This document shows, piece after piece, positions 1 through 64,000 of a stretch of DNA of 64,000 bases. Each line of letters starts with the position of its first letter. Position 1 is the stretch's first letter. The DNA lies in the NCBI GenBank assembly GCA_965213675.1, contig OZ243916.1, forward strand, positions 3,456,001-3,520,000. Reading direction: 5' to 3'. The translations under genes were made by a program, and so were the position numbers. The notes under the pieces were generated by a model. It saw nothing but the letters and a program-made list of their open reading frames with translations. It was not told the DNA's origin and did not search any database. This DNA comes from an uncultured Candidatus Binatia bacterium. Lineage in GTDB: Bacteria; Desulfobacterota; Binatia; UBA9968; JAJDTQ01.

Positions 1-139
1 CGTCCATGGTGAGCCCCGGCCAGAAACCGTAGGAGCGGTGCCATTCCAGTTTCGCATACGGGCCGCCGATGTAGTCGCGAAGCTCGTCGTCGAGTTCCAT
101 CACATGTCCGTCCGCGTCGATAATGCGTGGTTGCGTCAT
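1..139 (-). CDS. Amidohydrolase family protein, N-terminal part (runs off window edge)
   Basis: Hand translation MTQPRIIDADGHVMELDDELRDY...; IIDADGHV metal-binding start typical of Amidohydro_2; AAGGGAG RBS upstream. Confidence 0.75.
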   Translation of the reverse strand, partial: MTQPRIIDADGHVMELDDELRDYIGGPYAKLEWHRSYGFWPGLTMD

Positions 140-325
140 GGCATTCTCCCTTCGGTTCAACGGGTAGCGATGCCGCAGATGGTAGCCTGGATAGCGTGCA
201 CGGGCAAGCTGGAAAGTATGGTGGCAGCGCCCCGTTCTCTACCCATACCGAAATGGATTCTCTATAATCACGCGCATTCATATCAGGATCGCATCATGGC
301 GTGCTCATCCGGGGAGGCTATCGCA

Positions 326-2035
326 ATGTCGAAACCGCGCACTCTGTTGCTGGCAGTGGCCCTTCTCGTCGCGGTCACCACCGCGGCCTACGCGCAACGC
401 GGGGCCGACGGCGAACTCAGGATGCTCTACTGGCAGGCGCCGTCGATCCTGAATCCGTTCCTCTCGGGCGGGACCAAGGACATTCACGCCGCGGCGTTCG
501 TGCTCGAGCCGCTGGCGCGATACGACGACGATGCCCGAATGGTTCCGGCGCTGGCCGCGGCAATCCCCACCGTGGCGAACGGCGGTGTCGCGGCCGATCT
601 CAAGTCCGTCACCTGGAAGCTTCGGAAGGACGTGACGTGGTCCGACGGGACGCCGTTCACCGCGGCCGACGTTGTTTTCTCGGCCGCCTTTTGCATGCAT
701 CCGGACGGCGGCTGCAACGCCGCCGCCCGGTTTCAGGACGTGGAAGCGGTGGAGGCGCTGGACGACCACAGCGTGCGGATCTCCTTCAAGGTCGCCATGC
801 CGTTTCCCTACGCGCCATTCGTGGGGGCCACCTGTCCGGTGATCCAGAAGAAGCAGTTCGAGGGCTGTCAGGGAGCCAGGGCGCCGGAGTGCACCGAGCA
901 GAACTTCGCCCCCGTCGGCACCGGTCCCTTCAAGGTTCAGGAATTCCGGCCCAACGACGTGGTGCGCTACGAGATGAACGAGCGCTATCGCGACCCGGAT
1001 CAGCCGAACTTTGCCTCCGTGCTGGTGAAGGGCGGCGGCGACGCCGTGTCCGCGGCCCGGGCGGTGCTGGAAACCGGCGAGTTCGACTACGCCTGGAACC
1101 TTCAGGTGGAACCCGAGATCCTCGCGGCCATGGAGAAGGCGGGCAAGGGCAAGGTGGTGTCGGCCTTCGGCACCCTGGTGGAGCGGTTGATCGTGCAACT
1201 CACCAACCCCGACCCCGCGCTGGGCGAGAAGCGCGCCACCTATCAGGATGGCAAGAACCCCCACCCCTTTCTCTCGGACCCCGCGGTGCGCCGCGCGCTG
1301 TCCCTGGCCATCGACCGGAACATTCTGGTGGAGGCGGGCTACGGCCAGGCCGGCCGCGTGACCTGCAATATCCTGCCGGCCCCGCCGGTGTACGCCTCCA
1401 CGGCCCACGACTGGTGCAAGACCCCGGACGTCGCCGCCGCCAACAAGCTGCTGGACGACGCCGGCTGGGTGCGCGGCCCCGACGGCATCCGCGCCAGGGA
1501 CGGAGTGCGCCTTTCGATCCTCTACCAGACCTCCACCAACTCCGTGCGCCAGGGAACCCAGGCGCTGATCAAGCAGATGTGGCGGCAGATCGGCGTTGAG
1601 ACCGAGCTCAGGAACATCAGCGCTTCGGTGTTCTTCGGCAGCGACCCGGGGAGCCCGGACACCTACCAGAAATTTTACGCGGACATCCAGATGTACGCCA
1701 ACCAGTTCAACGGCACCGATCCCCAGGCCTACATGCAAAGCTGGCTGTGCAAGGAAATTCCCGCCCCCGGCAACCAGTGGATCGGCAACAACATGCCGCG
1801 CTACTGCGATGCGGAATATGAGAAGCTCGCCGCGCAGTTGGCCAAGACCGCGGGCATCGAGCCGCGCGCCGCCATCGCCCGGCGTCTGAACGACATGCTG
1901 ATGGAATACGGCGCGTTGATCCCGCTGGTGCACCGCGGCGAGGTGGGGGCGCACGCTCTGTCCCTGGGCGGCGTCCGCATCAATGCCTGGGACGCGTTGC
2001 AGTGGAACATCGCGGAGTGGCGCCGCCTGAAGTAG
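326..2035 (+). CDS. Peptide/nickel ABC transporter substrate-binding protein (family 5)
   Basis: Signal peptide MSKPRTLLLAVALL..AYA; LRKDVTWSDGTPFTAADV and GTGPF motifs; GGGGAGG RBS before ATG 326. Confidence 0.92.
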   Translation: MSKPRTLLLAVALLVAVTTAAYAQRGADGELRMLYWQAPSILNPFLSGGTKDIHAAAFVLEPLARYDDDARMVPALAAAIPTVANGGVAADLKSVTWKLRKDVTWSDGTPFTAADVVFSAAFCMHPDGGCNAAARFQDVEAVEALDDHSVRISFKVAMPFPYAPFVGATCPVIQKKQFEGCQGARAPECTEQNFAPVGTGPFKVQEFRPNDVVRYEMNERYRDPDQPNFASVLVKGGGDAVSAARAVLETGEFDYAWNLQVEPEILAAMEKAGKGKVVSAFGTLVERLIVQLTNPDPALGEKRATYQDGKNPHPFLSDPAVRRALSLAIDRNILVEAGYGQAGRVTCNILPAPPVYASTAHDWCKTPDVAAANKLLDDAGWVRGPDGIRARDGVRLSILYQTSTNSVRQGTQALIKQMWRQIGVETELRNISASVFFGSDPGSPDTYQKFYADIQMYANQFNGTDPQAYMQSWLCKEIPAPGNQWIGNNMPRYCDAEYEKLAAQLAKTAGIEPRAAIARRLNDMLMEYGALIPLVHRGEVGAHALSLGGVRINAWDALQWNIAEWRRLK

Positions 2036-2077
2036 CGCGATCCGGTATTCCAGCAGCCGGGCAGACGAGTCCCCCGC

Positions 2078-3091
2078 ATGTCCCGTTACCTGGGCAGACG
2101 CCTGCTCTTTGCGATCCCGACGCTTCTGGTCATCAGCTTCATCGTTTTCGCGCTGCTGGACCTTGCCCCCAACGACCCCACGGCCCAGCTTCCGCTGACC
2201 ATTCCGCCCGAGACCCGGCAGGCCATTCGGGAGAGCCTGGGCCTAGGGCAGCCCTTCCACATCCGCTACCTCAAGTGGCTCGACCAGTTCCTGGTGAGCG
2301 AGCCCCTGAATCTGCTGGAGCGGATGTGGGGCGTCGAGATCGGCGATTCCGCTGGCCGCCTGCGGGTGCGTTCCTGGGCCACGCGCGCGCCGGTGGTGGA
2401 CCTGATCGCGTCCCGGCTGCCGCAAACCCTCACCGTCGTCGGCGTCTCCTACATCGTGGCCATCCTCATTGCCGTGCCGGTGGGCGTGTTCTCGGCATAC
2501 CGGCAGTACTCCGTCTTCGACCAGGTGGGCACCTTCGTCACCATGGTGGGGTTCTCGGTGCCGACGTTTTTCACCGGCACGGTCCTCATCGTGGTCTTCA
2601 GCGTGGGCCTCGACTGGTTCCCGTCCATCTATGACACCACGCACCGGGTCACGGACCTGGAGAGCTTGCTGGTCCAGGTCCGACAGATGGCGATGCCGGT
2701 GATGGTGCTCGGGCTTTTCAACGCCGCGCAGCTCAGCCGCTTCACCCGCTCCGCGGTGCTGGAGAACCTGAACCAGGAATACGTGCGCACGGCCCGCGCC
2801 AAGGGATTGGCCGAGCGCGCAGTCCTTCTCGTTCACGTGCTGCGCAACAGCCTTGTCCCGGTGGTGACGGTCATCGCCCTGGGGCTGCCCACGACCTTCG
2901 CCGGGGCCATCATCACCGAGCAGATCTTCCGCATCAACGGCGTCGGCCAGTTGCTCATCGGCGCCATCGAAGGCGGCGACATCCCCACGGTGCAGACCGT
3001 GACCTTCATCTTCGCGGTGCTGATCGTCGCCTTCAATCTCATGGCGGACGTGCTCTACGGCGTGCTCGACCCGAGGATTCGCTATGAGTGA
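2078..3091 (+). CDS. Peptide ABC transporter permease (DppB/OppB-like)
   Basis: EYVRTARAKGL EAA loop, LDPRIRY C-terminus. Confidence 0.93.
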   Translation: MSRYLGRRLLFAIPTLLVISFIVFALLDLAPNDPTAQLPLTIPPETRQAIRESLGLGQPFHIRYLKWLDQFLVSEPLNLLERMWGVEIGDSAGRLRVRSWATRAPVVDLIASRLPQTLTVVGVSYIVAILIAVPVGVFSAYRQYSVFDQVGTFVTMVGFSVPTFFTGTVLIVVFSVGLDWFPSIYDTTHRVTDLESLLVQVRQMAMPVMVLGLFNAAQLSRFTRSAVLENLNQEYVRTARAKGLAERAVLLVHVLRNSLVPVVTVIALGLPTTFAGAIITEQIFRINGVGQLLIGAIEGGDIPTVQTVTFIFAVLIVAFNLMADVLYGVLDPRIRYE

Positions 3092-4001
3092 CGCCAGCGC
3101 CGGTCTCACGGCCGCCGGGCCGCGGCCACCCGCGCCCGCCCAGGGCGTGTGGCAACAGTTCCGGCGCCACAAGGGCGCGGTGGCCGGCGCCGCGGTGTTC
3201 GCCTTCATGGCGCTGGCAGTCCTGCTCGGCGCTGCGGCGCACGGCGTCGACCCCCAGCATCTCGACTACCTGTCCCGGAACCAGGGCGTGTCGCTGGCGC
3301 ATCCCATGGGCACGGACAATCTCGGCCGCGACACGCTGGCGCGGGTGCTGGCCGGCGGGCGGATTTCCCTGGCGGTGGGGGTCGCCGCCATGGGCCTGTC
3401 GCTCACCCTCGGCGCCTTCGCCGGCGTCATGGCCGGCTTCTTCCAGCGGCTCGACGGCCCGCTGATGCGTCTCACCGACCTCTTTCTGGCGCTGCCGGTG
3501 CTGCCGCTGCTGCTGGTGGGGATCATGCTGTTCCGGGACCCGTTGCGCGCCGCTCTGGGACCGGAGGCGGGAATCTTCATCCTGGTGGTGGCGGTCATCG
3601 GCCTGACGAGCTGGATGCAGACCGCCCGGCTGGTGCGCGGCGAGGTCCTGGCCGTCAAGGAGCGCGAGTTCGTCGTCGCCGCCCGCGGCATGGGCGCGTC
3701 CCCGCGCGCCATCATCCTGCGCCACATTCTCCCCAACGCCCTGAGCCCCATCACCGTCGCCGCCACCCTGGGCATCGCCAACGCCATCATCACCGAAAGT
3801 GCCCTGAGCTTCCTGGGCCTGGGCTTCCCTTCCGACTTCCCCACTTGGGGCCGCCTTCTCTTCGACGGCGTCCCGTTCCTGGAAATCGCCCCCGCGCGCG
3901 TGCTCTGGCCCGGCTTGGCCATCTCGCTCACGGTCCTGAGCGTGAACTACATGGGCGACGGCCTGCGCGACGCCCTGGACCCCAGGGTCCGGCGGCACTG
4001 A
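3084..4001 (+). CDS. Peptide ABC transporter permease (DppC/OppC-like)
   Basis: HPMGTDNLGRD, EFVVAARGMGAS, HILPN, GDGLRDALDPR motifs. Confidence 0.93.
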   Translation: MSDASAGLTAAGPRPPAPAQGVWQQFRRHKGAVAGAAVFAFMALAVLLGAAAHGVDPQHLDYLSRNQGVSLAHPMGTDNLGRDTLARVLAGGRISLAVGVAAMGLSLTLGAFAGVMAGFFQRLDGPLMRLTDLFLALPVLPLLLVGIMLFRDPLRAALGPEAGIFILVVAVIGLTSWMQTARLVRGEVLAVKEREFVVAARGMGASPRAIILRHILPNALSPITVAATLGIANAIITESALSFLGLGFPSDFPTWGRLLFDGVPFLEIAPARVLWPGLAISLTVLSVNYMGDGLRDALDPRVRRH

Positions 4002-4044
4002 GGCTGCCCAGGCAATCGGGCGGCCCGCGTTGGGCACCTCGAGT

Positions 4045-4710
4045 TCAAACCTGGATCCGCGGGCGCGGCGGCGGTGCGCGTCTGGCGAGCGAGCGGATAC
4101 CGGCTTCTTCGGTGACGGCGTACCAGAACCGTTCGCCGTCCAGAGCCATGCACGCGGGTCGGAAGGGAACCACCCGGCGTTCCATGACCTGCTCGCGCGC
4201 CGGGTCGAAGCGTAGAAACGCGTAGACGGCCTGGCGCTCATCGCTCCAGTCGCCGAGGGGGCCGGGGTCGCACTCGGCGCACCAAATCTCGTCGCCGAAC
4301 GAAGTAGGGCTGTAGACCTGATGCTCCATGCGGATGGTCCAAAGGTTCCGTCCGCTCTCGGGGTCGATGCAGAAGAGCTTGCGGTTGCGCCGGTGGGTCA
4401 GCCACAGCTTGCCGTTCAGCACCGTGGCGCCGGACGCGGCGCCGTCGGGACAATCGAAGCGGCGCACCACGCGATTCGTTTCGCGGGACCAGAGCAGCAG
4501 TTGCTGTCCCAACCTGCCGCCGCCGGTGATGAGCCACAGGCCTTCGCTGCACGGACAGGCGTGGCGGACTCCAGGGAGCGAGAGAACCTCCTCGCACGAT
4601 TCACTGGCGGGATCGTAAGCCAACACGACGGACTCGTCGGCCGACGCAAGCCACAGGCGCCCCGAGTGCCACTGCATGTCCGTTACGGAGATTGACCGGA
4701 TGTCGATCAT
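4045..4710 (-). CDS. Hypothetical protein, probable beta-propeller
   Basis: Repeated G-x-L-W blade-like units (GRLWL, EGLWL, GKLWL, DEIWC, ERFWY). Confidence 0.6.
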   Translation of the reverse strand: MIDIRSISVTDMQWHSGRLWLASADESVVLAYDPASESCEEVLSLPGVRHACPCSEGLWLITGGGRLGQQLLLWSRETNRVVRRFDCPDGAASGATVLNGKLWLTHRRNRKLFCIDPESGRNLWTIRMEHQVYSPTSFGDEIWCAECDPGPLGDWSDERQAVYAFLRFDPAREQVMERRVVPFRPACMALDGERFWYAVTEEAGIRSLARRAPPPRPRIQV

Positions 4711-4782
4711 GGGCGTGAGGCGGTGGGCGGCGATTTCCTCTGGTCTCCCGAAAGCCCCGAACTACGCCGAGTTGTGCCCCGT

Positions 4783-6642
4783 CTATTGCGAGGGATGATG
4801 CGCGCTCGACGTATTCGTCGTCTCGACGGTATTCATGAACGGCGGCGTTCGCGGAGTCTCGCCCCCAATAAGCAAGCGAATGTCCGCCAAATCTTTGACG
4901 AATACGTCCGCACTCACCCGATAGTAGCGCCAGCAACTGAACTCGTGCGCCCAGCGCGTTGCATGGATGGCGTGCTCTGCCTTGTCAACGTATTGGGCCG
5001 CTTCGGGTTCGTGACCTGTAGCCCAGTAAGCGATCGCCATGCACTGATAGAAGTTGGCACCCTTGTCTGAGTTCACGCCCGACCGGTCCAGCTCAACCAC
5101 ACGTGCAAACGTTGGTTCTTGTACCTCCCCGCTTTTACCCCATGAGGCCATCCCATAGTTGAAAGCGTCCTGGATCGTCATTTCATCCACCGGTTTGCCA
5201 TCGGCCCGAAGTACCCTCACAGCATCGGAGAATCTGCCGGTGCCGATATGGCACAGGATCAACTGTTGCCGTGCCTGCTCGCGCCGGGTCGGGGAAAGTT
5301 CTTCGCAATCGATGAGCCGTTCCCATATTGGGATTGCGATGCGCATGGTCCCGAAAGAACGGTCCAGACCGTCCGCAAGCCATATCTGGTCGTGCGGTTC
5401 CAGCGATGTTACCGCGACCGCGTGGGCCACTCGTTCCGGTTCTTGTGACCTTATCCGCGATAGGGCCTCCCGTACCATGGGGGGAGGAAGATTCGGAAAT
5501 TGAAGGACTTCCAAGGCGTCCTGCTCCGCGCCGCCGGCGTCGTTGCATTGCGCGCGACTCCGCGACCTTTGCAGAAATACTTCCGGCTTGGCATATCCTG
5601 CTGCGATTGCGCGTGACGCGATTGCGCTGGCCCAAGCTGTTTCGCCGTCGCGTTCGCGGATCTCCGCAAGCCGGTACAGGACCTCGCCGTCGGTCGGATG
5701 CGCCTTCTCGATCTTGTCGAGCATCGCATCTCTTGCCTGTATGGACTCGCCCCGGATTCGCAGTCTGCCCGTGGCTCGGCTTATGTAGCCCAATGCGCCG
5801 TCGCGGTCATCCGGGTTGAGTCGGGAAAGTTCGCGGACCAACTCTACGTATTCCTGCGCGAGGCGGCTTCTGGGGCGATCCTTCGTAAACACGACTTGGT
5901 TCAGCAACGAAAGGCTGTCGTATCTGTGAATCATCAGCAGCTCACGCTGGAAGCCGAGCTGGCTTTGGAACGCCTTGATCTTTTCGTCGAGAATGCTGTC
6001 CTCGTCGTCCAAATCCGGGACATTGGACATGACGAAATGGAGTTCGATGTCCTTGTTACGTGGTTCGTCGCTTTCGCTGCGAATCTCCCGGACCACCCGC
6101 GTCAGTCCACGCAGGTTTTGTTCGTTCGGAAAGAACAGAATCACTACCGCGTCCGGAAGTTGACGGGTGCAAATGCCGCCGACGTCGGTGTGTCCGGTGC
6201 GCGAGTCGATCAGCACGTAGTCGGGGTTGATGGTTTGCCTCCATTGCTCCTTGAGATCCTCGAACAGCAGGTAGCCGTCGCGTTCCGCATAGAGTGCGCC
6301 CCAGTCGATCTGACTGAGTCGTTGCGCGTATGTCGCGTGCCGGCCGGAGGGCATGATCCACAATCTGCCTCCGGTGTCACCGAAATCGGCCGGTGTCTCG
6401 CTGACAAAACGAGCGGCGTCTGGAGCTTGGCCCGAATCCAGGTATTCGCTGACGAAGTCAACCATTCCTGGAACCGGATCCCGTGGTGTCGTGACGTCGA
6501 AGGTGTCAAGTCCGGGAGCTTCCAGGTCGAAATCCACGACAAGTACGCCGCGTCCCCGGTTGGCCAGTTCCACGGCCACGTTCACCAAGGCCATGGAGCG
6601 GCCGACGCCACCCTTGAAGGAGTAGAAGGCTGTTATGTACAT
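4783..6642 (-). CDS. ParA/MinD-like ATPase with KGGVGR deviant Walker A and C-terminal TPR-like helical repeats
   Basis: FYSFKGGVGRSMALVNVA, VVDFDLEAPGL, YVLIDSRTG; Ala/Leu-rich helical C-terminal half. Confidence 0.85.
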   Translation of the reverse strand: MYITAFYSFKGGVGRSMALVNVAVELANRGRGVLVVDFDLEAPGLDTFDVTTPRDPVPGMVDFVSEYLDSGQAPDAARFVSETPADFGDTGGRLWIMPSGRHATYAQRLSQIDWGALYAERDGYLLFEDLKEQWRQTINPDYVLIDSRTGHTDVGGICTRQLPDAVVILFFPNEQNLRGLTRVVREIRSESDEPRNKDIELHFVMSNVPDLDDEDSILDEKIKAFQSQLGFQRELLMIHRYDSLSLLNQVVFTKDRPRSRLAQEYVELVRELSRLNPDDRDGALGYISRATGRLRIRGESIQARDAMLDKIEKAHPTDGEVLYRLAEIRERDGETAWASAIASRAIAAGYAKPEVFLQRSRSRAQCNDAGGAEQDALEVLQFPNLPPPMVREALSRIRSQEPERVAHAVAVTSLEPHDQIWLADGLDRSFGTMRIAIPIWERLIDCEELSPTRREQARQQLILCHIGTGRFSDAVRVLRADGKPVDEMTIQDAFNYGMASWGKSGEVQEPTFARVVELDRSGVNSDKGANFYQCMAIAYWATGHEPEAAQYVDKAEHAIHATRWAHEFSCWRYYRVSADVFVKDLADIRLLIGGETPRTPPFMNTVETTNTSSAHHPSQ

Positions 6643-6646
6643 GGCG

Positions 6647-7210
6647 TCAGGCCGCCATACGTAACCTGAAGTTCTCCTGGTCGCTGCGCACCTTGTCGGA
6701 GACCTTCAACGCCCGAAACGGTTGTTCACCAGTGATTGGCGTCGCTCCCGTCGCAGACTTCTCAGGCTTGATGATATCCATGAGGCGTTGCAGCGTCCCT
6801 GGCAATGCCAGTAGCCGGAGGTACCTGTCGTATGCGTGGGTCTGGATGTTGATGCCCTTTTCCCATCGATTCAGCGACGCTTCTCCGATCCCCGTGATCG
6901 CGGCAAACTTTGTGCGCGTCATGCCGAGGTCCTCCCTGATGCGACGAATCTCACGCGGGGCGAGCACGCCGAAGTGTCTGCAGACGGCCTCGTGCTGCCG
7001 GTCTTCGGCAACCTCGTCCAGATAGTCGTAGTCGCAAGGTGTACAGCGGCGCACCGGCAGTTCCACGGTCAACTCAATCGCCGACTCCCCCGTCCCATAG
7101 TCGAATGTGTGGCTGTGCATGGTGGTGGCGACAGTGTCTCGTCCGCACAGTGGACACTGGAGACCGCGCTGGGCGGGTTCTCTCGGCGTCGTCTTCTGTT
7201 CCGAATCCAT
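6647..7210 (-). CDS. MqsA-like antitoxin (Zn ribbon + XRE HTH) with C-terminal extension
   Basis: CPLC...CTPC, then EIRRIREDLGMTRTKFAAITGIGEASLNRWEKG; GAGGGA RBS before ATG 7210. Confidence 0.88.
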   Translation of the reverse strand: MDSEQKTTPREPAQRGLQCPLCGRDTVATTMHSHTFDYGTGESAIELTVELPVRRCTPCDYDYLDEVAEDRQHEAVCRHFGVLAPREIRRIREDLGMTRTKFAAITGIGEASLNRWEKGINIQTHAYDRYLRLLALPGTLQRLMDIIKPEKSATGATPITGEQPFRALKVSDKVRSDQENFRLRMAA

Positions 7211-7221
7211 TCCAAGTTCCC

Positions 7222-7578
7222 TCAATCGTTCGGTTCCGAGTAGTGAAAGCTGCGTCCAATGATCCACCCGGATCCCAGCTGAAGCTTGATGTAGAGTTTG
7301 GTTTGCCCCGGTTCCAGATCGACCAACATGACGTAGCCCGTTGCTCCGGGCGGTTTGTCCAATCTGATTGCTTCCAGAGGATGACCCTCCTCAAGTTTGG
7401 AGGCAATCAGGTCCCATGCGGCGGAGTCTGAAAAGTGCGTGTCCAGTAAACCGTTTGGGTTGCGGACCTGTCGAGGTCGCCAGTCTGTTGGGCGGCTGAG
7501 GTTGAAGTCCATGCGACGGGCGTCCTTTCGCCTGGCAAGCACGACCAATGCATGCCGTGTTGCCGCGTCTACAGGCAA
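7222..7578 (-). CDS. Putative MqsR/RelE-like toxin
   Basis: 118 aa directly upstream of the MqsA-like gene; C-terminal LYIKLQL..IIGRSFH resembles MqsR-type YxK..SF; TTG start with GGAGA RBS. Confidence 0.7.
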   Translation of the reverse strand: MPVDAATRHALVVLARRKDARRMDFNLSRPTDWRPRQVRNPNGLLDTHFSDSAAWDLIASKLEEGHPLEAIRLDKPPGATGYVMLVDLEPGQTKLYIKLQLGSGWIIGRSFHYSEPND

Positions 7579-7617
7579 AGGTCTCTCCGAGAAGTCGCGA
7601 AGAAACCGTTGGCGGCA

Positions 7618-7646
7618 ATCATATGATCGATATCCTTGTTTATCAA
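7618..7646 (-). promoter_or_regulatory. Sigma70-like promoter of the toxin-antitoxin-ATPase operon
   Basis: Minus strand TTGATA (7646-7641), 17 nt, TATGAT (7623-7618); overlapped by an inverted repeat 7623-7663. Confidence 0.7.
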
Positions 7647-7659
7647 GGGTAGTAGTCGA

Positions 7660-8151
7660 TCATTTGATAGTCCGTGTGCTGACCGGTACACGTGTTGCCG
7701 CTTTGCGGTCTGGATCGTCGTCGCTGGAACCCCATGGGTCGTAACTGCCGAAGTTCCACAGGTTGCCTTCGGGGTCGCGGCAGGAGTAGAGGCGGCCGCC
7801 GTAATGCTGGTCCTCGGGGGGCATCACGATCCGCGCGCCGGCGGCAAGCGCCCGGGAGTGGTGTGCGTCAACGTCGGAGACGATGACGTAGGGGCTTTGC
7901 GATACCGGGCCGCCAGAGTCGGTCAACGGCCGCTGTATGACTCCGAAGTCGTCGTCTCTGGCCGACCCCAGCATGACCATGCCGTTGCCGAAGACGAGCT
8001 GGGCATGGTCGATGGCGCCGTCCTTGCCGGGGATGACCCGATGGCGCTCAAAGCCGAACGCCCTGCATAGCCACTCGATGGCCGCGGCCGCGTCGCGGTA
8101 GCGGATGGTGGGAATCAGGGTGCTCTTCGTGTCCTTCGCGAGCGTGTTCAT
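7660..8151 (-). CDS. VOC (glyoxalase/bleomycin resistance) family protein
   Basis: IRYRDAAAAIEWLCRAFGF, DQHYGGRLYSCRDPEGNLWNFGSYDPW. Confidence 0.9.
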   Translation of the reverse strand: MNTLAKDTKSTLIPTIRYRDAAAAIEWLCRAFGFERHRVIPGKDGAIDHAQLVFGNGMVMLGSARDDDFGVIQRPLTDSGGPVSQSPYVIVSDVDAHHSRALAAGARIVMPPEDQHYGGRLYSCRDPEGNLWNFGSYDPWGSSDDDPDRKAATRVPVSTRTIK

Positions 8152-8387
8152 GGGTGCAGTGTTCCACATCGGGTGGGTTCCGCCAAGGTGGTCCGGAACC
8201 GGGAGACGCCGCGGCAACCGGGGTTTGACTCGCCATGCGGCCTGCGTTATCAACGGGCGCATTCGCAGTGTCTGACAGTGGCGGAAGCGGTTTCGGGTCC
8301 TGGCGCGCGTCCCGATTCTTATGCGTCGTGCCCTGGTCATGCCTTGTTTCGCCATGGAGTTGCGTCAACCAGATTCGTAGTTTCGTC

Positions 8388-9290
8388 ATGTACCCCGCCG
8401 CTTTCGACTACACCGTCGCCGAATCCGTAGGCCACGCCATCGAACTGCTCCAGCGCTTCGGGGAAGGGGGCAAGCTCTTGTCCGGCGGGCAGAGCCTTGT
8501 GCCGTTGATGAAGCTGCGGCTGGTGCAGCCGGCCCATGTCATCGACATTGGGCGGGTCGAAGGACTGTCGGACGTACGCATCGACGATGCGGCCGGTGTC
8601 GTGCGCATCGGCGCTCTGGCCACGCACGCGCAGGTGGGGGCGTCGCCCGTGGTTCACGAGCGGCTGCCCTTGATGACGGAGGCCGCAAGCGTCATCGGCG
8701 ATGCGCAGGTGCGGGGTTGGGGGACTCTGGGCGGGGCGCTGGCGGAGGCGGACCCGGCAGGGGACTGGGGTCCGGTGATGCAGGCGCTGGAGGCGCGCGT
8801 GGCGTGCGCCGGGCCGTCGGGCGTCCGTTGGGTGGATGCGGCGTCGTTCTTCGTGGACGCCTACACCACGGTGCTGGCGGACGATGAGGTGATCACCGAG
8901 GTCGAGGCGCCGCTGCCCTCACCCGGCAGCGCGGGGGCCTACCTCAAGATGGAGCGCCGGGCCGGGGACTTCGCCGTGGCCAGCGTGGCGGTGCAGCTCG
9001 GCCTGGACGGCGCGGGAAATTGCACGAAGGCCGGGGTGGCCTTGGGTGCGGCGGGATTGACCCCCATCAAGGCGGTGGCGGCGGAGGAATCGCTTTGCGG
9101 GCAACCGCCGGCGCTGGAGGTGGTGGATGCCGCGGCCGAGCGGGTGATGGAGGCGGCAAGTCCGCTCGCGGATGTGCGCGGTCCCAGCGATTACAAGCGG
9201 GCGGTGTGCGGGGCGCTGTTCCGGAAGGCCGTGGACATCGTGCTCAGGCGCCGTCGGGGCGAGAGCGTGAAAGGTGGGCACGTCCGTTAG
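8388..9290 (+). CDS. Xanthine dehydrogenase family FAD-binding (CoxM-like) subunit
   Basis: MYPAAFDY, LSGGQSLVPLMKLR, GTLGGALAEADP. Confidence 0.9.
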   Translation: MYPAAFDYTVAESVGHAIELLQRFGEGGKLLSGGQSLVPLMKLRLVQPAHVIDIGRVEGLSDVRIDDAAGVVRIGALATHAQVGASPVVHERLPLMTEAASVIGDAQVRGWGTLGGALAEADPAGDWGPVMQALEARVACAGPSGVRWVDAASFFVDAYTTVLADDEVITEVEAPLPSPGSAGAYLKMERRAGDFAVASVAVQLGLDGAGNCTKAGVALGAAGLTPIKAVAAEESLCGQPPALEVVDAAAERVMEAASPLADVRGPSDYKRAVCGALFRKAVDIVLRRRRGESVKGGHVR

Positions 9291-9320
9291 GAGCCAGTCC
9301 GTGTGGGGCGACCGCAGGTC
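9291..9320 (+). repeat. REP-like element (GAGCCWGTCCGTG..GGGGCGACC family), degenerate
   Basis: GAGCCAGTCCGTGTGGGGCGACC matches copies at 12581-12617 (-) and 39744-39788 (+). Confidence 0.55.
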
Positions 9321-9443
9321 CGTTGCGTGGTAATGACGGCGCCCTTGGGCTTCGTTACGCGGAGCCGAAGGGCATGAGAGTCTTTCTGGCGCAGCCGCTG
9401 GCCTCCATTGTGAATTGCGTGTCCCGGGGCGCAGGGAATTTCC

Positions 9444-9935
9444 ATGTCCGACAAGTCGAAGATCCGCATCACCATCAACGGCGCGCCCCACGAGGGTGAG
9501 GCCCAGCCGCGCATGCTGCTGGTGGACTACATCCGCGACATCGTGGGCCTCAAGGGGACGCGCTACGGCTGCGACACCAGCAACTGCGGCTCTTGCACCC
9601 TTGTCATGGACGGCAAGAGCGCCAAGTCCTGCACCTTCCTGGCGGTCCAGGCGGACGGGCGCGAGGTGACCACCATCGAGGGACTCGCCCAGGGGAGCGC
9701 GTTGCATCCCTTGCAGGCGGCCTTTCAGGAGAAGCACGCGCTCCAGTGCGGCTTCTGCACTTCGGGCATGGTCATGTCGGCGCATGCGTTGCTGGCTCGG
9801 AATCCGGCTCCATCGGTCGACGAGATCCGCGAGGGGATCGTGGGCAATCTGTGCCGCTGCACCGGCTACCTGCCGGTGATCGAGGCGGTGCAGGCGGCGG
9901 CGCGCAAGCTGGCCCCCGAGGGAGGCAACCCATGA
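9444..9935 (+). CDS. 2x[2Fe-2S] (CoxS-like) subunit
   Basis: GCDTSNCGSC, QCGFC, NLCRCTGY. Confidence 0.93.
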   Translation: MSDKSKIRITINGAPHEGEAQPRMLLVDYIRDIVGLKGTRYGCDTSNCGSCTLVMDGKSAKSCTFLAVQADGREVTTIEGLAQGSALHPLQAAFQEKHALQCGFCTSGMVMSAHALLARNPAPSVDEIREGIVGNLCRCTGYLPVIEAVQAAARKLAPEGGNP

Positions 9936-12349
9936 GCGCCGCCACTCGCCGGCCGCTGGTGGGCGCGCCGGTGCCGCGCAAGGAAGACCCGGAGATTCTC
10001 CGGGGTCAGGCGCGTTATACCTTCGACATCGACCTGCCGGACATGCTGCACGTGGCGGTGTACCGGAGTCCGGCCGCCCACGCGCGCATCCGTAGCGTGG
10101 ACCTGTCCAAGGCATTGGCGCTGCCCGGCGTGGTGACCGGTTTGACCGGCGAGCAGGTGCGGCAACTCGGCTACGTCAACCCGCTGTCACCGTTCCCCTT
10201 CCAGAGCCGGGATCCGTTCAAGCGCGGCAACCCCACCATCAAGTTCTTCGACCACTACTGCCTCGCCTACGACAAGGTGCGGTTCGTGGGCGAGCCGGTG
10301 GCCGCGGTGGTGGCCACGGACCGGTACATCGCCGAGGACGCGCTGGATCTCATAGAGGTGGAACTCGACCCGCTGCCGCCGGTGGTGGATTCGGAAGCGG
10401 CCCTGCAACCGGATTCCCAGCGCCTCTACGAGGACTGGGACGACAACGTCATGCTGACGTTCCGGGTGTCCGGCGGCAACGTGGACGCCGCTTTCGACGA
10501 GGCGGACGTCGTCGTCAAGGAGACCATCCACAGCGGCCGCTTCACCGGCACTCCCATTGAGACCCGCGCGGTGGTGGCCGATTACGACGCCAGCGTCAAA
10601 ACCCTGAGCCTGTGGAGCACGACCCAGATCGGCCACGCCATCGGCACGCTGGTGGAGAACACCATCGCGCTCCCGGGCCTGAAGGTCCATGTGAATTTCC
10701 GGCGCATCGGCGGCGGCTACGGGCAGAAGTGGGCGTTCTACCCGGAAGAGATCCTGGTGCCGTTGCTGTCGATCCTCACGGACCGGCCCATGAAGTGGGT
10801 GGAGACCCGGCGCGAGCACATGACCGGCACCATCCACGCCCGCGAGCAGACCCACCACATCGAGGCGGCGGTGCGCCGGGATGGGACGATCCTGGGGGTC
10901 CGGGACCGCATCGTGGCCAACATCGGCGCGGCCTATCCCACCGGCGGGCTGGCGTCCATCGTCACCACCGGCATGTTCGTGCCTGGCGCCTACCGCATCG
11001 CCAACTACGAGGGTCAGGTCCAGGGGGTGGTGAGCAACAAGACGCCCTACGGCGCGCACCGGGGTTTCGGCAAGTCGGAAGCCTGCTTTGTCATTGAGCG
11101 CATGGTGGACCGTATCGCCGTGAACCTGGGCCTCGACCCGGTGGCGGTGCGCCGGCGGAACTTTGTCCCGCCCGACGCCTTCCCCTACCGCTCGGTCACC
11201 GGCCCGCGCTACGACAGCGGTCGCTACCAGGAGGCCCTGGACAAGGCGCTGGGGTTGCTGGACGTGGACCACTGGCGCCAGGCGCAGAAAGAGGCGGTGG
11301 CCCAGGGCCGCTACCTGGGCATCGGCACCTGTCTGGTCATCGAGCCGTCCAGCTCGACGCGCATGGGTTCCTACAACGCCGGCTATTACAGCGTGCGCAT
11401 GCGCATGGATCCCAACGGCAAGGTCTACGTCTTTCCCGGCGGCAGCGACGAGGGCCAGGGCCATGCCACTTCCATCTCGCAGCTCGTGGGCGACGAACTT
11501 CAGGTGTCCTTCGACGACGTCATGGTGGTGGAAGGGGACAGTCTGGCCTGCCCTTACGGCTCCGGTTCCTACTCCAGCCGTTTCTCCGTGGTGGGCACCA
11601 CCGCGGTGACCCTGGCGGCGCGGGCGCTGCGCGAGAAGATCACCCAGATCGCGTCCGTGATGCTCCGGCATCCCCCCGGCGGGCTCGTGTTCGAGGATGG
11701 CCGGGTGTCCGTGGAGGGGCGTCCGGCCGAGGCGGTTTCCCTCATGCAGATCGCCCGGGTCGCGTACTTCTATCCGTTCCAGTTGCCCGAGGGCATGGAT
11801 CCCGGACTGGAAACGCTGTACCACTTCCGCGATCCCAACATCGAGTTCGAGGCGGACGAGCGCGGCCGCGTGGCCATGTTCAGCAGCTTCCCGTATGACG
11901 CCGAGGCTGCGGTGGTGGAGGTGGAGGCGGACACCGGGCTGCTCAGGATCCTGAAGTTCGTTTCGGTGCACGACTGCGGCAACATGCTGAACCCGCTCAT
12001 CGTCAGGGGCCAGCACGTGGGCGCCCTGGCCCACGGCTTCGGCGGAGCCCTGTACGAGGAACTGCCCTACTCCGAGGAAGGCCAGCCCTTGGCGGCGAGC
12101 TTCAAGGACTATTTCCTGCCCACGGCCATGGAGATGCCCGACATGGTGATGGAGCACATCGAGACCCCCAACCCGTTCACCCCCGGCGGCTTCAAGGGCG
12201 CGGGCGAAACCGGCACGGTGGGGCCGCCCGCGGTGCTGGCCAACGCGGTGGAGGACGCATTGAAGCCGCTGGGCATCGCCATCCGCCGCCTGCCGCTCAC
12301 GCCCCCATACCTGTGGTCGCTGATCCAGGAGGCCCGGCGCGGACGGTAG
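9932..12349 (+). CDS. Xanthine dehydrogenase family molybdopterin-binding large (CoxL-like) subunit; not form I CO dehydrogenase
   Basis: ATGA overlap with small subunit; GGGYGQK, GQGH, KGAGE; active-site loop AHRGFG rather than AYxCSFR. Confidence 0.9.
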   Translation: MSAATRRPLVGAPVPRKEDPEILRGQARYTFDIDLPDMLHVAVYRSPAAHARIRSVDLSKALALPGVVTGLTGEQVRQLGYVNPLSPFPFQSRDPFKRGNPTIKFFDHYCLAYDKVRFVGEPVAAVVATDRYIAEDALDLIEVELDPLPPVVDSEAALQPDSQRLYEDWDDNVMLTFRVSGGNVDAAFDEADVVVKETIHSGRFTGTPIETRAVVADYDASVKTLSLWSTTQIGHAIGTLVENTIALPGLKVHVNFRRIGGGYGQKWAFYPEEILVPLLSILTDRPMKWVETRREHMTGTIHAREQTHHIEAAVRRDGTILGVRDRIVANIGAAYPTGGLASIVTTGMFVPGAYRIANYEGQVQGVVSNKTPYGAHRGFGKSEACFVIERMVDRIAVNLGLDPVAVRRRNFVPPDAFPYRSVTGPRYDSGRYQEALDKALGLLDVDHWRQAQKEAVAQGRYLGIGTCLVIEPSSSTRMGSYNAGYYSVRMRMDPNGKVYVFPGGSDEGQGHATSISQLVGDELQVSFDDVMVVEGDSLACPYGSGSYSSRFSVVGTTAVTLAARALREKITQIASVMLRHPPGGLVFEDGRVSVEGRPAEAVSLMQIARVAYFYPFQLPEGMDPGLETLYHFRDPNIEFEADERGRVAMFSSFPYDAEAAVVEVEADTGLLRILKFVSVHDCGNMLNPLIVRGQHVGALAHGFGGALYEELPYSEEGQPLAASFKDYFLPTAMEMPDMVMEHIETPNPFTPGGFKGAGETGTVGPPAVLANAVEDALKPLGIAIRRLPLTPPYLWSLIQEARRGR

Positions 12350-12356
12350 CGTGCCG

Positions 12357-12521
12357 CTAGTGTGGTGTCTGGTTAATTCGCGTCATAATCTGCGGGTCTT
12401 TTTCGCCGTCGGCTGCGTTGCTCTTCCTCGCGTGGTACACGCCACTGCTCGTCATCGCGCCTTGCCGACGACAAAAAATCCTCCGCAGATTATGACGCGA
12501 ATTAACCAGACACCACACTAG
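12357..12521 (-). mobile_element. MITE-like 165-bp element, copy A
   Basis: Perfect 39-bp terminal inverted repeat CTAGTGTGGTGTCTGGTTAATTCGCGTCATAATCTGCGG; reverse complement differs from 44444-44608 at 2 positions. Confidence 0.88.
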
Positions 12522-12580
12522 GGACACGGACCGGGAGGTGGTCCCCGCGCGGATGGCGCCACATCCGCTTTGGCCGGCAA

Positions 12581-12617
12581 GGGCGACCGGCGGTCGCCCC
12601 CATACACGGACAGGCTC
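12581..12617 (-). repeat. REP-like palindrome
   Basis: GGGCGACCG-G-CGGTCGCCC hairpin plus CACGGACAGGCTC tail shared with 39744. Confidence 0.6.
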
Positions 12618-12674
12618 CCGGAGCGGGCGCGGTCGAAAGCAGCGGGAGCCGTAACCGGCTTGGAAAGGCATCAC

Positions 12675-13391
12675 ATGTCCGACACGGTTCTTCTCGAAAA
12701 GACGGGCGACATCGCCACGCTGACCCTGAACCGCCCCGAAAAGGGCAACGCCGTCGACCTGGAGTTGATGCTCGCGCTGACGGACCGGCTCGCGGCAGCC
12801 GCGGCGGACAAGACGCTCCGGTTGATGGTCCTTGAGGGCAGGGGCGCCGATTTCTGCTCTGGACGCGAGCCCGACGTGCCCCGCCCGGAGAACGCGGCGC
12901 AGTTCGCCGAGGCCCTGGGCCGGATCGTGCGCGTCAACGAATTGCTGCAGTCATTTCCGGGAATCAGCCTGGCGGTGGTGCGGGGGAGGGCCTTCGGGTT
13001 CGGTTGCGGCCTGGCGGTGCAGAGCGACGTGACCCTGGCCGCGGCCGACGCGCGCTTTGCCTTTCCGGAAATAAAGGCCGGGTTCCCGCCCACTATCGTC
13101 ATGTCCTACCTGAGTCGCTGGATACACAGGAAGAAGGCTCTGGAGTTGGTGATGACCGGCGGCGAACTCAGTGCCGCGGAGGCCGAACGGCAGGGTCTGG
13201 TGAACCAAGTGACGCCGCCGGAACAGTTGGAGGGCGAGAAAGGACGCTGGATCGAGATGCTCGCGGGGGGAAACCTGGAAGGGCTTCAGGCCACCAAGGC
13301 GTTCTTCAGGGATACGGCGGAATGGCCCACCGGCGCCGCGGCACAGTATGGCATCACCCGGTTGGCGAATTTCTTCGCAAGCCGCCGATAG
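12675..13391 (+). CDS. Enoyl-CoA hydratase/isomerase family protein
   Basis: TLNRPEKGNA, DFCSG, AFGFGCGL, FAFPEIKAG. Confidence 0.9.
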   Translation: MSDTVLLEKTGDIATLTLNRPEKGNAVDLELMLALTDRLAAAAADKTLRLMVLEGRGADFCSGREPDVPRPENAAQFAEALGRIVRVNELLQSFPGISLAVVRGRAFGFGCGLAVQSDVTLAAADARFAFPEIKAGFPPTIVMSYLSRWIHRKKALELVMTGGELSAAEAERQGLVNQVTPPEQLEGEKGRWIEMLAGGNLEGLQATKAFFRDTAEWPTGAAAQYGITRLANFFASRR

Positions 13392-13478
13392 GGCGCCAGA
13401 ATCCTTGATTCTTTTCGGAGTCGTCGCCCGTACACGGTTCCCGCGCCGTGCGATACGTTCCCGATGGTGGACCAACTC

Positions 13479-13661
13479 CTAGCGTCTGAAGTCCACCTTG
13501 CGTCCGTAGCTGACCTCGCCCTTGTCGATCCTGAGGGAGAAACCGCAGTCCGGATGGGTGCACACCCAAGCCTTGAACATGACCGATGCGCCATCCTGAC
13601 CGTAGTCCGATAGTGGTATCAAGATGCCATTGTCGCATTTCTGACACGTCGGCAGTTCCAT
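13479..13661 (-). CDS. Small Zn-ribbon-like hypothetical protein (60 aa)
   Basis: MELPTCQKC...WVCTHPDC; strong GGAGGAG RBS before ATG 13661. Confidence 0.75.
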   Translation of the reverse strand: MELPTCQKCDNGILIPLSDYGQDGASVMFKAWVCTHPDCGFSLRIDKGEVSYGRKVDFRR

Positions 13662-14090
13662 CTCCACTCCTCCTTTGCGGCGAAACCGGCTCGCGGGATC
13701 GCCATAGAACCGTCCTTGCCTGCCCTGCTCACTACGACTCGGCACGCGGCGACTCGGCAAGTTGGCAGATACCTCAAACCATATAGAAGTCTCCCCTCGA
13801 AATCAATGTTCCCGATGGTCCGCGCAGGGCTTTCAAGCGCCGGCGAACGCATTCCTCATTCTCGTGCAAGCGGGACTTCAAGGGCGCGGGCGCGGCGGGC
13901 CGGCGAGTTCCGGCGCCGGGCGTGGAACACCCATCTGGCAGGCCGATCCCACGCTGCCGATTCGCACGGCAGTCGGGGGGTTTGGACAGCGCCCTGTCCA
14001 CGGAACGAGGCCGTGTGAGGGTTGGAACGGGTCCCATTCGGCGCTCGACGCGGATGCTCGGCCAGCGTGGGATCAGCCTGCGCTCTTGGT

Positions 14091-14120
14091 TTGACAGCTT
14101 CGCCGGGCCGGGGATATGAT
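14091..14120 (+). promoter_or_regulatory. Sigma70-like promoter upstream of kdsB
   Basis: TTGACA (14091-14096), 18 nt, TATGAT (14115-14120). Confidence 0.6.
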
Positions 14121-14185
14121 GACGGAGTGCCTCTTGCGGGTGCGTTCTCGAAGAGGCCTCCCCTCGCTCCGCAACATTTGCTTTC

Positions 14186-14944
14186 ATGTCCGTTGTGGCC
14201 ATCATACCCGCGCGTTACGGGTCTACGCGGTTTCCGGGGAAGCCGCTCGCCAGGATCGGTGCGAAGCCGATGATTCAACACGTCTACGAGAGCACGGCGG
14301 CGGCGGATGTGGTCCAGCGCACGCTCGTGGCCACGGACGATGCGCGGATTCTGGACGCGGTCCGGGGCTTCGGCGGGGAGGCGGTGATGACGTCCGGAAA
14401 GCATTTGAGCGGAACCGACCGCCTGGCCGAAGTGGCCGCCGGCCTTGAGGCGGAATGGATCGTCAACGTGCAGGGGGACTTCCCGTTCGTTCAGTCGGAA
14501 ACCGTCCGCGCCAGCGTGGACTGTCTGGTGCGGGACGCGTCCGTGCCCATGGCGACGGCCTGCACCGCCATTGCCTCGGAGGACGAGTTTCTCGACCGCA
14601 ACGTGGTGAAGGTGGTGCTCGACCGTCAGGGCTTCGCCTGTTACTTTTCGCGCGCGCCCATACCCTTTCACCGGGAGCCGCCGGCCGGGGGCGCCGGCTG
14701 GGGGCGCCGGCACTTGGGCATCTACGTGTACCGGCGGGATTTCCTCTTGCGCTTTGCCGGCATGCCGCCCGCGGAACCGGAGATTGTGGAGGGCCTGGAG
14801 CAGTTGCGCGCCCTGTTTCACGGTTTCCGCATCCGGGTAGTGGACGTGGCGGAACCGGGCGTGGAGGTCAACACTCCGGACGACCTGGAGCGGGCCGAGG
14901 CTTGGTGGACAAGGGTTCACGCGGAGAACGGGCACCATGGCTAA
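14186..14944 (+). CDS. kdsB: 3-deoxy-manno-octulosonate cytidylyltransferase
   Basis: [35 protein letters not shown]. Confidence 0.97.
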
Positions 14945-16595
14945 GTTGCCACAGAAGTTCATCTTCGTGACCGGCGGGGTGATGTCGTCGCTGGGGAAGG
15001 GGCTGGCGGCGGCTTCCATCGGCGCGCTTCTGGAAAGCCGTGGCCTCAACGTCACTCTGCTGAAGATGGATCCATACATCAACGTGGATCCGGGGACCAT
15101 GAGCCCGTTCCAGCACGGCGAGGTTTTCGTGACCGACGACGGCGCGGAGACGGACCTCGATCTGGGGCACTACGAACGCTACGTTTCGTCGACCACCGGA
15201 CGGGCGAACAACTTCACCACGGGGCAAGTCTACGACACGGTCATCGGCAACGAACGGCGCGGCGACTATCTCGGCGGCACGGTCCAGGTCATTCCCCACA
15301 TCACCGACGAGATCAAGCGGCGCATCGAGGTGGCGGCCGGAAATCACGACATCGCCATCTGCGAGGTGGGCGGCACCGTGGGCGACATCGAAGGGCTGCC
15401 GTTTCTGGAGGCCATCCGCCAGTTCGCGCGCGACCGCGGGCGGCACAACGTCATCTACGTTCACCTCACGTACGTGCCGTACATCGCCGCCGGCGGTGAG
15501 CTCAAGACCAAGCCCACGCAGCACAGCGTCAAGGAGCTGACCGGCCTGGGTATCCAACCGGATTTTCTGCTGTGCCGCACCGACCGCCTGTTGAGCCGCC
15601 CCCTCAAGGCCAAGATCGCCAGCTTCTGCAACGTGGACGAGGATTCGGTGATCACCGCCAAGGACGTGGAGTGGATCTACGAAGTGCCGTTGGTCCTGCA
15701 CCAGGAAGGTCTGGATGACCGCATCGTGGAACGGCTGCAGATGTGGACCGGCACACCGAACCTGCGCAAGTGGCAGAACACCGTGAACATTCTCAAGAAT
15801 GCCGATGAAACGGTGCGCATCGCGGTGGTGGGCAAATACATGCAGCTCAAGGAGTCGTACAAGAGCCTGATGGAAGCCTTGGTGCACGGCGGCATCGCCA
15901 ACGGCGTGCATGTCGAGCTGGAGTGCATCGAGGCGGAGAAGATGGAAAAACGCTACGTCCAGAAGTTCCTGGACGGCGTCGATGGCGTCCTGATTCCGGG
16001 CGGGTTCGGCGACCGCGGCACGGAGGGCAAGGTGCGCGCGGTGCGCTATGCGCGCGAGAACCGGGTGCCGTTCTTCGGCATCTGCCTGGGGATGCAGATC
16101 GCCGTGGCCGAGTTTGCGCGCAACGTCTGTTCCCTCAAGGGCGCCAACTCGGTGGAGCTGGACGCCAGGACGAAACACCCCGTGATTCACCTGATGGAGG
16201 ACCAGAAGGCGGTGGAACAGAAGGGCGGCACCATGCGCCTTGGGGCGTATCCGTGCGTGCTCGCCTCCGACTCCCTCTCGGCCAGGTTGTACCGCAAGAA
16301 GAAGATCTCCGAGCGCCACCGGCACCGCTACGAGTTCAACAACGACTACCGGGAGACGATGGCGGAGAAGGGGCTGCGCATCAGCGGCCTGTCGCCCGAC
16401 GGCAAGCTGGTGGAGGTGGTGGAGCTGGCCGACCACCCTTGGTTCGTCGGCTGCCAGTTCCACCCGGAGTTCAAGTCCCGCCCGACCGAGTGCCACCCGC
16501 TGTTCAAGGGTTTCATTCGCGCCGCGCTGCAGCACCGCGGGTCGGTGAAGGAAGTTCCGCGCATGCGCATTGTCGCGGACGCCACGAGGTCATGA
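14937..16595 (+). CDS. pyrG: CTP synthase
   Basis: [48 protein letters not shown]. Confidence 0.99.
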
Positions 16596-17428
16596 GCGCC
16601 CGCGAGGTTCAGGTCGGGGACATCCGCGTCGGCGGCGGGCGCCCGCTCACGTTGATCGCGGGTTCGTGCGTCATCGAGAACCGGGACTCGGCGTTGCGGC
16701 ACGCGGCGTTCCTGAGCGACCTCACCCGGCGCCTCGGCATCCCCTTCATCTACAAGTCCTCCTACGACAAGGCCAACCGCACCTCGCTGGAGTCCTTTCG
16801 CGGCTTGGGGCTCGACGAGGGCCTGCGCATCCTGCAGGACGTGCGCCGCGAGACCGGCGCCCCCGTGCTCACCGACGTGCATGAGCCCGGCCAGATCGGT
16901 CCGGTATGCGAAGTGGTGGATGTGGTGCAGATCCCCGCGTTCCTGTGCCGGCAGACGGACTTCGTGGCCGGGGTGGCGCGCGCCGCCAGGGTCGTGAACG
17001 TGAAGAAGGGGCAGTTCCTGGCGCCGTGGGACATCCGCAACGTCGTGGCCAAGATCGTGGCCGCGGGCAACACCAACGTGCTGCTCACCGAACGCGGCGT
17101 TTCCTTCGGCTACAACAACCTGGTGTCGGACATGCGCTCCCTGGTGATCATGCGCGAATCGGGTTTCCCGGTGGTGTTCGACGCGACCCACAGCCTGCAG
17201 CTCCCCGGCGGCCTGGGGCAGGCTTCGGGCGGCGACCGGCAGTTCATCGCGCCACTGGCGCGGGCGGGCGCCGCGGTGGGGGTGGACGCGCTCTTCATGG
17301 AGGTCCACGAGGACCCGGACCGGGCCTTGAGCGATGGTCCCACTTCGTTTCCCCTGGCCGGCCTCGATGGGTTGTTGCGCGCGGTGAAGGACATCGACGG
17401 CCGGGTCAAGTCCCAGGAGAGCGGGTGA
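16592..17428 (+). CDS. kdsA: KDO-8-phosphate synthase
   Basis: [33 protein letters not shown]. Confidence 0.98.
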
Positions 17429-17429
17429 C

Positions 17430-18413
17430 ATGGACAGGCCGGGGGACGCGCTGCGCAAGGCCCGCGAGGTGCTCGACATCGAAATCCGCGGCATCGCCGC
17501 GGTACGGGATCGGGTGGGCGAGGCGTTCCTGCGCGCGGTTGGCCTCCTTCACGACTGCACCGGCAAGGTCATCGTCACCGGTGTGGGCAAGTCGGGGCTC
17601 GTCTGCCACAAGATGGCGGCCACGCTGGCGAGCACCGGAACGCCGGCGTTCTTCCTGCACGCGGCCGAGGCAAGCCACGGCGACCTGGGCATGATCATGC
17701 GCGACGACATCGTTCTGGCCGTTTCCAACAGCGGCGAGTCCGAAGAAGTCCTGCGGATGCTGCCCCTGATCAAGCGCTGGGGTCTCAAGCTCATCGCCAT
17801 GACCGGCAACGCGCAGTCGAGCCTGGCCCATTCGGGGGATGTCGTGCTGGACGTCGGGGTACCGGAGGAGGCCTGTCCCTTGGGGCTTTCACCCACCGCC
17901 AGCACCACCGCGGCCCTGGCCATGGGCGACGCCCTCGCCGTGGCGCTGCTGGAGCGCCGGGAATTCAAGGAGGAAGACTTCCTGCTGCGGCATCCCGGCG
18001 GCGCTCTGGGCCGCAGGCTGCTGCTGCGCGCGCGTGACCTCATGCACTCCGGCGACGACATTCCTCTGGTGTTCAATGACACGCCGCTCCGGGACATCCT
18101 CCTGGAGATCACCTCCAAGCGCCTCGGCGTGACCGGCGTGTTGAACCGGGAGCAGGCGCTGGTGGGAGTCATCACCGATGGCGACCTCCGCCGTTGCCTG
18201 GCCCAAAGCGATGGCAGCGACATGCTGGAACGCCGGGCCTCGGAAATCATGACTCTGAACCCCAAGACCATCGCCGCGGACGCGCTCGCCGCCGAAGGCG
18301 TGGCGCTGATGGAAAGGTTCTCCATCACCTCTCTGTTCATCGAGGCACAGGACTCGGCCAGACCCCAGGGGATACTGCACCTCCATGACCTCCTCAAAGC
18401 CGGCCTCCTCTGA
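17430..18413 (+). CDS. kdsD: Arabinose-5-phosphate isomerase (SIS + CBS)
   Basis: GVGKSG, EASHGDLG, EACPLGLSPTASTT, HPGGALG. Confidence 0.96.
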   Translation: MDRPGDALRKAREVLDIEIRGIAAVRDRVGEAFLRAVGLLHDCTGKVIVTGVGKSGLVCHKMAATLASTGTPAFFLHAAEASHGDLGMIMRDDIVLAVSNSGESEEVLRMLPLIKRWGLKLIAMTGNAQSSLAHSGDVVLDVGVPEEACPLGLSPTASTTAALAMGDALAVALLERREFKEEDFLLRHPGGALGRRLLLRARDLMHSGDDIPLVFNDTPLRDILLEITSKRLGVTGVLNREQALVGVITDGDLRRCLAQSDGSDMLERRASEIMTLNPKTIAADALAAEGVALMERFSITSLFIEAQDSARPQGILHLHDLLKAGLL

Positions 18414-18957
18414 CGCTCGGCTGTCGGCCCGAACCGACGCGTTGCGCGCCAGGGTCCGGGACGTCAGGCTGCTGTTGCTCGACGTCGACGGCGTGCTCAC
18501 CGACGGCGGCATCGTCATCGACGAACGCGGCGAGGAGGTCACCCGCTTCGACGTTCAGGACGGCCACGGCATCAAGCTCCTCCAGGATTCGGGGATCCGT
18601 GTCGGGCTGCTCACCGGACGCGCTTCCCGGGCCGTGTCGGTGCGCGCCCAACGCCTGTCCATCGGACTCGTCTACCAGAACGTCGCCGACAAGCTGCTCG
18701 GCTACGAGCAGGTCAAGGCGGAGACCGGTCTCGCCGACGCCGAGATCGCCTACGTGGGCGACGACATGCAGGATCTGCCGGTGCTGCGCAGGGTGGCCTT
18801 CGCGGTGGCGGTGAAGGACGCTTGGGATGGCTTGAAGGCGCATGCCCACTACGTCACGGAGCGGCCGGGCGGCCACGGCGCGGTGCGCGAAGTGGCGGAA
18901 CTGCTGTTGCGTCTTGCAGGGAAGTGGGACGCCGTGCTGAAGCGGTACGACCGCTGA
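18385..18957 (+). CDS. kdsC: KDO-8-phosphate phosphatase (HAD)
   Basis: LDVDGVLTDG, DGHGI, YVGDDMQD, GGHGAVRE. Confidence 0.95.
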   Translation: MTSSKPASSDARLSARTDALRARVRDVRLLLLDVDGVLTDGGIVIDERGEEVTRFDVQDGHGIKLLQDSGIRVGLLTGRASRAVSVRAQRLSIGLVYQNVADKLLGYEQVKAETGLADAEIAYVGDDMQDLPVLRRVAFAVAVKDAWDGLKAHAHYVTERPGGHGAVREVAELLLRLAGKWDAVLKRYDR

Positions 18958-19186
18958 CCGCGGCGGGCGCGGGTTTCATGAAGCAAGGCATGCGGCAAAT
19001 TCGTGGAGCCATATCATGAAGCCATTGGATGAAGCGATGTTCATGAAGCGATCATGGTAAGGCAATTGTCGCAAGCAATTTTCATGCCCACGGCTTTACA
19101 CGCGGCGGCCGAGTTGGTATTCGGAAGCGGATGATCCGACGGGTGCGGCCCGCCGCAAAGAGGTTGACCAACAGCCACGGGCATTC

Positions 19187-19303
19187 TTGCCGCCGGCAAG
19201 GCGCGATGACTTGCGGGGGCGGACCGGCGGTCATCGCACGGGGAAGACTCCGGGGCGACCCCCGGGTGACTTGACGCAGCCGGCGGCAAACCGGCAAATC
19301 ATC
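19187..19303 (+). mobile_element. Degenerate MITE-family copy E carrying an inserted REP-like palindrome
   Basis: CGGCAAGGCGCGATGAC...GGAAGA[CTCCGGGGCGACCCCCGGGTGAC]..ACGCAGCC..GCAAATCATCGC; similar to core of copies A-D and to 41722-41900. Confidence 0.6.
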
Positions 19304-19313
19304 GCCGGTTGAA

Positions 19314-19479
19314 CTCGTGTCGTGTCCCACGTAAATGTTGACCAAATCTGCTTGTCTTTTTCGCCGTCGGCTGCGTGGCTCTTCCTCGCGTGGCAACCGC
19401 CACTGCTCGTCATCGCGCCTTGCCGATCACGAAAAATCCTGCGCACTTTGCTCAACATTTACGTGGGACACGACACGAG
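19314..19479 (-). mobile_element. MITE-like 166-bp element, copy D
   Basis: Perfect 28-bp inverted repeat CTCGTGTCGTGTCCCACGTAAATGTTGA; same core as copy A. Confidence 0.85.
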
Positions 19480-19527
19480 CGCTGTAATTTGCCGGACACG
19501 ACGACACGGGTCCCCGGAAGGTGGCGC

Positions 19528-20148
19528 ATGAAATCCAAGCGGTTGTGGCTGTTGCTGGTTGCCGCCGCCGGGGTGATCTTCGTGGGCGTCGAGGTGGCGC
19601 GGCACCTGCGGGAACAGGCGCTCCACGACCCGCGGGCGTCGTTGGAGTTCACGCCTGGGGCGGCCTTGCAGGTCAAGAACTTCCGTCGCAGCCGGATCGA
19701 AGACGGGCGCAAGGCTTGGGAAGTGAAAGGGGTCGAAGCGACCTATTTCAAGTCCGAAGAGATGGCACTGATTACGCGGCCGGCGTTGGTCTTCTACCAT
19801 GAGGATGGGCGGATTCTCGAGGCTACCGGCCGCCGAGGGCACGTTTTCCTGCCCGACGGGGAGTTGCTGCGGGCCGAACTGGACGGCGCCGTGGACATCA
19901 TCTACCAGGGTGTGCGATTCCACGCCGAGAAGCTCATCTACTTTCATGCCGAGAACCGCGTGGTCTGTCCCGGCAGGGTGGCGGCCAATGTGGACGGCGT
20001 GGACCTTGAGGGCGAAAACATGACCTACTCCCTCACCGACGACACCATCGAGCTTCAGAGCGGCGTACGAACCACCATCCATACGGGGCGCCTGGGCCAC
20101 GCCGAAGTGGTCCGACGGCTGACTCGGGGAAAGGACGCGGGTCGATGA
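19528..20148 (+). CDS. lptC: LPS export ABC transporter periplasmic protein
   Basis: N-terminal TM anchor, beta-rich periplasmic domain, position between kdsC and lptA. Confidence 0.82.
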   Translation: MKSKRLWLLLVAAAGVIFVGVEVARHLREQALHDPRASLEFTPGAALQVKNFRRSRIEDGRKAWEVKGVEATYFKSEEMALITRPALVFYHEDGRILEATGRRGHVFLPDGELLRAELDGAVDIIYQGVRFHAEKLIYFHAENRVVCPGRVAANVDGVDLEGENMTYSLTDDTIELQSGVRTTIHTGRLGHAEVVRRLTRGKDAGR

Positions 20149-20690
20149 GACAACCAGGGACAGGCAACGGATTCCGATGGACGTTGGCTCTGACGGTGGC
20201 GCTGTTTCTGCACGCCGCGGGTCCGGTGGCGAGCGCCTCCGAGGATCCCGCGGGGCGCGCAAGCGCCACCGCCGGTCTGTTCGCCGACAAGGACACGCCC
20301 GTCGAGATCACCGCCGACCGCATGGAGTTCCAGCGCAAGCAGAGCACCATCGTTTACAAGGGCAATGTCCTGGTGGTGCGGGACGGCGTCCGGATCGCGA
20401 GCGATGTCCTGATGGCGCGCTATGACGCCCAGGGCGGCGTGTTGACCAGCGTGGTGGCGGAGGGCGGGGTGCGGGTCAGCCACGGGGGACGGGAGATGAC
20501 CGGAGAGAAAGCCGTTTTCGACGGACTGAACGAGATCATTACGGTGTCCGGCGACACGGTCGTGCGTGACGGCAACAGCAGCATCTCGGGCAGCCGCATC
20601 ACCATCTACGTCCGGGAGGACCGTAGCGTCGTGGAGAACAGCGAGGGACGCGTGAAGGCGGTGATCTTCCCGGGGCAGTTGACTCAGTAA
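20145..20690 (+). CDS. lptA: LPS transport periplasmic protein
   Basis: Signal peptide; PVEITADRM, YKGNV, GRVKAVI OstA-like motifs. Confidence 0.9.
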   Translation: MRQPGTGNGFRWTLALTVALFLHAAGPVASASEDPAGRASATAGLFADKDTPVEITADRMEFQRKQSTIVYKGNVLVVRDGVRIASDVLMARYDAQGGVLTSVVAEGGVRVSHGGREMTGEKAVFDGLNEIITVSGDTVVRDGNSSISGSRITIYVREDRSVVENSEGRVKAVIFPGQLTQ

Positions 20691-20708
20691 ACGGAACCGG
20701 CGCGGGCG

Positions 20709-21431
20709 ATGAGCGTTCTCAATGCGGACGGGATCGTTAAGGCGTATCGAGGACGCCGGGTGCTGGACCAGGTCACTCTTCAGGTCCAAAGCGGCGAGGT
20801 CGTGGGCCTTCTTGGGCCCAACGGAGCGGGCAAGACCACGCTCTTCCACATCCTCATCGGCCTGGTCCGGGCCGATGGTGGCCGGGTCAGCCTGGACGGC
20901 GCCGATCTGACGGAGGCCCCTATCTACCGCCGAGCGCGCGCTGGCCTAAGCTATTTGCCCCAGGAGTCCTCGGTGTTCCGCGGCCTCACGGTCAGGCAGA
21001 ACCTGTTGGCCATCCTCGAGACCTTGCGGCTCGGCAGGGATGAAGAAGAGGCGCGGAGCCAGCGACTGCTCGAGACCTTCGGCCTGGAGCATCTGGCGAA
21101 TCAGAAGGCGCACACGCTTTCCGGCGGCGAGCGGCGGCGCGTGGAAATCGCCCGGGCGCTGATCCTGTCACCGTTTTTCGTGCTGCTGGACGAGCCCTTC
21201 ACGGGGGTCGATCCCATCGCATTGGCCGATATCAAGTCCGTGATCCAGCGGCTGGCCAACGCCGGCATCGGCATCCTGATCACGGATCACAACGTCCGGG
21301 AAGCCCTCGAAATCTGTACCCGAGCCTACATCCTCGGTCCAGGCGCCGTGCTCGCGGAAGGAACGCCCGCGGACATCGCCGCCAGCGATCGGGCCCGCGA
21401 GGTCTACCTTGGGGAAGGGTTCAGGCTCTAG
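20709..21431 (+). CDS. lptB: LPS export ABC ATPase
   Basis: GPNGAGKTT, YLPQESSVF, LSGGERRRVEIAR, VYLGEGFRL. Confidence 0.96.
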   Translation: MSVLNADGIVKAYRGRRVLDQVTLQVQSGEVVGLLGPNGAGKTTLFHILIGLVRADGGRVSLDGADLTEAPIYRRARAGLSYLPQESSVFRGLTVRQNLLAILETLRLGRDEEEARSQRLLETFGLEHLANQKAHTLSGGERRRVEIARALILSPFFVLLDEPFTGVDPIALADIKSVIQRLANAGIGILITDHNVREALEICTRAYILGPGAVLAEGTPADIAASDRAREVYLGEGFRL

Positions 21432-21592
21432 TGTCGGGTCCCGTAAATCACTGCGACAAGTTGCGCAGGAAATTTTGTTGTCGGCAAGGCGCGATGACGA
21501 GTAGTGGCGGTTACCACGCGAGGAAGAGCCACGCAGCCGACGGCGAAAAAGACCAGCAAATTATCGCAGGAATTTGCGGGACACGACACTAC
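21428..21592 (+). mobile_element. MITE-like 165-bp element, copy C
   Basis: Imperfect TIR TAGTGTCGGGTCCCGTAAAT / ATTTGCGGGACACGACACTA; same core; its CTAG overlaps the lptB stop. Confidence 0.82.
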
Positions 21593-21634
21593 CTTGGTGT
21601 AGCGCCCAGCCCCTTCCTGTGACGGAACGCCCGA

Positions 21635-23077
21635 ATGGCATTGGAAATCAAGCTCTCCCAGAAGATGGCGCCGCAGCTGGTGTTGACGCCCCAGTTGCAA
21701 CAGGCCATCAAGCTTCTCCAACTGTCCCAACTCGACCTCCAGCAACGCATCTCGGAGGAGATGCAGGAGAATCCCGCGCTGGAGGAAGCCCATGACGATA
21801 ATGGCGCCCCGGAGCGTGTGCGCGAGCCCGAGGCGACGCAGGAGACGCTCGTCACCGACCGCATCGCGGATTGGCAGGACTATCTCGACAACCACTCCAA
21901 TGGGCGCCACGACATGGTCGCGTCCGAGGTCGCGCGCCACGAAGACGATCTCCCGTCCCTCGAAGACACCGTCACGCGCCGGGAGACCCTCCATGAACAC
22001 CTGCTGTGGCAGCTCCGCATGACCGGGCTCGATCCGGTCAGCCAGGGAATCGGGCTGTGCATCATCGGCAACCTGGACGAACGCGGATACCTGGATGCGT
22101 CGCTGGAGGAGGTCGGCGAGCTGGCCAAGGCGACGCCGGACGAAGTTGAGGATGTCCTGGCGCAGATCCAACGCTTCGATCCCGTGGGCATTGCGGCCCG
22201 CGACTTGCGCGAGTGTCTCCTGCTGCAATTCCACGAGGCGGGGTTGGGCGAAAGCGTGGCGGCTCGTGTGGTGGACGGCCACCTTCGGGAATTGGAGCGC
22301 AAGCAGTACGAACGGATCGCCGCGGCTCTGGACGTCGGCGTCGAGGAAGTCGTCGAGGCGGCCCATGCCATTGCCTGTCTGGAGCCGAAACCGGCACGGA
22401 ACCATGATAACGCCGAGATTCACACCATCATACCCGACGTGATGGTGCAGAAGATCGCGGATGAGTACGTGGTCCTGCTTAACGACGATGGAGTGCCGCC
22501 GTTGAGAGTCAGTCCGCTGGCGCGGCGGCTCGCCGGCGCGTCGAACGAAGAGGCGCGCGAGGCCAAGGAGTACCTGGACGGCAAGATCCGTGCCGCCACC
22601 TGGTTGATCAAGAGCATTCAATGGCGCCAGCAGACCCTGTGCCGGGTCAGCGAGAGCATTTTCAGCTTCCAGCGCGAGTTCCTCGATCACGGCGTCGACC
22701 GGCTGAAGCCGCTGGTGCTGCGCGATGTCGCGAACCAGATCGGCATGCATCCGTCCACGGTCAGTCGCGCCACCTCCAACAAGTTTGCGCACACGCCGCA
22801 GGGCGTGTTCGAGTTGAAATACTTCTTTCAGAGCGGCATACCGCGTAGCGACAGTTCCGTGGTGGTGTCGGCGGAGTCCGTGCGGGAGCGGATCCGGGTG
22901 CTGGTGGAATCCGAGGACCCGCGCAAGCCGCTGAGCGACCAGGACATCGCCGGCGCGTTGCGGGACCTGGGAATCGGCATCGCGCGCCGGACGGTCGCCA
23001 AGTACCGCGAGCAGTTGGGAATATTGCCGTCGTCGCGGCGGCGGGATCCGTATGGCCAACGAGTCGAACCGGACTGA
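21635..23077 (+). CDS. rpoN: RNA polymerase sigma-54 factor
   Basis: LTPQLQQAIKLLQL, HPSTVSRA, RpoN box ARRTVAKYRE. Confidence 0.98.
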   Translation: MALEIKLSQKMAPQLVLTPQLQQAIKLLQLSQLDLQQRISEEMQENPALEEAHDDNGAPERVREPEATQETLVTDRIADWQDYLDNHSNGRHDMVASEVARHEDDLPSLEDTVTRRETLHEHLLWQLRMTGLDPVSQGIGLCIIGNLDERGYLDASLEEVGELAKATPDEVEDVLAQIQRFDPVGIAARDLRECLLLQFHEAGLGESVAARVVDGHLRELERKQYERIAAALDVGVEEVVEAAHAIACLEPKPARNHDNAEIHTIIPDVMVQKIADEYVVLLNDDGVPPLRVSPLARRLAGASNEEAREAKEYLDGKIRAATWLIKSIQWRQQTLCRVSESIFSFQREFLDHGVDRLKPLVLRDVANQIGMHPSTVSRATSNKFAHTPQGVFELKYFFQSGIPRSDSSVVVSAESVRERIRVLVESEDPRKPLSDQDIAGALRDLGIGIARRTVAKYREQLGILPSSRRRDPYGQRVEPD

Positions 23078-23111
23078 CGCGGCGCTTCGACGGGGGACAA
23101 GGGGGGTCGGC

Positions 23112-23573
23112 TTGCGAATCACGGATGTTCTGGATCCGGAAGCGGTCATACCGAGTCTCGAGGCGCGGGACAAGCATGCCGTCCTCGAGGAGATGGTGAA
23201 CCGCGTGGCGAGCCACTACGGATTCGAGGACTCGCAACGGTTGCTCGACGTGGTGCGCGCGCGCGAGCGGATCTGCAGCACCGCCATCGGCGAGGGCGTG
23301 GCCATCCCCCACGGCAAACTGCCGGGGCTGAAACGGGTGTTCATCGCCTTTGCCCGCAGTCGCGAAGGGATCGATTTCGACGCCCAGGACGGCACGCGCA
23401 CACACCTGTTCTTTCTTCTGGTGGCGCCCGAGGGGTCCGCCTCGGAGCACCTGAGCGCGTTGGCCCGGGTGTCCCGGCTGGTCAAGGACGCCTCGTTGCG
23501 CGAGCGCCTCATGCGCGTGCAGACCCCCGAAGAAGTGGTGCTCCTCATCGAGGAGAAGGAACGGGAACTCTGA
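23112..23573 (+). CDS. ptsN: PTS EIIA (Ntr-type)
   Basis: [18 protein letters not shown]; TTG start chosen after a G-rich RBS. Confidence 0.9.
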
Positions 23574-24435
23574 CCAGTCTGCTCGACATCGTGGTCGTCA
23601 CCGGCCTTTCGGGGTCGGGGAAGAGCGTTGCCATGCGCGCGCTGGAGGACAACGGTTTCTTCTGCGTCGACAACCTCCCGGTTCTGTTGATCCCCGGTTC
23701 ATCGAACTCTGCCAGGGCTACCGTGAAGGCATCGAACGGGCCGCCTTCGGTATCGATCTCCGCGGCGGCCACTTCATCGAAGGCTGGCGCGAAGTGCTGG
23801 ACGCCACCCGCAAGGCCGGCCACCGGGTGGAGGTCCTCTTCCTGGACGCCAGCGACGAGCTGCTGCTGCGCCGCTTCAACGAGACGCGCCGGCCGCATCC
23901 GCTCCAGGCCGGCGGGTCAGTGCAGGAAGGCATCGCGCGGGAGCGCGCCGCCCTCACCGGCTTGCGCGACCTGGCTGCACGGGTCATCGACACCACCCAT
24001 CTCAACGTCCACGACCTCAAGAAGGTCATCGAGGACTCGTGCATCCAGGCCTGGGGCCGGCGGCGCATGTCGGTCTTCCTGATGTCCTTCGGTTACAAAT
24101 TCGGCATTCCGGCCGAGGCGGACATGGTCATCGACGTGCGTTTTCTTCCCAATCCGTTTTTTGTTAATGGGTTGGGGACTCGTAGCGGGTTGACGCCGGA
24201 AGTACGCGATTTCGTTCTCAGCCGGCCGGAGACGCACACTTTCGTCGAACGAATGAGCGCGTTGCTCGATTTCACGCTGCCCAGCTATGAGCGCGAGGGC
24301 AAGAGCAATCTGACCGTGGCCTTCGGCTGCACCGGCGGCAAGCATCGGTCAGTGGTGCTCGCCGCCGAATTCGCGCGGCGCCTGAATGGGAGCCCATGGC
24401 GCATTCAGTTGCGGCACCGGGACGTTGACAGATGA
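23570..24435 (+). pseudogene. rapZ: RNase adapter RapZ, split by a 1-nt deletion near 23692-23695 (possibly an assembly error)
   Basis: [17 protein letters not shown] in one frame; [46 protein letters not shown] in the next. Confidence 0.88.
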
Positions 24436-24438
24436 CCC

Positions 24439-24714
24439 ATGCACCGCGTTAAGAGGAAGCTCGAGATCAAAAACCGCCTCGGAATGCACGCGCGCGCCTC
24501 GGCGCTGTTCGTGCAGACCGTCAATCAGTTCTCCTCGGAGGTCAAGATCTCCAAGGACGACAACGTCGTCAACGGACGAAGCATCATGGGCGTCCTGACC
24601 CTGGGAGCGGCCAAGGGAAGCAAGATCCGGGTCGAGACCCGTGGCGAGGACGCCCACGAGGCCATGCTCGCCATCGAGCAACTCGTGGAGGACAAGTTTC
24701 GCGAGAGTGACTGA
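24439..24714 (+). CDS. ptsH: HPr family phosphocarrier
   Basis: [10 protein letters not shown] (His15), [11 protein letters not shown] (Ser46). Confidence 0.93.
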
Positions 24715-24797
24715 CCCGGATTGCAAGACCGTCCGCAACCGGGTTTTCCGTGGAACTGGGACTGGACGTAACGGAAAGGGTCGAACAGGGATTATCC

Positions 24798-25973
24798 ATG
24801 ACGAACAAGGATTTTGTCTTCACCTCGGAGTCGGTGTCGGAGGGCCATCCCGACAAGATGTGCGATCAGATCTCGGACGCGGTGCTCGACGCCCACCTGG
24901 CTCTGGACCCCAACAGCCGTGTGGCGTGCGAGACCCTGGTCAAGAACGACCTGATCGTCATCGCGGGCGAGATCACCAGCAAGGGACAGGTGGACTACGA
25001 GAGTCTGGCGCGCCGCGTCGCCCTCGACATCGGCTATGATGATGCTTCCAAGGGCTTCGACGGCAACACGTGCGAGGTGCTGGTAAGGCTGGTAAGCCAG
25101 TCCCCCAACATCTCCCAGGGAGTTACCGAGGGCGAGGGACTCTTCAAGGAGCAGGGCGCCGGCGACCAGGGCATGATGTTCGGCTATGCCTGTGACGAGA
25201 CCGAGGAGCTGATGCCGCTGCCGATCCAGCTCGCCCATGAACTCGTCGGCTATCTGGCCAAGATCCGGAAATCCGGCGAGGCGCCGTTCCTGCGGCCGGA
25301 CTCCAAGTCCCAGGTGAGCGTCGAGTACCGCGACGGGCGGCCCCATCGTGTCACCAACGTGGTGGTGTCCACACAGCACACGCCGGAGGTGCCGTACGAC
25401 AAGCTCCGGGGAACCCTCATCGACAGCGTCATCCGCGCGGTGGTGCCGTCCCGGTACCTCGACAACGACACCGAGTTTCTCGTCAACCCCACTGGCAGCT
25501 TCGAGATCGGCGGTCCCCAGGCCGACGCCGGCCTGACCGGCCGCAAGATCATCGTGGACACCTACGGCGGCATGGGCCGCCACGGCGGCGGCGCCTTCTC
25601 CGGGAAGGATCCGTCCAAGGTGGACCGCAGCGCGGCCTACGTGGCCCGCTACGTGGCCAAGAACGTCGTCGCGGCCAAGCTGGCGCGCCGCTGCGAGATC
25701 CAGCTCGCCTACGTCATCGGCGTGGCGGAGCCCGTGTCCATCGCCATCGACACCTTCGGCACGGGCGTTGTCCCGGACGCCGAGATCGTCAAGCTCGTGC
25801 GCGAGAACTTCGAGTTGACGCCCAAGGGCATCATCGACGCCCTCCATCTGCGCGCGCCCATCTACCAGAAGTCCGCCGCCTACGGCCATTTCGGCCGCAA
25901 GCCGGAAAACGGTTTCTTCACCTGGGAGCAGGCCGATCGGGCGGCGCGCCTGAGCGGTGCGGTCAAGGGTTAG
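24798..25973 (+). CDS. metK: S-adenosylmethionine synthetase
   Basis: [28 protein letters not shown]. Confidence 0.99.
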
Positions 25974-27437
<1,464 letters not shown>

Positions 27438-27583
27438 GGCCCGCAGCGCCCCGGTCGATTGAAAGCAACGTCTTGTCTTGTTCGTTCGTTTTTCGTCTTC
27501 GCTGAATGGCTTCCCGGCCTGTCGCGCGGACGTAGGGGTCTCGGCTACCGTATGCATGGTAGCCCCCAGGTCAGTGCAGACGT

Positions 27584-28804
27584 TTACACAAGCCGGACGA
27601 AGAGCTCATTGGCCAGCAGCAAACCTCGTGGCGTAAACCGGATGTGGTGTTCTTCTTCGACCAGCAACCGCTCCGACAGCCATTCGGCCATTGCAGGAAA
27701 AGCGCTCTCGGGCGTTGCCCCGAAACGCCGCTCAAACTCCGGCATCGAAACCCCGCTGATCATCCGCAGCCCGGTGAACAGGCATTCCGCCATGGCTTGG
27801 CGAAGCTCCGGCTGCTCCCGCTCGGTCACCGCGTGGCCGGCCTCGCTCGCGAGCCGCATGTAGCCTGCCGGCAGGCGCTCGTTCTGCCAGCGTTCTCCCA
27901 GGGGGTCGTTGGGCCTTCGGTGGTGGCTGTGGGCGCCGGCGCCGATGCCGAGGTAGTCGCCGCTGTTCCAGTAGTTGATGTTGTGGCGGGATTCGAGGCC
28001 GGGGCGGGCGTGGTTGGAGATCTCGTAGCGTTCCAGGCCGGCGTGCGCCAGGGTGTGCTGGATGCGCTCGGCCATCTCGATCTCCAGTTCCTCGTCCAGC
28101 GGCCGCAGCAGGCCCTGGCGGTAGCGGGTGTGGAAGGGCGTGCCTTCCTCGATGGTGAGGTTGTAGGCGGACAGGTGCGGGGGGTCGTATGCCAGGGCCG
28201 CGGAGAGGTCCCGGCTCACTCCGTCAACGGTCTGTCCAGGAATGCCGTAGATCAGATCGAGGCTGAAGTTGTCGAATCCCGCCTTGGGGATGGCGCACAG
28301 GGCCGCGCGCGTTTCGCCGGCGCTGTGGACGCGGCCCAGAAACTTGAGCAGGTGGGGGTCGAAGCTCTGGGCGCCGATGCTGATGCGGTTGACGCCGCTG
28401 GCGCGGTAGTCGCGGAAGCGGCCCGCATCCACCACGCCGGGATTGGCTTCGAGCGTGATCTCCGCGCGCTCGGTCAACCCGAACAACCCGGCGGTTTCAT
28501 CGAGAACCGCGCCGATGCTGCTTCCCTGGAAGGTGGAAGGGGTGCCGCCGCCGAAGAAGACCGTCTTCACCGGCCGGCCGGCCCATGCCTCCGACTCGGA
28601 GTAGTGGCGCAATTCCCGCAGCAGCGCCCGCGTGTATGCCTCCTCGGGTATCCGGGACGCGACGTGGGAATTGAAGTCGCAGTAGGGGCACTTGCGGACG
28701 CAGTAGGGGATGTGGACGTAAAGGGAGAAAGGCTTTCGCGGGTCGTCGTCCACCGTGGAATCGGGGTGCGCCGCGCCGCGATTGGCCGGACCTTGCCGTG
28801 CCAT
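27584..28804 (-). CDS. hemW: Radical SAM heme chaperone (HemN-like)
   Basis: LYVHIPYCVRKCPYCDF, FFGGGTPS, YEISN, HNINYW; start uncertain (28804 ATG or 28753 GTG). Confidence 0.9.
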   Translation of the reverse strand: MARQGPANRGAAHPDSTVDDDPRKPFSLYVHIPYCVRKCPYCDFNSHVASRIPEEAYTRALLRELRHYSESEAWAGRPVKTVFFGGGTPSTFQGSSIGAVLDETAGLFGLTERAEITLEANPGVVDAGRFRDYRASGVNRISIGAQSFDPHLLKFLGRVHSAGETRAALCAIPKAGFDNFSLDLIYGIPGQTVDGVSRDLSAALAYDPPHLSAYNLTIEEGTPFHTRYRQGLLRPLDEELEIEMAERIQHTLAHAGLERYEISNHARPGLESRHNINYWNSGDYLGIGAGAHSHHRRPNDPLGERWQNERLPAGYMRLASEAGHAVTEREQPELRQAMAECLFTGLRMISGVSMPEFERRFGATPESAFPAMAEWLSERLLVEEEHHIRFTPRGLLLANELFVRLV

Positions 28805-28860
28805 GATTCGTGGCGTCGCGGGCTGCCGGTTCGAATCGCCTTCCGTCAATCCGTACCCCG

Positions 28861-29916
28861 TCAGGGCTTGATATCCTGCAGGAACCAGTCGGTGGAAATT
28901 TCCTTGCCCAACCCCATCTTTTCGGCGGCCTTGAGGATGCAGTGCCCCATGGCGGCGAACTGGATGCCGGTGCCGATGTTGTTGAGGAAGAAGGTGGTCT
29001 GGTCGGCACGGGTGCGGCCGGAGACGCGCCCCGCCAGGAAGTCCGAGATCTCCGGGTAGACGCTCCAGTCCCGCGGCTTCTCCTGGCGGATGCCGGGCAG
29101 GTGATCGACGCTCGGGGGCAGGTGGTGCCGGATGCCGCCCATCTGCGTGTGGATGCCGGTGATGTCGGCCTTGGCGAAGACGGTGTCGTCGTGCTCGAAC
29201 TCGCGGATGGCGTTGTAGTGCACGCCGGGCTGCAGCATGTCGCCGGTGATGATGGGAGACGACGTGCTGGTGGCGGTGCAGATGATGTCGCATCCCGCAA
29301 TGGCCGACGCGACGCTGCCCGTGGGCTCCACTTCGATGCCGCCGGCGCTCATCTCCTCGGCGAAGGCCTGGCGGTGCTCGGGCCGGGGGCTGTACACCTT
29401 GACCGTCTTGATGGGGAGCACGTGGGTCAGCAGGCGGAAGTGGGCGCGCGCCTGGCCGCCGGTGCCGATGAGCCCCAAGCGGGCGGCGTCCGGCCGGCAC
29501 AGCGCCTGAGCGCCCAGGGCGCTGGTGATGGCCACGCGGGTCTGCTGGATGACCCCGTCCGGCATGATACCCATGAGTTCACCGTTCTCCAGGCTGTACA
29601 ACTGCACCAGCCCGAGAAACAGCCCGCGTCCGGCCAATGGCAGCTTCTCCAGCCGGACGGAGCCGTTGTACGTTTCCTCGCGCACCACGTCCGAAGTAAC
29701 CCGCAGGGCCAGGGTGCCGAAGCGCTCCACCGCCCCCTCCACGGACTTGAAGCTGTAGGAGGCCTCGTCCATGGTGTGGTGCGTGTAGATGTGGGTGGTG
29801 GGCCGGTTCACCGAACGGCCTTCGGGCAGGTCGCCATAGGCCGTGGCCATGGCCTCCAGGCATTCGTCGATGTTCATGGCCTGCCGGACGTCGTCGTTGT
29901 CGAGTATGCGTGTCAT
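28861..29916 (-). CDS. Ornithine cyclodeaminase/mu-crystallin family protein
   Basis: LIGTGGQA, DIICTATS, GTGIQFAA. Confidence 0.88.
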   Translation of the reverse strand: MTRILDNDDVRQAMNIDECLEAMATAYGDLPEGRSVNRPTTHIYTHHTMDEASYSFKSVEGAVERFGTLALRVTSDVVREETYNGSVRLEKLPLAGRGLFLGLVQLYSLENGELMGIMPDGVIQQTRVAITSALGAQALCRPDAARLGLIGTGGQARAHFRLLTHVLPIKTVKVYSPRPEHRQAFAEEMSAGGIEVEPTGSVASAIAGCDIICTATSTSSPIITGDMLQPGVHYNAIREFEHDDTVFAKADITGIHTQMGGIRHHLPPSVDHLPGIRQEKPRDWSVYPEISDFLAGRVSGRTRADQTTFFLNNIGTGIQFAAMGHCILKAAEKMGLGKEISTDWFLQDIKP

Positions 29917-30143
29917 GGTCCCTCGTGATGGATACGGCCCCTTTCCGAGCTTCGGGCCTGAATGGTGTGCCCGCGTTGCCGGTCGCGCGCGTCGTCGGTG
30001 TGGTTCATAACCGGCCGCGGCCGGAATGTAAACGGTCCGGAGATTCCACGGCCGGCGCCGCCGGTAGAATGGCGAGGAAGCGTCGGGCGATCACCTTCCA
30101 TGGTAAATTGCGTCAGACGACACGCTATGCTTTTATGATTTGC

Positions 30144-30203
30144 CCAGGAGCTTGCGCCGCAGGAATTTGCGCTTTCGCGAATTCCTGCGGCGCAAGCTCC
30201 TGG
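30144..30203. repeat. Long hairpin with perfect 24-bp stem in a divergent intergenic region
   Basis: CCAGGAGCTTGCGCCGCAGGAATT / AATTCCTGCGGCGCAAGCTCCTGG. Confidence 0.85.
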
Positions 30204-30249
30204 CAACGTTTGGCCCGCCACGCGCGCTGGCGGCGCCTTGGAGGTTCCC

Positions 30250-31110
30250 ATGCTGACGAACAAGGTGAGCGAGATCATGACCACCGCGGTGATCACGGCC
30301 GAGCCTTCGAGCTCCATCCGCGAGGTGACGCAGCTCATGGTGGACCGGCGAGTCGGGCGGGTGGTGATTACGGAAAACGACGAGCCCACCGGCATCTTCA
30401 CCGAGCAGGACATCCTGCGCCGGGTCATGAACCGGATTCTTGACGTGCGCGAGACGCCGGTGCGCCGGGTCATGACCACGCCGATCCAGGGAGTGCCGCA
30501 GGGCACGACCATCGTGGACGTGCTGGGCCGGATGTACAAGGGGCGCTACCGGCACCTGCTGGTCTACGGCGACGACAAGCGCATGGTCGGGCTGGTGTCG
30601 ATGCGGCGCGTTCTCAACCTCGTGGTGGAACTTGGCGCGGACATGCGCGACGCCCGCACGGTGGGGGACATCGTGTCCGGCCCGATTCCCACGGTGGAGG
30701 CGCACACCCCCGTCACCGTGGTCATCGACCGTCTGGTGCGCGATCATCTGGGCTGCGTCGTGGTGCTGGCGGACGGCAGCATCGCCGGCATCTTCACCGA
30801 GCGCGACGTGCTGAAGCGGGTCGCCCTGGAGGACCGCGACATGGGGCAGGTGCCGGTAGCCGAGGTGATGACCGCGGAGCCGTTGGTCATGCCGGGCTCG
30901 GCGCCGGTGCAGGAGGTGCTGGGGACCATGCGTGAGAACGGCTTCCGTCATCTCCCGGTGGCGGGCGACGGCGGCGACCTGGCGGGCATTGTCTCCATGG
31001 GCGACGTGGTGCAGTACGCCAAGGCTCTGGATATCGACGACGCCGTGCGCAAGGCCTGGAAGGAGATCGAGGAGTTCTGGGAATCCGAAGAGAACTACAC
31101 GCCGGGATGA
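30250..31110 (+). CDS. CBS domain protein (four CBS domains)
   Basis: Duplicated GIFTE(Q/R)D and RHL(L/P)V..G(L/I)VSM units; GGAGG RBS. Confidence 0.9.
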   Translation: MLTNKVSEIMTTAVITAEPSSSIREVTQLMVDRRVGRVVITENDEPTGIFTEQDILRRVMNRILDVRETPVRRVMTTPIQGVPQGTTIVDVLGRMYKGRYRHLLVYGDDKRMVGLVSMRRVLNLVVELGADMRDARTVGDIVSGPIPTVEAHTPVTVVIDRLVRDHLGCVVVLADGSIAGIFTERDVLKRVALEDRDMGQVPVAEVMTAEPLVMPGSAPVQEVLGTMRENGFRHLPVAGDGGDLAGIVSMGDVVQYAKALDIDDAVRKAWKEIEEFWESEENYTPG

Positions 31111-31181
31111 CACCGACCAGCAAATACCCGACCACGGAGCCGGGTTGCGCGGGCGGAAACCGCTGGAAGCCGGTTAAGTAC

Positions 31182-31210
31182 TTGTTTAATTTGGGTTCTT
31201 TTGTTAAGAT
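31182..31210 (+). promoter_or_regulatory. Possible sigma70 promoter of the oxidoreductase operon
   Basis: TTGTTT, 17 nt, TAAGAT with extended TG, in an AT-rich patch. Confidence 0.45.
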
Positions 31211-31248
31211 TCTCTCCCATCACCATCTCCCCAAAACTGGAGAACCAC

Positions 31249-33099
31249 ATGCCCGTTGTGAACGACCTGAGCATTTGCGTCGCGACCGCCAACGGTTCCG
31301 GAAGTGCTTCGTCCAATAACATCCTGTTCAAGTCCATCTTCAAGATGGGCATTCCCTGCTCCTCCAAGAACATGTTTCCGTCCAACATCCAGGGACTGCC
31401 CACGTGGTATCAGATCCGCGCCAACGCCGACGGCTATCTGGGCCGCAAGGACGTCATCGACGTCATGGTGATGTTTAACGACGACACCGCGGACAAGGAC
31501 ATCTATCGGGTGCGCGACGGCGGTCTGATCATCCATGACGACACCAAGCCGTTGCCCGACCACCTGAAGCGCGACGGCGTTCAGTACGTCGGCGTTCCGG
31601 CCAACGCTCTCGTTCAGAAGCACGTGGACGCGGGGCCGCTGCGCGCCAAGCAGCGCAACATGCTGTACGTGGGCGCCCTCGCGTGGCTCTTCGGCATCGA
31701 CATGGAAACCATCCGCGAGGTGCTCAGCGACACCTTCGGCAACAAGCCCGCGGTCATCGAATCCAACCTTCTCTGTATCCAGCTCGGCTACGACCACATG
31801 CGCGACAACAACCTGAGCCAGTCCCTCGCCATGCTGGAGAAGATTCCGGGCGGCAACGAGGGCAAGATCGTCACCGAGGGCAACACGGCGTGCGCCCTGG
31901 GGGCCATCTACGGCGGGGTTACGTTCTGCGCCTGGTATCCCATTACCCCGTCGAGTTCTCTGGCCGAGGCGCTGGAGCGCTACCTGCCGCGGCTGCGCAA
32001 GGACAAGGACGGCAAGAACACCTACGCCGTGGTTCAGGCCGAGGACGAGATCGCCGCCACCAACATGGTGGCCGGGGCCGGCTGGATGGGCGCACGGGCC
32101 ATGACCTCCACCTCGGGGCCGGGCGTCTCGCTCATGAACGAGACCCTCGGCCTGCAGTATTTCGCCGAGATTCCCGGCGTCTACTTCATCATTCAGCGCG
32201 GCGGCCCCTCCACCGGGCTGCCCACGCGCACCCAGCAGGCCGACATCCAGTTGATGCACGTGGCCTCCCACGGCGACACGCGCCACATCATCCTCATACC
32301 CCACGACATGAAGTCCAGCTTCGACCTGGCGCGCAAGAGCTTCGACGTGGCTGAACGCTTCCAGACCCCGGTGTTCGTCATGATGGATCTGGATCTGGGC
32401 ATGAACCTCTGGGGTTCGGATCCGCTGGAGCTGGTGCAGGAGCCCTTCGACCGCGGCAAGGTCCTCAGCCAGGAGGACCTTGAGCAGCAGGGGAGCTTCG
32501 CGCGCTACCTGGACGTGGACGGCGACGGAATTCCGCAACGGACGATTCCGGGCAACCGCCATCCCAAGGCCCCGTACTTCGCCCGGGGCTCGGGTCATGA
32601 CTCCCACGCGCGCTACTCGGAGGACGAGAAGGACTACAAGGACACGCTGGACCGGCTGCGGCAGAAGTACGAGACCGCGCGCGCCTACGTCCCCAAGCCG
32701 TGGGTGGAGTGCGACGCGGATACCAGCACCGGGGTAATTTGCTTCGGGTCGAGCGCCGAGGCCGTGCGCGAGGCGCGTGACCGCTTGCGGGCCTCCGGCG
32801 TGGACACCAATTACCTGCTGCTGCGGGCGTTGCCCCTGACCGAGGAAGTACGGGAGTTCGTGGATGCCCACGAGGTGATCTATCTCATGGAGCAGAACCG
32901 CGACGGGCAGATGGCCGCCATTTTCAGGGAGGAATATCCGGGGCTCGCCACCCGGATCGTCAGCGTTCTCATCTACGACGGGCTCCCGGCCACCGCGGGC
33001 GAGATCGTCCGGCAGATCGAGCAACATCGTGAAGAGATCAGCGAAACAATCGAACCGAAGGTAGACGAAACATGGCAAAAACAAATCGCGTCGATCTGA
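31249..33099 (+). CDS. 2-oxoacid:ferredoxin oxidoreductase alpha subunit (gamma-alpha fusion)
   Basis: YPITPSS, QAEDEIAA, TSGPG, QRGGPSTGLPT. Confidence 0.93.
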   Translation: MPVVNDLSICVATANGSGSASSNNILFKSIFKMGIPCSSKNMFPSNIQGLPTWYQIRANADGYLGRKDVIDVMVMFNDDTADKDIYRVRDGGLIIHDDTKPLPDHLKRDGVQYVGVPANALVQKHVDAGPLRAKQRNMLYVGALAWLFGIDMETIREVLSDTFGNKPAVIESNLLCIQLGYDHMRDNNLSQSLAMLEKIPGGNEGKIVTEGNTACALGAIYGGVTFCAWYPITPSSSLAEALERYLPRLRKDKDGKNTYAVVQAEDEIAATNMVAGAGWMGARAMTSTSGPGVSLMNETLGLQYFAEIPGVYFIIQRGGPSTGLPTRTQQADIQLMHVASHGDTRHIILIPHDMKSSFDLARKSFDVAERFQTPVFVMMDLDLGMNLWGSDPLELVQEPFDRGKVLSQEDLEQQGSFARYLDVDGDGIPQRTIPGNRHPKAPYFARGSGHDSHARYSEDEKDYKDTLDRLRQKYETARAYVPKPWVECDADTSTGVICFGSSAEAVREARDRLRASGVDTNYLLLRALPLTEEVREFVDAHEVIYLMEQNRDGQMAAIFREEYPGLATRIVSVLIYDGLPATAGEIVRQIEQHREEISETIEPKVDETWQKQIASI

Positions 33100-34094
33100 C
33101 CGAGCGGGACTACAAGGGGGCGGAATCCACCATGTGCCGCGGCTGCGGCCATGACGCCATTTCCGCGTCCATCATGCGCGCATTCTTCGCCAGCAGCGTG
33201 GACCCGCGCAACGTCATCAAGATGAGCGGCATCGGCTGCTCGTCCAAGACGCCCAACTACTTCATGAACCAGGCCTTCGGCATCAACGCGGTGCACGGCC
33301 GCATGGCCTCGGTGGCCACCGGAGCCAACGTCGGCAACCACACCATGATTCCGCTGGGGATCTCCGGCGACGGCGACACTTCCGCCATCGGGCTCGGCAA
33401 CTTCTGCCACATGATGCGCCGCAACGTAAACATCACCTACGTCATCGAGAACAACGGCGTGTACGGACTGACCAAGGGCCAGTTCTCCGCCACCGCGGAC
33501 GAGGGCACGGTGATGAAGGGCGGCAAGATCAACGACATGCCCGCCATCGACCTGTGCGAGCTGGCCATCACCCTGGGCGCCACCTACGTGGCCCGGAGCT
33601 TTTCCGGCGACCGCAAGCAACTCGCGCCGCTGATCCAGGGCGCGGTCGCGCACAAGGGCAGCGCCATCCTCGACGTGCTCAGCCCCTGCGTCACCTTCAA
33701 CGACCATTCCGGCTCCACCAAGAGCCTCAAGTACATCCGCGACCACCTCGACCCGCTTCACGACATCGACTTCATCCCGCCCTATGAGAACATCGAGGTG
33801 GACTACCAGGAAGGGACCGACCAGGAAGTCACCATGCACGACGGGTCGCGCATCACGCTTCACAAGCTCGGTCGCGACTACGACCCCACCAACCGGATGC
33901 AGGCGGCCAACGCGCTGCACGCCGCGGTGGCCGAGCACAAGTTCCTCACCGGGCTCATCTACCTCAACGAGGAGCGCGCCGAGTTCGTCGACGACCTCAA
34001 TCTATCCGACACGCCGCTGGCCTACCTGACCCAGGAGCAGGTGCAGCCGCCGGCGAGCCGGCTCGACGAGATCAACGCGCAGTTGAGGAAATAG
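33072..34094 (+). CDS. 2-oxoacid:ferredoxin oxidoreductase beta subunit
   Basis: CRGCG, SGIGCS, GDGD..NNGVYGLTKGQ TPP motif, SPCVTFN. Confidence 0.93.
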   Translation: MAKTNRVDLTERDYKGAESTMCRGCGHDAISASIMRAFFASSVDPRNVIKMSGIGCSSKTPNYFMNQAFGINAVHGRMASVATGANVGNHTMIPLGISGDGDTSAIGLGNFCHMMRRNVNITYVIENNGVYGLTKGQFSATADEGTVMKGGKINDMPAIDLCELAITLGATYVARSFSGDRKQLAPLIQGAVAHKGSAILDVLSPCVTFNDHSGSTKSLKYIRDHLDPLHDIDFIPPYENIEVDYQEGTDQEVTMHDGSRITLHKLGRDYDPTNRMQAANALHAAVAEHKFLTGLIYLNEERAEFVDDLNLSDTPLAYLTQEQVQPPASRLDEINAQLRK

Positions 34095-34117
34095 CAACGC
34101 CACGGGCGCCCAAACCC

Positions 34118-34825
34118 ATGCCTGCCCGTGAAGCGCTGATCGTCCACACCTCGGACCTGCATCTGGGGGCCGACAGCATCCTGACCGACGAAGACTCGGC
34201 CAACGTGCCGGTGCTGCGGCAGGTGCTCTCCACCGCCAGGACGCACCAAGCCGACCTTCTGATTCTCGCCGGGGACACCTTCGATCACAATCGCCAGAAG
34301 GCCCCGGTCATCGAGGAAGTGGCGGAGGTCATGGCCGAATCCGGCCTGCCCATCGTCATCCTGCCCGGCAACCACGACCCCCTGACTCCAGACTCGGTCT
34401 ACCGCAGGAGCGAGTTCAACCACTCCGGCAACGTGCACGTGCTCGGCCTCACCGCCGAACGGAGCGACTTTCCCCACCTCGACCTCGAAGTGTGGGGCCG
34501 CCCCCATGTGGACTACCTCGACATGGCGCCGCTGCCCGAGCCGCCCGAGCGCCGCAGCCGCTGGCAGTTGGCCGTGGCCCACGGCCACTATGTGGAGGAC
34601 AAGCCCGATTCGGACATCCTCCTGGGCTCCTGGCTCATCCGCCAGGAAAACCTCACCACCAGCCGCGCCGACTACGTCGCCCTCGGCCACTGGAACCGCG
34701 CCGTCGCCGTCGGCGACCAGCAAATCCCCGCCTACTACTCCGGCTCCCCCACCTACGCCGGCACAATCAACGCCATCCGCCTCCAGAGCGACGGCCGGGT
34801 GGTGGTGACGCAGATTCCGGTGTGA
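34118..34825 (+). CDS. Metallophosphoesterase (SbcD/Mre11-like nuclease domain only)
   Basis: HTSDLHLG, AGDTFD, PGNHD, AHG, YVALGHW, YSGSP. Confidence 0.85.
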   Translation: MPAREALIVHTSDLHLGADSILTDEDSANVPVLRQVLSTARTHQADLLILAGDTFDHNRQKAPVIEEVAEVMAESGLPIVILPGNHDPLTPDSVYRRSEFNHSGNVHVLGLTAERSDFPHLDLEVWGRPHVDYLDMAPLPEPPERRSRWQLAVAHGHYVEDKPDSDILLGSWLIRQENLTTSRADYVALGHWNRAVAVGDQQIPAYYSGSPTYAGTINAIRLQSDGRVVVTQIPV

Positions 34826-35001
34826 CGCCCGGTGCGACGGGCGGCCCTTGAACGACGGCGTACGCTACACGTTTGGCGAACCCACAACCGGTTGTTGAGG
34901 GAAAGTACTGGCGGACGATAGGCCCATCCACATTCTCGGAGTATTCCACGGTGCGCTGGAGATGGATCGGTACCTTCCGTGAGTTCACGATGGAACGGAC
35001 C

Positions 35002-35997
35002 TCAGTGGCGATGCTGGCGCTTTTTCTGGAGCCCGCCGTGCCCCATGCGCAGGATGTCCTCGCGGGTGACACGGGTTCCGGCCAGAAGCTTGGGCAGCAT
35101 GAAGTCGAAGGCCGTGACCGGGTCGTGGAGGACGCAGCCGGAGAGGCCCAGGACCGGGATTTCTCCCAGGTAGCTCATCAGGAACATGGAGCCCGGCAGC
35201 ACGGGGAACCCGTGTGAGATGACGTCGGCGCCGCTCCGGCGGATGCCCTCGGGGGTGAGGTCGTCGGGGTCCACGGACATGCCGCCGCTCACCAGGATCA
35301 CGTCGGCGCCGTTGGCGGCGAAGTCCTTGATATGGCCGGCGATGACGTCAGGGTCGTCGGGCGCCAGGGTGGCGGGTTCCAGGGTCGAGCCCATGCCTTC
35401 CACCTTTTCCCGCACCGCCGGCTCGAAGCCGTCCTTGATGCGGCCGGTGAAGACCTCGCTCCCGGTCACCAGTAAATTGACTTTCTTCGCCGGAACGGTG
35501 GCCACCGAGACGATGGAGCGGTTCCGGCACAACGTCTCGGCCCGCGCCACCAGGTCTTCCTTCACCAGGATCGGGATGGTACGGGTCCCGCCCACCACGG
35601 TGCCTTCCCGGACGAACTCGCCGGAGGAGAGGGTGGCCAGAATGAGGTCGCCCAACTCGTTGAAACGGAACAGCAACTCCTCGTCCACCTCCAGAATGCC
35701 GTCGTGGGCCGCCACCAGATTCACCCGGCCTTCGCTCGGGTCGGTCAGTGTGAGACCGTCCCCGGCCGCGGCTTTCGCCAGCCGTTTGGCCGCGTCCTCC
35801 TCGTGCAACTCGTCCGGCGCCAAGTCCATGATGTAGATGTGCGCCTTGCCCACGTCCAGCAACCGCGGCACGTCCTCCTCGGCGATGAGATGCCCGCGCC
35901 TGAACCGCGGCCCCTTGTGACCGCCCGGAATGATCTCGGTGATGTCGTGGGCCAGTCTCAGGCCCACCGCCTCTTCAACTGGAATGACCTTTAGCAT
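35002..35997 (-). CDS. Molybdopterin-binding protein (MoeA/MoaB-like domain)
   Basis: LAHDITEI, VTGSEV, GGMSVDPDDLTP, PVLPGSM. Confidence 0.85.
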   Translation of the reverse strand: MLKVIPVEEAVGLRLAHDITEIIPGGHKGPRFRRGHLIAEEDVPRLLDVGKAHIYIMDLAPDELHEEDAAKRLAKAAAGDGLTLTDPSEGRVNLVAAHDGILEVDEELLFRFNELGDLILATLSSGEFVREGTVVGGTRTIPILVKEDLVARAETLCRNRSIVSVATVPAKKVNLLVTGSEVFTGRIKDGFEPAVREKVEGMGSTLEPATLAPDDPDVIAGHIKDFAANGADVILVSGGMSVDPDDLTPEGIRRSGADVISHGFPVLPGSMFLMSYLGEIPVLGLSGCVLHDPVTAFDFMLPKLLAGTRVTREDILRMGHGGLQKKRQHRH

Positions 35998-36139
35998 TCG
36001 ATGCCTCTCCCTCAACTGCCTCTTCCGCCAACAATCCTTCGTTGATACGAAAACCTGGCTCTGTAATTCAGGATGTTACAAACCTGCATCTCCGGTCGCC
36101 ATTCCATTGCCATATCAATGACGGATTTGGAGCGCGCTG

Positions 36140-37225
36140 CTAATCCCGAATATCCTGCGTGAACCACTCCCTGGGAATCTCCCTGCCGGCGCCCAACTCC
36201 CGTGCCTTGCGCACCACGTAGCCGGCCACGGAAGCGAACTGCAAGCCCTGGGTGCCATCGTTCAGAAAGAACGTCACGTCCGATTCGCTGGTGCGGCCCG
36301 GGACCGTCCCAGCCATGAGATCCGTCAACAGCGGGTGTTTGCCCGAGAACAGGTCCACGCCGGGGTTCACGATGCGCGTGGTCTCGTCGTCGGTGCCGGC
36401 CACGTAGGAGGCGTATCCGGCAATGCGCTGCATGCCTTCGTCCAACGTGTGGATGGTGCCGCGGCCGAGCTTCACGGTCACGTCGCAGCGGTCCAGGATG
36501 CCGGGATCCCATTCGTTGCTGCGGACGCAGGTGACGAAGGCGCCGTCCTCCACCCAGCCCGGATTCTCCACCACCACCCGCACCGAGTCGGTGCAGGTGG
36601 CCACCATGTCCGACCCCCGCACCACCTCCTCCACGTTGTCCCGCGCCGTCACTGGCACCCCCAGCATTTCGCTCATCCTCTTCGCATAGCTCTCGCGGTT
36701 GGCCGGTGTCGGGCTGTAGACCTTGACCTCGGAGAGCTTGCGCACTTCGGCAAACGCCCGCAGGTAGGTCTCGGCCATCCCGCCCGAGCCCAGCATCCCC
36801 ACCACCGAGGCGTCCTCCCGCGCCAGGTAGCGGGCCGCCAGACCGGCGCAGGCGCCTACGCGCATGTGCTGGATGATGCCGTCATTGATGATGGCCAGGG
36901 GCTCGGCGCTGCGCGCGGAAAAGACCATCACCAGGCCACAATAGGTGCCGGGCTCCATGCAGTACTTCTCCACCGTGCCCCCCTCGGGCCACTCCAGCAT
37001 GTCCGACTTCATGCGGATGGCGAACACGCCGAAGGAGCGCGACGCCCCTTCCATGGTGCCCCAACGGTACATGCGCTCAGGCTCTTCCTGGGGCACATAG
37101 AGATCAATGCGCGGACGGTAAACGGCCCGCTGCGCCAGCAGATCGCGGTAGCCGGTTTCCAGGGCGTCGATGCAGCCCTTCATGTCGAGGATTTCGTCAA
37201 CGGTTTCGTTGTTGATGAGCAGCAT
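36140..37225 (-). CDS. Ornithine cyclodeaminase/mu-crystallin family protein (second paralog)
   Basis: LGSGGMA, DMVATCTDS, GLQFASVA; alternative GTG start at 37258. Confidence 0.88.
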   Translation of the reverse strand: MLLINNETVDEILDMKGCIDALETGYRDLLAQRAVYRPRIDLYVPQEEPERMYRWGTMEGASRSFGVFAIRMKSDMLEWPEGGTVEKYCMEPGTYCGLVMVFSARSAEPLAIINDGIIQHMRVGACAGLAARYLAREDASVVGMLGSGGMAETYLRAFAEVRKLSEVKVYSPTPANRESYAKRMSEMLGVPVTARDNVEEVVRGSDMVATCTDSVRVVVENPGWVEDGAFVTCVRSNEWDPGILDRCDVTVKLGRGTIHTLDEGMQRIAGYASYVAGTDDETTRIVNPGVDLFSGKHPLLTDLMAGTVPGRTSESDVTFFLNDGTQGLQFASVAGYVVRKARELGAGREIPREWFTQDIRD

Positions 37226-37360
37226 GGCGATGTCCTTGTGATTCGCGCGCTCGTCCACGGGACACGCGCGCCGTGGATTGGCGTCTACACGGGCGTGCCT
37301 GGCGTCTTCCTCGCGTGGCGTCCAGCACCGCGGGCCATCGTGCCGCGCAACCGCGGCCCG

Positions 37361-38374
37361 TCAACCCCCCAGTGTAATCATCTCTATCTTGTCGTGTGTT
37401 CCGGGGTCGTATCCGTCGGGCGACTGGATCGCGTTGAGCCGTTCGGCCGAGAACCGGTCGGTGCGGCCGGACCAGACAGCCGCCATCCAGTCGCGGAGTT
37501 CCTCGTCGCCAGCCCCGCTCCGGAGCCGCGCCTTGAGGTCGTGACCGGTGCGGGAAAAGAGGCAGGTAACGAGACGGCCGTCCGCGGTGAGGCGCCCTCG
37601 GCTGCAAGTGCCGCAGAACGGTTCGGTCACCGACGCGACGATACCCACGGTGCCCGCGCCGTCGCGGAAGGCGTAGTCCACCGCCGGCGCGTTGCCTTCG
37701 GCCCGGCCGGCGGGCTCCAGCGGATAGCGCGCGCCGATGCGCTCCAGGATCTCGGCCTTCGGCACGGTCCGCTCCAGCCGCCAGGCGTTGGCTGTGCCTA
37801 CGTCCATGTACTCGATGAAGCGCATGACGAAGCCATGCTCCCGCCCGAACTCCACCAGCGGGAGAATGTCCTCCTCGTTGACCCCGCGCTCGATGACCGC
37901 GTTGATCTTGATGGGGGTCAGCCCGGTGTCCCGGGCCGCGAACAGCCCCTTCAGAACCTCATCCAGGTCGCCCCGCTTGGTGACGCGCCGAAACCGCTCC
38001 GGGTCCAGGCTGTCTATGCTCACGTTGATGCGCCGCAGCCCGGCCGCCCGCAACGCCGCGGCCATGCCGCGCAGGCGCGACCCATTGGTGGTGAGGGCAA
38101 TGTCCTCAATGCCCGCGATCCCCGAGATCTGCCGCACCAAGTCCGGCAGGTCCCGCCGCACCAGCGGCTCGCCCCCGGTCAGGCGGATCTTGCGCACCCC
38201 CAAGGGCACCGCCAGCCGCACCACCCGGCAGATCTCCTCGTAGGTAAGGATCTCCCGCTTGTCGATCCAGTCGTAGTGGTCGAACGGCATGCAGTAGGTG
38301 CAACGGAAGTTGCACCGATCCGTCACCGAGATCCGCAAGTCCCGCAAGGGACGATGAAATTGGTCCGTCAACAC
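37361..38374 (-). CDS. moaA: GTP 3',8-cyclase
   Basis: LRISVTDRCNFRCTYCMP, TGGEP, FCGTCSR..CLF, C-terminal GG. Confidence 0.97.
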   Translation of the reverse strand: MLTDQFHRPLRDLRISVTDRCNFRCTYCMPFDHYDWIDKREILTYEEICRVVRLAVPLGVRKIRLTGGEPLVRRDLPDLVRQISGIAGIEDIALTTNGSRLRGMAAALRAAGLRRINVSIDSLDPERFRRVTKRGDLDEVLKGLFAARDTGLTPIKINAVIERGVNEEDILPLVEFGREHGFVMRFIEYMDVGTANAWRLERTVPKAEILERIGARYPLEPAGRAEGNAPAVDYAFRDGAGTVGIVASVTEPFCGTCSRGRLTADGRLVTCLFSRTGHDLKARLRSGAGDEELRDWMAAVWSGRTDRFSAERLNAIQSPDGYDPGTHDKIEMITLGG

Positions 38375-38792
38375 GACAAGTCAATATGGAACCGGGGATG
38401 CGTCAAGTCAAGGAAACCCGCTCCCGGCGCGAACGGGTGCGTGCGCCGGATTTGGCCCCAATGATAGACCGAAGTCATTTCAGCGCTGCGACGAACTCGG
38501 CGTGTCCGCTGGCGTCCAGGCCCTTCTGCAACTCAGCCATGACGGTCATCATGTCGCCGGCCACCCGTTTCGCGGGCTTGCTTGTTCGACATGGTTGCTT
38601 CCACGCACAGCACTCCCGGCAAGGATAGACGCAAACGAAATGCCAGTCGAGAGCCGCAGGACGCCGTTCGTCTGCCAGGAATCACCGGCTATTTCGCGAA
38701 TCGGCAGGGATGGTCCTGGACCATGGGCGACGCTCATTGCGCGACGCTCTCTCAGCCAGTATGGTTGACCCCAATGCTGCATAAGCTGGGAA

Positions 38793-38850
38793 CTGGCGCC
38801 GTAGGAATTCACGATAGCGGATTTGCAGCCGTAAATTCCTACGGCGCCAG
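38793..38850. repeat. Hairpin with 17-bp perfect stem, related to 30144-30203
   Basis: CTGGCGCCGTAGGAATT / AATTCCTACGGCGCCAG. Confidence 0.75.
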
Positions 38851-39023
38851 CTGCTGGGAGAGGACCGGAAGAGAAGCGGGATGGGGTCAGTAGGGGAAGC
38901 ACAGGGGGTGCCCCGGATCGCTCTTTACCAACGTTTCCTGCAACGTCGGAGTCGAGTCTGGCCGCCAGTGGCGCGCGCAGTGTCGACGGTCGCCGTTTCG
39001 TTACTTCCTGAAAGGAGTCATTC

Positions 39024-39743
39024 ATGGCCAATACGTGGGACGATATTCTGACCGAACGCGACAAGGAAGTGTTCGCGCTGTCGGGCTATGGCGCCAAGGC
39101 GGGTTTCGGCTCGCGTCCGGCGGTGCTGGTGATCGACGTGAACTACAACTTCGTGGGTGACCGGCGGGAGCCCATCGTGGAGTCGGTCAAGCGTTTTCGC
39201 AACAGTTGCGGCGAGGAGGGTTGGGTCGGCGTGGACCACATCGCCATGCTGCTGGAGGAAGCGAGGAAGAAGCACTTGCCGATCTTCTTCACCACGGGCC
39301 ATGGCGAGGAGGACTCCGTGGCTTTCGGCCGCTGGCACGGCAAGAACTCGCGTGGCACCGAGGACTTCGACGATCTGGCCAAGAAGGGTAATGACATCGT
39401 CAAGGAGATCGCGCCCGTGAAGGGCGAGGTGGTGGTGCGCAAGCAGAAGCCCAGTGCCTTTTTCGGCACCCCGCTCATGAGCATGCTGAATGAAGTGCAC
39501 GCCGACACCGTGCTGGTGACCGGGACCACCACGAGCGGCTGCGTGCGCGCGTCGGTCATCGACGCGTTTTCGTTCAACTACAACGTCGCGGTGGTGGAGG
39601 AATGCACCTTCGACCGGGGTCAGGCGTCGCACAAGGTCAATCTCTTCGACATGCACATGAAGTACGCCGACGTCGTCTCGCTGGAGGCGACGGTCGACTA
39701 CGTCCGGGGCCTGCCCGACAATCTGTACGCGCCGGCTCTTTAG
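39024..39743 (+). CDS. Isochorismatase/cysteine hydrolase family protein
   Basis: PAVLVID, KQKPSAFFGT, GTTTSGCVRASVIDA. Confidence 0.92.
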   Translation: MANTWDDILTERDKEVFALSGYGAKAGFGSRPAVLVIDVNYNFVGDRREPIVESVKRFRNSCGEEGWVGVDHIAMLLEEARKKHLPIFFTTGHGEEDSVAFGRWHGKNSRGTEDFDDLAKKGNDIVKEIAPVKGEVVVRKQKPSAFFGTPLMSMLNEVHADTVLVTGTTTSGCVRASVIDAFSFNYNVAVVEECTFDRGQASHKVNLFDMHMKYADVVSLEATVDYVRGLPDNLYAPAL

Positions 39744-39788
39744 GAGCCTGTCCGTGCAGGGGCGACCATCGCTCGCCCCTGCACGGAC
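39744..39788 (+). repeat. REP-like palindrome directly after the stop codon
   Basis: 16-bp stem GTCCGTGCAGGGGCGA / TCGCCCCTGCACGGAC. Confidence 0.7.
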
Positions 39789-39814
39789 CATTCTTCGCGC
39801 GGGACAGCCGTTTC

Positions 39815-40732
39815 ATGAGCGAGATCGCACGATACATTGACGGGTTCGGCGGCTACCTGCGGGACCAGGCGCGGTTCTCTCCGCATTCGGTGAAGGGCTA
39901 TCTCACCGATGTGGAGGGTTTTCGGCAGTACCTGGAAGAGAACGGCATGGATGTCGCCAGCGACGGCGACACCGCCTTGCGCTCGGTGAACGCCCGCTGG
40001 ATCCGGGGCTACCTCAAGACTCTGTACGACACCCGCAAGAAGAGCACCATCGGACGCAAGCTTGCGGCGCTGAAGGGGTTTTTTCGCTATCTCCTGCGCG
40101 AGGGCGTCATCCACCGGGACCCGCTGGTGGGGTTCTCCAACCCCAAGCAGGAAGCGCCGCTGGTGACGTTTCTGTCCGTGGACGAGGCGTTCCGGGTGCT
40201 GGGCTGTTTGCCCGACGAGGGCATCCTCCCGGCCCGTGACCGCGCCGTCATGGAGGTGCTGTACTCGTCCGGCGTCCGGGTGAGCGAGTTGGTGGGGATC
40301 GACTGGCGCGACGTGGACTTCACCCTCGGCGTGCTCAAGGTTTTCGGCAAGGGGTCCAAGGAGCGCATCGTGCCGGTGGGGGAGGTGGCGCTCAAGGCCC
40401 TGCGCGACTACGCGGAACACCAGCGGGCGCGCTGGGAGCGCACCGCGCGCGGCGAGGAGCCGGTCTTTCTGAACCGGCTCGGCAACCGGATCACCACCCG
40501 GAGCGTCGCCCGCATCGTGGAGAAGTACCTGCGGCTGGCCGGAATCCCCGTGCGCATGGGGCCCCACGGCCTGCGCCACACCTTCGCCACGCACCTCTTG
40601 AACGCCGGCGCCGACCTGCGCTCGATCCAGGAACTGCTGGGCCACGTGAGCCTGTCCACCACGCAACGCTACACCCACGTCAACCTCGACCAGCTCACCG
40701 CGGTCTACGACCGCGCACATCCCAGGGCGTGA
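39815..40732 (+). CDS. xerC: Tyrosine recombinase XerC
   Basis: RDRAVMEVLYSSGVRVSEL, GKGSKER, HGLRHTFATHLL, LLGHVSLSTTQRY; upstream of hslVU. Confidence 0.92.
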   Translation: MSEIARYIDGFGGYLRDQARFSPHSVKGYLTDVEGFRQYLEENGMDVASDGDTALRSVNARWIRGYLKTLYDTRKKSTIGRKLAALKGFFRYLLREGVIHRDPLVGFSNPKQEAPLVTFLSVDEAFRVLGCLPDEGILPARDRAVMEVLYSSGVRVSELVGIDWRDVDFTLGVLKVFGKGSKERIVPVGEVALKALRDYAEHQRARWERTARGEEPVFLNRLGNRITTRSVARIVEKYLRLAGIPVRMGPHGLRHTFATHLLNAGADLRSIQELLGHVSLSTTQRYTHVNLDQLTAVYDRAHPRA

Positions 40733-40994
40733 CCGGCGGCTCGTGTACGCTCGCGACGAACCGTGACGGCCTGCGCCGCCTCTTTGTGGATCGTCGGCTC
40801 CACCCCGGATCGCCGGACCGACACCGCCGCGTGTGCGACCCGTTTGCGAAGTGGCGGGTCAGGCGGGCGCGGCGTCGCGTGCGCGGCGGTCCCAGGGCCT
40901 GCGAAGTCGGCGGATTCGTGTTAGACTCGGGGTTCTTGAGTGCGCAAGTTGCCGTGTCTGCCAGCAAATCGGGCACGGACCCTCGCGAGAGTTT

Positions 40995-41163
40995 CCATCA
41001 AAGGTTCCCATCGAAGGCTTCCATCGAAGAGAGTTCCCATCGAATCTTTCGAGTGTCCATCGAGAGTCCAGCGAAATTTCCGAGTGTCCATCGAAGACTC
41101 CTGTTGTGAAAGTGCTCGATTGACGATCTTCATTGACGATCATTGAACGATTCATTGAACGAT
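40995..41163 (+). repeat. Degenerate short direct-repeat arrays upstream of hslV
   Basis: Seven CCATCGAA-like units, then four ATTGA(A)CGAT units, the last overlapping the hslV ATG. Confidence 0.75.
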
Positions 41164-41692
41164 GTTTCACGGAACTACCATTCTCGCCGTGCGCCACCAG
41201 GGCAGGATCGTGGTCGCGGGCGACGGTCAGGTGAGCCTCGGCGATACGGCGCTGAAGCACACCGCGCGCAAGGTCCGGAAGCTCTACGGCGACCGGATCA
41301 TCGCCGGGTTCGCCGGCGCCACCGCGGACGCGTTCACCCTGTTCGAGAAGTTCGAGGGAAAGCTCGAGCAGCATGGCGGCGTGTTCCGGCGCGCGGCCGT
41401 GGAACTGGCCAAGGAGTGGCGCACGGATCGAATGTTGCGCCGGCTGGAAGCGCTGATGATCGTGGCGGACGTCGAGGCCTCGCTCCTGGTGTCGGGCAAC
41501 GGCGATGTGCTGGAGCCCGACGACGGAGTGATCGCCGTCGGCTCGGGCGGGAACTACGCGCTGGCGGCCGCGCGTGCACTCGTGCAACACAGCGCTCTGG
41601 ATGCCCGTTCCATCGCCGAGGAGGCCATGAAGGTGGCCGCGACCATTTGCATCTATACCAACGGCAACCTGACCCTTGAGGAATTACCCTGA
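41162..41692 (+). CDS. hslV: ATP-dependent protease peptidase subunit
   Basis: [27 protein letters not shown]. Confidence 0.98.
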
Positions 41693-41721
41693 GCCAGCGC
41701 CGCGTCCGTTGGTTTCCTGTA

Positions 41722-41900
41722 ATGACTTGCAGGGGCCACCGGCAGTCGCTGTGACAGCTTTCACGCGGGGAAGACCCCGGGGTCAAGTCCGGGGTGACGG
41801 AACGCCGCCCACGGCAGACCGCATTGGCAGATGATCGCAGGACAGTGACGGCAGGACAATGATCGCAGACGGATGACCGCAGAAATTTGCGGGACACGAC
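41722..41900 (+). mobile_element. Degenerate MITE-family copy F with inserted REP-like palindrome
   Basis: ATGACTTGC..CACGCGGGGAAGACCCCGGGGTCAAGTCCGGGGTGAC..; ends AATTTGCGGGACACGAC as copy C does. Confidence 0.65.
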
Positions 41901-41966
41901 CTCAGGCCCCTCGGGGACACCGCCGCGGCGTGGTCCGGGTGGTCGGTTTTCTCCAAGACGGATCCC

Positions 41967-43385
41967 ATGAAAGATGAAAGTCGACAGTTGAGTGCGCGTG
42001 CGTCCGACGGCCAGACGCTGACCCCGGTCATGACGCCGCGCGAGATCGTCTCGGAGCTGGACCGCTACATCGTTGGCCAGCGCGACGCCAAGCGCGCCGT
42101 GGCCGTGGCCGTGCGCAACCGCTGGCGGCGGCAACTGGTGCCCGCGGAGTTGCGTGACGAGATCGCTCCCAAGAACATCATCATGATCGGCCCCACGGGG
42201 GTGGGCAAGACCGAGATCTCCCGCAGGCTGGCCAAGCTGGCGCAGGCGCCGTTCATCAAGGTGGAAGCGTCGAAGTTCACCGAGGTGGGTTACGTCGGCC
42301 GCGACGTGGAGTCCATCATCCGCGACCTCATGGACCTGTCCGTCAAGATGGTGCGGGAAGAGGAACAGGAAAAGGTCCAGGTCAAGGCGCGGGACCTGGC
42401 GGAGGAAAGGGTCCTGGACCTGTTGCTGCCGGAGCCGCAGGCGCCGGAAAACGGGAATGGCGCGGAAGGCGAGAAGAGCGGCGAGAGCCCGGTGGAGCGC
42501 CCGTCACCCGCCACCCGCGAGAAGCTCCGGCGCATGCTCCGGGCCGGGAAGCTGGATGACCGCTCCGTCGACCTCGAACTGACGCAGCACATGACGCCGA
42601 TGATCGAAGTGCTGACGCCGCAGGGCATGGAGGAGATGGAGTCGAACATCAAGGAGATGTTCTCCAACCTCCTGCCCAAGCAGACCAAACGCAAGACGGT
42701 GAAGATCCCCGAAGCCATGAAGCTCCTGACCCAGGAGGAGGCGGCCGGGCTCGTGGACATGGAGACCGTGGTGGGCGAGGCCACGCGCCGGGTGGAGCAG
42801 TCGGGCATCGTGTTCATCGACGAGATCGACAAGATCGCCGGCCGCGAAACCGTGCACGGTCCCGACGTGTCCCGGGAAGGGGTGCAGCGCGACCTCCTGC
42901 CCATCGTGGAGGGGTCGACGGTCAGCTCGAAGTACGGGCTGGTGCGCACCGACCACATCCTGTTCATCGCCTCCGGCGCCTTCCACAACTCCAAGCCGTC
43001 GGACCTGATCCCGGAGTTTCAGGGGCGGTTTCCCATCCGCGTGGAGTTGAGCTCCCTCGACAAGAACGACTTCGTGCGCATTCTGACCGAGCCCAAGAAC
43101 GCGCTCATCCGGCAGTACATGGCGCTCCTGGAGACCGAGAGGATCCGCCTGCACTTTCAGGACGACGCCATCGAGGAGATCGCGCGGATCAGCGCCGAAG
43201 CCAACGAGAAGATGGAGAACATCGGCGCGCGCCGGCTGCACACCATCCTGGAGAAGCTGCTGGACGAGATCTCGTTTACGGCGCCGGAGATGCCGGGTCG
43301 TGAAGTGAGCATCGACGCCGCCTACGTCGGCGAGCGTTTGAACGCGATTCTGAAGGACCAGGATCTGTCCCGGTACATTCTTTAG
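41967..43385 (+). CDS. hslU: ATP-dependent protease ATPase subunit
   Basis: [31 protein letters not shown]. Confidence 0.98.
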
Positions 43386-43541
43386 GGTAAGTGGATGGTG
43401 TCCTTCGAATTCGCGCCGCTGACAATCCGCTACGCTCGGGACAAGAGTCTTGTTCCTTCCGTTCGTCGCGAGCCCTTGGACAAGTCCCGGACGGGACTTC
43501 GCGGAGCGAATCCGACGGCCACCATTACCGGAGTCGCGTAA

Positions 43542-44426
43542 GTGGAAGACTTCATCGGCAAGGCGGAAGTGTTGCTGGAAGCGCTCCCCTTCATCAAGCG
43601 CTTCCATGGCAAGACGTTCGTGGTCAAGTACGGCGGCTCGGCCATGGTGGACGAGGCGCTCAAGCAGAGCTTCGCCCAGGATGTCGTGTTGCTCAAGTAC
43701 GTCGGCATCAACGTGGTGGTGGTGCACGGCGGCGGTCCCCAGATCAACGAAACGCTGGGGAAGATGGGCATCGAGAGCCGTTACGTGCGCGGCATGCGCG
43801 TCACCGACGCGGAGAGCATCGACATCATCGAGATGGTGTTGGTGGGCAAGGTCAACAAGGAGATCGTCGCGCTCATCAACCAGCACGGCGGCGCCGCGGT
43901 GGGGCTCAGTGGCAAGGACGGCCAGCTCATACTCGCGCGCAAGATGAACGTGACCGTGCCCGGCGACGGCGAGAATACCGAGATCATCGATATCGGCATG
44001 GTGGGAGAGATCGTGCGGGTAGACCCCACGGTCATCCGCTCTCTGGAGGGCAACCGTTTCATTCCGGTCATTGCCCCCGTGGGCGTGGGCGAGACGGGAG
44101 AGACCTACAATATCAACGCGGACCTGGTAGCCGGGCGCGTGGCCGCGGCCGTGGGCGCCGAGAAGCTCATCCTCCTCACCGATGTGGAGGGCGTGCGTGA
44201 CCGCGAGGGGAGCCTGATCAGCACCCTCACCATCGCCGAGTCTACGGACCTTATCCGAAAGGACGTGGTCTCGTCCGGCATGATTCCCAAGGTCGAGTGC
44301 TGCGTGGAAGCTCTCGACGGCGGCGTGGTCAAGACCCATATCATCGACGGCCGGGACCGCCATGCCGTCCTGTTGGAGATCTTCACCGAGCAGGGCGTCG
44401 GCACGGAGGTGATTCGGGGCAGTTAG
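43542..44426 (+). CDS. argB: Acetylglutamate kinase
   Basis: [27 protein letters not shown]. Confidence 0.98.
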
Positions 44427-44443
44427 GGTTGCGGAACGCAACA

Positions 44444-44608
44444 CTAGTGTGGTGTCTGGTTAATTCGCGTCATAATGTGCGGAGGATTTTTTGTTGTCGG
44501 CAAGGCGCGATGACGAGCAGTGGCGTGTACCACGCGAGGAAGAGCAACGCAGCCGACGGCGAAAAAGACCCGCAGATTATGACGCGAATTAACCAGACAC
44601 CACACTAG
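44444..44608 (+). mobile_element. MITE-like 165-bp element, copy B
   Basis: CTAG-bounded, 39-bp TIR with one mismatch; near-identical to copy A in opposite orientation. Confidence 0.88.
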
Positions 44609-44652
44609 GAGCTCAGGCACCATGGTTGTCGCCCTCCGTGCCCGATGGATGC

Positions 44653-45846
44653 ATGATGTCGAATCAGGAAATGCAACAACTGACCGAAGCGCACGTGATG
44701 AACACCTACGCGCGCTTCCCCGTGGCGCTGGTGCGGGGCGAAGGCGTGCGCGTGTGGGACGCCGACGGCAAGGCCTATCTGGACTTCGTCGCGGGCATCG
44801 CCGTGAACAGCCTGGGACACTGCCACCCGGCGGTGGCCAAGGCCGTGTCCGAACAGGTGCGCAGCCTGATCCACGTATCGAACCTCTACCATATCGAACC
44901 CCAGGCACGGCTGGCCCAAGCGCTGTGCGAGCACTCCTTCGCCGACCGGGTGTTCTTCTGCAACAGCGGCGCCGAGGCCAACGAGGCCGCCATCAAGCTG
45001 GCGCGGCGTTACGGCGCGGAACGCGGCCAGGGCCGAAACGAGGTCCTCACCGCCCTCAACTCCTTTCACGGGCGTACCCTCGCCACCCTGACGGCCACCG
45101 GCCAGGAGAAGATCCGTCTGGGCTACGATCCGCTCCCGCCGGGGTTCCGCTACGTTCCTTTCAACGACCTGGATGCGGTGGAGGACGCGGTGGACGAACG
45201 CACCGCGGCGATCCTGGTGGAGCCCATCCAGGGTGAGGGCGGCGTAGTGGTGCCGGATGCATCCTACATGCGCGGGCTGCGGCAACTCTGCGACGACAAG
45301 GAATTGCTCTTGATGTTCGACGAGGTGCAGGTGGGCATGGGGCGCACCGGCCGGCTCTTTGGCTATGAGCACTTCGGCGTCGAGCCCGACGTCATGACCT
45401 TGGCCAAAGCCCTGGGCGGCGGCCTTCCCCTGGGCGCCATGCTGGCGCGGGAGGATGTGGCCAGGAGCTTTCCGCCCGGATCCCACGCCTCCACCTTCGG
45501 CGGCAACCCCGTGGTGTGCTCCGCCGGGTTGGCGGTTATGAGGACCCTCGTGGAAGAGGGCGTGGTGGAGCACGGCGCGGCCATGGGCGACCTGCTGCGC
45601 AAGGGGCTGGAGGCGCTGGCGCAGCGTTTCGGCTTCATCCGCGAGGTGCGCGGCAAGGGCTTGCTGCTGGGCATGGAAATGGACCGCGAGTGCGGCCCCC
45701 TGGTCCAGGAATGCATGAAGGAAGGGCTGTTGGTGGTGCTCGCGGGTCCCAACGTGCTGCGCATGGTGCCGCCGCTCACCGTGTCGGAGACGGACGTGGA
45801 GGAGGCGCTGGGCATTCTGGAGCGGGTGCTGGAGCGTGTCGGGTAG
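44653..45846 (+). CDS. argD: Acetylornithine aminotransferase
   Basis: NSGAEANE, FHGRT, DEVQ, TLAKALGGG, STFGGNP. Confidence 0.96.
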   Translation: MMSNQEMQQLTEAHVMNTYARFPVALVRGEGVRVWDADGKAYLDFVAGIAVNSLGHCHPAVAKAVSEQVRSLIHVSNLYHIEPQARLAQALCEHSFADRVFFCNSGAEANEAAIKLARRYGAERGQGRNEVLTALNSFHGRTLATLTATGQEKIRLGYDPLPPGFRYVPFNDLDAVEDAVDERTAAILVEPIQGEGGVVVPDASYMRGLRQLCDDKELLLMFDEVQVGMGRTGRLFGYEHFGVEPDVMTLAKALGGGLPLGAMLAREDVARSFPPGSHASTFGGNPVVCSAGLAVMRTLVEEGVVEHGAAMGDLLRKGLEALAQRFGFIREVRGKGLLLGMEMDRECGPLVQECMKEGLLVVLAGPNVLRMVPPLTVSETDVEEALGILERVLERVG

Positions 45847-45886
45847 CGCGTCGGGTTTTTTCGAATCGTAGCGGGGCGGGACCAGG

Positions 45887-46795
45887 ATGAAACGCGACGT
45901 ACGGACATTGCGGGACCTCACGCGCGCAGACATGGAGGAAGTGCTCTCCCTGGGCGCGACTCTCAAGCGGGAACGCGCGGAGGGACGGTTGCGCCCGCTT
46001 CTGGCCGGGAAGAAGCTCGCCCTGCTGTTCCAGAAGCCCAGCCTGCGCACCCGCGCCACCTTCGACCTCGGCATGACCGAACTGGGCGGTAGCGCGCTCT
46101 TCCTCGGGCCGGACGAGGTGCAGCTCGGTTCCCGGGAAACACCGGCCGACTGCGTGCGCGTGCTGGACCGTCTGGTGGACATCATCGCCGCGCGCACCTT
46201 TGCCCACGAGATCGTGGAGGAACTGGCCCGTCACGGCGCCGTGCCGGTGATCAACGCGCTTTCCGACCTGTATCACCCGTGCCAGGTGCTGGCCGACCTC
46301 CTGACCCTGCGCGAGCGCAAGGGCAGCATCGAGGGCCGCCGCGTGGTGTTCGTGGGCGACGGCAACAACGTGGCGCATTCCTGGCTTCTGGCGGCGGAGA
46401 AACTGCCGTTCCGCTTCACCCTGGCGTGCCCCGAGGGGTTCGAGCCCGACCGGGAGATCCTCGATTCGGCGGTGGCCGCGGGCGCGGATGCGCATGTCAC
46501 CCACGATGCGGCCGCGGCGGTGGAGGGCGCCGACGCCATCTACACCGACGTGTGGGCGAGCATGGGGCAGGAGGCGGAGGCCGGCGACCGCCGGCGGGCG
46601 TTCGCCCCCTTCCAGGTCAATGGGGAACTGGTGGCGCGGGCCAGGGACGACGTGGCGGTCATGCACTGCCTCCCGGCCCACCGCGGCGAGGAAATCACCG
46701 GCGAGGTCCTCGAAGGTCCGCGCTCGGTGGTGTTCGATCAGGCGGAGAATCGTCTTCACGCGCAGAAGGCGTTGATGGTGTGGTGTCTGGCGTAG
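45887..46795 (+). CDS. argF: Ornithine carbamoyltransferase
   Basis: SLRT, HPCQ, HCLP. Confidence 0.97.
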
Positions 46796-46859
46796 CAGTG
46801 CGCGGCGCGCGGGAAGCGCGCCAGGAACTTGGGCCGCCCTGCAACTCGAAGAGGGATTC

Positions 46860-48059
<1,200 letters not shown>

Positions 48060-48067
48060 GCGAGGGC

Positions 48068-49441
48068 ATGGCGCAGAAGAAACAGCTCTGGGGCGGCCGC
48101 TTCGCCGGCTCCACCGCGGACTCCGTGGTGGCCTTCACCGCGTCCGTGGACGTGGACCGGCGCCTGTACCGGCATGACATCGCCGGCAGCATCGCCCATG
48201 CCCGCATGCTGGGCAAGCAGGGCATCATTCGCGCAGGCGACGCGCGCAAGATCGTCGCGGGACTGCGCGCCGTCGAGAAGGAGATCGCCAAGGGCGCGTT
48301 CCCCTTCAGCCTCGCCGACGAAGACATTCACATGAACATCGAGCGGCGGCTCACCGAGAAGATCGGCGCCGTCGGCGAGAAGCTCCACACCGCCCGGAGC
48401 CGCAACGACCAGGTGAACCTGGACACGCGGCTCTATCTGCGGGAGGCGCTCGACGGCATCCTGAAGGGCCTGGAGGCGTTGCAGCAGGCGCTGGCCCGCG
48501 CCGCGCGGCGCAACGAGACCGTCGTGATGCCCGGCTACACGCACCTGCAGCGCGCCCAGCCAGTGCTCTTCGCGCACCACCTGCTGGCCTACGTGGAGAT
48601 GTTCGAGCGTGACAAGGGGCGCTACCGTCACTGCCGGGAAGAAACCGATGTCATGCCCTTGGGCTCCGGCGCGCTGGCGGGCACCACCTTTCCCATCGAC
48701 CGGGCTTACGTGGCCAAACTCCTGGGCTTCCCGCGCCTCACCCGGAACAGCATCGATGCGGTGAGCGACCGGGACTTCGTGCTGGAGTTCCTGTCCGCGT
48801 CCGCCATCCTCTTCGTGCACCTGAGCCGCATGGCGGACGAGTTGATCCTTTGGTCCAGCGAGGAGTTCGGCTTCATCGAGCTGCCGGACGCCTACTGCAC
48901 CGGCAGTTCCATGATGCCGCAGAAGAAGAACCCCGACGTGGCCGAACTGATCCGCGGCAAGACGGGCCGGGTCTACGGCCACCTGAACGCGCTCCTGACC
49001 ATCATGAAGGGGCTGCCGCTGGCCTACAACCGCGACCTTCAGGAGGACAAGGAGCCGCTGTTCGACACGGTGGACACGGTGACGGCGTGCCTGGCCATGG
49101 CCCGTGATCTGTTCCATGGGCTCACGGTGCGCGGCGAGCGCATGGCCGCGGCCGCGGAGCAGGGCTTCATGAACGCCACCGATCTGGCCGACTACCTCGT
49201 GGGCCGGGGCCTCAGCTTCCGCGCCGCCCACGACGTGGTGGGCCGCGCCGTGCGCCACTGCATCGACGCCGGGTGCAAACTGGAGGAATTGTCGCTTGAG
49301 GATCTCCAGGGCCATTGCCCGGAAATCGGCGTGGACGTCTACAAGGTCCTGACACTGCGCGCCGGCGTTGAACGCCGCCGCGCCCCCGGCGGCACCGCGC
49401 CCGTGAACGTGCGCCGCCAACTGAAGAAGCTGGGGGTATGA
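48068..49441 (+). CDS. argH: Argininosuccinate lyase
   Basis: LWGGRF, RSRNDQ, GSSMMPQKKNPD. Confidence 0.98.
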   Translation: MAQKKQLWGGRFAGSTADSVVAFTASVDVDRRLYRHDIAGSIAHARMLGKQGIIRAGDARKIVAGLRAVEKEIAKGAFPFSLADEDIHMNIERRLTEKIGAVGEKLHTARSRNDQVNLDTRLYLREALDGILKGLEALQQALARAARRNETVVMPGYTHLQRAQPVLFAHHLLAYVEMFERDKGRYRHCREETDVMPLGSGALAGTTFPIDRAYVAKLLGFPRLTRNSIDAVSDRDFVLEFLSASAILFVHLSRMADELILWSSEEFGFIELPDAYCTGSSMMPQKKNPDVAELIRGKTGRVYGHLNALLTIMKGLPLAYNRDLQEDKEPLFDTVDTVTACLAMARDLFHGLTVRGERMAAAAEQGFMNATDLADYLVGRGLSFRAAHDVVGRAVRHCIDAGCKLEELSLEDLQGHCPEIGVDVYKVLTLRAGVERRRAPGGTAPVNVRRQLKKLGV

Positions 49442-49944
49442 TGGCAACCGTTTCGACACGGAGGCTACACTCTGCAGGGCGAACGGATGTTCGGCGGGCG
49501 CGCGGTGCGGTAGCCGGTCTTGTGTGCCTGCTCCTTGTGCTGGTCGCGGGCTGTGGCCGCATGGGGCCGCCGCGGGCGGCGGACCTGGTGGAGCCGGTGG
49601 CCATCAGCGATCTGACCCTGGTGCTCGCGGACCGCAGCGTCCGCCTGGGCTGGTCGCATCCCCGGATCGCCCTCGACGGCCGGCCCCTCACGGACCTTTC
49701 CGGGTTCGTGGTGTACCGCAAGAACACGCCGGCGAATTGCCCGGACTGCAACCCGGCCTACGGCGAGCGGGCGGTGATCCACGTGGAGGACGAGGGGCGC
49801 TTCTTCAAGCGGTCGGAATACACGTTTACGGACACGGAGCTTCAAGCCGGCCGGGTCTACCGGTATCGGGTCCGCGTCCGGTTGTCGGACGGCTCCCTCA
49901 GTCAGCCGTCCAACGAGGTCAGCATCGAATGGCAACGGCAGTAG
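49438..49944 (+). CDS. Putative lipoprotein with fibronectin-III-like domain
   Basis: Lipobox VAGC followed by GRMGPP; CPDC; YRYRV; start uncertain. Confidence 0.7.
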   Translation: MMATVSTRRLHSAGRTDVRRARGAVAGLVCLLLVLVAGCGRMGPPRAADLVEPVAISDLTLVLADRSVRLGWSHPRIALDGRPLTDLSGFVVYRKNTPANCPDCNPAYGERAVIHVEDEGRFFKRSEYTFTDTELQAGRVYRYRVRVRLSDGSLSQPSNEVSIEWQRQ

Positions 49945-51194
49945 AACGTTTCACCCACAGGAACGACGAGATGGTTTGCGAGGACGTCCCGATCCGGGAC
50001 GTGGTGGAGGCGGTGGGGACGCCGGTGTACGTATACAGCCTGGCGCGGTTGCGCGACGCCTTCCGCGCCTTCGACCAGGCCTTCGCGGACACGCGCCATC
50101 TGGTGTGCTTCTCGGTCAAGGCCAACTCCAACCTCGCGGTGCTGCGCGCCTTCGTGAACGAGGGCTCGGGGTTCGACATCGTGTCGGGCGGCGAGCTGTT
50201 CCGCGCGCTCAAGGCCGGCGCCGACCCGCGCAAGGTGGTCTTCTCCGGCGTGGGCAAGACCCGCGACGAGATGGCGTACGCGCTGCGTTCCGGCATCCTC
50301 ATGTTCAACGTCGAGTCGGAGCAGGAGCTGGAGGCGCTGAACGAGGTGGCGGGCGGCATGGGCGTGACCGCGCCGGTAAGCTTTCGCATCAATCCCGACG
50401 TGGACCCGCAGACCCATCCGTACATCTCCACGGGCATGAAGAAGAGCAAGTTCGGCATCGCCATGGACCCGGCGGCCGCGGCCTACCGCCGCGCCATCGC
50501 GCTGCCTCACATCGATGTGGTGGGCGTGGACTGCCACATCGGCTCCCAGCTCACGTCCACCGCGCCGTTCTCGGACGCCGCCGCGCGTGTGCGCGCGTTC
50601 GTCGAGGCGCTGCGGCGCGACGGGGCGAACATCCGCTACGTGGACCTGGGCGGGGGGCTCGGCATCCGCTACGACGACGAGGAGCCGCCCGATCCCCGCG
50701 ATTACGCCAGGGCGCTGACGGGCGGGCTCGGCGATCAGGACGTGACACTGGTGCTGGAGCCCGGCCGGTCCATGGTGGGCAACGCCGGCATTCTGGTCAC
50801 CCGCGTGCTTTACCTCAAGCGGGGCGAGGCCAAGAACTTCGTGGTGGTGGACGGCGCCATGAACGACCTCATCCGCCCGTCGCTCTACGGCGCCTTCCAG
50901 GGCGTGCGGCCGGTGGTGCGGCGAGAGGCCGCGCTCATGACCGCCGACGTGGTCGGACCCATCTGCGAAAGCGGCGACTTCCTGGCCCAGGACCGCGAGA
51001 TCGAGACGCCGGCGCCGGGGGACCTGCTGGCGGTGATGAGCGCCGGCGCCTACGGCTTCACCATGGCGTCCAACTACAATACGCGCCCGCGCGCCGCCGA
51101 GGTGCTGGTGGACGGCAAGGACTTCGCCGTGGTGCGGGAACGCGAAACCCTGGAAAGCCTCGTGGCCGGGGAGACGATCCCGGCGCTGCTGTAA
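49929..51194 (+). CDS. lysA: Diaminopimelate decarboxylase
   Basis: SVKANSN, HIGSQ, EPGR, GPICESGD, GAYG..MASNYN. Confidence 0.97.
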   Translation: MATAVERFTHRNDEMVCEDVPIRDVVEAVGTPVYVYSLARLRDAFRAFDQAFADTRHLVCFSVKANSNLAVLRAFVNEGSGFDIVSGGELFRALKAGADPRKVVFSGVGKTRDEMAYALRSGILMFNVESEQELEALNEVAGGMGVTAPVSFRINPDVDPQTHPYISTGMKKSKFGIAMDPAAAAYRRAIALPHIDVVGVDCHIGSQLTSTAPFSDAAARVRAFVEALRRDGANIRYVDLGGGLGIRYDDEEPPDPRDYARALTGGLGDQDVTLVLEPGRSMVGNAGILVTRVLYLKRGEAKNFVVVDGAMNDLIRPSLYGAFQGVRPVVRREAALMTADVVGPICESGDFLAQDREIETPAPGDLLAVMSAGAYGFTMASNYNTRPRAAEVLVDGKDFAVVRERETLESLVAGETIPALL

Positions 51195-51348
51195 TGGGGT
51201 GCGCCAAGGATGGGTGCGCCAAACGCGCTCATGGGACCGCGGGGACAGGCTTGGGGTCGCCGGGCGTCCTTCGTGTTGAAGCCTGTCCCGAGCGCGGCGC
51301 AGCGGTGTCGAGGGGACGCCAGCTTTCCGCCGATGCTACGGGGGAGTC

Positions 51349-52170
51349 ATGACCGAACTCACGTTCACCAAGATGCACGGCTGCGGCAACGACTTCGTGG
51401 TGCTGGACTGCATGGAGCGGTCGCCCTCGGACTTGGCGGCAATCGCAAGGAACCTGTGTCACCGCCGATTCGGCGTGGGCGCGGACCAGTTGCTCACCGT
51501 GCGCCCGTCGGAATCGGCGGACTTTCGCATGGAGATCTACAATGCCGACGGCGGCGAGGTGGAGATGTGCGGCAACGGCATCCGTTGCTTCGCCAAGTAC
51601 GTCTACGAGCACGGCCTGACCGGGAAGCGGGAACTCGAGGTGGATACCCTCGCCGGCATCATTCGTCCGCGTCTCAAGGGCGACCGCGTCGAAGTGGACA
51701 TGGGCCGGCCCGTGCTCGAAGGCCGCGACATCCCGGTGGACGCCGGCGGCCGCATCGTGAACCGGCCGCTCACCGTGGACGGTCAGGAATATGCGGTCAC
51801 CTGCGTGTCCATGGGCAATCCCCACTGCGTAGTCTACGTCGGCGACGTGGAGCCGCTGGACCTGCCCCGCCTGGGACCCCTTTTCGAGCACCACGCCTTC
51901 TTCCCCAACCGCGTGAACACCGAGTTCGTCCAGGTGCTGGCGTCCGACGAGGTGCGCATGCGCGTGTGGGAGCGCGGCGCCGGCGAGACCTGGGCCTGCG
52001 GCACCGGCGCCTGCGCGGCGGGCGTGGCCGGCGCATTGACCGGCAGAACCGGGAAGAAGATTACGGTTCACCTCATCGGCGGCGACCTGGAGATCCACTG
52101 GGCCGGCGACGATCGGGTCTACATGACTGGCCCCGCACAGGAGGTCTTTCAAGGGAGCATCCGCGTGTGA
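51349..52170 (+). CDS. dapF: Diaminopimelate epimerase
   Basis: KMHGCGNDF, EMCGNG, GNPH, ERGAGETWACGTG. Confidence 0.98.
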   Translation: MTELTFTKMHGCGNDFVVLDCMERSPSDLAAIARNLCHRRFGVGADQLLTVRPSESADFRMEIYNADGGEVEMCGNGIRCFAKYVYEHGLTGKRELEVDTLAGIIRPRLKGDRVEVDMGRPVLEGRDIPVDAGGRIVNRPLTVDGQEYAVTCVSMGNPHCVVYVGDVEPLDLPRLGPLFEHHAFFPNRVNTEFVQVLASDEVRMRVWERGAGETWACGTGACAAGVAGALTGRTGKKITVHLIGGDLEIHWAGDDRVYMTGPAQEVFQGSIRV

Positions 52171-52306
52171 CCGTGAGCCTGAAGTGTGCCCGCGCGGCCC
52201 GAAGGAAGTGGCGCCAACGCCCCGAGTCGTCATTCCCGCCGAACAGGCCGTGTCGACGCATGATCCGAGAAAGAGGCGTCGAGCAAAGAAAAAGAGGGAC
52301 AACCCG

Positions 52307-53185
52307 ATGTTTACCGGATCGATGACGGCCATGGTGACTCCGTTCAGGGACGGCGGCGTGGACTACGCCGCGCTTGAGGCGCTTGTGGAGTTCCAGATCG
52401 AACAGGGCTCCCACGGGCTGGTGCCATGCGGCTCCACCGGGGAGTCGGCCACCCTGGACCACGACGAGCACCATGCGGTCATCAAGGCCGTGGTGCGCGC
52501 GGCGCGGCAACGGGTCCCGGTCATCGCGGGCACGGGCTCCAATTCCACCCAGGAAGCCATGGAACTCACCCGTGCGGCGGAGCAGTCGGGCGCGGACGGC
52601 GCGCTGCTCATCTCGCCCTACTACAACAAGCCCACCCAGGAGGGGATTTATCACCACTACCGCGCCGTGGCCGGGCACGTGGGCATCCCCCTCATCGTCT
52701 ACAACATCCCCGGCCGGACCGCCTCGAAGATGGAGCCCGAGACCCTGGCGCGGCTGGCGGAGATCGGCAACGTCGTGGGCGTGAAGGAGGCCACCGGGTC
52801 GGTGGACCAGGCCATGGACGTCATCCGGCTGTGCGGCGACTCCCTGGCGGTCTACTCCGGCGAGGATTCGCTGGTGTATTCGCTCATGACCTTGGGCGGC
52901 AAGGGCGTCATCACCACCACTGGCAACGTCGCGCCCCGGGCCATGGCCGACCTCACGGAAGCGTGCCTGCGGGAAGACTGGGCCACCGGCCGCCGGATCC
53001 AGTTCGAACTGATGCCGTTGATCCGGTGTCTTTTCAGCGAGACCAATCCCATCCCTGTCAAGGCGGCGTTGGCCGCCATGGGCAAGTGCGGCCCGGAGAT
53101 CCGCCTGCCGCTGACTCCCATGACCGAGCCGAACCTCAAGCGGCTGAAGGGCGCCATGACCGATCAGGGCTTGATTCCGTCATGA
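52307..53185 (+). CDS. dapA: 4-hydroxy-tetrahydrodipicolinate synthase
   Basis: GSTGES, PYYNKP, YNIPGRT, GVKEA, ETNPIPVK. Confidence 0.97.
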   Translation: MFTGSMTAMVTPFRDGGVDYAALEALVEFQIEQGSHGLVPCGSTGESATLDHDEHHAVIKAVVRAARQRVPVIAGTGSNSTQEAMELTRAAEQSGADGALLISPYYNKPTQEGIYHHYRAVAGHVGIPLIVYNIPGRTASKMEPETLARLAEIGNVVGVKEATGSVDQAMDVIRLCGDSLAVYSGEDSLVYSLMTLGGKGVITTTGNVAPRAMADLTEACLREDWATGRRIQFELMPLIRCLFSETNPIPVKAALAAMGKCGPEIRLPLTPMTEPNLKRLKGAMTDQGLIPS

Positions 53186-53210
53186 CCTGGACGCCTGCAC
53201 CGGTAGTCTC

Positions 53211-54032
53211 ATGAGAAATTCCCTGGGCCTGATCGTTTGCGGGGTGGGCGGAAGGATGGGCGGCGCCATCGTGCGCCTGATCCGGGAAACCCCGGGTGTC
53301 GTCCTGGCCGGGGCCACGGACCGCCCCGGCAGCCCGCGGCTCGGGCAGGACGCCGGCGCGGTGGCGGGGGCCGGGCATGTGGGCGTCGCCATTGGCGGGG
53401 GTCTCGACCCAGCGGCCGCGCAAGGTGCCGTTATCGTGGACTTTACGACCCCCGAGGCTTCCGTGGACCACATGAAGGCGGCGGCCAGGACCGCCACTCC
53501 CATCGTCATCGGCACGACGGGCTTCAACGCCCGGCAACTCCGGCAGATACGCACCTTGGCGGCCCGGACTCCCACCGTGCTCGCGCCCAACATGAGCCTC
53601 GGGGTGAACCTCCTGCTGGACCTGGTGGGCCGGGTTGCCCGCAGCCTTGGTGACGCCTACGACGTGGAGATCGTGGAGGCGCACCACCGGTTCAAGAAAG
53701 ACGCCCCCAGCGGCACGGCGCTGGCACTGGCCCGGGCCGCGGGCGACGCCTTGGGGCGCAAGCTGGAACGGGTGGGTGTGGAGGGCCGCAGCGGGATTGG
53801 CGAGCGAAAGAAGGCCGACATCGGTCTTCTTTCCGTGCGCGCCGGCGATATCGCAGGCGAGCACACGGTGATGTTCGGCGGCATCGGAGAAAGGATCGAG
53901 CTGGTCCACCGAGCCCACAGCCGGGACGCTTTCGGCCGCGGCGCCATTCGAGCGGCGCAGTGGCTGGCGGGCAAGGAGAACGGCCTTCACGGAATGCAGG
54001 ACGTGTTGGGACTCGCGGAGGGGCGGGGCTGA
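53211..54032 (+). CDS. dapB: 4-hydroxy-tetrahydrodipicolinate reductase
   Basis: GRMG, IGTTG, EAHHRFKKDAPSGTA. Confidence 0.97.
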   Translation: MRNSLGLIVCGVGGRMGGAIVRLIRETPGVVLAGATDRPGSPRLGQDAGAVAGAGHVGVAIGGGLDPAAAQGAVIVDFTTPEASVDHMKAAARTATPIVIGTTGFNARQLRQIRTLAARTPTVLAPNMSLGVNLLLDLVGRVARSLGDAYDVEIVEAHHRFKKDAPSGTALALARAAGDALGRKLERVGVEGRSGIGERKKADIGLLSVRAGDIAGEHTVMFGGIGERIELVHRAHSRDAFGRGAIRAAQWLAGKENGLHGMQDVLGLAEGRG

Positions 54033-54203
54033 CCCTGGCTTGGACGACCTCGGGTCCATCTCACGGTCCCCGATTCCACCGAAGCTTGCGGGCGGCGTGC
54101 CGTAACGGCGGCAGTTCCCCTTCGCGGCGCAGGCGGAAGCGTTCGGCGCTCGTCTTCGGTTGACATACGGAGCCCCATATATTAATCGTTCTTCCCATTC
54201 TAA

Positions 54204-54554
54204 GTGGCTTCAGAACATCCAAAATCCGACCTTGAGTCGACGGAAGCGGAAGTGGAACGGCTTGCCGAGCGCATTGGCCGGTTGATTCGATCCGTCGATC
54301 CGGAGAAGCGGGAGGATCTGAAGGAACTGGCCTTCTCGCTGGTGCGTGAGGAGTTGATCCGGGGCGAGGAGCCGCAACGGGAAGCGATTGGGTCCACCCC
54401 GGCGCCGATGAATCCCCTGGGCGCGGGGGTGCTGTTTTTCGTACTGGGGGCGGGACTTTCCTTCGTGTTCGGTCCGGTGGGTTTGGCGTTGATGGCGGGC
54501 GGCCTGTTCTTCATGGTCTGGGGGGCCGCCATTAGCTGGTTCAAAAGGAAGTAG
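54204..54554 (+). CDS. Hypothetical membrane protein (two C-terminal TM helices)
   Basis: Charged helical N-terminus, hydrophobic hairpin; ends 7 nt before the Rieske gene. Confidence 0.7.
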   Translation: MASEHPKSDLESTEAEVERLAERIGRLIRSVDPEKREDLKELAFSLVREELIRGEEPQREAIGSTPAPMNPLGAGVLFFVLGAGLSFVFGPVGLALMAGGLFFMVWGAAISWFKRK

Positions 54555-54561
54555 GGGCGCG

Positions 54562-55086
54562 ATGGCTACGAGCGAGAAACGGAAAGTTGAGCGAGGCATC
54601 TGGAGCCGACGGGACTTCTTCGGCCGCCTCGGCTGGCTGGGGTTCGGGGTGTTCTCCTTGGTGTCCCTTCTCGGTTTTGTGCGTTCCGCGTTTCCGCGGG
54701 TGCTTTTCAAGCCTCCGTCGACGTTCAAGGCCGGTTTCCCAACCGACTACGCCATCGGCGAGGTGAGCGAGAAGTTCAAAAAGGAGTTCCGCGTGTGGAT
54801 CGTGCGCGAGGACGTGGGTTTCTACGCGGTCTCCTCCGAGTGTACCCATCTGGGATGCACCCCGCGCTGGCTCTCCGCGGAAAGCAAATTCAAGTGTCCC
54901 TGCCATGGAAGCGGCTTCTTCAAGACGGGGTTGAACTTCGAGGGGCCGGCGCCGAGGCCGCTGGACCGCTTCGAGATCGCCGTGGCGGAAGACGGACAAC
55001 TGGTGGTGGACAAAGCGAAGAAGTTCCGCATGGCGCCGGGCGGCGAGCCCGATGAACAGCATCCCGACAGTATTCTCAAGGTCTGA
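54562..55086 (+). CDS. Rieske iron-sulfur subunit of quinol:cytochrome c oxidoreductase
   Basis: Tat motif SRRDFF, CTHLGC, CPCHGS, GPAPRPL. Confidence 0.95.
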   Translation: MATSEKRKVERGIWSRRDFFGRLGWLGFGVFSLVSLLGFVRSAFPRVLFKPPSTFKAGFPTDYAIGEVSEKFKKEFRVWIVREDVGFYAVSSECTHLGCTPRWLSAESKFKCPCHGSGFFKTGLNFEGPAPRPLDRFEIAVAEDGQLVVDKAKKFRMAPGGEPDEQHPDSILKV

Positions 55087-55094
55087 GACGGATC

Positions 55095-55865
55095 ATGATC
55101 AACCTGGAACAGCTCAAGAAGGACATTGTGGAGAGCCAGGTCTGGAAGTCGATCTTCCGGCATGGCTACGAGGACACGCCGCGGAACCGTGTGCTCATGG
55201 TGACGGGCAACGTGTGGATGCACCTGCATCCCGCCAAGGTGCGCAAGCACGCCGTGCGCATGCGGTTTACCTGGTGCATGGGGGGACTCACGTTTCTGAT
55301 GTTCCTGCTCACGGTGGTGACCGGCATCTACCTGATGTTCTACTACCGGCCGGTGCCGCAGTATGCGTACGCGGACATGAAGTACCTGGAGTTCGACATG
55401 CCCTTCGGCATGCTCATGCGCAACATGCACCGGTGGGCAGCCCACGCCATGGTCATCTTCGTGTGGCTGCACATGTTCCGGGTCTTCCTCACCGGTTCCT
55501 ACAAGCCGCCCCGCGAGTTCAACTGGATCGTCGGGGTGCTGCTGCTGGTGCTCACCCTGCTTTTGAGCTTCACCGGTTACCTCCTTCCGTGGGACCAACT
55601 CGCCATCTGGGCCGTCACCGTGGGCGCGAACATGGCCCGGGCCACGCCGTTGCTGGGGCATGAGGGCCCCTTCGCCGAGTTCGTCGGGGCCAACCCGATC
55701 TACGACGCGAGGGCGTTTCTGTTCGGCGGCGGCGACATCGGTCCGCATACGTTGCTGCGGTTCTATATCCTTCACTGCATCTTCATCCCGCTGGTGGCCA
55801 GCCTGCTCATGGCCGTGCACTTCTGGCGCATCCGCCGGGACGGTTTCTCCGGCCCTCCACTCTGA
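55095..55865 (+). CDS. Cytochrome b, N-terminal b6-like subunit
   Basis: WCMGG, HRWAAH, TGYLLPWDQ, helix D His pair 14 residues apart. Confidence 0.95.
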   Translation: MINLEQLKKDIVESQVWKSIFRHGYEDTPRNRVLMVTGNVWMHLHPAKVRKHAVRMRFTWCMGGLTFLMFLLTVVTGIYLMFYYRPVPQYAYADMKYLEFDMPFGMLMRNMHRWAAHAMVIFVWLHMFRVFLTGSYKPPREFNWIVGVLLLVLTLLLSFTGYLLPWDQLAIWAVTVGANMARATPLLGHEGPFAEFVGANPIYDARAFLFGGGDIGPHTLLRFYILHCIFIPLVASLLMAVHFWRIRRDGFSGPPL

Positions 55866-55915
55866 TCGCCTGTCCGTCGGCACGGTTTTATCGCTAAGGG
55901 AAAGGGTGCCATCGT

Positions 55916-56686
55916 ATGGCTGAGGCCGAGGAAAGAAGCCGGATCATCGTCGTAGACGACAAGATTCACACGTGGCCGCATCTGGTGCGCGGCGAGTTTC
56001 TGGTCACCATCTTCGTGATAGTGGGCATGACGCTTTGGTCGCTTCTGGTGGACGCGCCTTTGGAGGAGCCCGCCAATCCGGCCCGCACCCCCAATCCCTC
56101 CAAGGCGCCGTGGTACTTCCTCGGATTGCAGGAGATGCTGGTGTACTTCGATCCCTGGTACGCCGGCGTGGTGCTGCCCACCTTCATCATCATCGGCTTG
56201 ACGGTGATTCCGTTCATCGACATCAACGCCAGGGGCAACGGCTACTACACGTTCAGGGAACGCAAGTGGGAGATCCTGACGTTCTTTCTCGGCTTCCACG
56301 TCCTGTGGGTGGTCACGATCATTATCGGGACGTTCTTCCGCGGGCCGGGCTGGAACCTGTTCTGGCCTTGGGAACGCTGGGACCCTCACAAGGTGGTCGC
56401 CCTCACCAACGTGGATCTGCCCTATCTGGTGGGTCTGCGGGATTACTGGGTCCAGGCGGGCTTCGGCCTGTGCCTGGTGCTGATCTACTTCGTGGTTTCG
56501 ACGTGGCTGTTCTACAAGTGGGTGGTGTGGATCAAGGGCAAGGAGTTCATGATCCGGTGGGGCGCGGTGCGCTTTGCCATCACGTCCTTCCTGTTCGTCA
56601 CCATGATGGCGCTGCCGGTGAAGATGTTCCTGCGACTGGTGTTCAATATCAAGTACGTCATGGTCACCCCCTGGCTCAATATCTGA
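55916..56686 (+). CDS. Cytochrome b subunit IV-like
   Basis: APLEEPANPARTPNPSKAPWYF, PFID. Confidence 0.9.
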   Translation: MAEAEERSRIIVVDDKIHTWPHLVRGEFLVTIFVIVGMTLWSLLVDAPLEEPANPARTPNPSKAPWYFLGLQEMLVYFDPWYAGVVLPTFIIIGLTVIPFIDINARGNGYYTFRERKWEILTFFLGFHVLWVVTIIIGTFFRGPGWNLFWPWERWDPHKVVALTNVDLPYLVGLRDYWVQAGFGLCLVLIYFVVSTWLFYKWVVWIKGKEFMIRWGAVRFAITSFLFVTMMALPVKMFLRLVFNIKYVMVTPWLNI

Positions 56687-56853
56687 TGTTCTACGTAGCA
56701 AAGCTTGTTCAGGCCGTGGGCCTGGCCGCCGTGGGTTTCACGTTGTTCGTGGGCATCTTCCACGGCATTGCCATGGCCGAAGAGATCGTCATGACCCTCG
56801 TCGGCGTGACGGTGTTCTGGCTGGGGCGCGTGCTGGAGAGCAAGGCAGCTTGA
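56686..56853 (+). CDS. Small membrane protein (55 aa, two TM helices)
   Basis: TGATG overlap with subunit IV; MFYVAKLVQAVGL...FWLGRVLESKAA. Confidence 0.7.
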   Translation: MFYVAKLVQAVGLAAVGFTLFVGIFHGIAMAEEIVMTLVGVTVFWLGRVLESKAA

Positions 56854-56899
56854 CGCCAAGATGCGGATAGATTCTTCTGCGTGCTGTAAGGGAGCATGA

Positions 56900-59632
56900 A
56901 TGGCGGTTCGCGGTGTAGATCCGAATGAGGAGAAGAAGTCCTACGGGACGGTCTTTTTCGTAGGCTCCATCCTGCTGGTGGTAGTGTCCCTGTGGGCGAT
57001 TTTCGACGACAACATCACCAGGCGGGTGTGGAAGATTCATCAAACGGAGTTCATCCGCACGGACTACGAGCGCGCCGCCGCGGCGTTGGTCAAGGAGCAG
57101 GAGCGCCTGAACGCGGATCCAAAGTACGCGGATCTCCTGAAGCAACGCGCCGCTGCCGTGGAGAGCCTCGAGAGCGGGGAGCAGGGCGCGCGCCTCGCGG
57201 AGTTGAAGAAACGGCAGCAGCAGGTCGAGGTCGAGTACTTTGACGCGGATCAGGAGGTCAAGTTCGTCAAGAGCGAGTTGGACGAGGCTTGGTACGAGTT
57301 CGACCACGCGATCCAGTTGGGACAGGACGCGGGTCCTTACCGCAGGCGTATCCAGGAGCTGCAAGCCCAGCAGCGAGCCCTCGAACCGGCCCTGGTGTCT
57401 GCGCGCAAGGAGCGCGCCGGCGTCAAGGCAGAGATCAAGGAGGTCGAGAGCAGCGTCCAGAAGATCGACGATCAGTTCTACGCCATGGAGGGCGACAAGC
57501 GGAAATGGCAGCGCCAGATGGACAACGCCACGGTCACCGTCGGCCCGGAGGGCTTTCCGCAGTTCACTCTCTACAAGGTCCCCAATATTCAACAAGTGGT
57601 GCTCAAGGACTTCGACCGCAACAACTTCGACCAGCACGTGGACCGGGTGGACCGGTGCCAGTCGTGCCACATCGGCATCAACCGGAGCGGCTTCGACGAC
57701 TTGCCGCAACCCCTCACCACCCATCCGAAACGCACGGTGTTTCTCAGCGATACCGCGCATCCGCCGCGATTCTTCGGCTGCACCGCGTGCCACGACGGAC
57801 AGGGTGAGGCCGTCAACTCACTGGCCCAGGCCCACGGCAACGTGAAGTTCTGGGAGCATCCGCTGCACGAGGGCCATGAAGTGCAGGCCAGTTGCGTCAC
57901 TTGTCACATCAACGTCTCGGGCCTCGAAGGCGCCGGGGTGGTGGCGCGGGGGCAGCAGATCTTCGAGCAGGTGGGTTGCACCGGGTGCCACCTGGTGGAA
58001 GGCTACGCCGATATCCCCAAGGTCGGACCGAGTCTGCGCAAGGTCCAGGCCAAGCTCGATCCGGCATGGATGGTGAAGTGGATCGAGAACCCGCGGGAAT
58101 TCCGGCCCAACACCCGCATGCCGCACTTCTACTTCAAGGAAGACGAGGCGCTGGCCGCGGCGTCGTACCTGTGGACCGTGTCGAAGAAGGAAGCCGACGC
58201 ATGGCTCAAGGCCAGTCCCGCACCGGAGGGATACCAGCCCGGTGACGCCGCCATGGTGGAGAAAGGCCGCGAACTGGCTCGCTCGGTGGGGTGTCTCGGC
58301 TGTCACGGGTTCGCCGAGGATGAGTTCACCACCCGCGTCGGGGGCAAGGATCTGGTGCCGAACCTCAAGGACATCGCCGCCAAGGCGAACCCGCGCTGGA
58401 CCTACAACTGGCTGCTGAATCCCGAGAGCTACAATCCCGATACCCGCATGCCGAGTCTGCGCCTGTCCGACGACGAGGCGCTGGCGCTCACCACCTACCT
58501 CATGACGCTGGGCGAGAAGCCCGAACCGGACGCCGCCGTGGTCGCACGGCTTGAGAACCCCGCCAACATCGCCAAGGGCGAGAAGCTGGTGCGGAAATAT
58601 GGCTGTGCCGGCTGCCACGACATTCCGGGCATGGAGAACGAGTCCCGCATCGGCGTCGAGCTGACCACATTCGGCTCCAAGCCACTGGAAGAGTTGTTCT
58701 TCGGCAACGACACCCGCATCAAGCATACCTGGAAGGATTGGACCGACAACAAGATCCGCAGCCCGCGCGTGTACGCGACGGAGCGGGTCGAGCAGTTGAT
58801 GCCCCATTTCGATCTGGCCAAGGAAGACATCGAGGCGGTGAGGGTGTTGCTGCGGGGTTTCATCGAGCGCAAGGTGCCCGAGTCCTTCAAGGCCGACCAC
58901 TCCGAGCGGGCGCAGCAGATTCTCGCGGGTCGGCGCAAGGTACAGGAATACAACTGCATCGGTTGTCACGAGATCGACGGCATGGGCGGATACGTGCGCA
59001 AGTACTACGAGCAGAGCCCCACCCTGGCGCCGCCGGTGCTCAACGGCGAGGGCGAGAAGGTCCAGGCCAACTGGCTGTTCGGCTTCCTGCAGAACCCCGA
59101 GAACGCCATCCGGCCGTGGCTCCAGATCCGCATGCCGACCTTCGGTTTCGACGATCCCCATGCAGGCACGTTCGTGAACTACTTCGCCGGCCTGTCCGAG
59201 GTTGAGATTCCCTATGTCCACTTCGACGTGGCGCAGGTGCCCGAAGGCTTTCTTGAAGCCGGACGAATGCTCTATTCCGACGATTATTTCGAATGCGGCA
59301 CCTGCCACCAGCAAGGGGACAAGAAGCCGGAAGGGCCGGTGGAGGACTGGGCGCCCGACCTCAACCTGGCTAACCAGCGGCTGAACCCGGCATGGATCGA
59401 GGAGTGGATCCTTGACCCGCAGAAGCTCCAGCCGGGCACCAAGATGCCGGCGTTCTACCCGGGAGGCCCCGAGGACATCCTGGGCGGAGACGAGGGGAAG
59501 CAGATCGAGGCGCTGACCGATTACATCATGACGCTGGGCGCGCCGTCTGCCACGGCGGACAAGGCCGAAGCCGCGCGCGCCGCGGAACCATCGGAACAGC
59601 CTCCCTCTGAGGGTCAGACCAATCAGGGCTGA
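56900..59632 (+). CDS. Membrane-anchored octaheme cytochrome c with coiled-coil stalk
   Basis: N-terminal TM helix; eight CxxCH motifs (CQSCH, CTACH, CVTCH, CTGCH, CLGCH, CAGCH, CIGCH, CGTCH). Confidence 0.93.
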   Translation: MAVRGVDPNEEKKSYGTVFFVGSILLVVVSLWAIFDDNITRRVWKIHQTEFIRTDYERAAAALVKEQERLNADPKYADLLKQRAAAVESLESGEQGARLAELKKRQQQVEVEYFDADQEVKFVKSELDEAWYEFDHAIQLGQDAGPYRRRIQELQAQQRALEPALVSARKERAGVKAEIKEVESSVQKIDDQFYAMEGDKRKWQRQMDNATVTVGPEGFPQFTLYKVPNIQQVVLKDFDRNNFDQHVDRVDRCQSCHIGINRSGFDDLPQPLTTHPKRTVFLSDTAHPPRFFGCTACHDGQGEAVNSLAQAHGNVKFWEHPLHEGHEVQASCVTCHINVSGLEGAGVVARGQQIFEQVGCTGCHLVEGYADIPKVGPSLRKVQAKLDPAWMVKWIENPREFRPNTRMPHFYFKEDEALAAASYLWTVSKKEADAWLKASPAPEGYQPGDAAMVEKGRELARSVGCLGCHGFAEDEFTTRVGGKDLVPNLKDIAAKANPRWTYNWLLNPESYNPDTRMPSLRLSDDEALALTTYLMTLGEKPEPDAAVVARLENPANIAKGEKLVRKYGCAGCHDIPGMENESRIGVELTTFGSKPLEELFFGNDTRIKHTWKDWTDNKIRSPRVYATERVEQLMPHFDLAKEDIEAVRVLLRGFIERKVPESFKADHSERAQQILAGRRKVQEYNCIGCHEIDGMGGYVRKYYEQSPTLAPPVLNGEGEKVQANWLFGFLQNPENAIRPWLQIRMPTFGFDDPHAGTFVNYFAGLSEVEIPYVHFDVAQVPEGFLEAGRMLYSDDYFECGTCHQQGDKKPEGPVEDWAPDLNLANQRLNPAWIEEWILDPQKLQPGTKMPAFYPGGPEDILGGDEGKQIEALTDYIMTLGAPSATADKAEAARAAEPSEQPPSEGQTNQG

Positions 59633-59677
59633 TTTGGACAGTAGACAAGGGCCATGATCGCACAAGGAGATAATATA

Positions 59678-60385
59678 ATGGATCGCGGTTTCTCATTGCT
59701 CGTCGCGCTGATGTTCGCCATGACCGCAGCGCTGACACTCGGACTCAGTCCCACGGCCAACGCCGCCGGCGGCGCCATTTCCGGATCGGTTGCCTTCAAG
59801 GGCGAAGCCCCCGCGCCGAAGAAGCTGAAGATCACCAAGGACAAGAAGGCTTGCGACAAGCGGCCCAAGTTCGACTCGTCGCTGGTGGTGAAGGACGGCA
59901 AACTGGCAAACGTGATCGTCTATATCGCCGAGGTCAAGGGCGGCAAGGCCCTGGAGAAGAAAGCGGCGACCCTGGACCAGAACGGCTGCGAGTATCAACC
60001 GCATGTTCTCGCCGTGGCCGCGGGCGCCGATCTCACCATCCTCAACCCGGACAAGGTGCTGCACAACATCCACACCTACAGCAAGACCAACAAGCCGATG
60101 AACCGGGCGCAGCCCAAGTTCAAGAAGAAGCTCAAGGTGAAGTTCGACAAGCCGGAGATTATGGAAGTCAAGTGTGACGTCCACGGCTGGATGGCCGGCT
60201 GGATCTTCGTTGCCGGCAACCCCTACTACAGCATCACGGGCGACGACGGCGCGTTCAGCCTCACCGACGTGCCCGCCGGCAAGTACCAGGTACAGATCTG
60301 GCACGAAAAGCTCGGCACGCAGACCAAGGAAGTCGAGGTCAAGGACGGCGAGACCGCCAATCTCGACGTCGAGTTCGCGGGCTGA
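59678..60385 (+). CDS. Exported cupredoxin-like / carboxypeptidase-regulatory-like domain protein
   Basis: Signal peptide; HNIH..CDVHGWM; FSLTDVPAGKY..WHE; alternative start at 59654. Confidence 0.75.
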   Translation: MDRGFSLLVALMFAMTAALTLGLSPTANAAGGAISGSVAFKGEAPAPKKLKITKDKKACDKRPKFDSSLVVKDGKLANVIVYIAEVKGGKALEKKAATLDQNGCEYQPHVLAVAAGADLTILNPDKVLHNIHTYSKTNKPMNRAQPKFKKKLKVKFDKPEIMEVKCDVHGWMAGWIFVAGNPYYSITGDDGAFSLTDVPAGKYQVQIWHEKLGTQTKEVEVKDGETANLDVEFAG

Positions 60386-60406
60386 TCTCTGGAGCCGTTT
60401 GAAGTC

Positions 60407-60450
60407 AGAACGCCATGCCGACGTTGTCGCCGGCATGGCGTTCTTGTTTC
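60407..60450 (+). terminator. Probable intrinsic terminator of the respiratory operon
   Basis: 14-bp stem AGAACGCCATGCCG / CGGCATGGCGTTCT with T-rich tail. Confidence 0.55.
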
Positions 60451-60523
60451 GGAAACGTCATCCCCGCACCTGCCTCCACCCTCCACCCATCCCGTACCCT
60501 CTTCGTCATTTCGGCACCCCCTC

Positions 60524-60576
60524 CGTCATTCCCGCGAAAGCTTGCCCTCGACCCCGATCGGGGGCGGGAATCCAGG
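60524..60576 (+). repeat. REP-like GTCATTCCCGCG..GCGGGAATCCAG palindrome with internal insert
   Basis: CGTCATTCCCGCGAAAG[CTTGCCCTCGACCCCGATCGGGG]GCGGGAATCCAG between convergent genes. Confidence 0.6.
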
Positions 60577-60596
60577 GGCCGGGAGAAGGAGAGTGG

Positions 60597-61280
60597 CTAC
60601 ATCCCCACCCGGCTCTTGAAGAAGTTCCAGGCGCGTTCCATGTCCGGCGGCGGCAGGGCCTCCTTCTGCCGGGAGCCGGCGGCTTCCCGGGGGAGGAGTT
60701 GCGGCGTGCCTATCTGCATGGCGCCATAGAGCACCTGCGCCGCTTCCTCCAGGTAGATGGCCATCATCACCGCTTCCGGCATGGTCCTCCCCACGGTGGC
60801 CTGGCCGTTCCCCTGCAACAACACGGCGGCCGCATCGCCCAGCGCCGCCGCCGCGCCTTCGCCCAGCTCCCGGGTGGAGATGAGGTCGATGGTCCTGAAC
60901 ACCGGCACGCCGCCGCTGAAGAAGCTGCCGTGGTTGTGCACCGCCTCCAGGGGGGTGTCCGTTACCGAGAACATGTTGGCGGTTCTTGCGTGGATCCGGG
61001 TGATGGCGTTGACATCGGGTCGGGCGTTGAAGATGGCCGTGTGAAGCGCGGTCTCGAAGGATGGCGGCGCCGGCGCCTCCAGCACCTTACCCTGGAGATT
61101 GACCACCACCAGTTGTCCGGGCTCCACCAGTTCCAGGGCGACCCGCGGCGTGATCACGAACAGGTCCGAGTGCGGAATCCGCGCGCTCACGTGTCCGAAT
61201 CCCTGCACCAGGCCCTCACGGCTCAGGATCCTGGCGGCCGCGATGATGTCCTCGTTGAGCTGTTCGATTCCATCCGGCAT
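60597..61280 (-). CDS. Class II aldolase/adducin family protein
   Basis: GFGHVSAR, ETALHTAI..RPDV; usual HxH and NHG Zn ligands appear as RIH and GNG. Confidence 0.85.
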   Translation of the reverse strand: MPDGIEQLNEDIIAAARILSREGLVQGFGHVSARIPHSDLFVITPRVALELVEPGQLVVVNLQGKVLEAPAPPSFETALHTAIFNARPDVNAITRIHARTANMFSVTDTPLEAVHNHGSFFSGGVPVFRTIDLISTRELGEGAAAALGDAAAVLLQGNGQATVGRTMPEAVMMAIYLEEAAQVLYGAMQIGTPQLLPREAAGSRQKEALPPPDMERAWNFFKSRVGM

Positions 61281-61296
61281 GTTGCTTCCTTTCGAT

Positions 61297-62391
61297 TATT
61301 GAGAGCCGTAAAATATAGTGACATCGGATCAGAACGAGTGTATAGTAGTTGGCATGGGAAATCCACTTGGAGTTCGGCGGGACTTTGAAGCGTTGGAGCG
61401 GCGGCGAATGGCGGCGGGGAGGCTGTTGAAGCGAGGGCTGTCGGAGGCGGAGGTGGCGCGTCGGGTGGGAGTGCACCGCCAGTCGGTGAATCGATGGGCG
61501 CGGCAGTTGGCCGAGAGCGGCAGAGCAGGGCTCAAGCAAGCGGGGCGTGCGGGACGCAAGCCGCGACTGAGCCCGGCGGATGTGAAAAAGATCGAGGGCG
61601 GTTTGAAACGGGGACCGGAAGCCCTGGGGTACGACACGAGGCTGTGGACGGCCCAGCGAGTGGCCCACTTGATAAGGGAGAGATGTGGGGTCAGCTACCA
61701 TCCTGGACATGTTTGGCGGATTCTCCGGCAGTTGGGGTGGAGTTGCCAGCGGCCGACAGGACGTGCGTTGGAACGGGATGAGGAGGCGATCCGGCAGTGG
61801 AAGAAGAAGCGCTGGCCAGCGGTTAAAAAAAAGCCCGAAACGAGGGGCGGACCATAGTGTTTGTGGACGAGAGCGGGCTGAGCGAACGGCCGAATCGGTA
61901 TTCGTACCTGGTCGCCGCGAGGACAGCCACCGGTGCTGCAATATCACTTCAACTGGAAGAGTCTGTCGGCCATCGCTGGAGTCACGTGGTGGCGTTTCTA
62001 CTTTCGACTGTATCCGGGAGCCATCAAGAGTCCCCAGATCATCGAATTCCTGAAGCACTTGAGGCGGCAGGTTCCCGGGCCGTTGCTGGTGGTCTGGGAC
62101 GGCCTGCCCAGCCACCGGAGCCGGTTGGTTCGGGAGTTTGTTGCCGACACCGAGGGCGCGTTGGTCCTGGAACGGTTGCCGGCCTACGCCCCGGAACTGA
62201 ATCCCGTCGAATACCTCTGGGGATACTGGAAGCATCATAAACTGCCCAACTTCTGTCCCAAGGACTTCGGTCAACTCAGCCACCATGCTCGTCGTGCCCT
62301 TCGCCGAATGCAACGCCCGCCTCCACTCGTTACCGCATTCTGGAAGCAGGCCGACCTGTTCTAATGTCACTATACTATACGAGTCTCAATA
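61297..62391 (+). mobile_element. IS630-family insertion sequence
   Basis: TA at both ends; inverted repeats TATTGAGAGCCGTAAAATATAGTGACAT vs TATTGAGACTCGTATAGTATAGTGACAT (24/28). Confidence 0.93.
61354..62364 (+). pseudogene. IS630 transposase: HTH orfA + DDE orfB joined by an A8G slippery site, with an extra frameshift near 61899
   Basis: orfA 61354-61857; A run 61825-61832; VFVDESG, VWDGLPSH, YAPELNPVE motifs lie in two different frames. Confidence 0.85.
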
Positions 62392-62419
62392 GGCCGTGGC
62401 CGGCGTCGACCATTGCGCG

Positions 62420-64000
62420 TCAGCCACGCAGCCGGAAGTCAAACTCGGGTTTTCCGTCGATGGCCATCAGCAGGGGTGGAAGGAACAGCAGATCGAGGAC
62501 CAGCGCGAAGCCGAGGGTGAGCGCAACCAGGAGGCCGAGCATCCAACTGATGGCGAATCCGGACGTGGCGAACACCAGGAAACCCAGCACCAGCATCATG
62601 GGCGTGGTGAAGCACGCACCACCTACGGAATTGAAGGCGTAGCGCACCGCCTCGGGCGAGGGAAGGTCCTCGCGACGGGCCTTCAGATACTTGGCCATGA
62701 TGTGAATCGTATCGTCGACGACCGTGCCGAAGGCGATGGCGGTGACGAGAGATCCGGCCGGCCCCACCTCGCTGTATAGATAGCCCCACAAGCCGAAGGC
62801 CATGGCCGATGGGATGAGGTTGGGTACGAGGCTGATGAGCCCGAAGCGCACGCTTCTGAAAATCGCCATCAGGATCAGCGAAATGACGATCATGCCGGTG
62901 ACCGTCCCCCACAACATGCTCAGAGTGTTCCGTATGGCCAGATGGGCGAAGACGAGGCTGTACCCCGATGCCTCGCTCGCCAGGTCGGGCGCGTTGGCGC
63001 GGAGCCAATCCTGACCGCGCATTTCGAGCGCGCGCAGTTCGTCGGATTTCAGTCTGCGCAGCGTGACGGTCATGCGCGGCGCGGACTTGGCGACGTTGAT
63101 GCGGTTGTTGAGGTCCATGCCGAAGGGAACCGAAAGCTCGTAGAGCAGCAGATACTGCGCGGCAAGCCGGGAGTCTTCGGGCAGCCGGTAGAAGGCCGGG
63201 TCGTCGCCGTGCATGTTCTTGTTGAGGCGCTTCATGATGTCCGAGAACACCTGGACATGCGCGGTTTCCGGCTGGGCGCGGTACCATTCGGCGAAAGTGT
63301 CGACCTTGCGCAGATAGGCGGGATCGGTGATGCCGCCGCCACGTCCGGCGTTCAGGCTGTACTCCAGCGTTTCCACGCCTGTGACGTTCTCGATGACGAA
63401 GTCGGTATCGCGCCGGAACTCGTAACGCTTGTCCAAATGAGTGGTCCAGTTGTCCGTCAGCTCGACGCGGGGCACGCCAGCCACCAGGGCGACGGCCACT
63501 GCGGCCACGGACCAGAGCAGGGGCGTGCGGCGCGCCACCACGAAAGCGCCGAGGCGATGGAAGAAAGCGGAGCCCCCGCGCGTGCCCCACGCGCGCGCAG
63601 CGGCAGTACCGACAGCAACGCCGGCAGAAGCGTCATGGAATACACGTAGGCCACCAGCATGCCGACGGCCAGGATGATGAGGAAGGCGGGCGCGAGAATC
63701 CCCATATCGTCCTGGGCCGCCTCGGTCAGGACCTGGTTCACGAAGACATTGCCGGTAACGTGATAGGCGATATCCGGATGGGTTGCCCGGGTCTTGTCCA
63801 GGAGGCCGCGGAGATAGTGGTAAGTCTGGATCTCAGCGGCGTCCGAATGCTCGGGCAGGGTGAAGCTGATCACCAGTCCGGCAACGCGCCCGCCGTGGGA
63901 GACGAGGCGGCCCGCGATGCTGGGCTCGGCCAACGCAATCTTCCTGATCCGCGCGAGGTCTTCATCGCTGAGCGATTCGGCGCCGTCCACGAGCCGCTCG
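62420..64000 (-). pseudogene. MMPL/RND-family exporter, frameshifted and apparently internally deleted (5' end outside window)
   Basis: SLVPNLIP, GTVVDDTIH, LFLPPLL; frame change at the C run 63573-63577; first TM bundle reduced to GILAPAFLIILAVGMLVAYVYSMTLLPALL. Confidence 0.8.

Follow-up and report, generated by a model that had tools for sequence, protein, structure and literature searches.

The E. coli MqsR-MqsA pair (3HI2; b3022/b3021) is encoded by a toxin-first operon that is autoregulated through palindromes in its promoter. In the tripartite TAC systems (HigBAC, MqsRAC and CmdTAC), several of which act in phage defence, the antitoxin carries a C-terminal extension that serves a SecB-like chaperone as a handle. 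Peptide docking also occurs on the ParA/MinD NTPases, to which the terminal peptides of ParB and MinE bind.

Ternary systems termed TA-ParA have been predicted by Li, Burroughs & Aravind (bioRxiv 10.64898/2026.10.19.760177, 22 Oct 2026). In the accessible text of the preprint, a type II TA pair is accompanied by a ParA protein with a fused C-terminal sensor, TPR being the commonest, and the captured pairs include MqsR-MqsA, with ParA-TPR. The same text reports a conserved gene order and proposes a ternary complex with a switch model. It assigns these ParA proteins to the ConB2 clade, whose hallmarks are a Walker A Lys replaced by Arg and a PG motif following the sensor-1 DxD, places the clade among conflict systems, sets the theme explicitly apart from TAC, and likens the NTPase-plus-repeat layout to STAND sensors (10.64898/2026.10.19.760177).

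The three-gene locus described here, T-A-P, is a real member of this newly predicted class as delineated in the accessible preprint text, the class being computational so far. It combines a toxin candidate modelled with the MqsR fold, an MqsA-family antitoxin and a protein with the ParA fold and helical repeats; the last carries both ConB2 hallmarks (R15 and P43-G44), matched by motifs. The preliminary description did not recognize the combination as a named system, a statement now overtaken by the preprint (10.64898/2026.10.19.760177). Because TA-ParA has already been described computationally, the locus is not an unrecognized kind of system. New here are the ATCATATGAT palindrome, an antitoxin tail that co-occurs with P, and the predicted docking of this tail on the NTPase domain. 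The accessible preprint text mentions no antitoxin C-terminal tail, tail/ParA co-occurrence, tail-NTPase interface, ATCATATGAT operator or ParA-only short forms.

Organization of the locus

The module is compact (~2.9 kb) and lies within the window, the whole stretch of 64,000 nucleotides that was analyzed. Its features are as follows.

7659..7668, minus strand: operator-like palindrome ATCAAATGAT, the upstream copy, 41 nt away from the one at 7618-7627
7618..7646, minus strand: promoter-like site with TTGATA as -35 (7646-7641), N17 and TATGAT as -10 (7623-7618); 10/12 consensus matches
7618..7627, minus strand: perfect 10-bp palindrome ATCATATGAT overlapping the -10; likely antitoxin operator (predicted)
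7578-7222, minus strand: gene 1, T, 118 aa, TTG start; MqsR-fold (BECR-type) candidate endoribonuclease toxin
7210-6647, minus strand: gene 2, A, 187 aa, ATG start; MqsA-family antitoxin/repressor
6656..6727, minus strand: conserved motif in the C-terminal tail of A, residues 162-185 (F165...L183); predicted docking peptide for P
6642-4783, minus strand: gene 3, P, 619-aa KGGVGR ParA-like NTPase with a TPR-like C-terminal region
5818..6642, minus strand: NTPase domain of P, ParA/MinD fold (residues 1-275), assigned from NF047398, Foldseek and invariant columns
6235..6303, minus strand: helices at residues 114-136 of P (W114...W134, including 'FEDLKEQW'), at the core of the surface predicted to bind the tail
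4957..5805, minus strand: helical-repeat (TPR-like) region of P, residues 280-562, helical hairpins in the model; candidate sensor

The ORF list and the sequence bear out the three co-oriented genes of the preliminary description, with a T-A gap of 11 nt (7211-7221) and an A-P gap of 4 nt (6643-6646). The toxin-first order and very short gap are shared with E. coli MqsR-MqsA, which has no third gene, whereas P follows here. GGAGAG is located 4 nt upstream of the TTG start of T, and N-termini conserved among homologues back this start as well as the ATG start of A. The GC content of 0.56-0.61 over 4751-7750 versus 0.64-0.72 in the flanks agrees with the earlier remark that this DNA is less GC-biased than its surroundings. 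The module here is single-copy and chromosomal, and the same chromosomal site is occupied in a congener.

In the window, the operon is flanked by housekeeping genes (ABC permeases, glyoxalase) rather than by a defence island, and the ORF list shows neither integrase nor replication genes within 3 kb of the operon. Among 26 sampled loci, a flanking ORF with a PADLOC match at E <= 1e-8 was found in 11 (raw count). These neighbours include type I and type IIG R-M, SIR2, HerA and PDC-S05; clearly defence-type neighbours occur in only a minority of the 26.

Linkage across genomes and metagenomes

The possibility, raised in the preliminary description, that homologues of the ATPase gene might be unlinked to the TA pair elsewhere was not borne out: among the 80 best ATPase-seeded loci from genomes, 79 have T and A immediately ahead of P, in T-A-P order, and at the 80th (L078) this slot is filled by a Pfam MqsA gene (39 bits). 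The toxin-seeded metagenome set comprises 77 loci, 52 of which combine a full T match with at least 1300 nt downstream; A is present in all 52 and P in 48, corresponding to 37/40 distinct T sequences. This is the conserved linkage and order given in the accessible text of the TA-ParA preprint. The full trio was also found in 3/7 IMG/VR loci, and the family is sharply conserved in at least eight phylum-level lineages. The trio is one unit. Pairwise distances of T, A and P correlate over 64 loci (r 0.76-0.81), a correlation that reflects shared descent as much as interaction.

The exceptions are T-A pairs without P (L101/L103, L105 and L120) and genome loci in which P is reduced to the NTPase domain alone (9/80); the pair can therefore persist without the sensor.

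Promoter and palindromes

The TTGATA-N17-TATGAT pattern previously placed ahead of the operon is indeed present at 7646..7618, 39 nt upstream of the T start. By itself this promoter-like pattern is not above chance, with two sites in 4500-8000 versus 1.0 +/- 1.1 in shuffles. The pattern ATCAWATGAT is restricted, within the 64 kb, to 7659-7668 and 7618-7627 (three strand matches, 0.02 expected). A related palindrome core lies upstream of T in 59/77 related loci, the background rate being 0.006 per 150 nt. Copies that form pairs are separated by 41-42, 51-53 or 72-74 nt, and 86 sites from related loci yield the consensus A-TCATATGA-T. The palindrome ATCATATGAT recurs ahead of the operon in different phyla. 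Judged from sequence, its copy over the -10 is likely an antitoxin operator. The same autoregulatory logic as in E. coli MqsRA is expected for T-A, with a palindrome that differs from the E. coli operator.

The toxin candidate T

When the AF2 model of T (pLDDT 81.3) was compared with 48,161 chains using VIA-align, the top match was 3hi2_D, E. coli MqsR (Z 8.8, rmsd 2.6, 89/91 aligned), followed by a runner-up at Z 4.5, with RelE, YafQ and HigB at about 4. Foldseek by itself gave no match for the model at E <= 0.001. Among 76 diverse relatives of T, Y96, K98, S110, F111 and H112 are invariant, and R109 is also invariant or nearly so.

Sequence searches with T gave no match at E <= 0.1 in Pfam or NCBIfam and none in PADLOC. 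None of the 76 diverse relatives matches PF15723 (MqsR), a profile search of PDB sequences found no MqsR, and hhalign assigned a probability below 1% to an alignment of T with MqsR; the 118-residue T and the 98-residue E. coli MqsR have no detectable sequence similarity. Y96 of T pairs with MqsR Tyr81 in the sole hhalign-aligned segment, which is not significant. No counterpart of MqsR Lys56 was identified in T; in the accessible text of the source, Tyr81 and Lys56 are the catalytic residues of MqsR, Lys56 being essential (PMC9636575). The earlier designation of gene 1 as MqsR-like holds by the modelled fold of T only, without a sequence-level link to MqsR.

The antitoxin A and its C-terminal tail

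The assignment of gene 2 as MqsA-like was upheld by TIGR03830 (65.6, cutoff 61.8) and PF15731 (34.2, cutoff 30), and by an hhalign match to E. coli MqsA (93% probability, E 3.4e-7, 121 columns) that places MqsA 1-130 onto A 17-143. The Zn ribbon is formed by C19/C22/C56/C59, all four invariant in homologues, and the XRE-type HTH at about residues 85-140 is followed by the tail. Zn ribbon and HTH are thus shared with the E. coli antitoxin, as the predicted toxin fold is with its toxin. A is longer than E. coli MqsA by 16 residues at the N-terminus and 44 at the C-terminus. The tail peptide carries the motif F165-R-x-L ... F-x-L-R.

Between its RWE motif and its stop codon, A has 63-101 aa in 137/137 scored loci with P, and 45-60 aa in P-less loci with room for P downstream. 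The tail accompanies P in all scored loci and is shortened in the few two-gene versions.

The ATPase P

The preliminary description of gene 3 as a KGGVGR ParA/MinD-like ATPase with a Walker A Lys-to-Arg replacement and TPR-like repeats holds on each point. Residues 2-187 of P match NF047398, a KGGVGR-motif variant AAA ATPase (175.9 bits, cutoff 90, E 1e-51), and the AF2 model (pLDDT 88.7, pTM 0.81) has, by Foldseek, the fold of Soj (6iub_A, E 3.7e-7, TMt 0.75) and MinD (1g3q, TMt 0.80), with helical hairpins beyond it. Walker A reads K10-G-G-V-G-R15-S, with Arg at the Walker A Lys position; homologues all retain K10, and nearly all retain R15. The sensor D37-F-D39-L-E-A-P43-G44 is invariant or nearly so, and D146 is the Walker B residue. 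P thus shares the deviant Walker A dimerizing NTPase fold of ParA/MinD and differs by Arg at the catalytic P-loop Lys.

C-terminal to the NTPase domain are ~330 residues of TPR-like helical repeats, for which the matches to TPR_19, TPR_14 and TPR-S are weak and every one below cutoff, and that to LpoP TPR has E 9e-4. The repeats are more variable than the NTPase domain (mean entropy 2.34 vs 1.2). This layout resembles STAND/Avs-type sensors, but P has no AAA+/STAND module, and a separate TA pair takes the place of their fused effector domain. Of P, only residues 4-218 match PDC-M28B, component B of a PADLOC candidate system, at positions 131-349 of its 438-position profile (E 5.1e-33), which suggests a different architecture. 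None of T, A and P matches the PDC-M28 A-component, T and A match nothing in PADLOC, and no mention of the name PDC-M28 was found in the literature.

P does not conform to two other assignments. A partition ParA of the ParABS type I kind is contradicted by Arg at the Lys of KGGxGK[ST], by an NCBIfam ParA_partition score of 25.4 (cutoff 180), and by the ORF list, in which no ParB-like gene was seen around the operon. The trio is likewise not a TAC system by its third gene: P has no SecB-family match in Pfam or NCBIfam. TAC systems are tripartite with an antitoxin C-terminal extension, as here, but their third protein is a SecB-like chaperone rather than an NTPase-TPR protein, and the antitoxin-tail-as-handle arrangement is analogous only.

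Predicted A-P complex

Complex prediction for A and P gave an ipSAE, the model's own confidence, of 0.67, versus 0.01 for the best of three controls. This mark was reached by 58/80 solved complexes and 2/110 mismatched pairs, counts that hold roughly for A-P because alignments made in this analysis were used. Since structures of ParA/MinD with partner peptides have been solved, the pass may partly mirror likeness to known complexes. At least 30% of the contacts are common to the runs, and the partner pLDDT is at least 71.

The predicted interface comprises A 162-185 and P 71-76, 114-136, 153-161 and 186-195, and every confident interface residue of A falls within 162-185. The prediction thus places the A tail on the NTPase domain of P and leaves the repeats free. 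The preliminary description had proposed that P could be a sensor or stabilizer; the model sharpens this idea to a predicted contact between the A tail and the NTPase domain. The placement, which includes the helix after Walker B, recalls the partner peptides of ParA/MinD (the ParB N-terminus and MinE). The predicted tail-binding surface of P is conserved within the family (low entropy); the region is not conserved in four KGGVGR relatives without T and A (L164-L167). In the loci where P is reduced to the NTPase domain, the A tail and the tail-binding surface are intact.

Proposed mechanism and alternatives

We consider it moderately probable that T-A-P is a TA-ParA module in which a ribonuclease toxin and an MqsA-like repressor are coupled through the A tail to a ParA-like switch. 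This reading is supported because linkage, folds, operator, tail co-occurrence, complex prediction, context and the preprint model agree. T would be an MqsR-fold ribonuclease held by the Zn-ribbon N-domain of A, while the HTH of A would repress the operon at two ATCATATGAT palindromes, one over the -10. The family-specific C-terminal tail of A, of ~25 residues, would dock on the NTPase domain of P. P itself would act as a ParA-like switch in which the signature Lys, the sensor DxD and Walker B are retained, Arg replaces the P-loop Lys, and the repeats serve as the sensor. At rest, T, A and P may be joined in a silent ternary complex. Once the repeats encounter a cue that comes from a phage or another invading mobile element, the ParA nucleotide or dimer state would change, and this change, relayed via the docked tail, would pull A off T or destabilize it. 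Freed T would then cut mRNA and halt the cell. The toxicity of T, palindrome binding by A, the nature of the trigger and the switch direction are inferred.

The tail itself could point to a TAC-like addiction arrangement, in which P would be a constitutive stabilizer of A, the tail would render A unstable or inactive unless held by P, and the toxin would be released upon titration or loss of P (cf. the ChAD tail and SecB-like chaperone). The family-specific extension of A co-occurs with the third gene and is predicted to dock on its product, and two-gene versions lack the tail. P, however, is an NTPase with sensor-type architecture rather than a chaperone, without a SecB-like match, and the accessible preprint text sets the theme apart from TAC (10.64898/2026.10.19.760177); we regard the arrangement as unlikely. 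Loci with an NTPase-only P, intact tail and intact surface fit the switch and TAC-like models alike.

It is improbable that the locus is a stability or partition cassette of a mobile islet, with P and A as ParA and its DNA-binding partner, the palindromes as centromere-like sites and T as a post-segregational killer. The ParA/Soj fold of P, the predicted site-specific DNA binding of A with repeated palindromes upstream, the predicted placement of a terminal A peptide on the NTPase domain, recalling ParB/MinE peptides, the lowered GC of the operon and the trios among IMG/VR loci all fit such a cassette. The Walker A Lys-to-Arg replacement and the 330-residue repeat domain, on the other hand, are not typical of partition ParAs; the module is single-copy, chromosomal and at the same site in a congener, no integrase or replication gene was seen within 3 kb, and the accessible preprint text puts the clade among conflict systems (10.64898/2026.10.19.760177). 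More improbable again is an ordinary two-gene MqsRA-like pair with P as a passenger or an independent regulator lacking direct contact with T or A. T-A pairs without P do exist, and P is truncated in several lineages with T and A intact, but the fixed-order linkage in 79/80 and 48/52 loci across many phyla, gaps as short as 4 nt or nearly so, the joint occurrence of the tail with P, and a complex score far above the controls argue against it.

Returning to the TA-ParA switch, one tentative elaboration, which we hold as possible but doubtful, is that A is a 'client' of the ParA switch like ParB or MinE. Nucleotide-dependent dimerization, triggered by the sensor, would then mechanically strip or re-orient operator-bound A, in one event freeing the RNase and de-repressing the operon. 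In the model, the A peptide is predicted to dock on a family-specific NTPase surface next to the helix after Walker B. If true, this would give TA-ParA systems their first defined coupling mechanism and would mean that evolution has turned a partition-type ATPase/partner-peptide interaction into a trigger of immunity. The family offers cheap tests in its predicted 10-bp operator, deletable tail and predicted NTPase patch, with the tail-less two-gene and sensor-less variants as natural controls. Its compact size, conservation and concrete predictions thus make it a good entry point into how a SIMIBI-class NTPase with Arg in place of the P-loop Lys could gate a TA pair.

Operon organization and flanking genes

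The genes for the candidate toxin T, the antitoxin A and the NTPase P are arranged in the order T-A-P as follows, according to the ORF list and the sequence.

Features of the operon and its upstream region
7578-7222, minus strand: T, 118 aa, TTG start, with GGAGAG 4 nt upstream
7210-6647, minus strand: A, 187 aa, ATG start
6642-4783, minus strand: P, 619 aa
7618-7627: perfect palindrome ATCATATGAT, which contains the -10 hexamer
7659-7668: second copy, ATCAAATGAT, 41 nt upstream of the first

The three minus-strand genes are separated by gaps of 11 and 4 nt, as described previously, and the operon DNA is indeed less GC-rich (0.56-0.61) than the DNA on either side (0.64-0.72). The TTG start of T is supported by the conservation of its first 22 residues among homologues. 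The proposed promoter, TTGATA-N17-TATGAT, is present at 7646..7618, but the bare consensus match does not rise above chance, with 2 sites of this type versus 1.0 +/- 1.1 in shuffled sequences.

The flanking genes encode ABC-type permeases, a weakly β-propeller-like protein and a glyoxalase-family protein, and no evident integrase gene or other gene of a mobile element lies within 3 kb of the operon. A 221-aa ORF at 4045-4710 (minus strand) has only sub-threshold β-propeller-type Pfam matches (PQQ_2, SGL) and is kept at the same position beside the operon in the relative locus L024. Three ORFs at 8235-12349 (plus strand), 3' of the glyoxalase gene, are read from their translations alone as the FAD-binding, 2Fe-2S and large molybdopterin subunits of a CO-dehydrogenase/xanthine-dehydrogenase-type enzyme.

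Fold and family of the putative toxin and antitoxin

The AF2 model of T (39 sequences; pLDDT 81.3, pTM 0.76) bears out the MqsR likeness claimed for the first gene, through its fold and without a sequence match. E. coli MqsR (3hi2_D) came first in a VIA-align search of 48,161 chains, a method that does not depend on Foldseek, with Z of 8.8, rmsd of 2.6 and 89 of 91 residues aligned. The row below it had Z of 4.5, and RelE, YafQ, HigB and BrnT scored about 4. The MqsR match came from VIA-align only. Foldseek of the same model against the PDB returned nothing at E <= 0.001, its best rows, at E 0.06, being NTF2-like proteins of de novo design.

T has 266 close homologues in a 90%-clustered collection, and a whole-library profile search returned 484 representatives at 50% clustering (E <= 0.001). 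This search could not bridge to MqsR, because all matches listed, the best 150 of 484, had E < 4e-21. T matched nothing in Pfam, NCBIfam or PADLOC. A profile search of the PDB seeded with its alignment gave chance-level rows only, and hhalign against E. coli MqsR gave no signal with T alignments of either 39 or 76 sequences. None of 76 diverse T relatives matched MqsR_toxin (PF15723) in a Pfam scan. Since the sequence methods (PDB profile, hhalign, PF15723) are blind to the relation, T as modeled is MqsR-like by fold only, and by the sequence criterion it lies outside the Pfam MqsR family. Residues Y96, K98, S110, F111 and H112 are invariant across the 76 relatives. Y96 pairs with MqsR Tyr81 in the sole segment aligned by hhalign, which is not significant; no counterpart of MqsR Lys56 was identified in T. 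Tyr81 is reported as essential in the part of the source covered (PMC9636575).

The assignment of the second gene as MqsA-like is upheld by sequence. A scores above the curated cutoffs of TIGR03830 (65.6 vs 61.8) and PF15731 (34.2 vs 30), and aligns with the entire E. coli MqsA (hhalign 93%, E 3.4e-7, MqsA 1-130 vs A 17-143). Its four Zn-ribbon cysteines are invariant. A exceeds MqsA by about 44 residues, which comprise a variable linker followed by a conserved motif from F165 to L183.

Domain structure of P

The description of the third protein as a KGGVGR ParA/MinD-like ATPase with TPR-like repeats agrees with its NCBIfam match ('KGGVGR-motif variant AAA ATPase', 175.9 bits against a cutoff of 90) and with the three parts of its AF2 model (pLDDT 88.7, pTM 0.81).

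Parts of the P model
Residues 1-275: α/β domain; Foldseek matches to Soj, ParA and MinD (6iub_A, E 3.7e-7, TMt 0.75; 1g3q, TMt 0.80)
Residues 280-562: helical hairpins
End of P: small β-hairpin and helix

A partial match to PADLOC PDC-M28B (E 5e-33) aligns residues 4-218 with profile positions 131-349 of 438; a literature search returned nothing relevant on KGGVGR or PDC-M28. The repeat region is called TPR-like because its TPR matches are weak or sub-threshold: Pfam gave sub-threshold TPR matches only, PDB sequences a single weak one (LpoP, E 9e-4), and the TPR clusters are language-model leads. The NTPase domain is far better conserved than the repeats (mean column entropy 1.2 vs 2.3). P retains the signature lysine, sensor and Walker B, with Arg at the P-loop Lys position; K10, D37-x-D39, P43-G44 and D146 are invariant and R15 nearly so. 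The P homologue at L060:4001-5788 has KGGVGC in place of KGGVGR at the P-loop. Longer forms also occur, namely a 949-aa ORF at L068:4001-6850, whose extra 349 residues have no Pfam match, and the homologues P0174 and P0223 (740 and 731 aa), which carry a C-terminal extension of about 115 residues.

Linkage of the three genes

The neighborhood test suggested in the preliminary description came out in favor of linkage. In a P-seeded scan with one genome per species, T and A lie directly upstream by tblastn, in the order T-A-P, in 79 of the best 80 of 541 relatives. The distance from the A stop codon to the P start usually ranges from a few nt up to about 20 nt. The sole exception among these 80, L078 (Thermoguttaceae MAG, 2856-3991), carries a Pfam MqsA gene (39 bits) at the antitoxin position; its toxin slot is occupied by an unrelated 154-aa ORF without family match, which may represent a toxin swap. 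By record titles, the hosts of these best 80 of 541 include Binatia, Acidobacteriota, Gamma- and Alphaproteobacteria, Spirochaetia, Latescibacterota, Planctomycetota, Thermodesulfobacteriota and Gemmatimonas.

A T-seeded metagenome scan gave 77 loci, 70 of them with a T match of at least 90 residues. Where at least 1300 nt lay downstream (52 of the 70), A was found in 52/52 and P in 48/52, and P accompanies 37 of the 40 distinct T sequences; it is missing from L101/L103, L105 and L120. Pairwise distances of T, A and P correlate with r of 0.76-0.81 across 64 loci, and none of 999 permutations in a Mantel test of A against P reached the observed value. This correlation shows inheritance as a unit, not binding.

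The window's genome carries single copies of P and T. P occurs in 11 of 24 other species searched of the same genus, and is cut at about residue 285 in four of them. Prophages or other mobile elements may carry some copies of the trio, since full T-A-P trios occur on three contigs of a viral collection (L161-L163, three of seven IMG/VR matches); the other four matches are KGGVGR relatives in other contexts.

The antitoxin tail and its predicted contact with P

Tail length was measured from the conserved RWE motif of the A HTH to the stop codon; this distance replaced an HMM of the tail alone, which was too short for divergent tails and missed 34 loci having P. The distance is 63-101 aa (median 73) in 137 of 137 scored loci with P, a count that omits eight loci without an RWE match (L008, L042, L078, L121, L152, L154, L156 and L157). 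It is shorter in the P-less loci with a complete A, of which about four are independent: 45 aa in L120, 54 in L101/L103, 57 in L151 and 60 in L105. These antitoxins end without the F-R-x-L ... F-x-L-R motif.

Two-gene T-A loci without P (antitoxin without C-terminal motif)
L101/L103: T 4001-4345, A 4342-4893
L120: T 505-870, A 888-1355
L105 and L151

The P-less L098 has a distance of 42 aa, but its contig has only 275 nt downstream; L128 has a 70-aa tail and 35 nt left downstream, so that P could not be seen. Across the loci compared, the tail goes with P.

Complex prediction of P with A, using 38-row alignments of each in matched locus order, gave ipSAE, the model's own confidence, of 0.67 (runs 0.68, 0.66 and 0.67); the highest of three controls scored 0.01. 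Of solved complexes 58 of 80 reach the mark, as do 2 of 110 mismatched pairs, counts that are approximate with user-supplied alignments. The runs share at least 30% of contacts, with partner pLDDT of at least 71. In the prediction, the confident interface residues of A all fall in 162-185, the tail motif, and those of P (71-76, 114-136, 153-161 and 186-195) are all in the NTPase domain, none in the repeats, and take in the helix that follows Walker B. The stretch 114-136 ranks with the best conserved parts of the P family and is not conserved in the four KGGVGR relatives without T and A. Complexes of ParA/MinD proteins with partner peptides have already been solved, and part of the score may therefore reflect likeness to them.

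Truncated forms of P

In 9 of the 80 genome loci (best 80 of 541), P is a short ORF of about 275-310 aa consisting of the NTPase domain alone.

Loci with short P (P at about 4001-4850)
L022, L024, L026, L028, L037, L063, L073, L075, L080

Two more genome loci have P cut near residues 335-350. Short forms are likewise noted in L008 and L093 and in the species G003, G004, G013 and G021 of the window's genus. The short forms may have arisen by decay, or they may be functional without the sensor. T is eroded too in L022 and L028, and a search with an HMM built from the C-terminal region of P turned up no separate gene for it in short-form loci. The operon of L024, which lies at the window's chromosomal site with the same β-propeller-like gene and ABC permease downstream, has intact T and A and a P that stops at residue 284. 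Short forms occur in several lineages, including four species of the window's own genus, and they retain the predicted tail-binding surface.

A candidate operator upstream of T

The palindrome pattern is absent elsewhere in the window (0.02 expected). In the 77 genome loci where 150 nt or more precede T, its core occurs upstream of T in 59 (wobble at the center allowed), the exact TCATATGA in 47, and two copies in 25, spaced by 41-42, 51-53 or 72-74 nt; elsewhere in these loci the background rate is 0.006 per 150 nt. The 86 sites yield the consensus A-TCATATGA-T. Such palindromes are what would be expected of an autoregulated toxin-antitoxin operon, with A as the putative binding protein. A 5-bp inverted repeat over the -35 (CCTTG-N5-CAAGG) was dropped as an operator because it is not conserved in other loci.

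Genomic context and relation to known systems

PADLOC was run on 142 flanking ORFs of 26 taxonomically spread loci (E <= 1e-8), and 11 of the 26 had at least one positive ORF.

Neighbors that are clear defense genes
L001: type I R-M methylase and specificity subunits
L025: SIR2/pAgo-associated and HEC-05
L043: SIR2
L049: type IIG R-M
L055: HerA and methylase
L057: PDC-S05
L007: CapP-like

The remaining matches are of generic helicase, nuclease or regulator type. As the 11 of 26 is a raw count and the window operon itself is flanked by housekeeping genes, this context is only suggestive of a defense role.

The combination of a toxin-antitoxin pair with an ATPase-TPR protein, not recognized earlier as a named system, matches a class in the wholly computational preprint of Li, Burroughs and Aravind (22 October 2026; bioRxiv 10.64898/2026.10.19.760177). 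In the parts of its main text covered, TA-ParA systems are a type II toxin-antitoxin pair with a ParA that carries a fused sensor, TPR being the commonest, and MqsR-MqsA is listed among the BECR-toxin subtypes. The conflict ParA clade ConB2 is defined there by Arg for the Walker A Lys and PG after the DxD sensor; the present locus fits the class because P has both hallmarks. The ParA is proposed to be a STAND-like switch that rearranges the T-A complex when an invader is sensed. The same parts of the preprint treat TAC systems as a distinct theme and do not mention an antitoxin tail, interface, operator or short forms. The idea of an antitoxin tail as a handle is common to TAC and the contact predicted for A, whereas the third protein of TAC is a SecB-like chaperone. 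A different tripartite operon, ptuXYZ, appears in the part covered of an mBio 2025 RelE/ParE survey (PMC11980606).

The best reading of the module is as one more member of the TA-ParA class, itself newly predicted. The observation in the preliminary description is confirmed and its interpretation supported, with toxicity, repression, binding, trigger and defense role putative throughout. To this class the present analysis adds a conserved candidate operator, an antitoxin tail that co-occurs with P, and a predicted contact between that tail and the NTPase domain.
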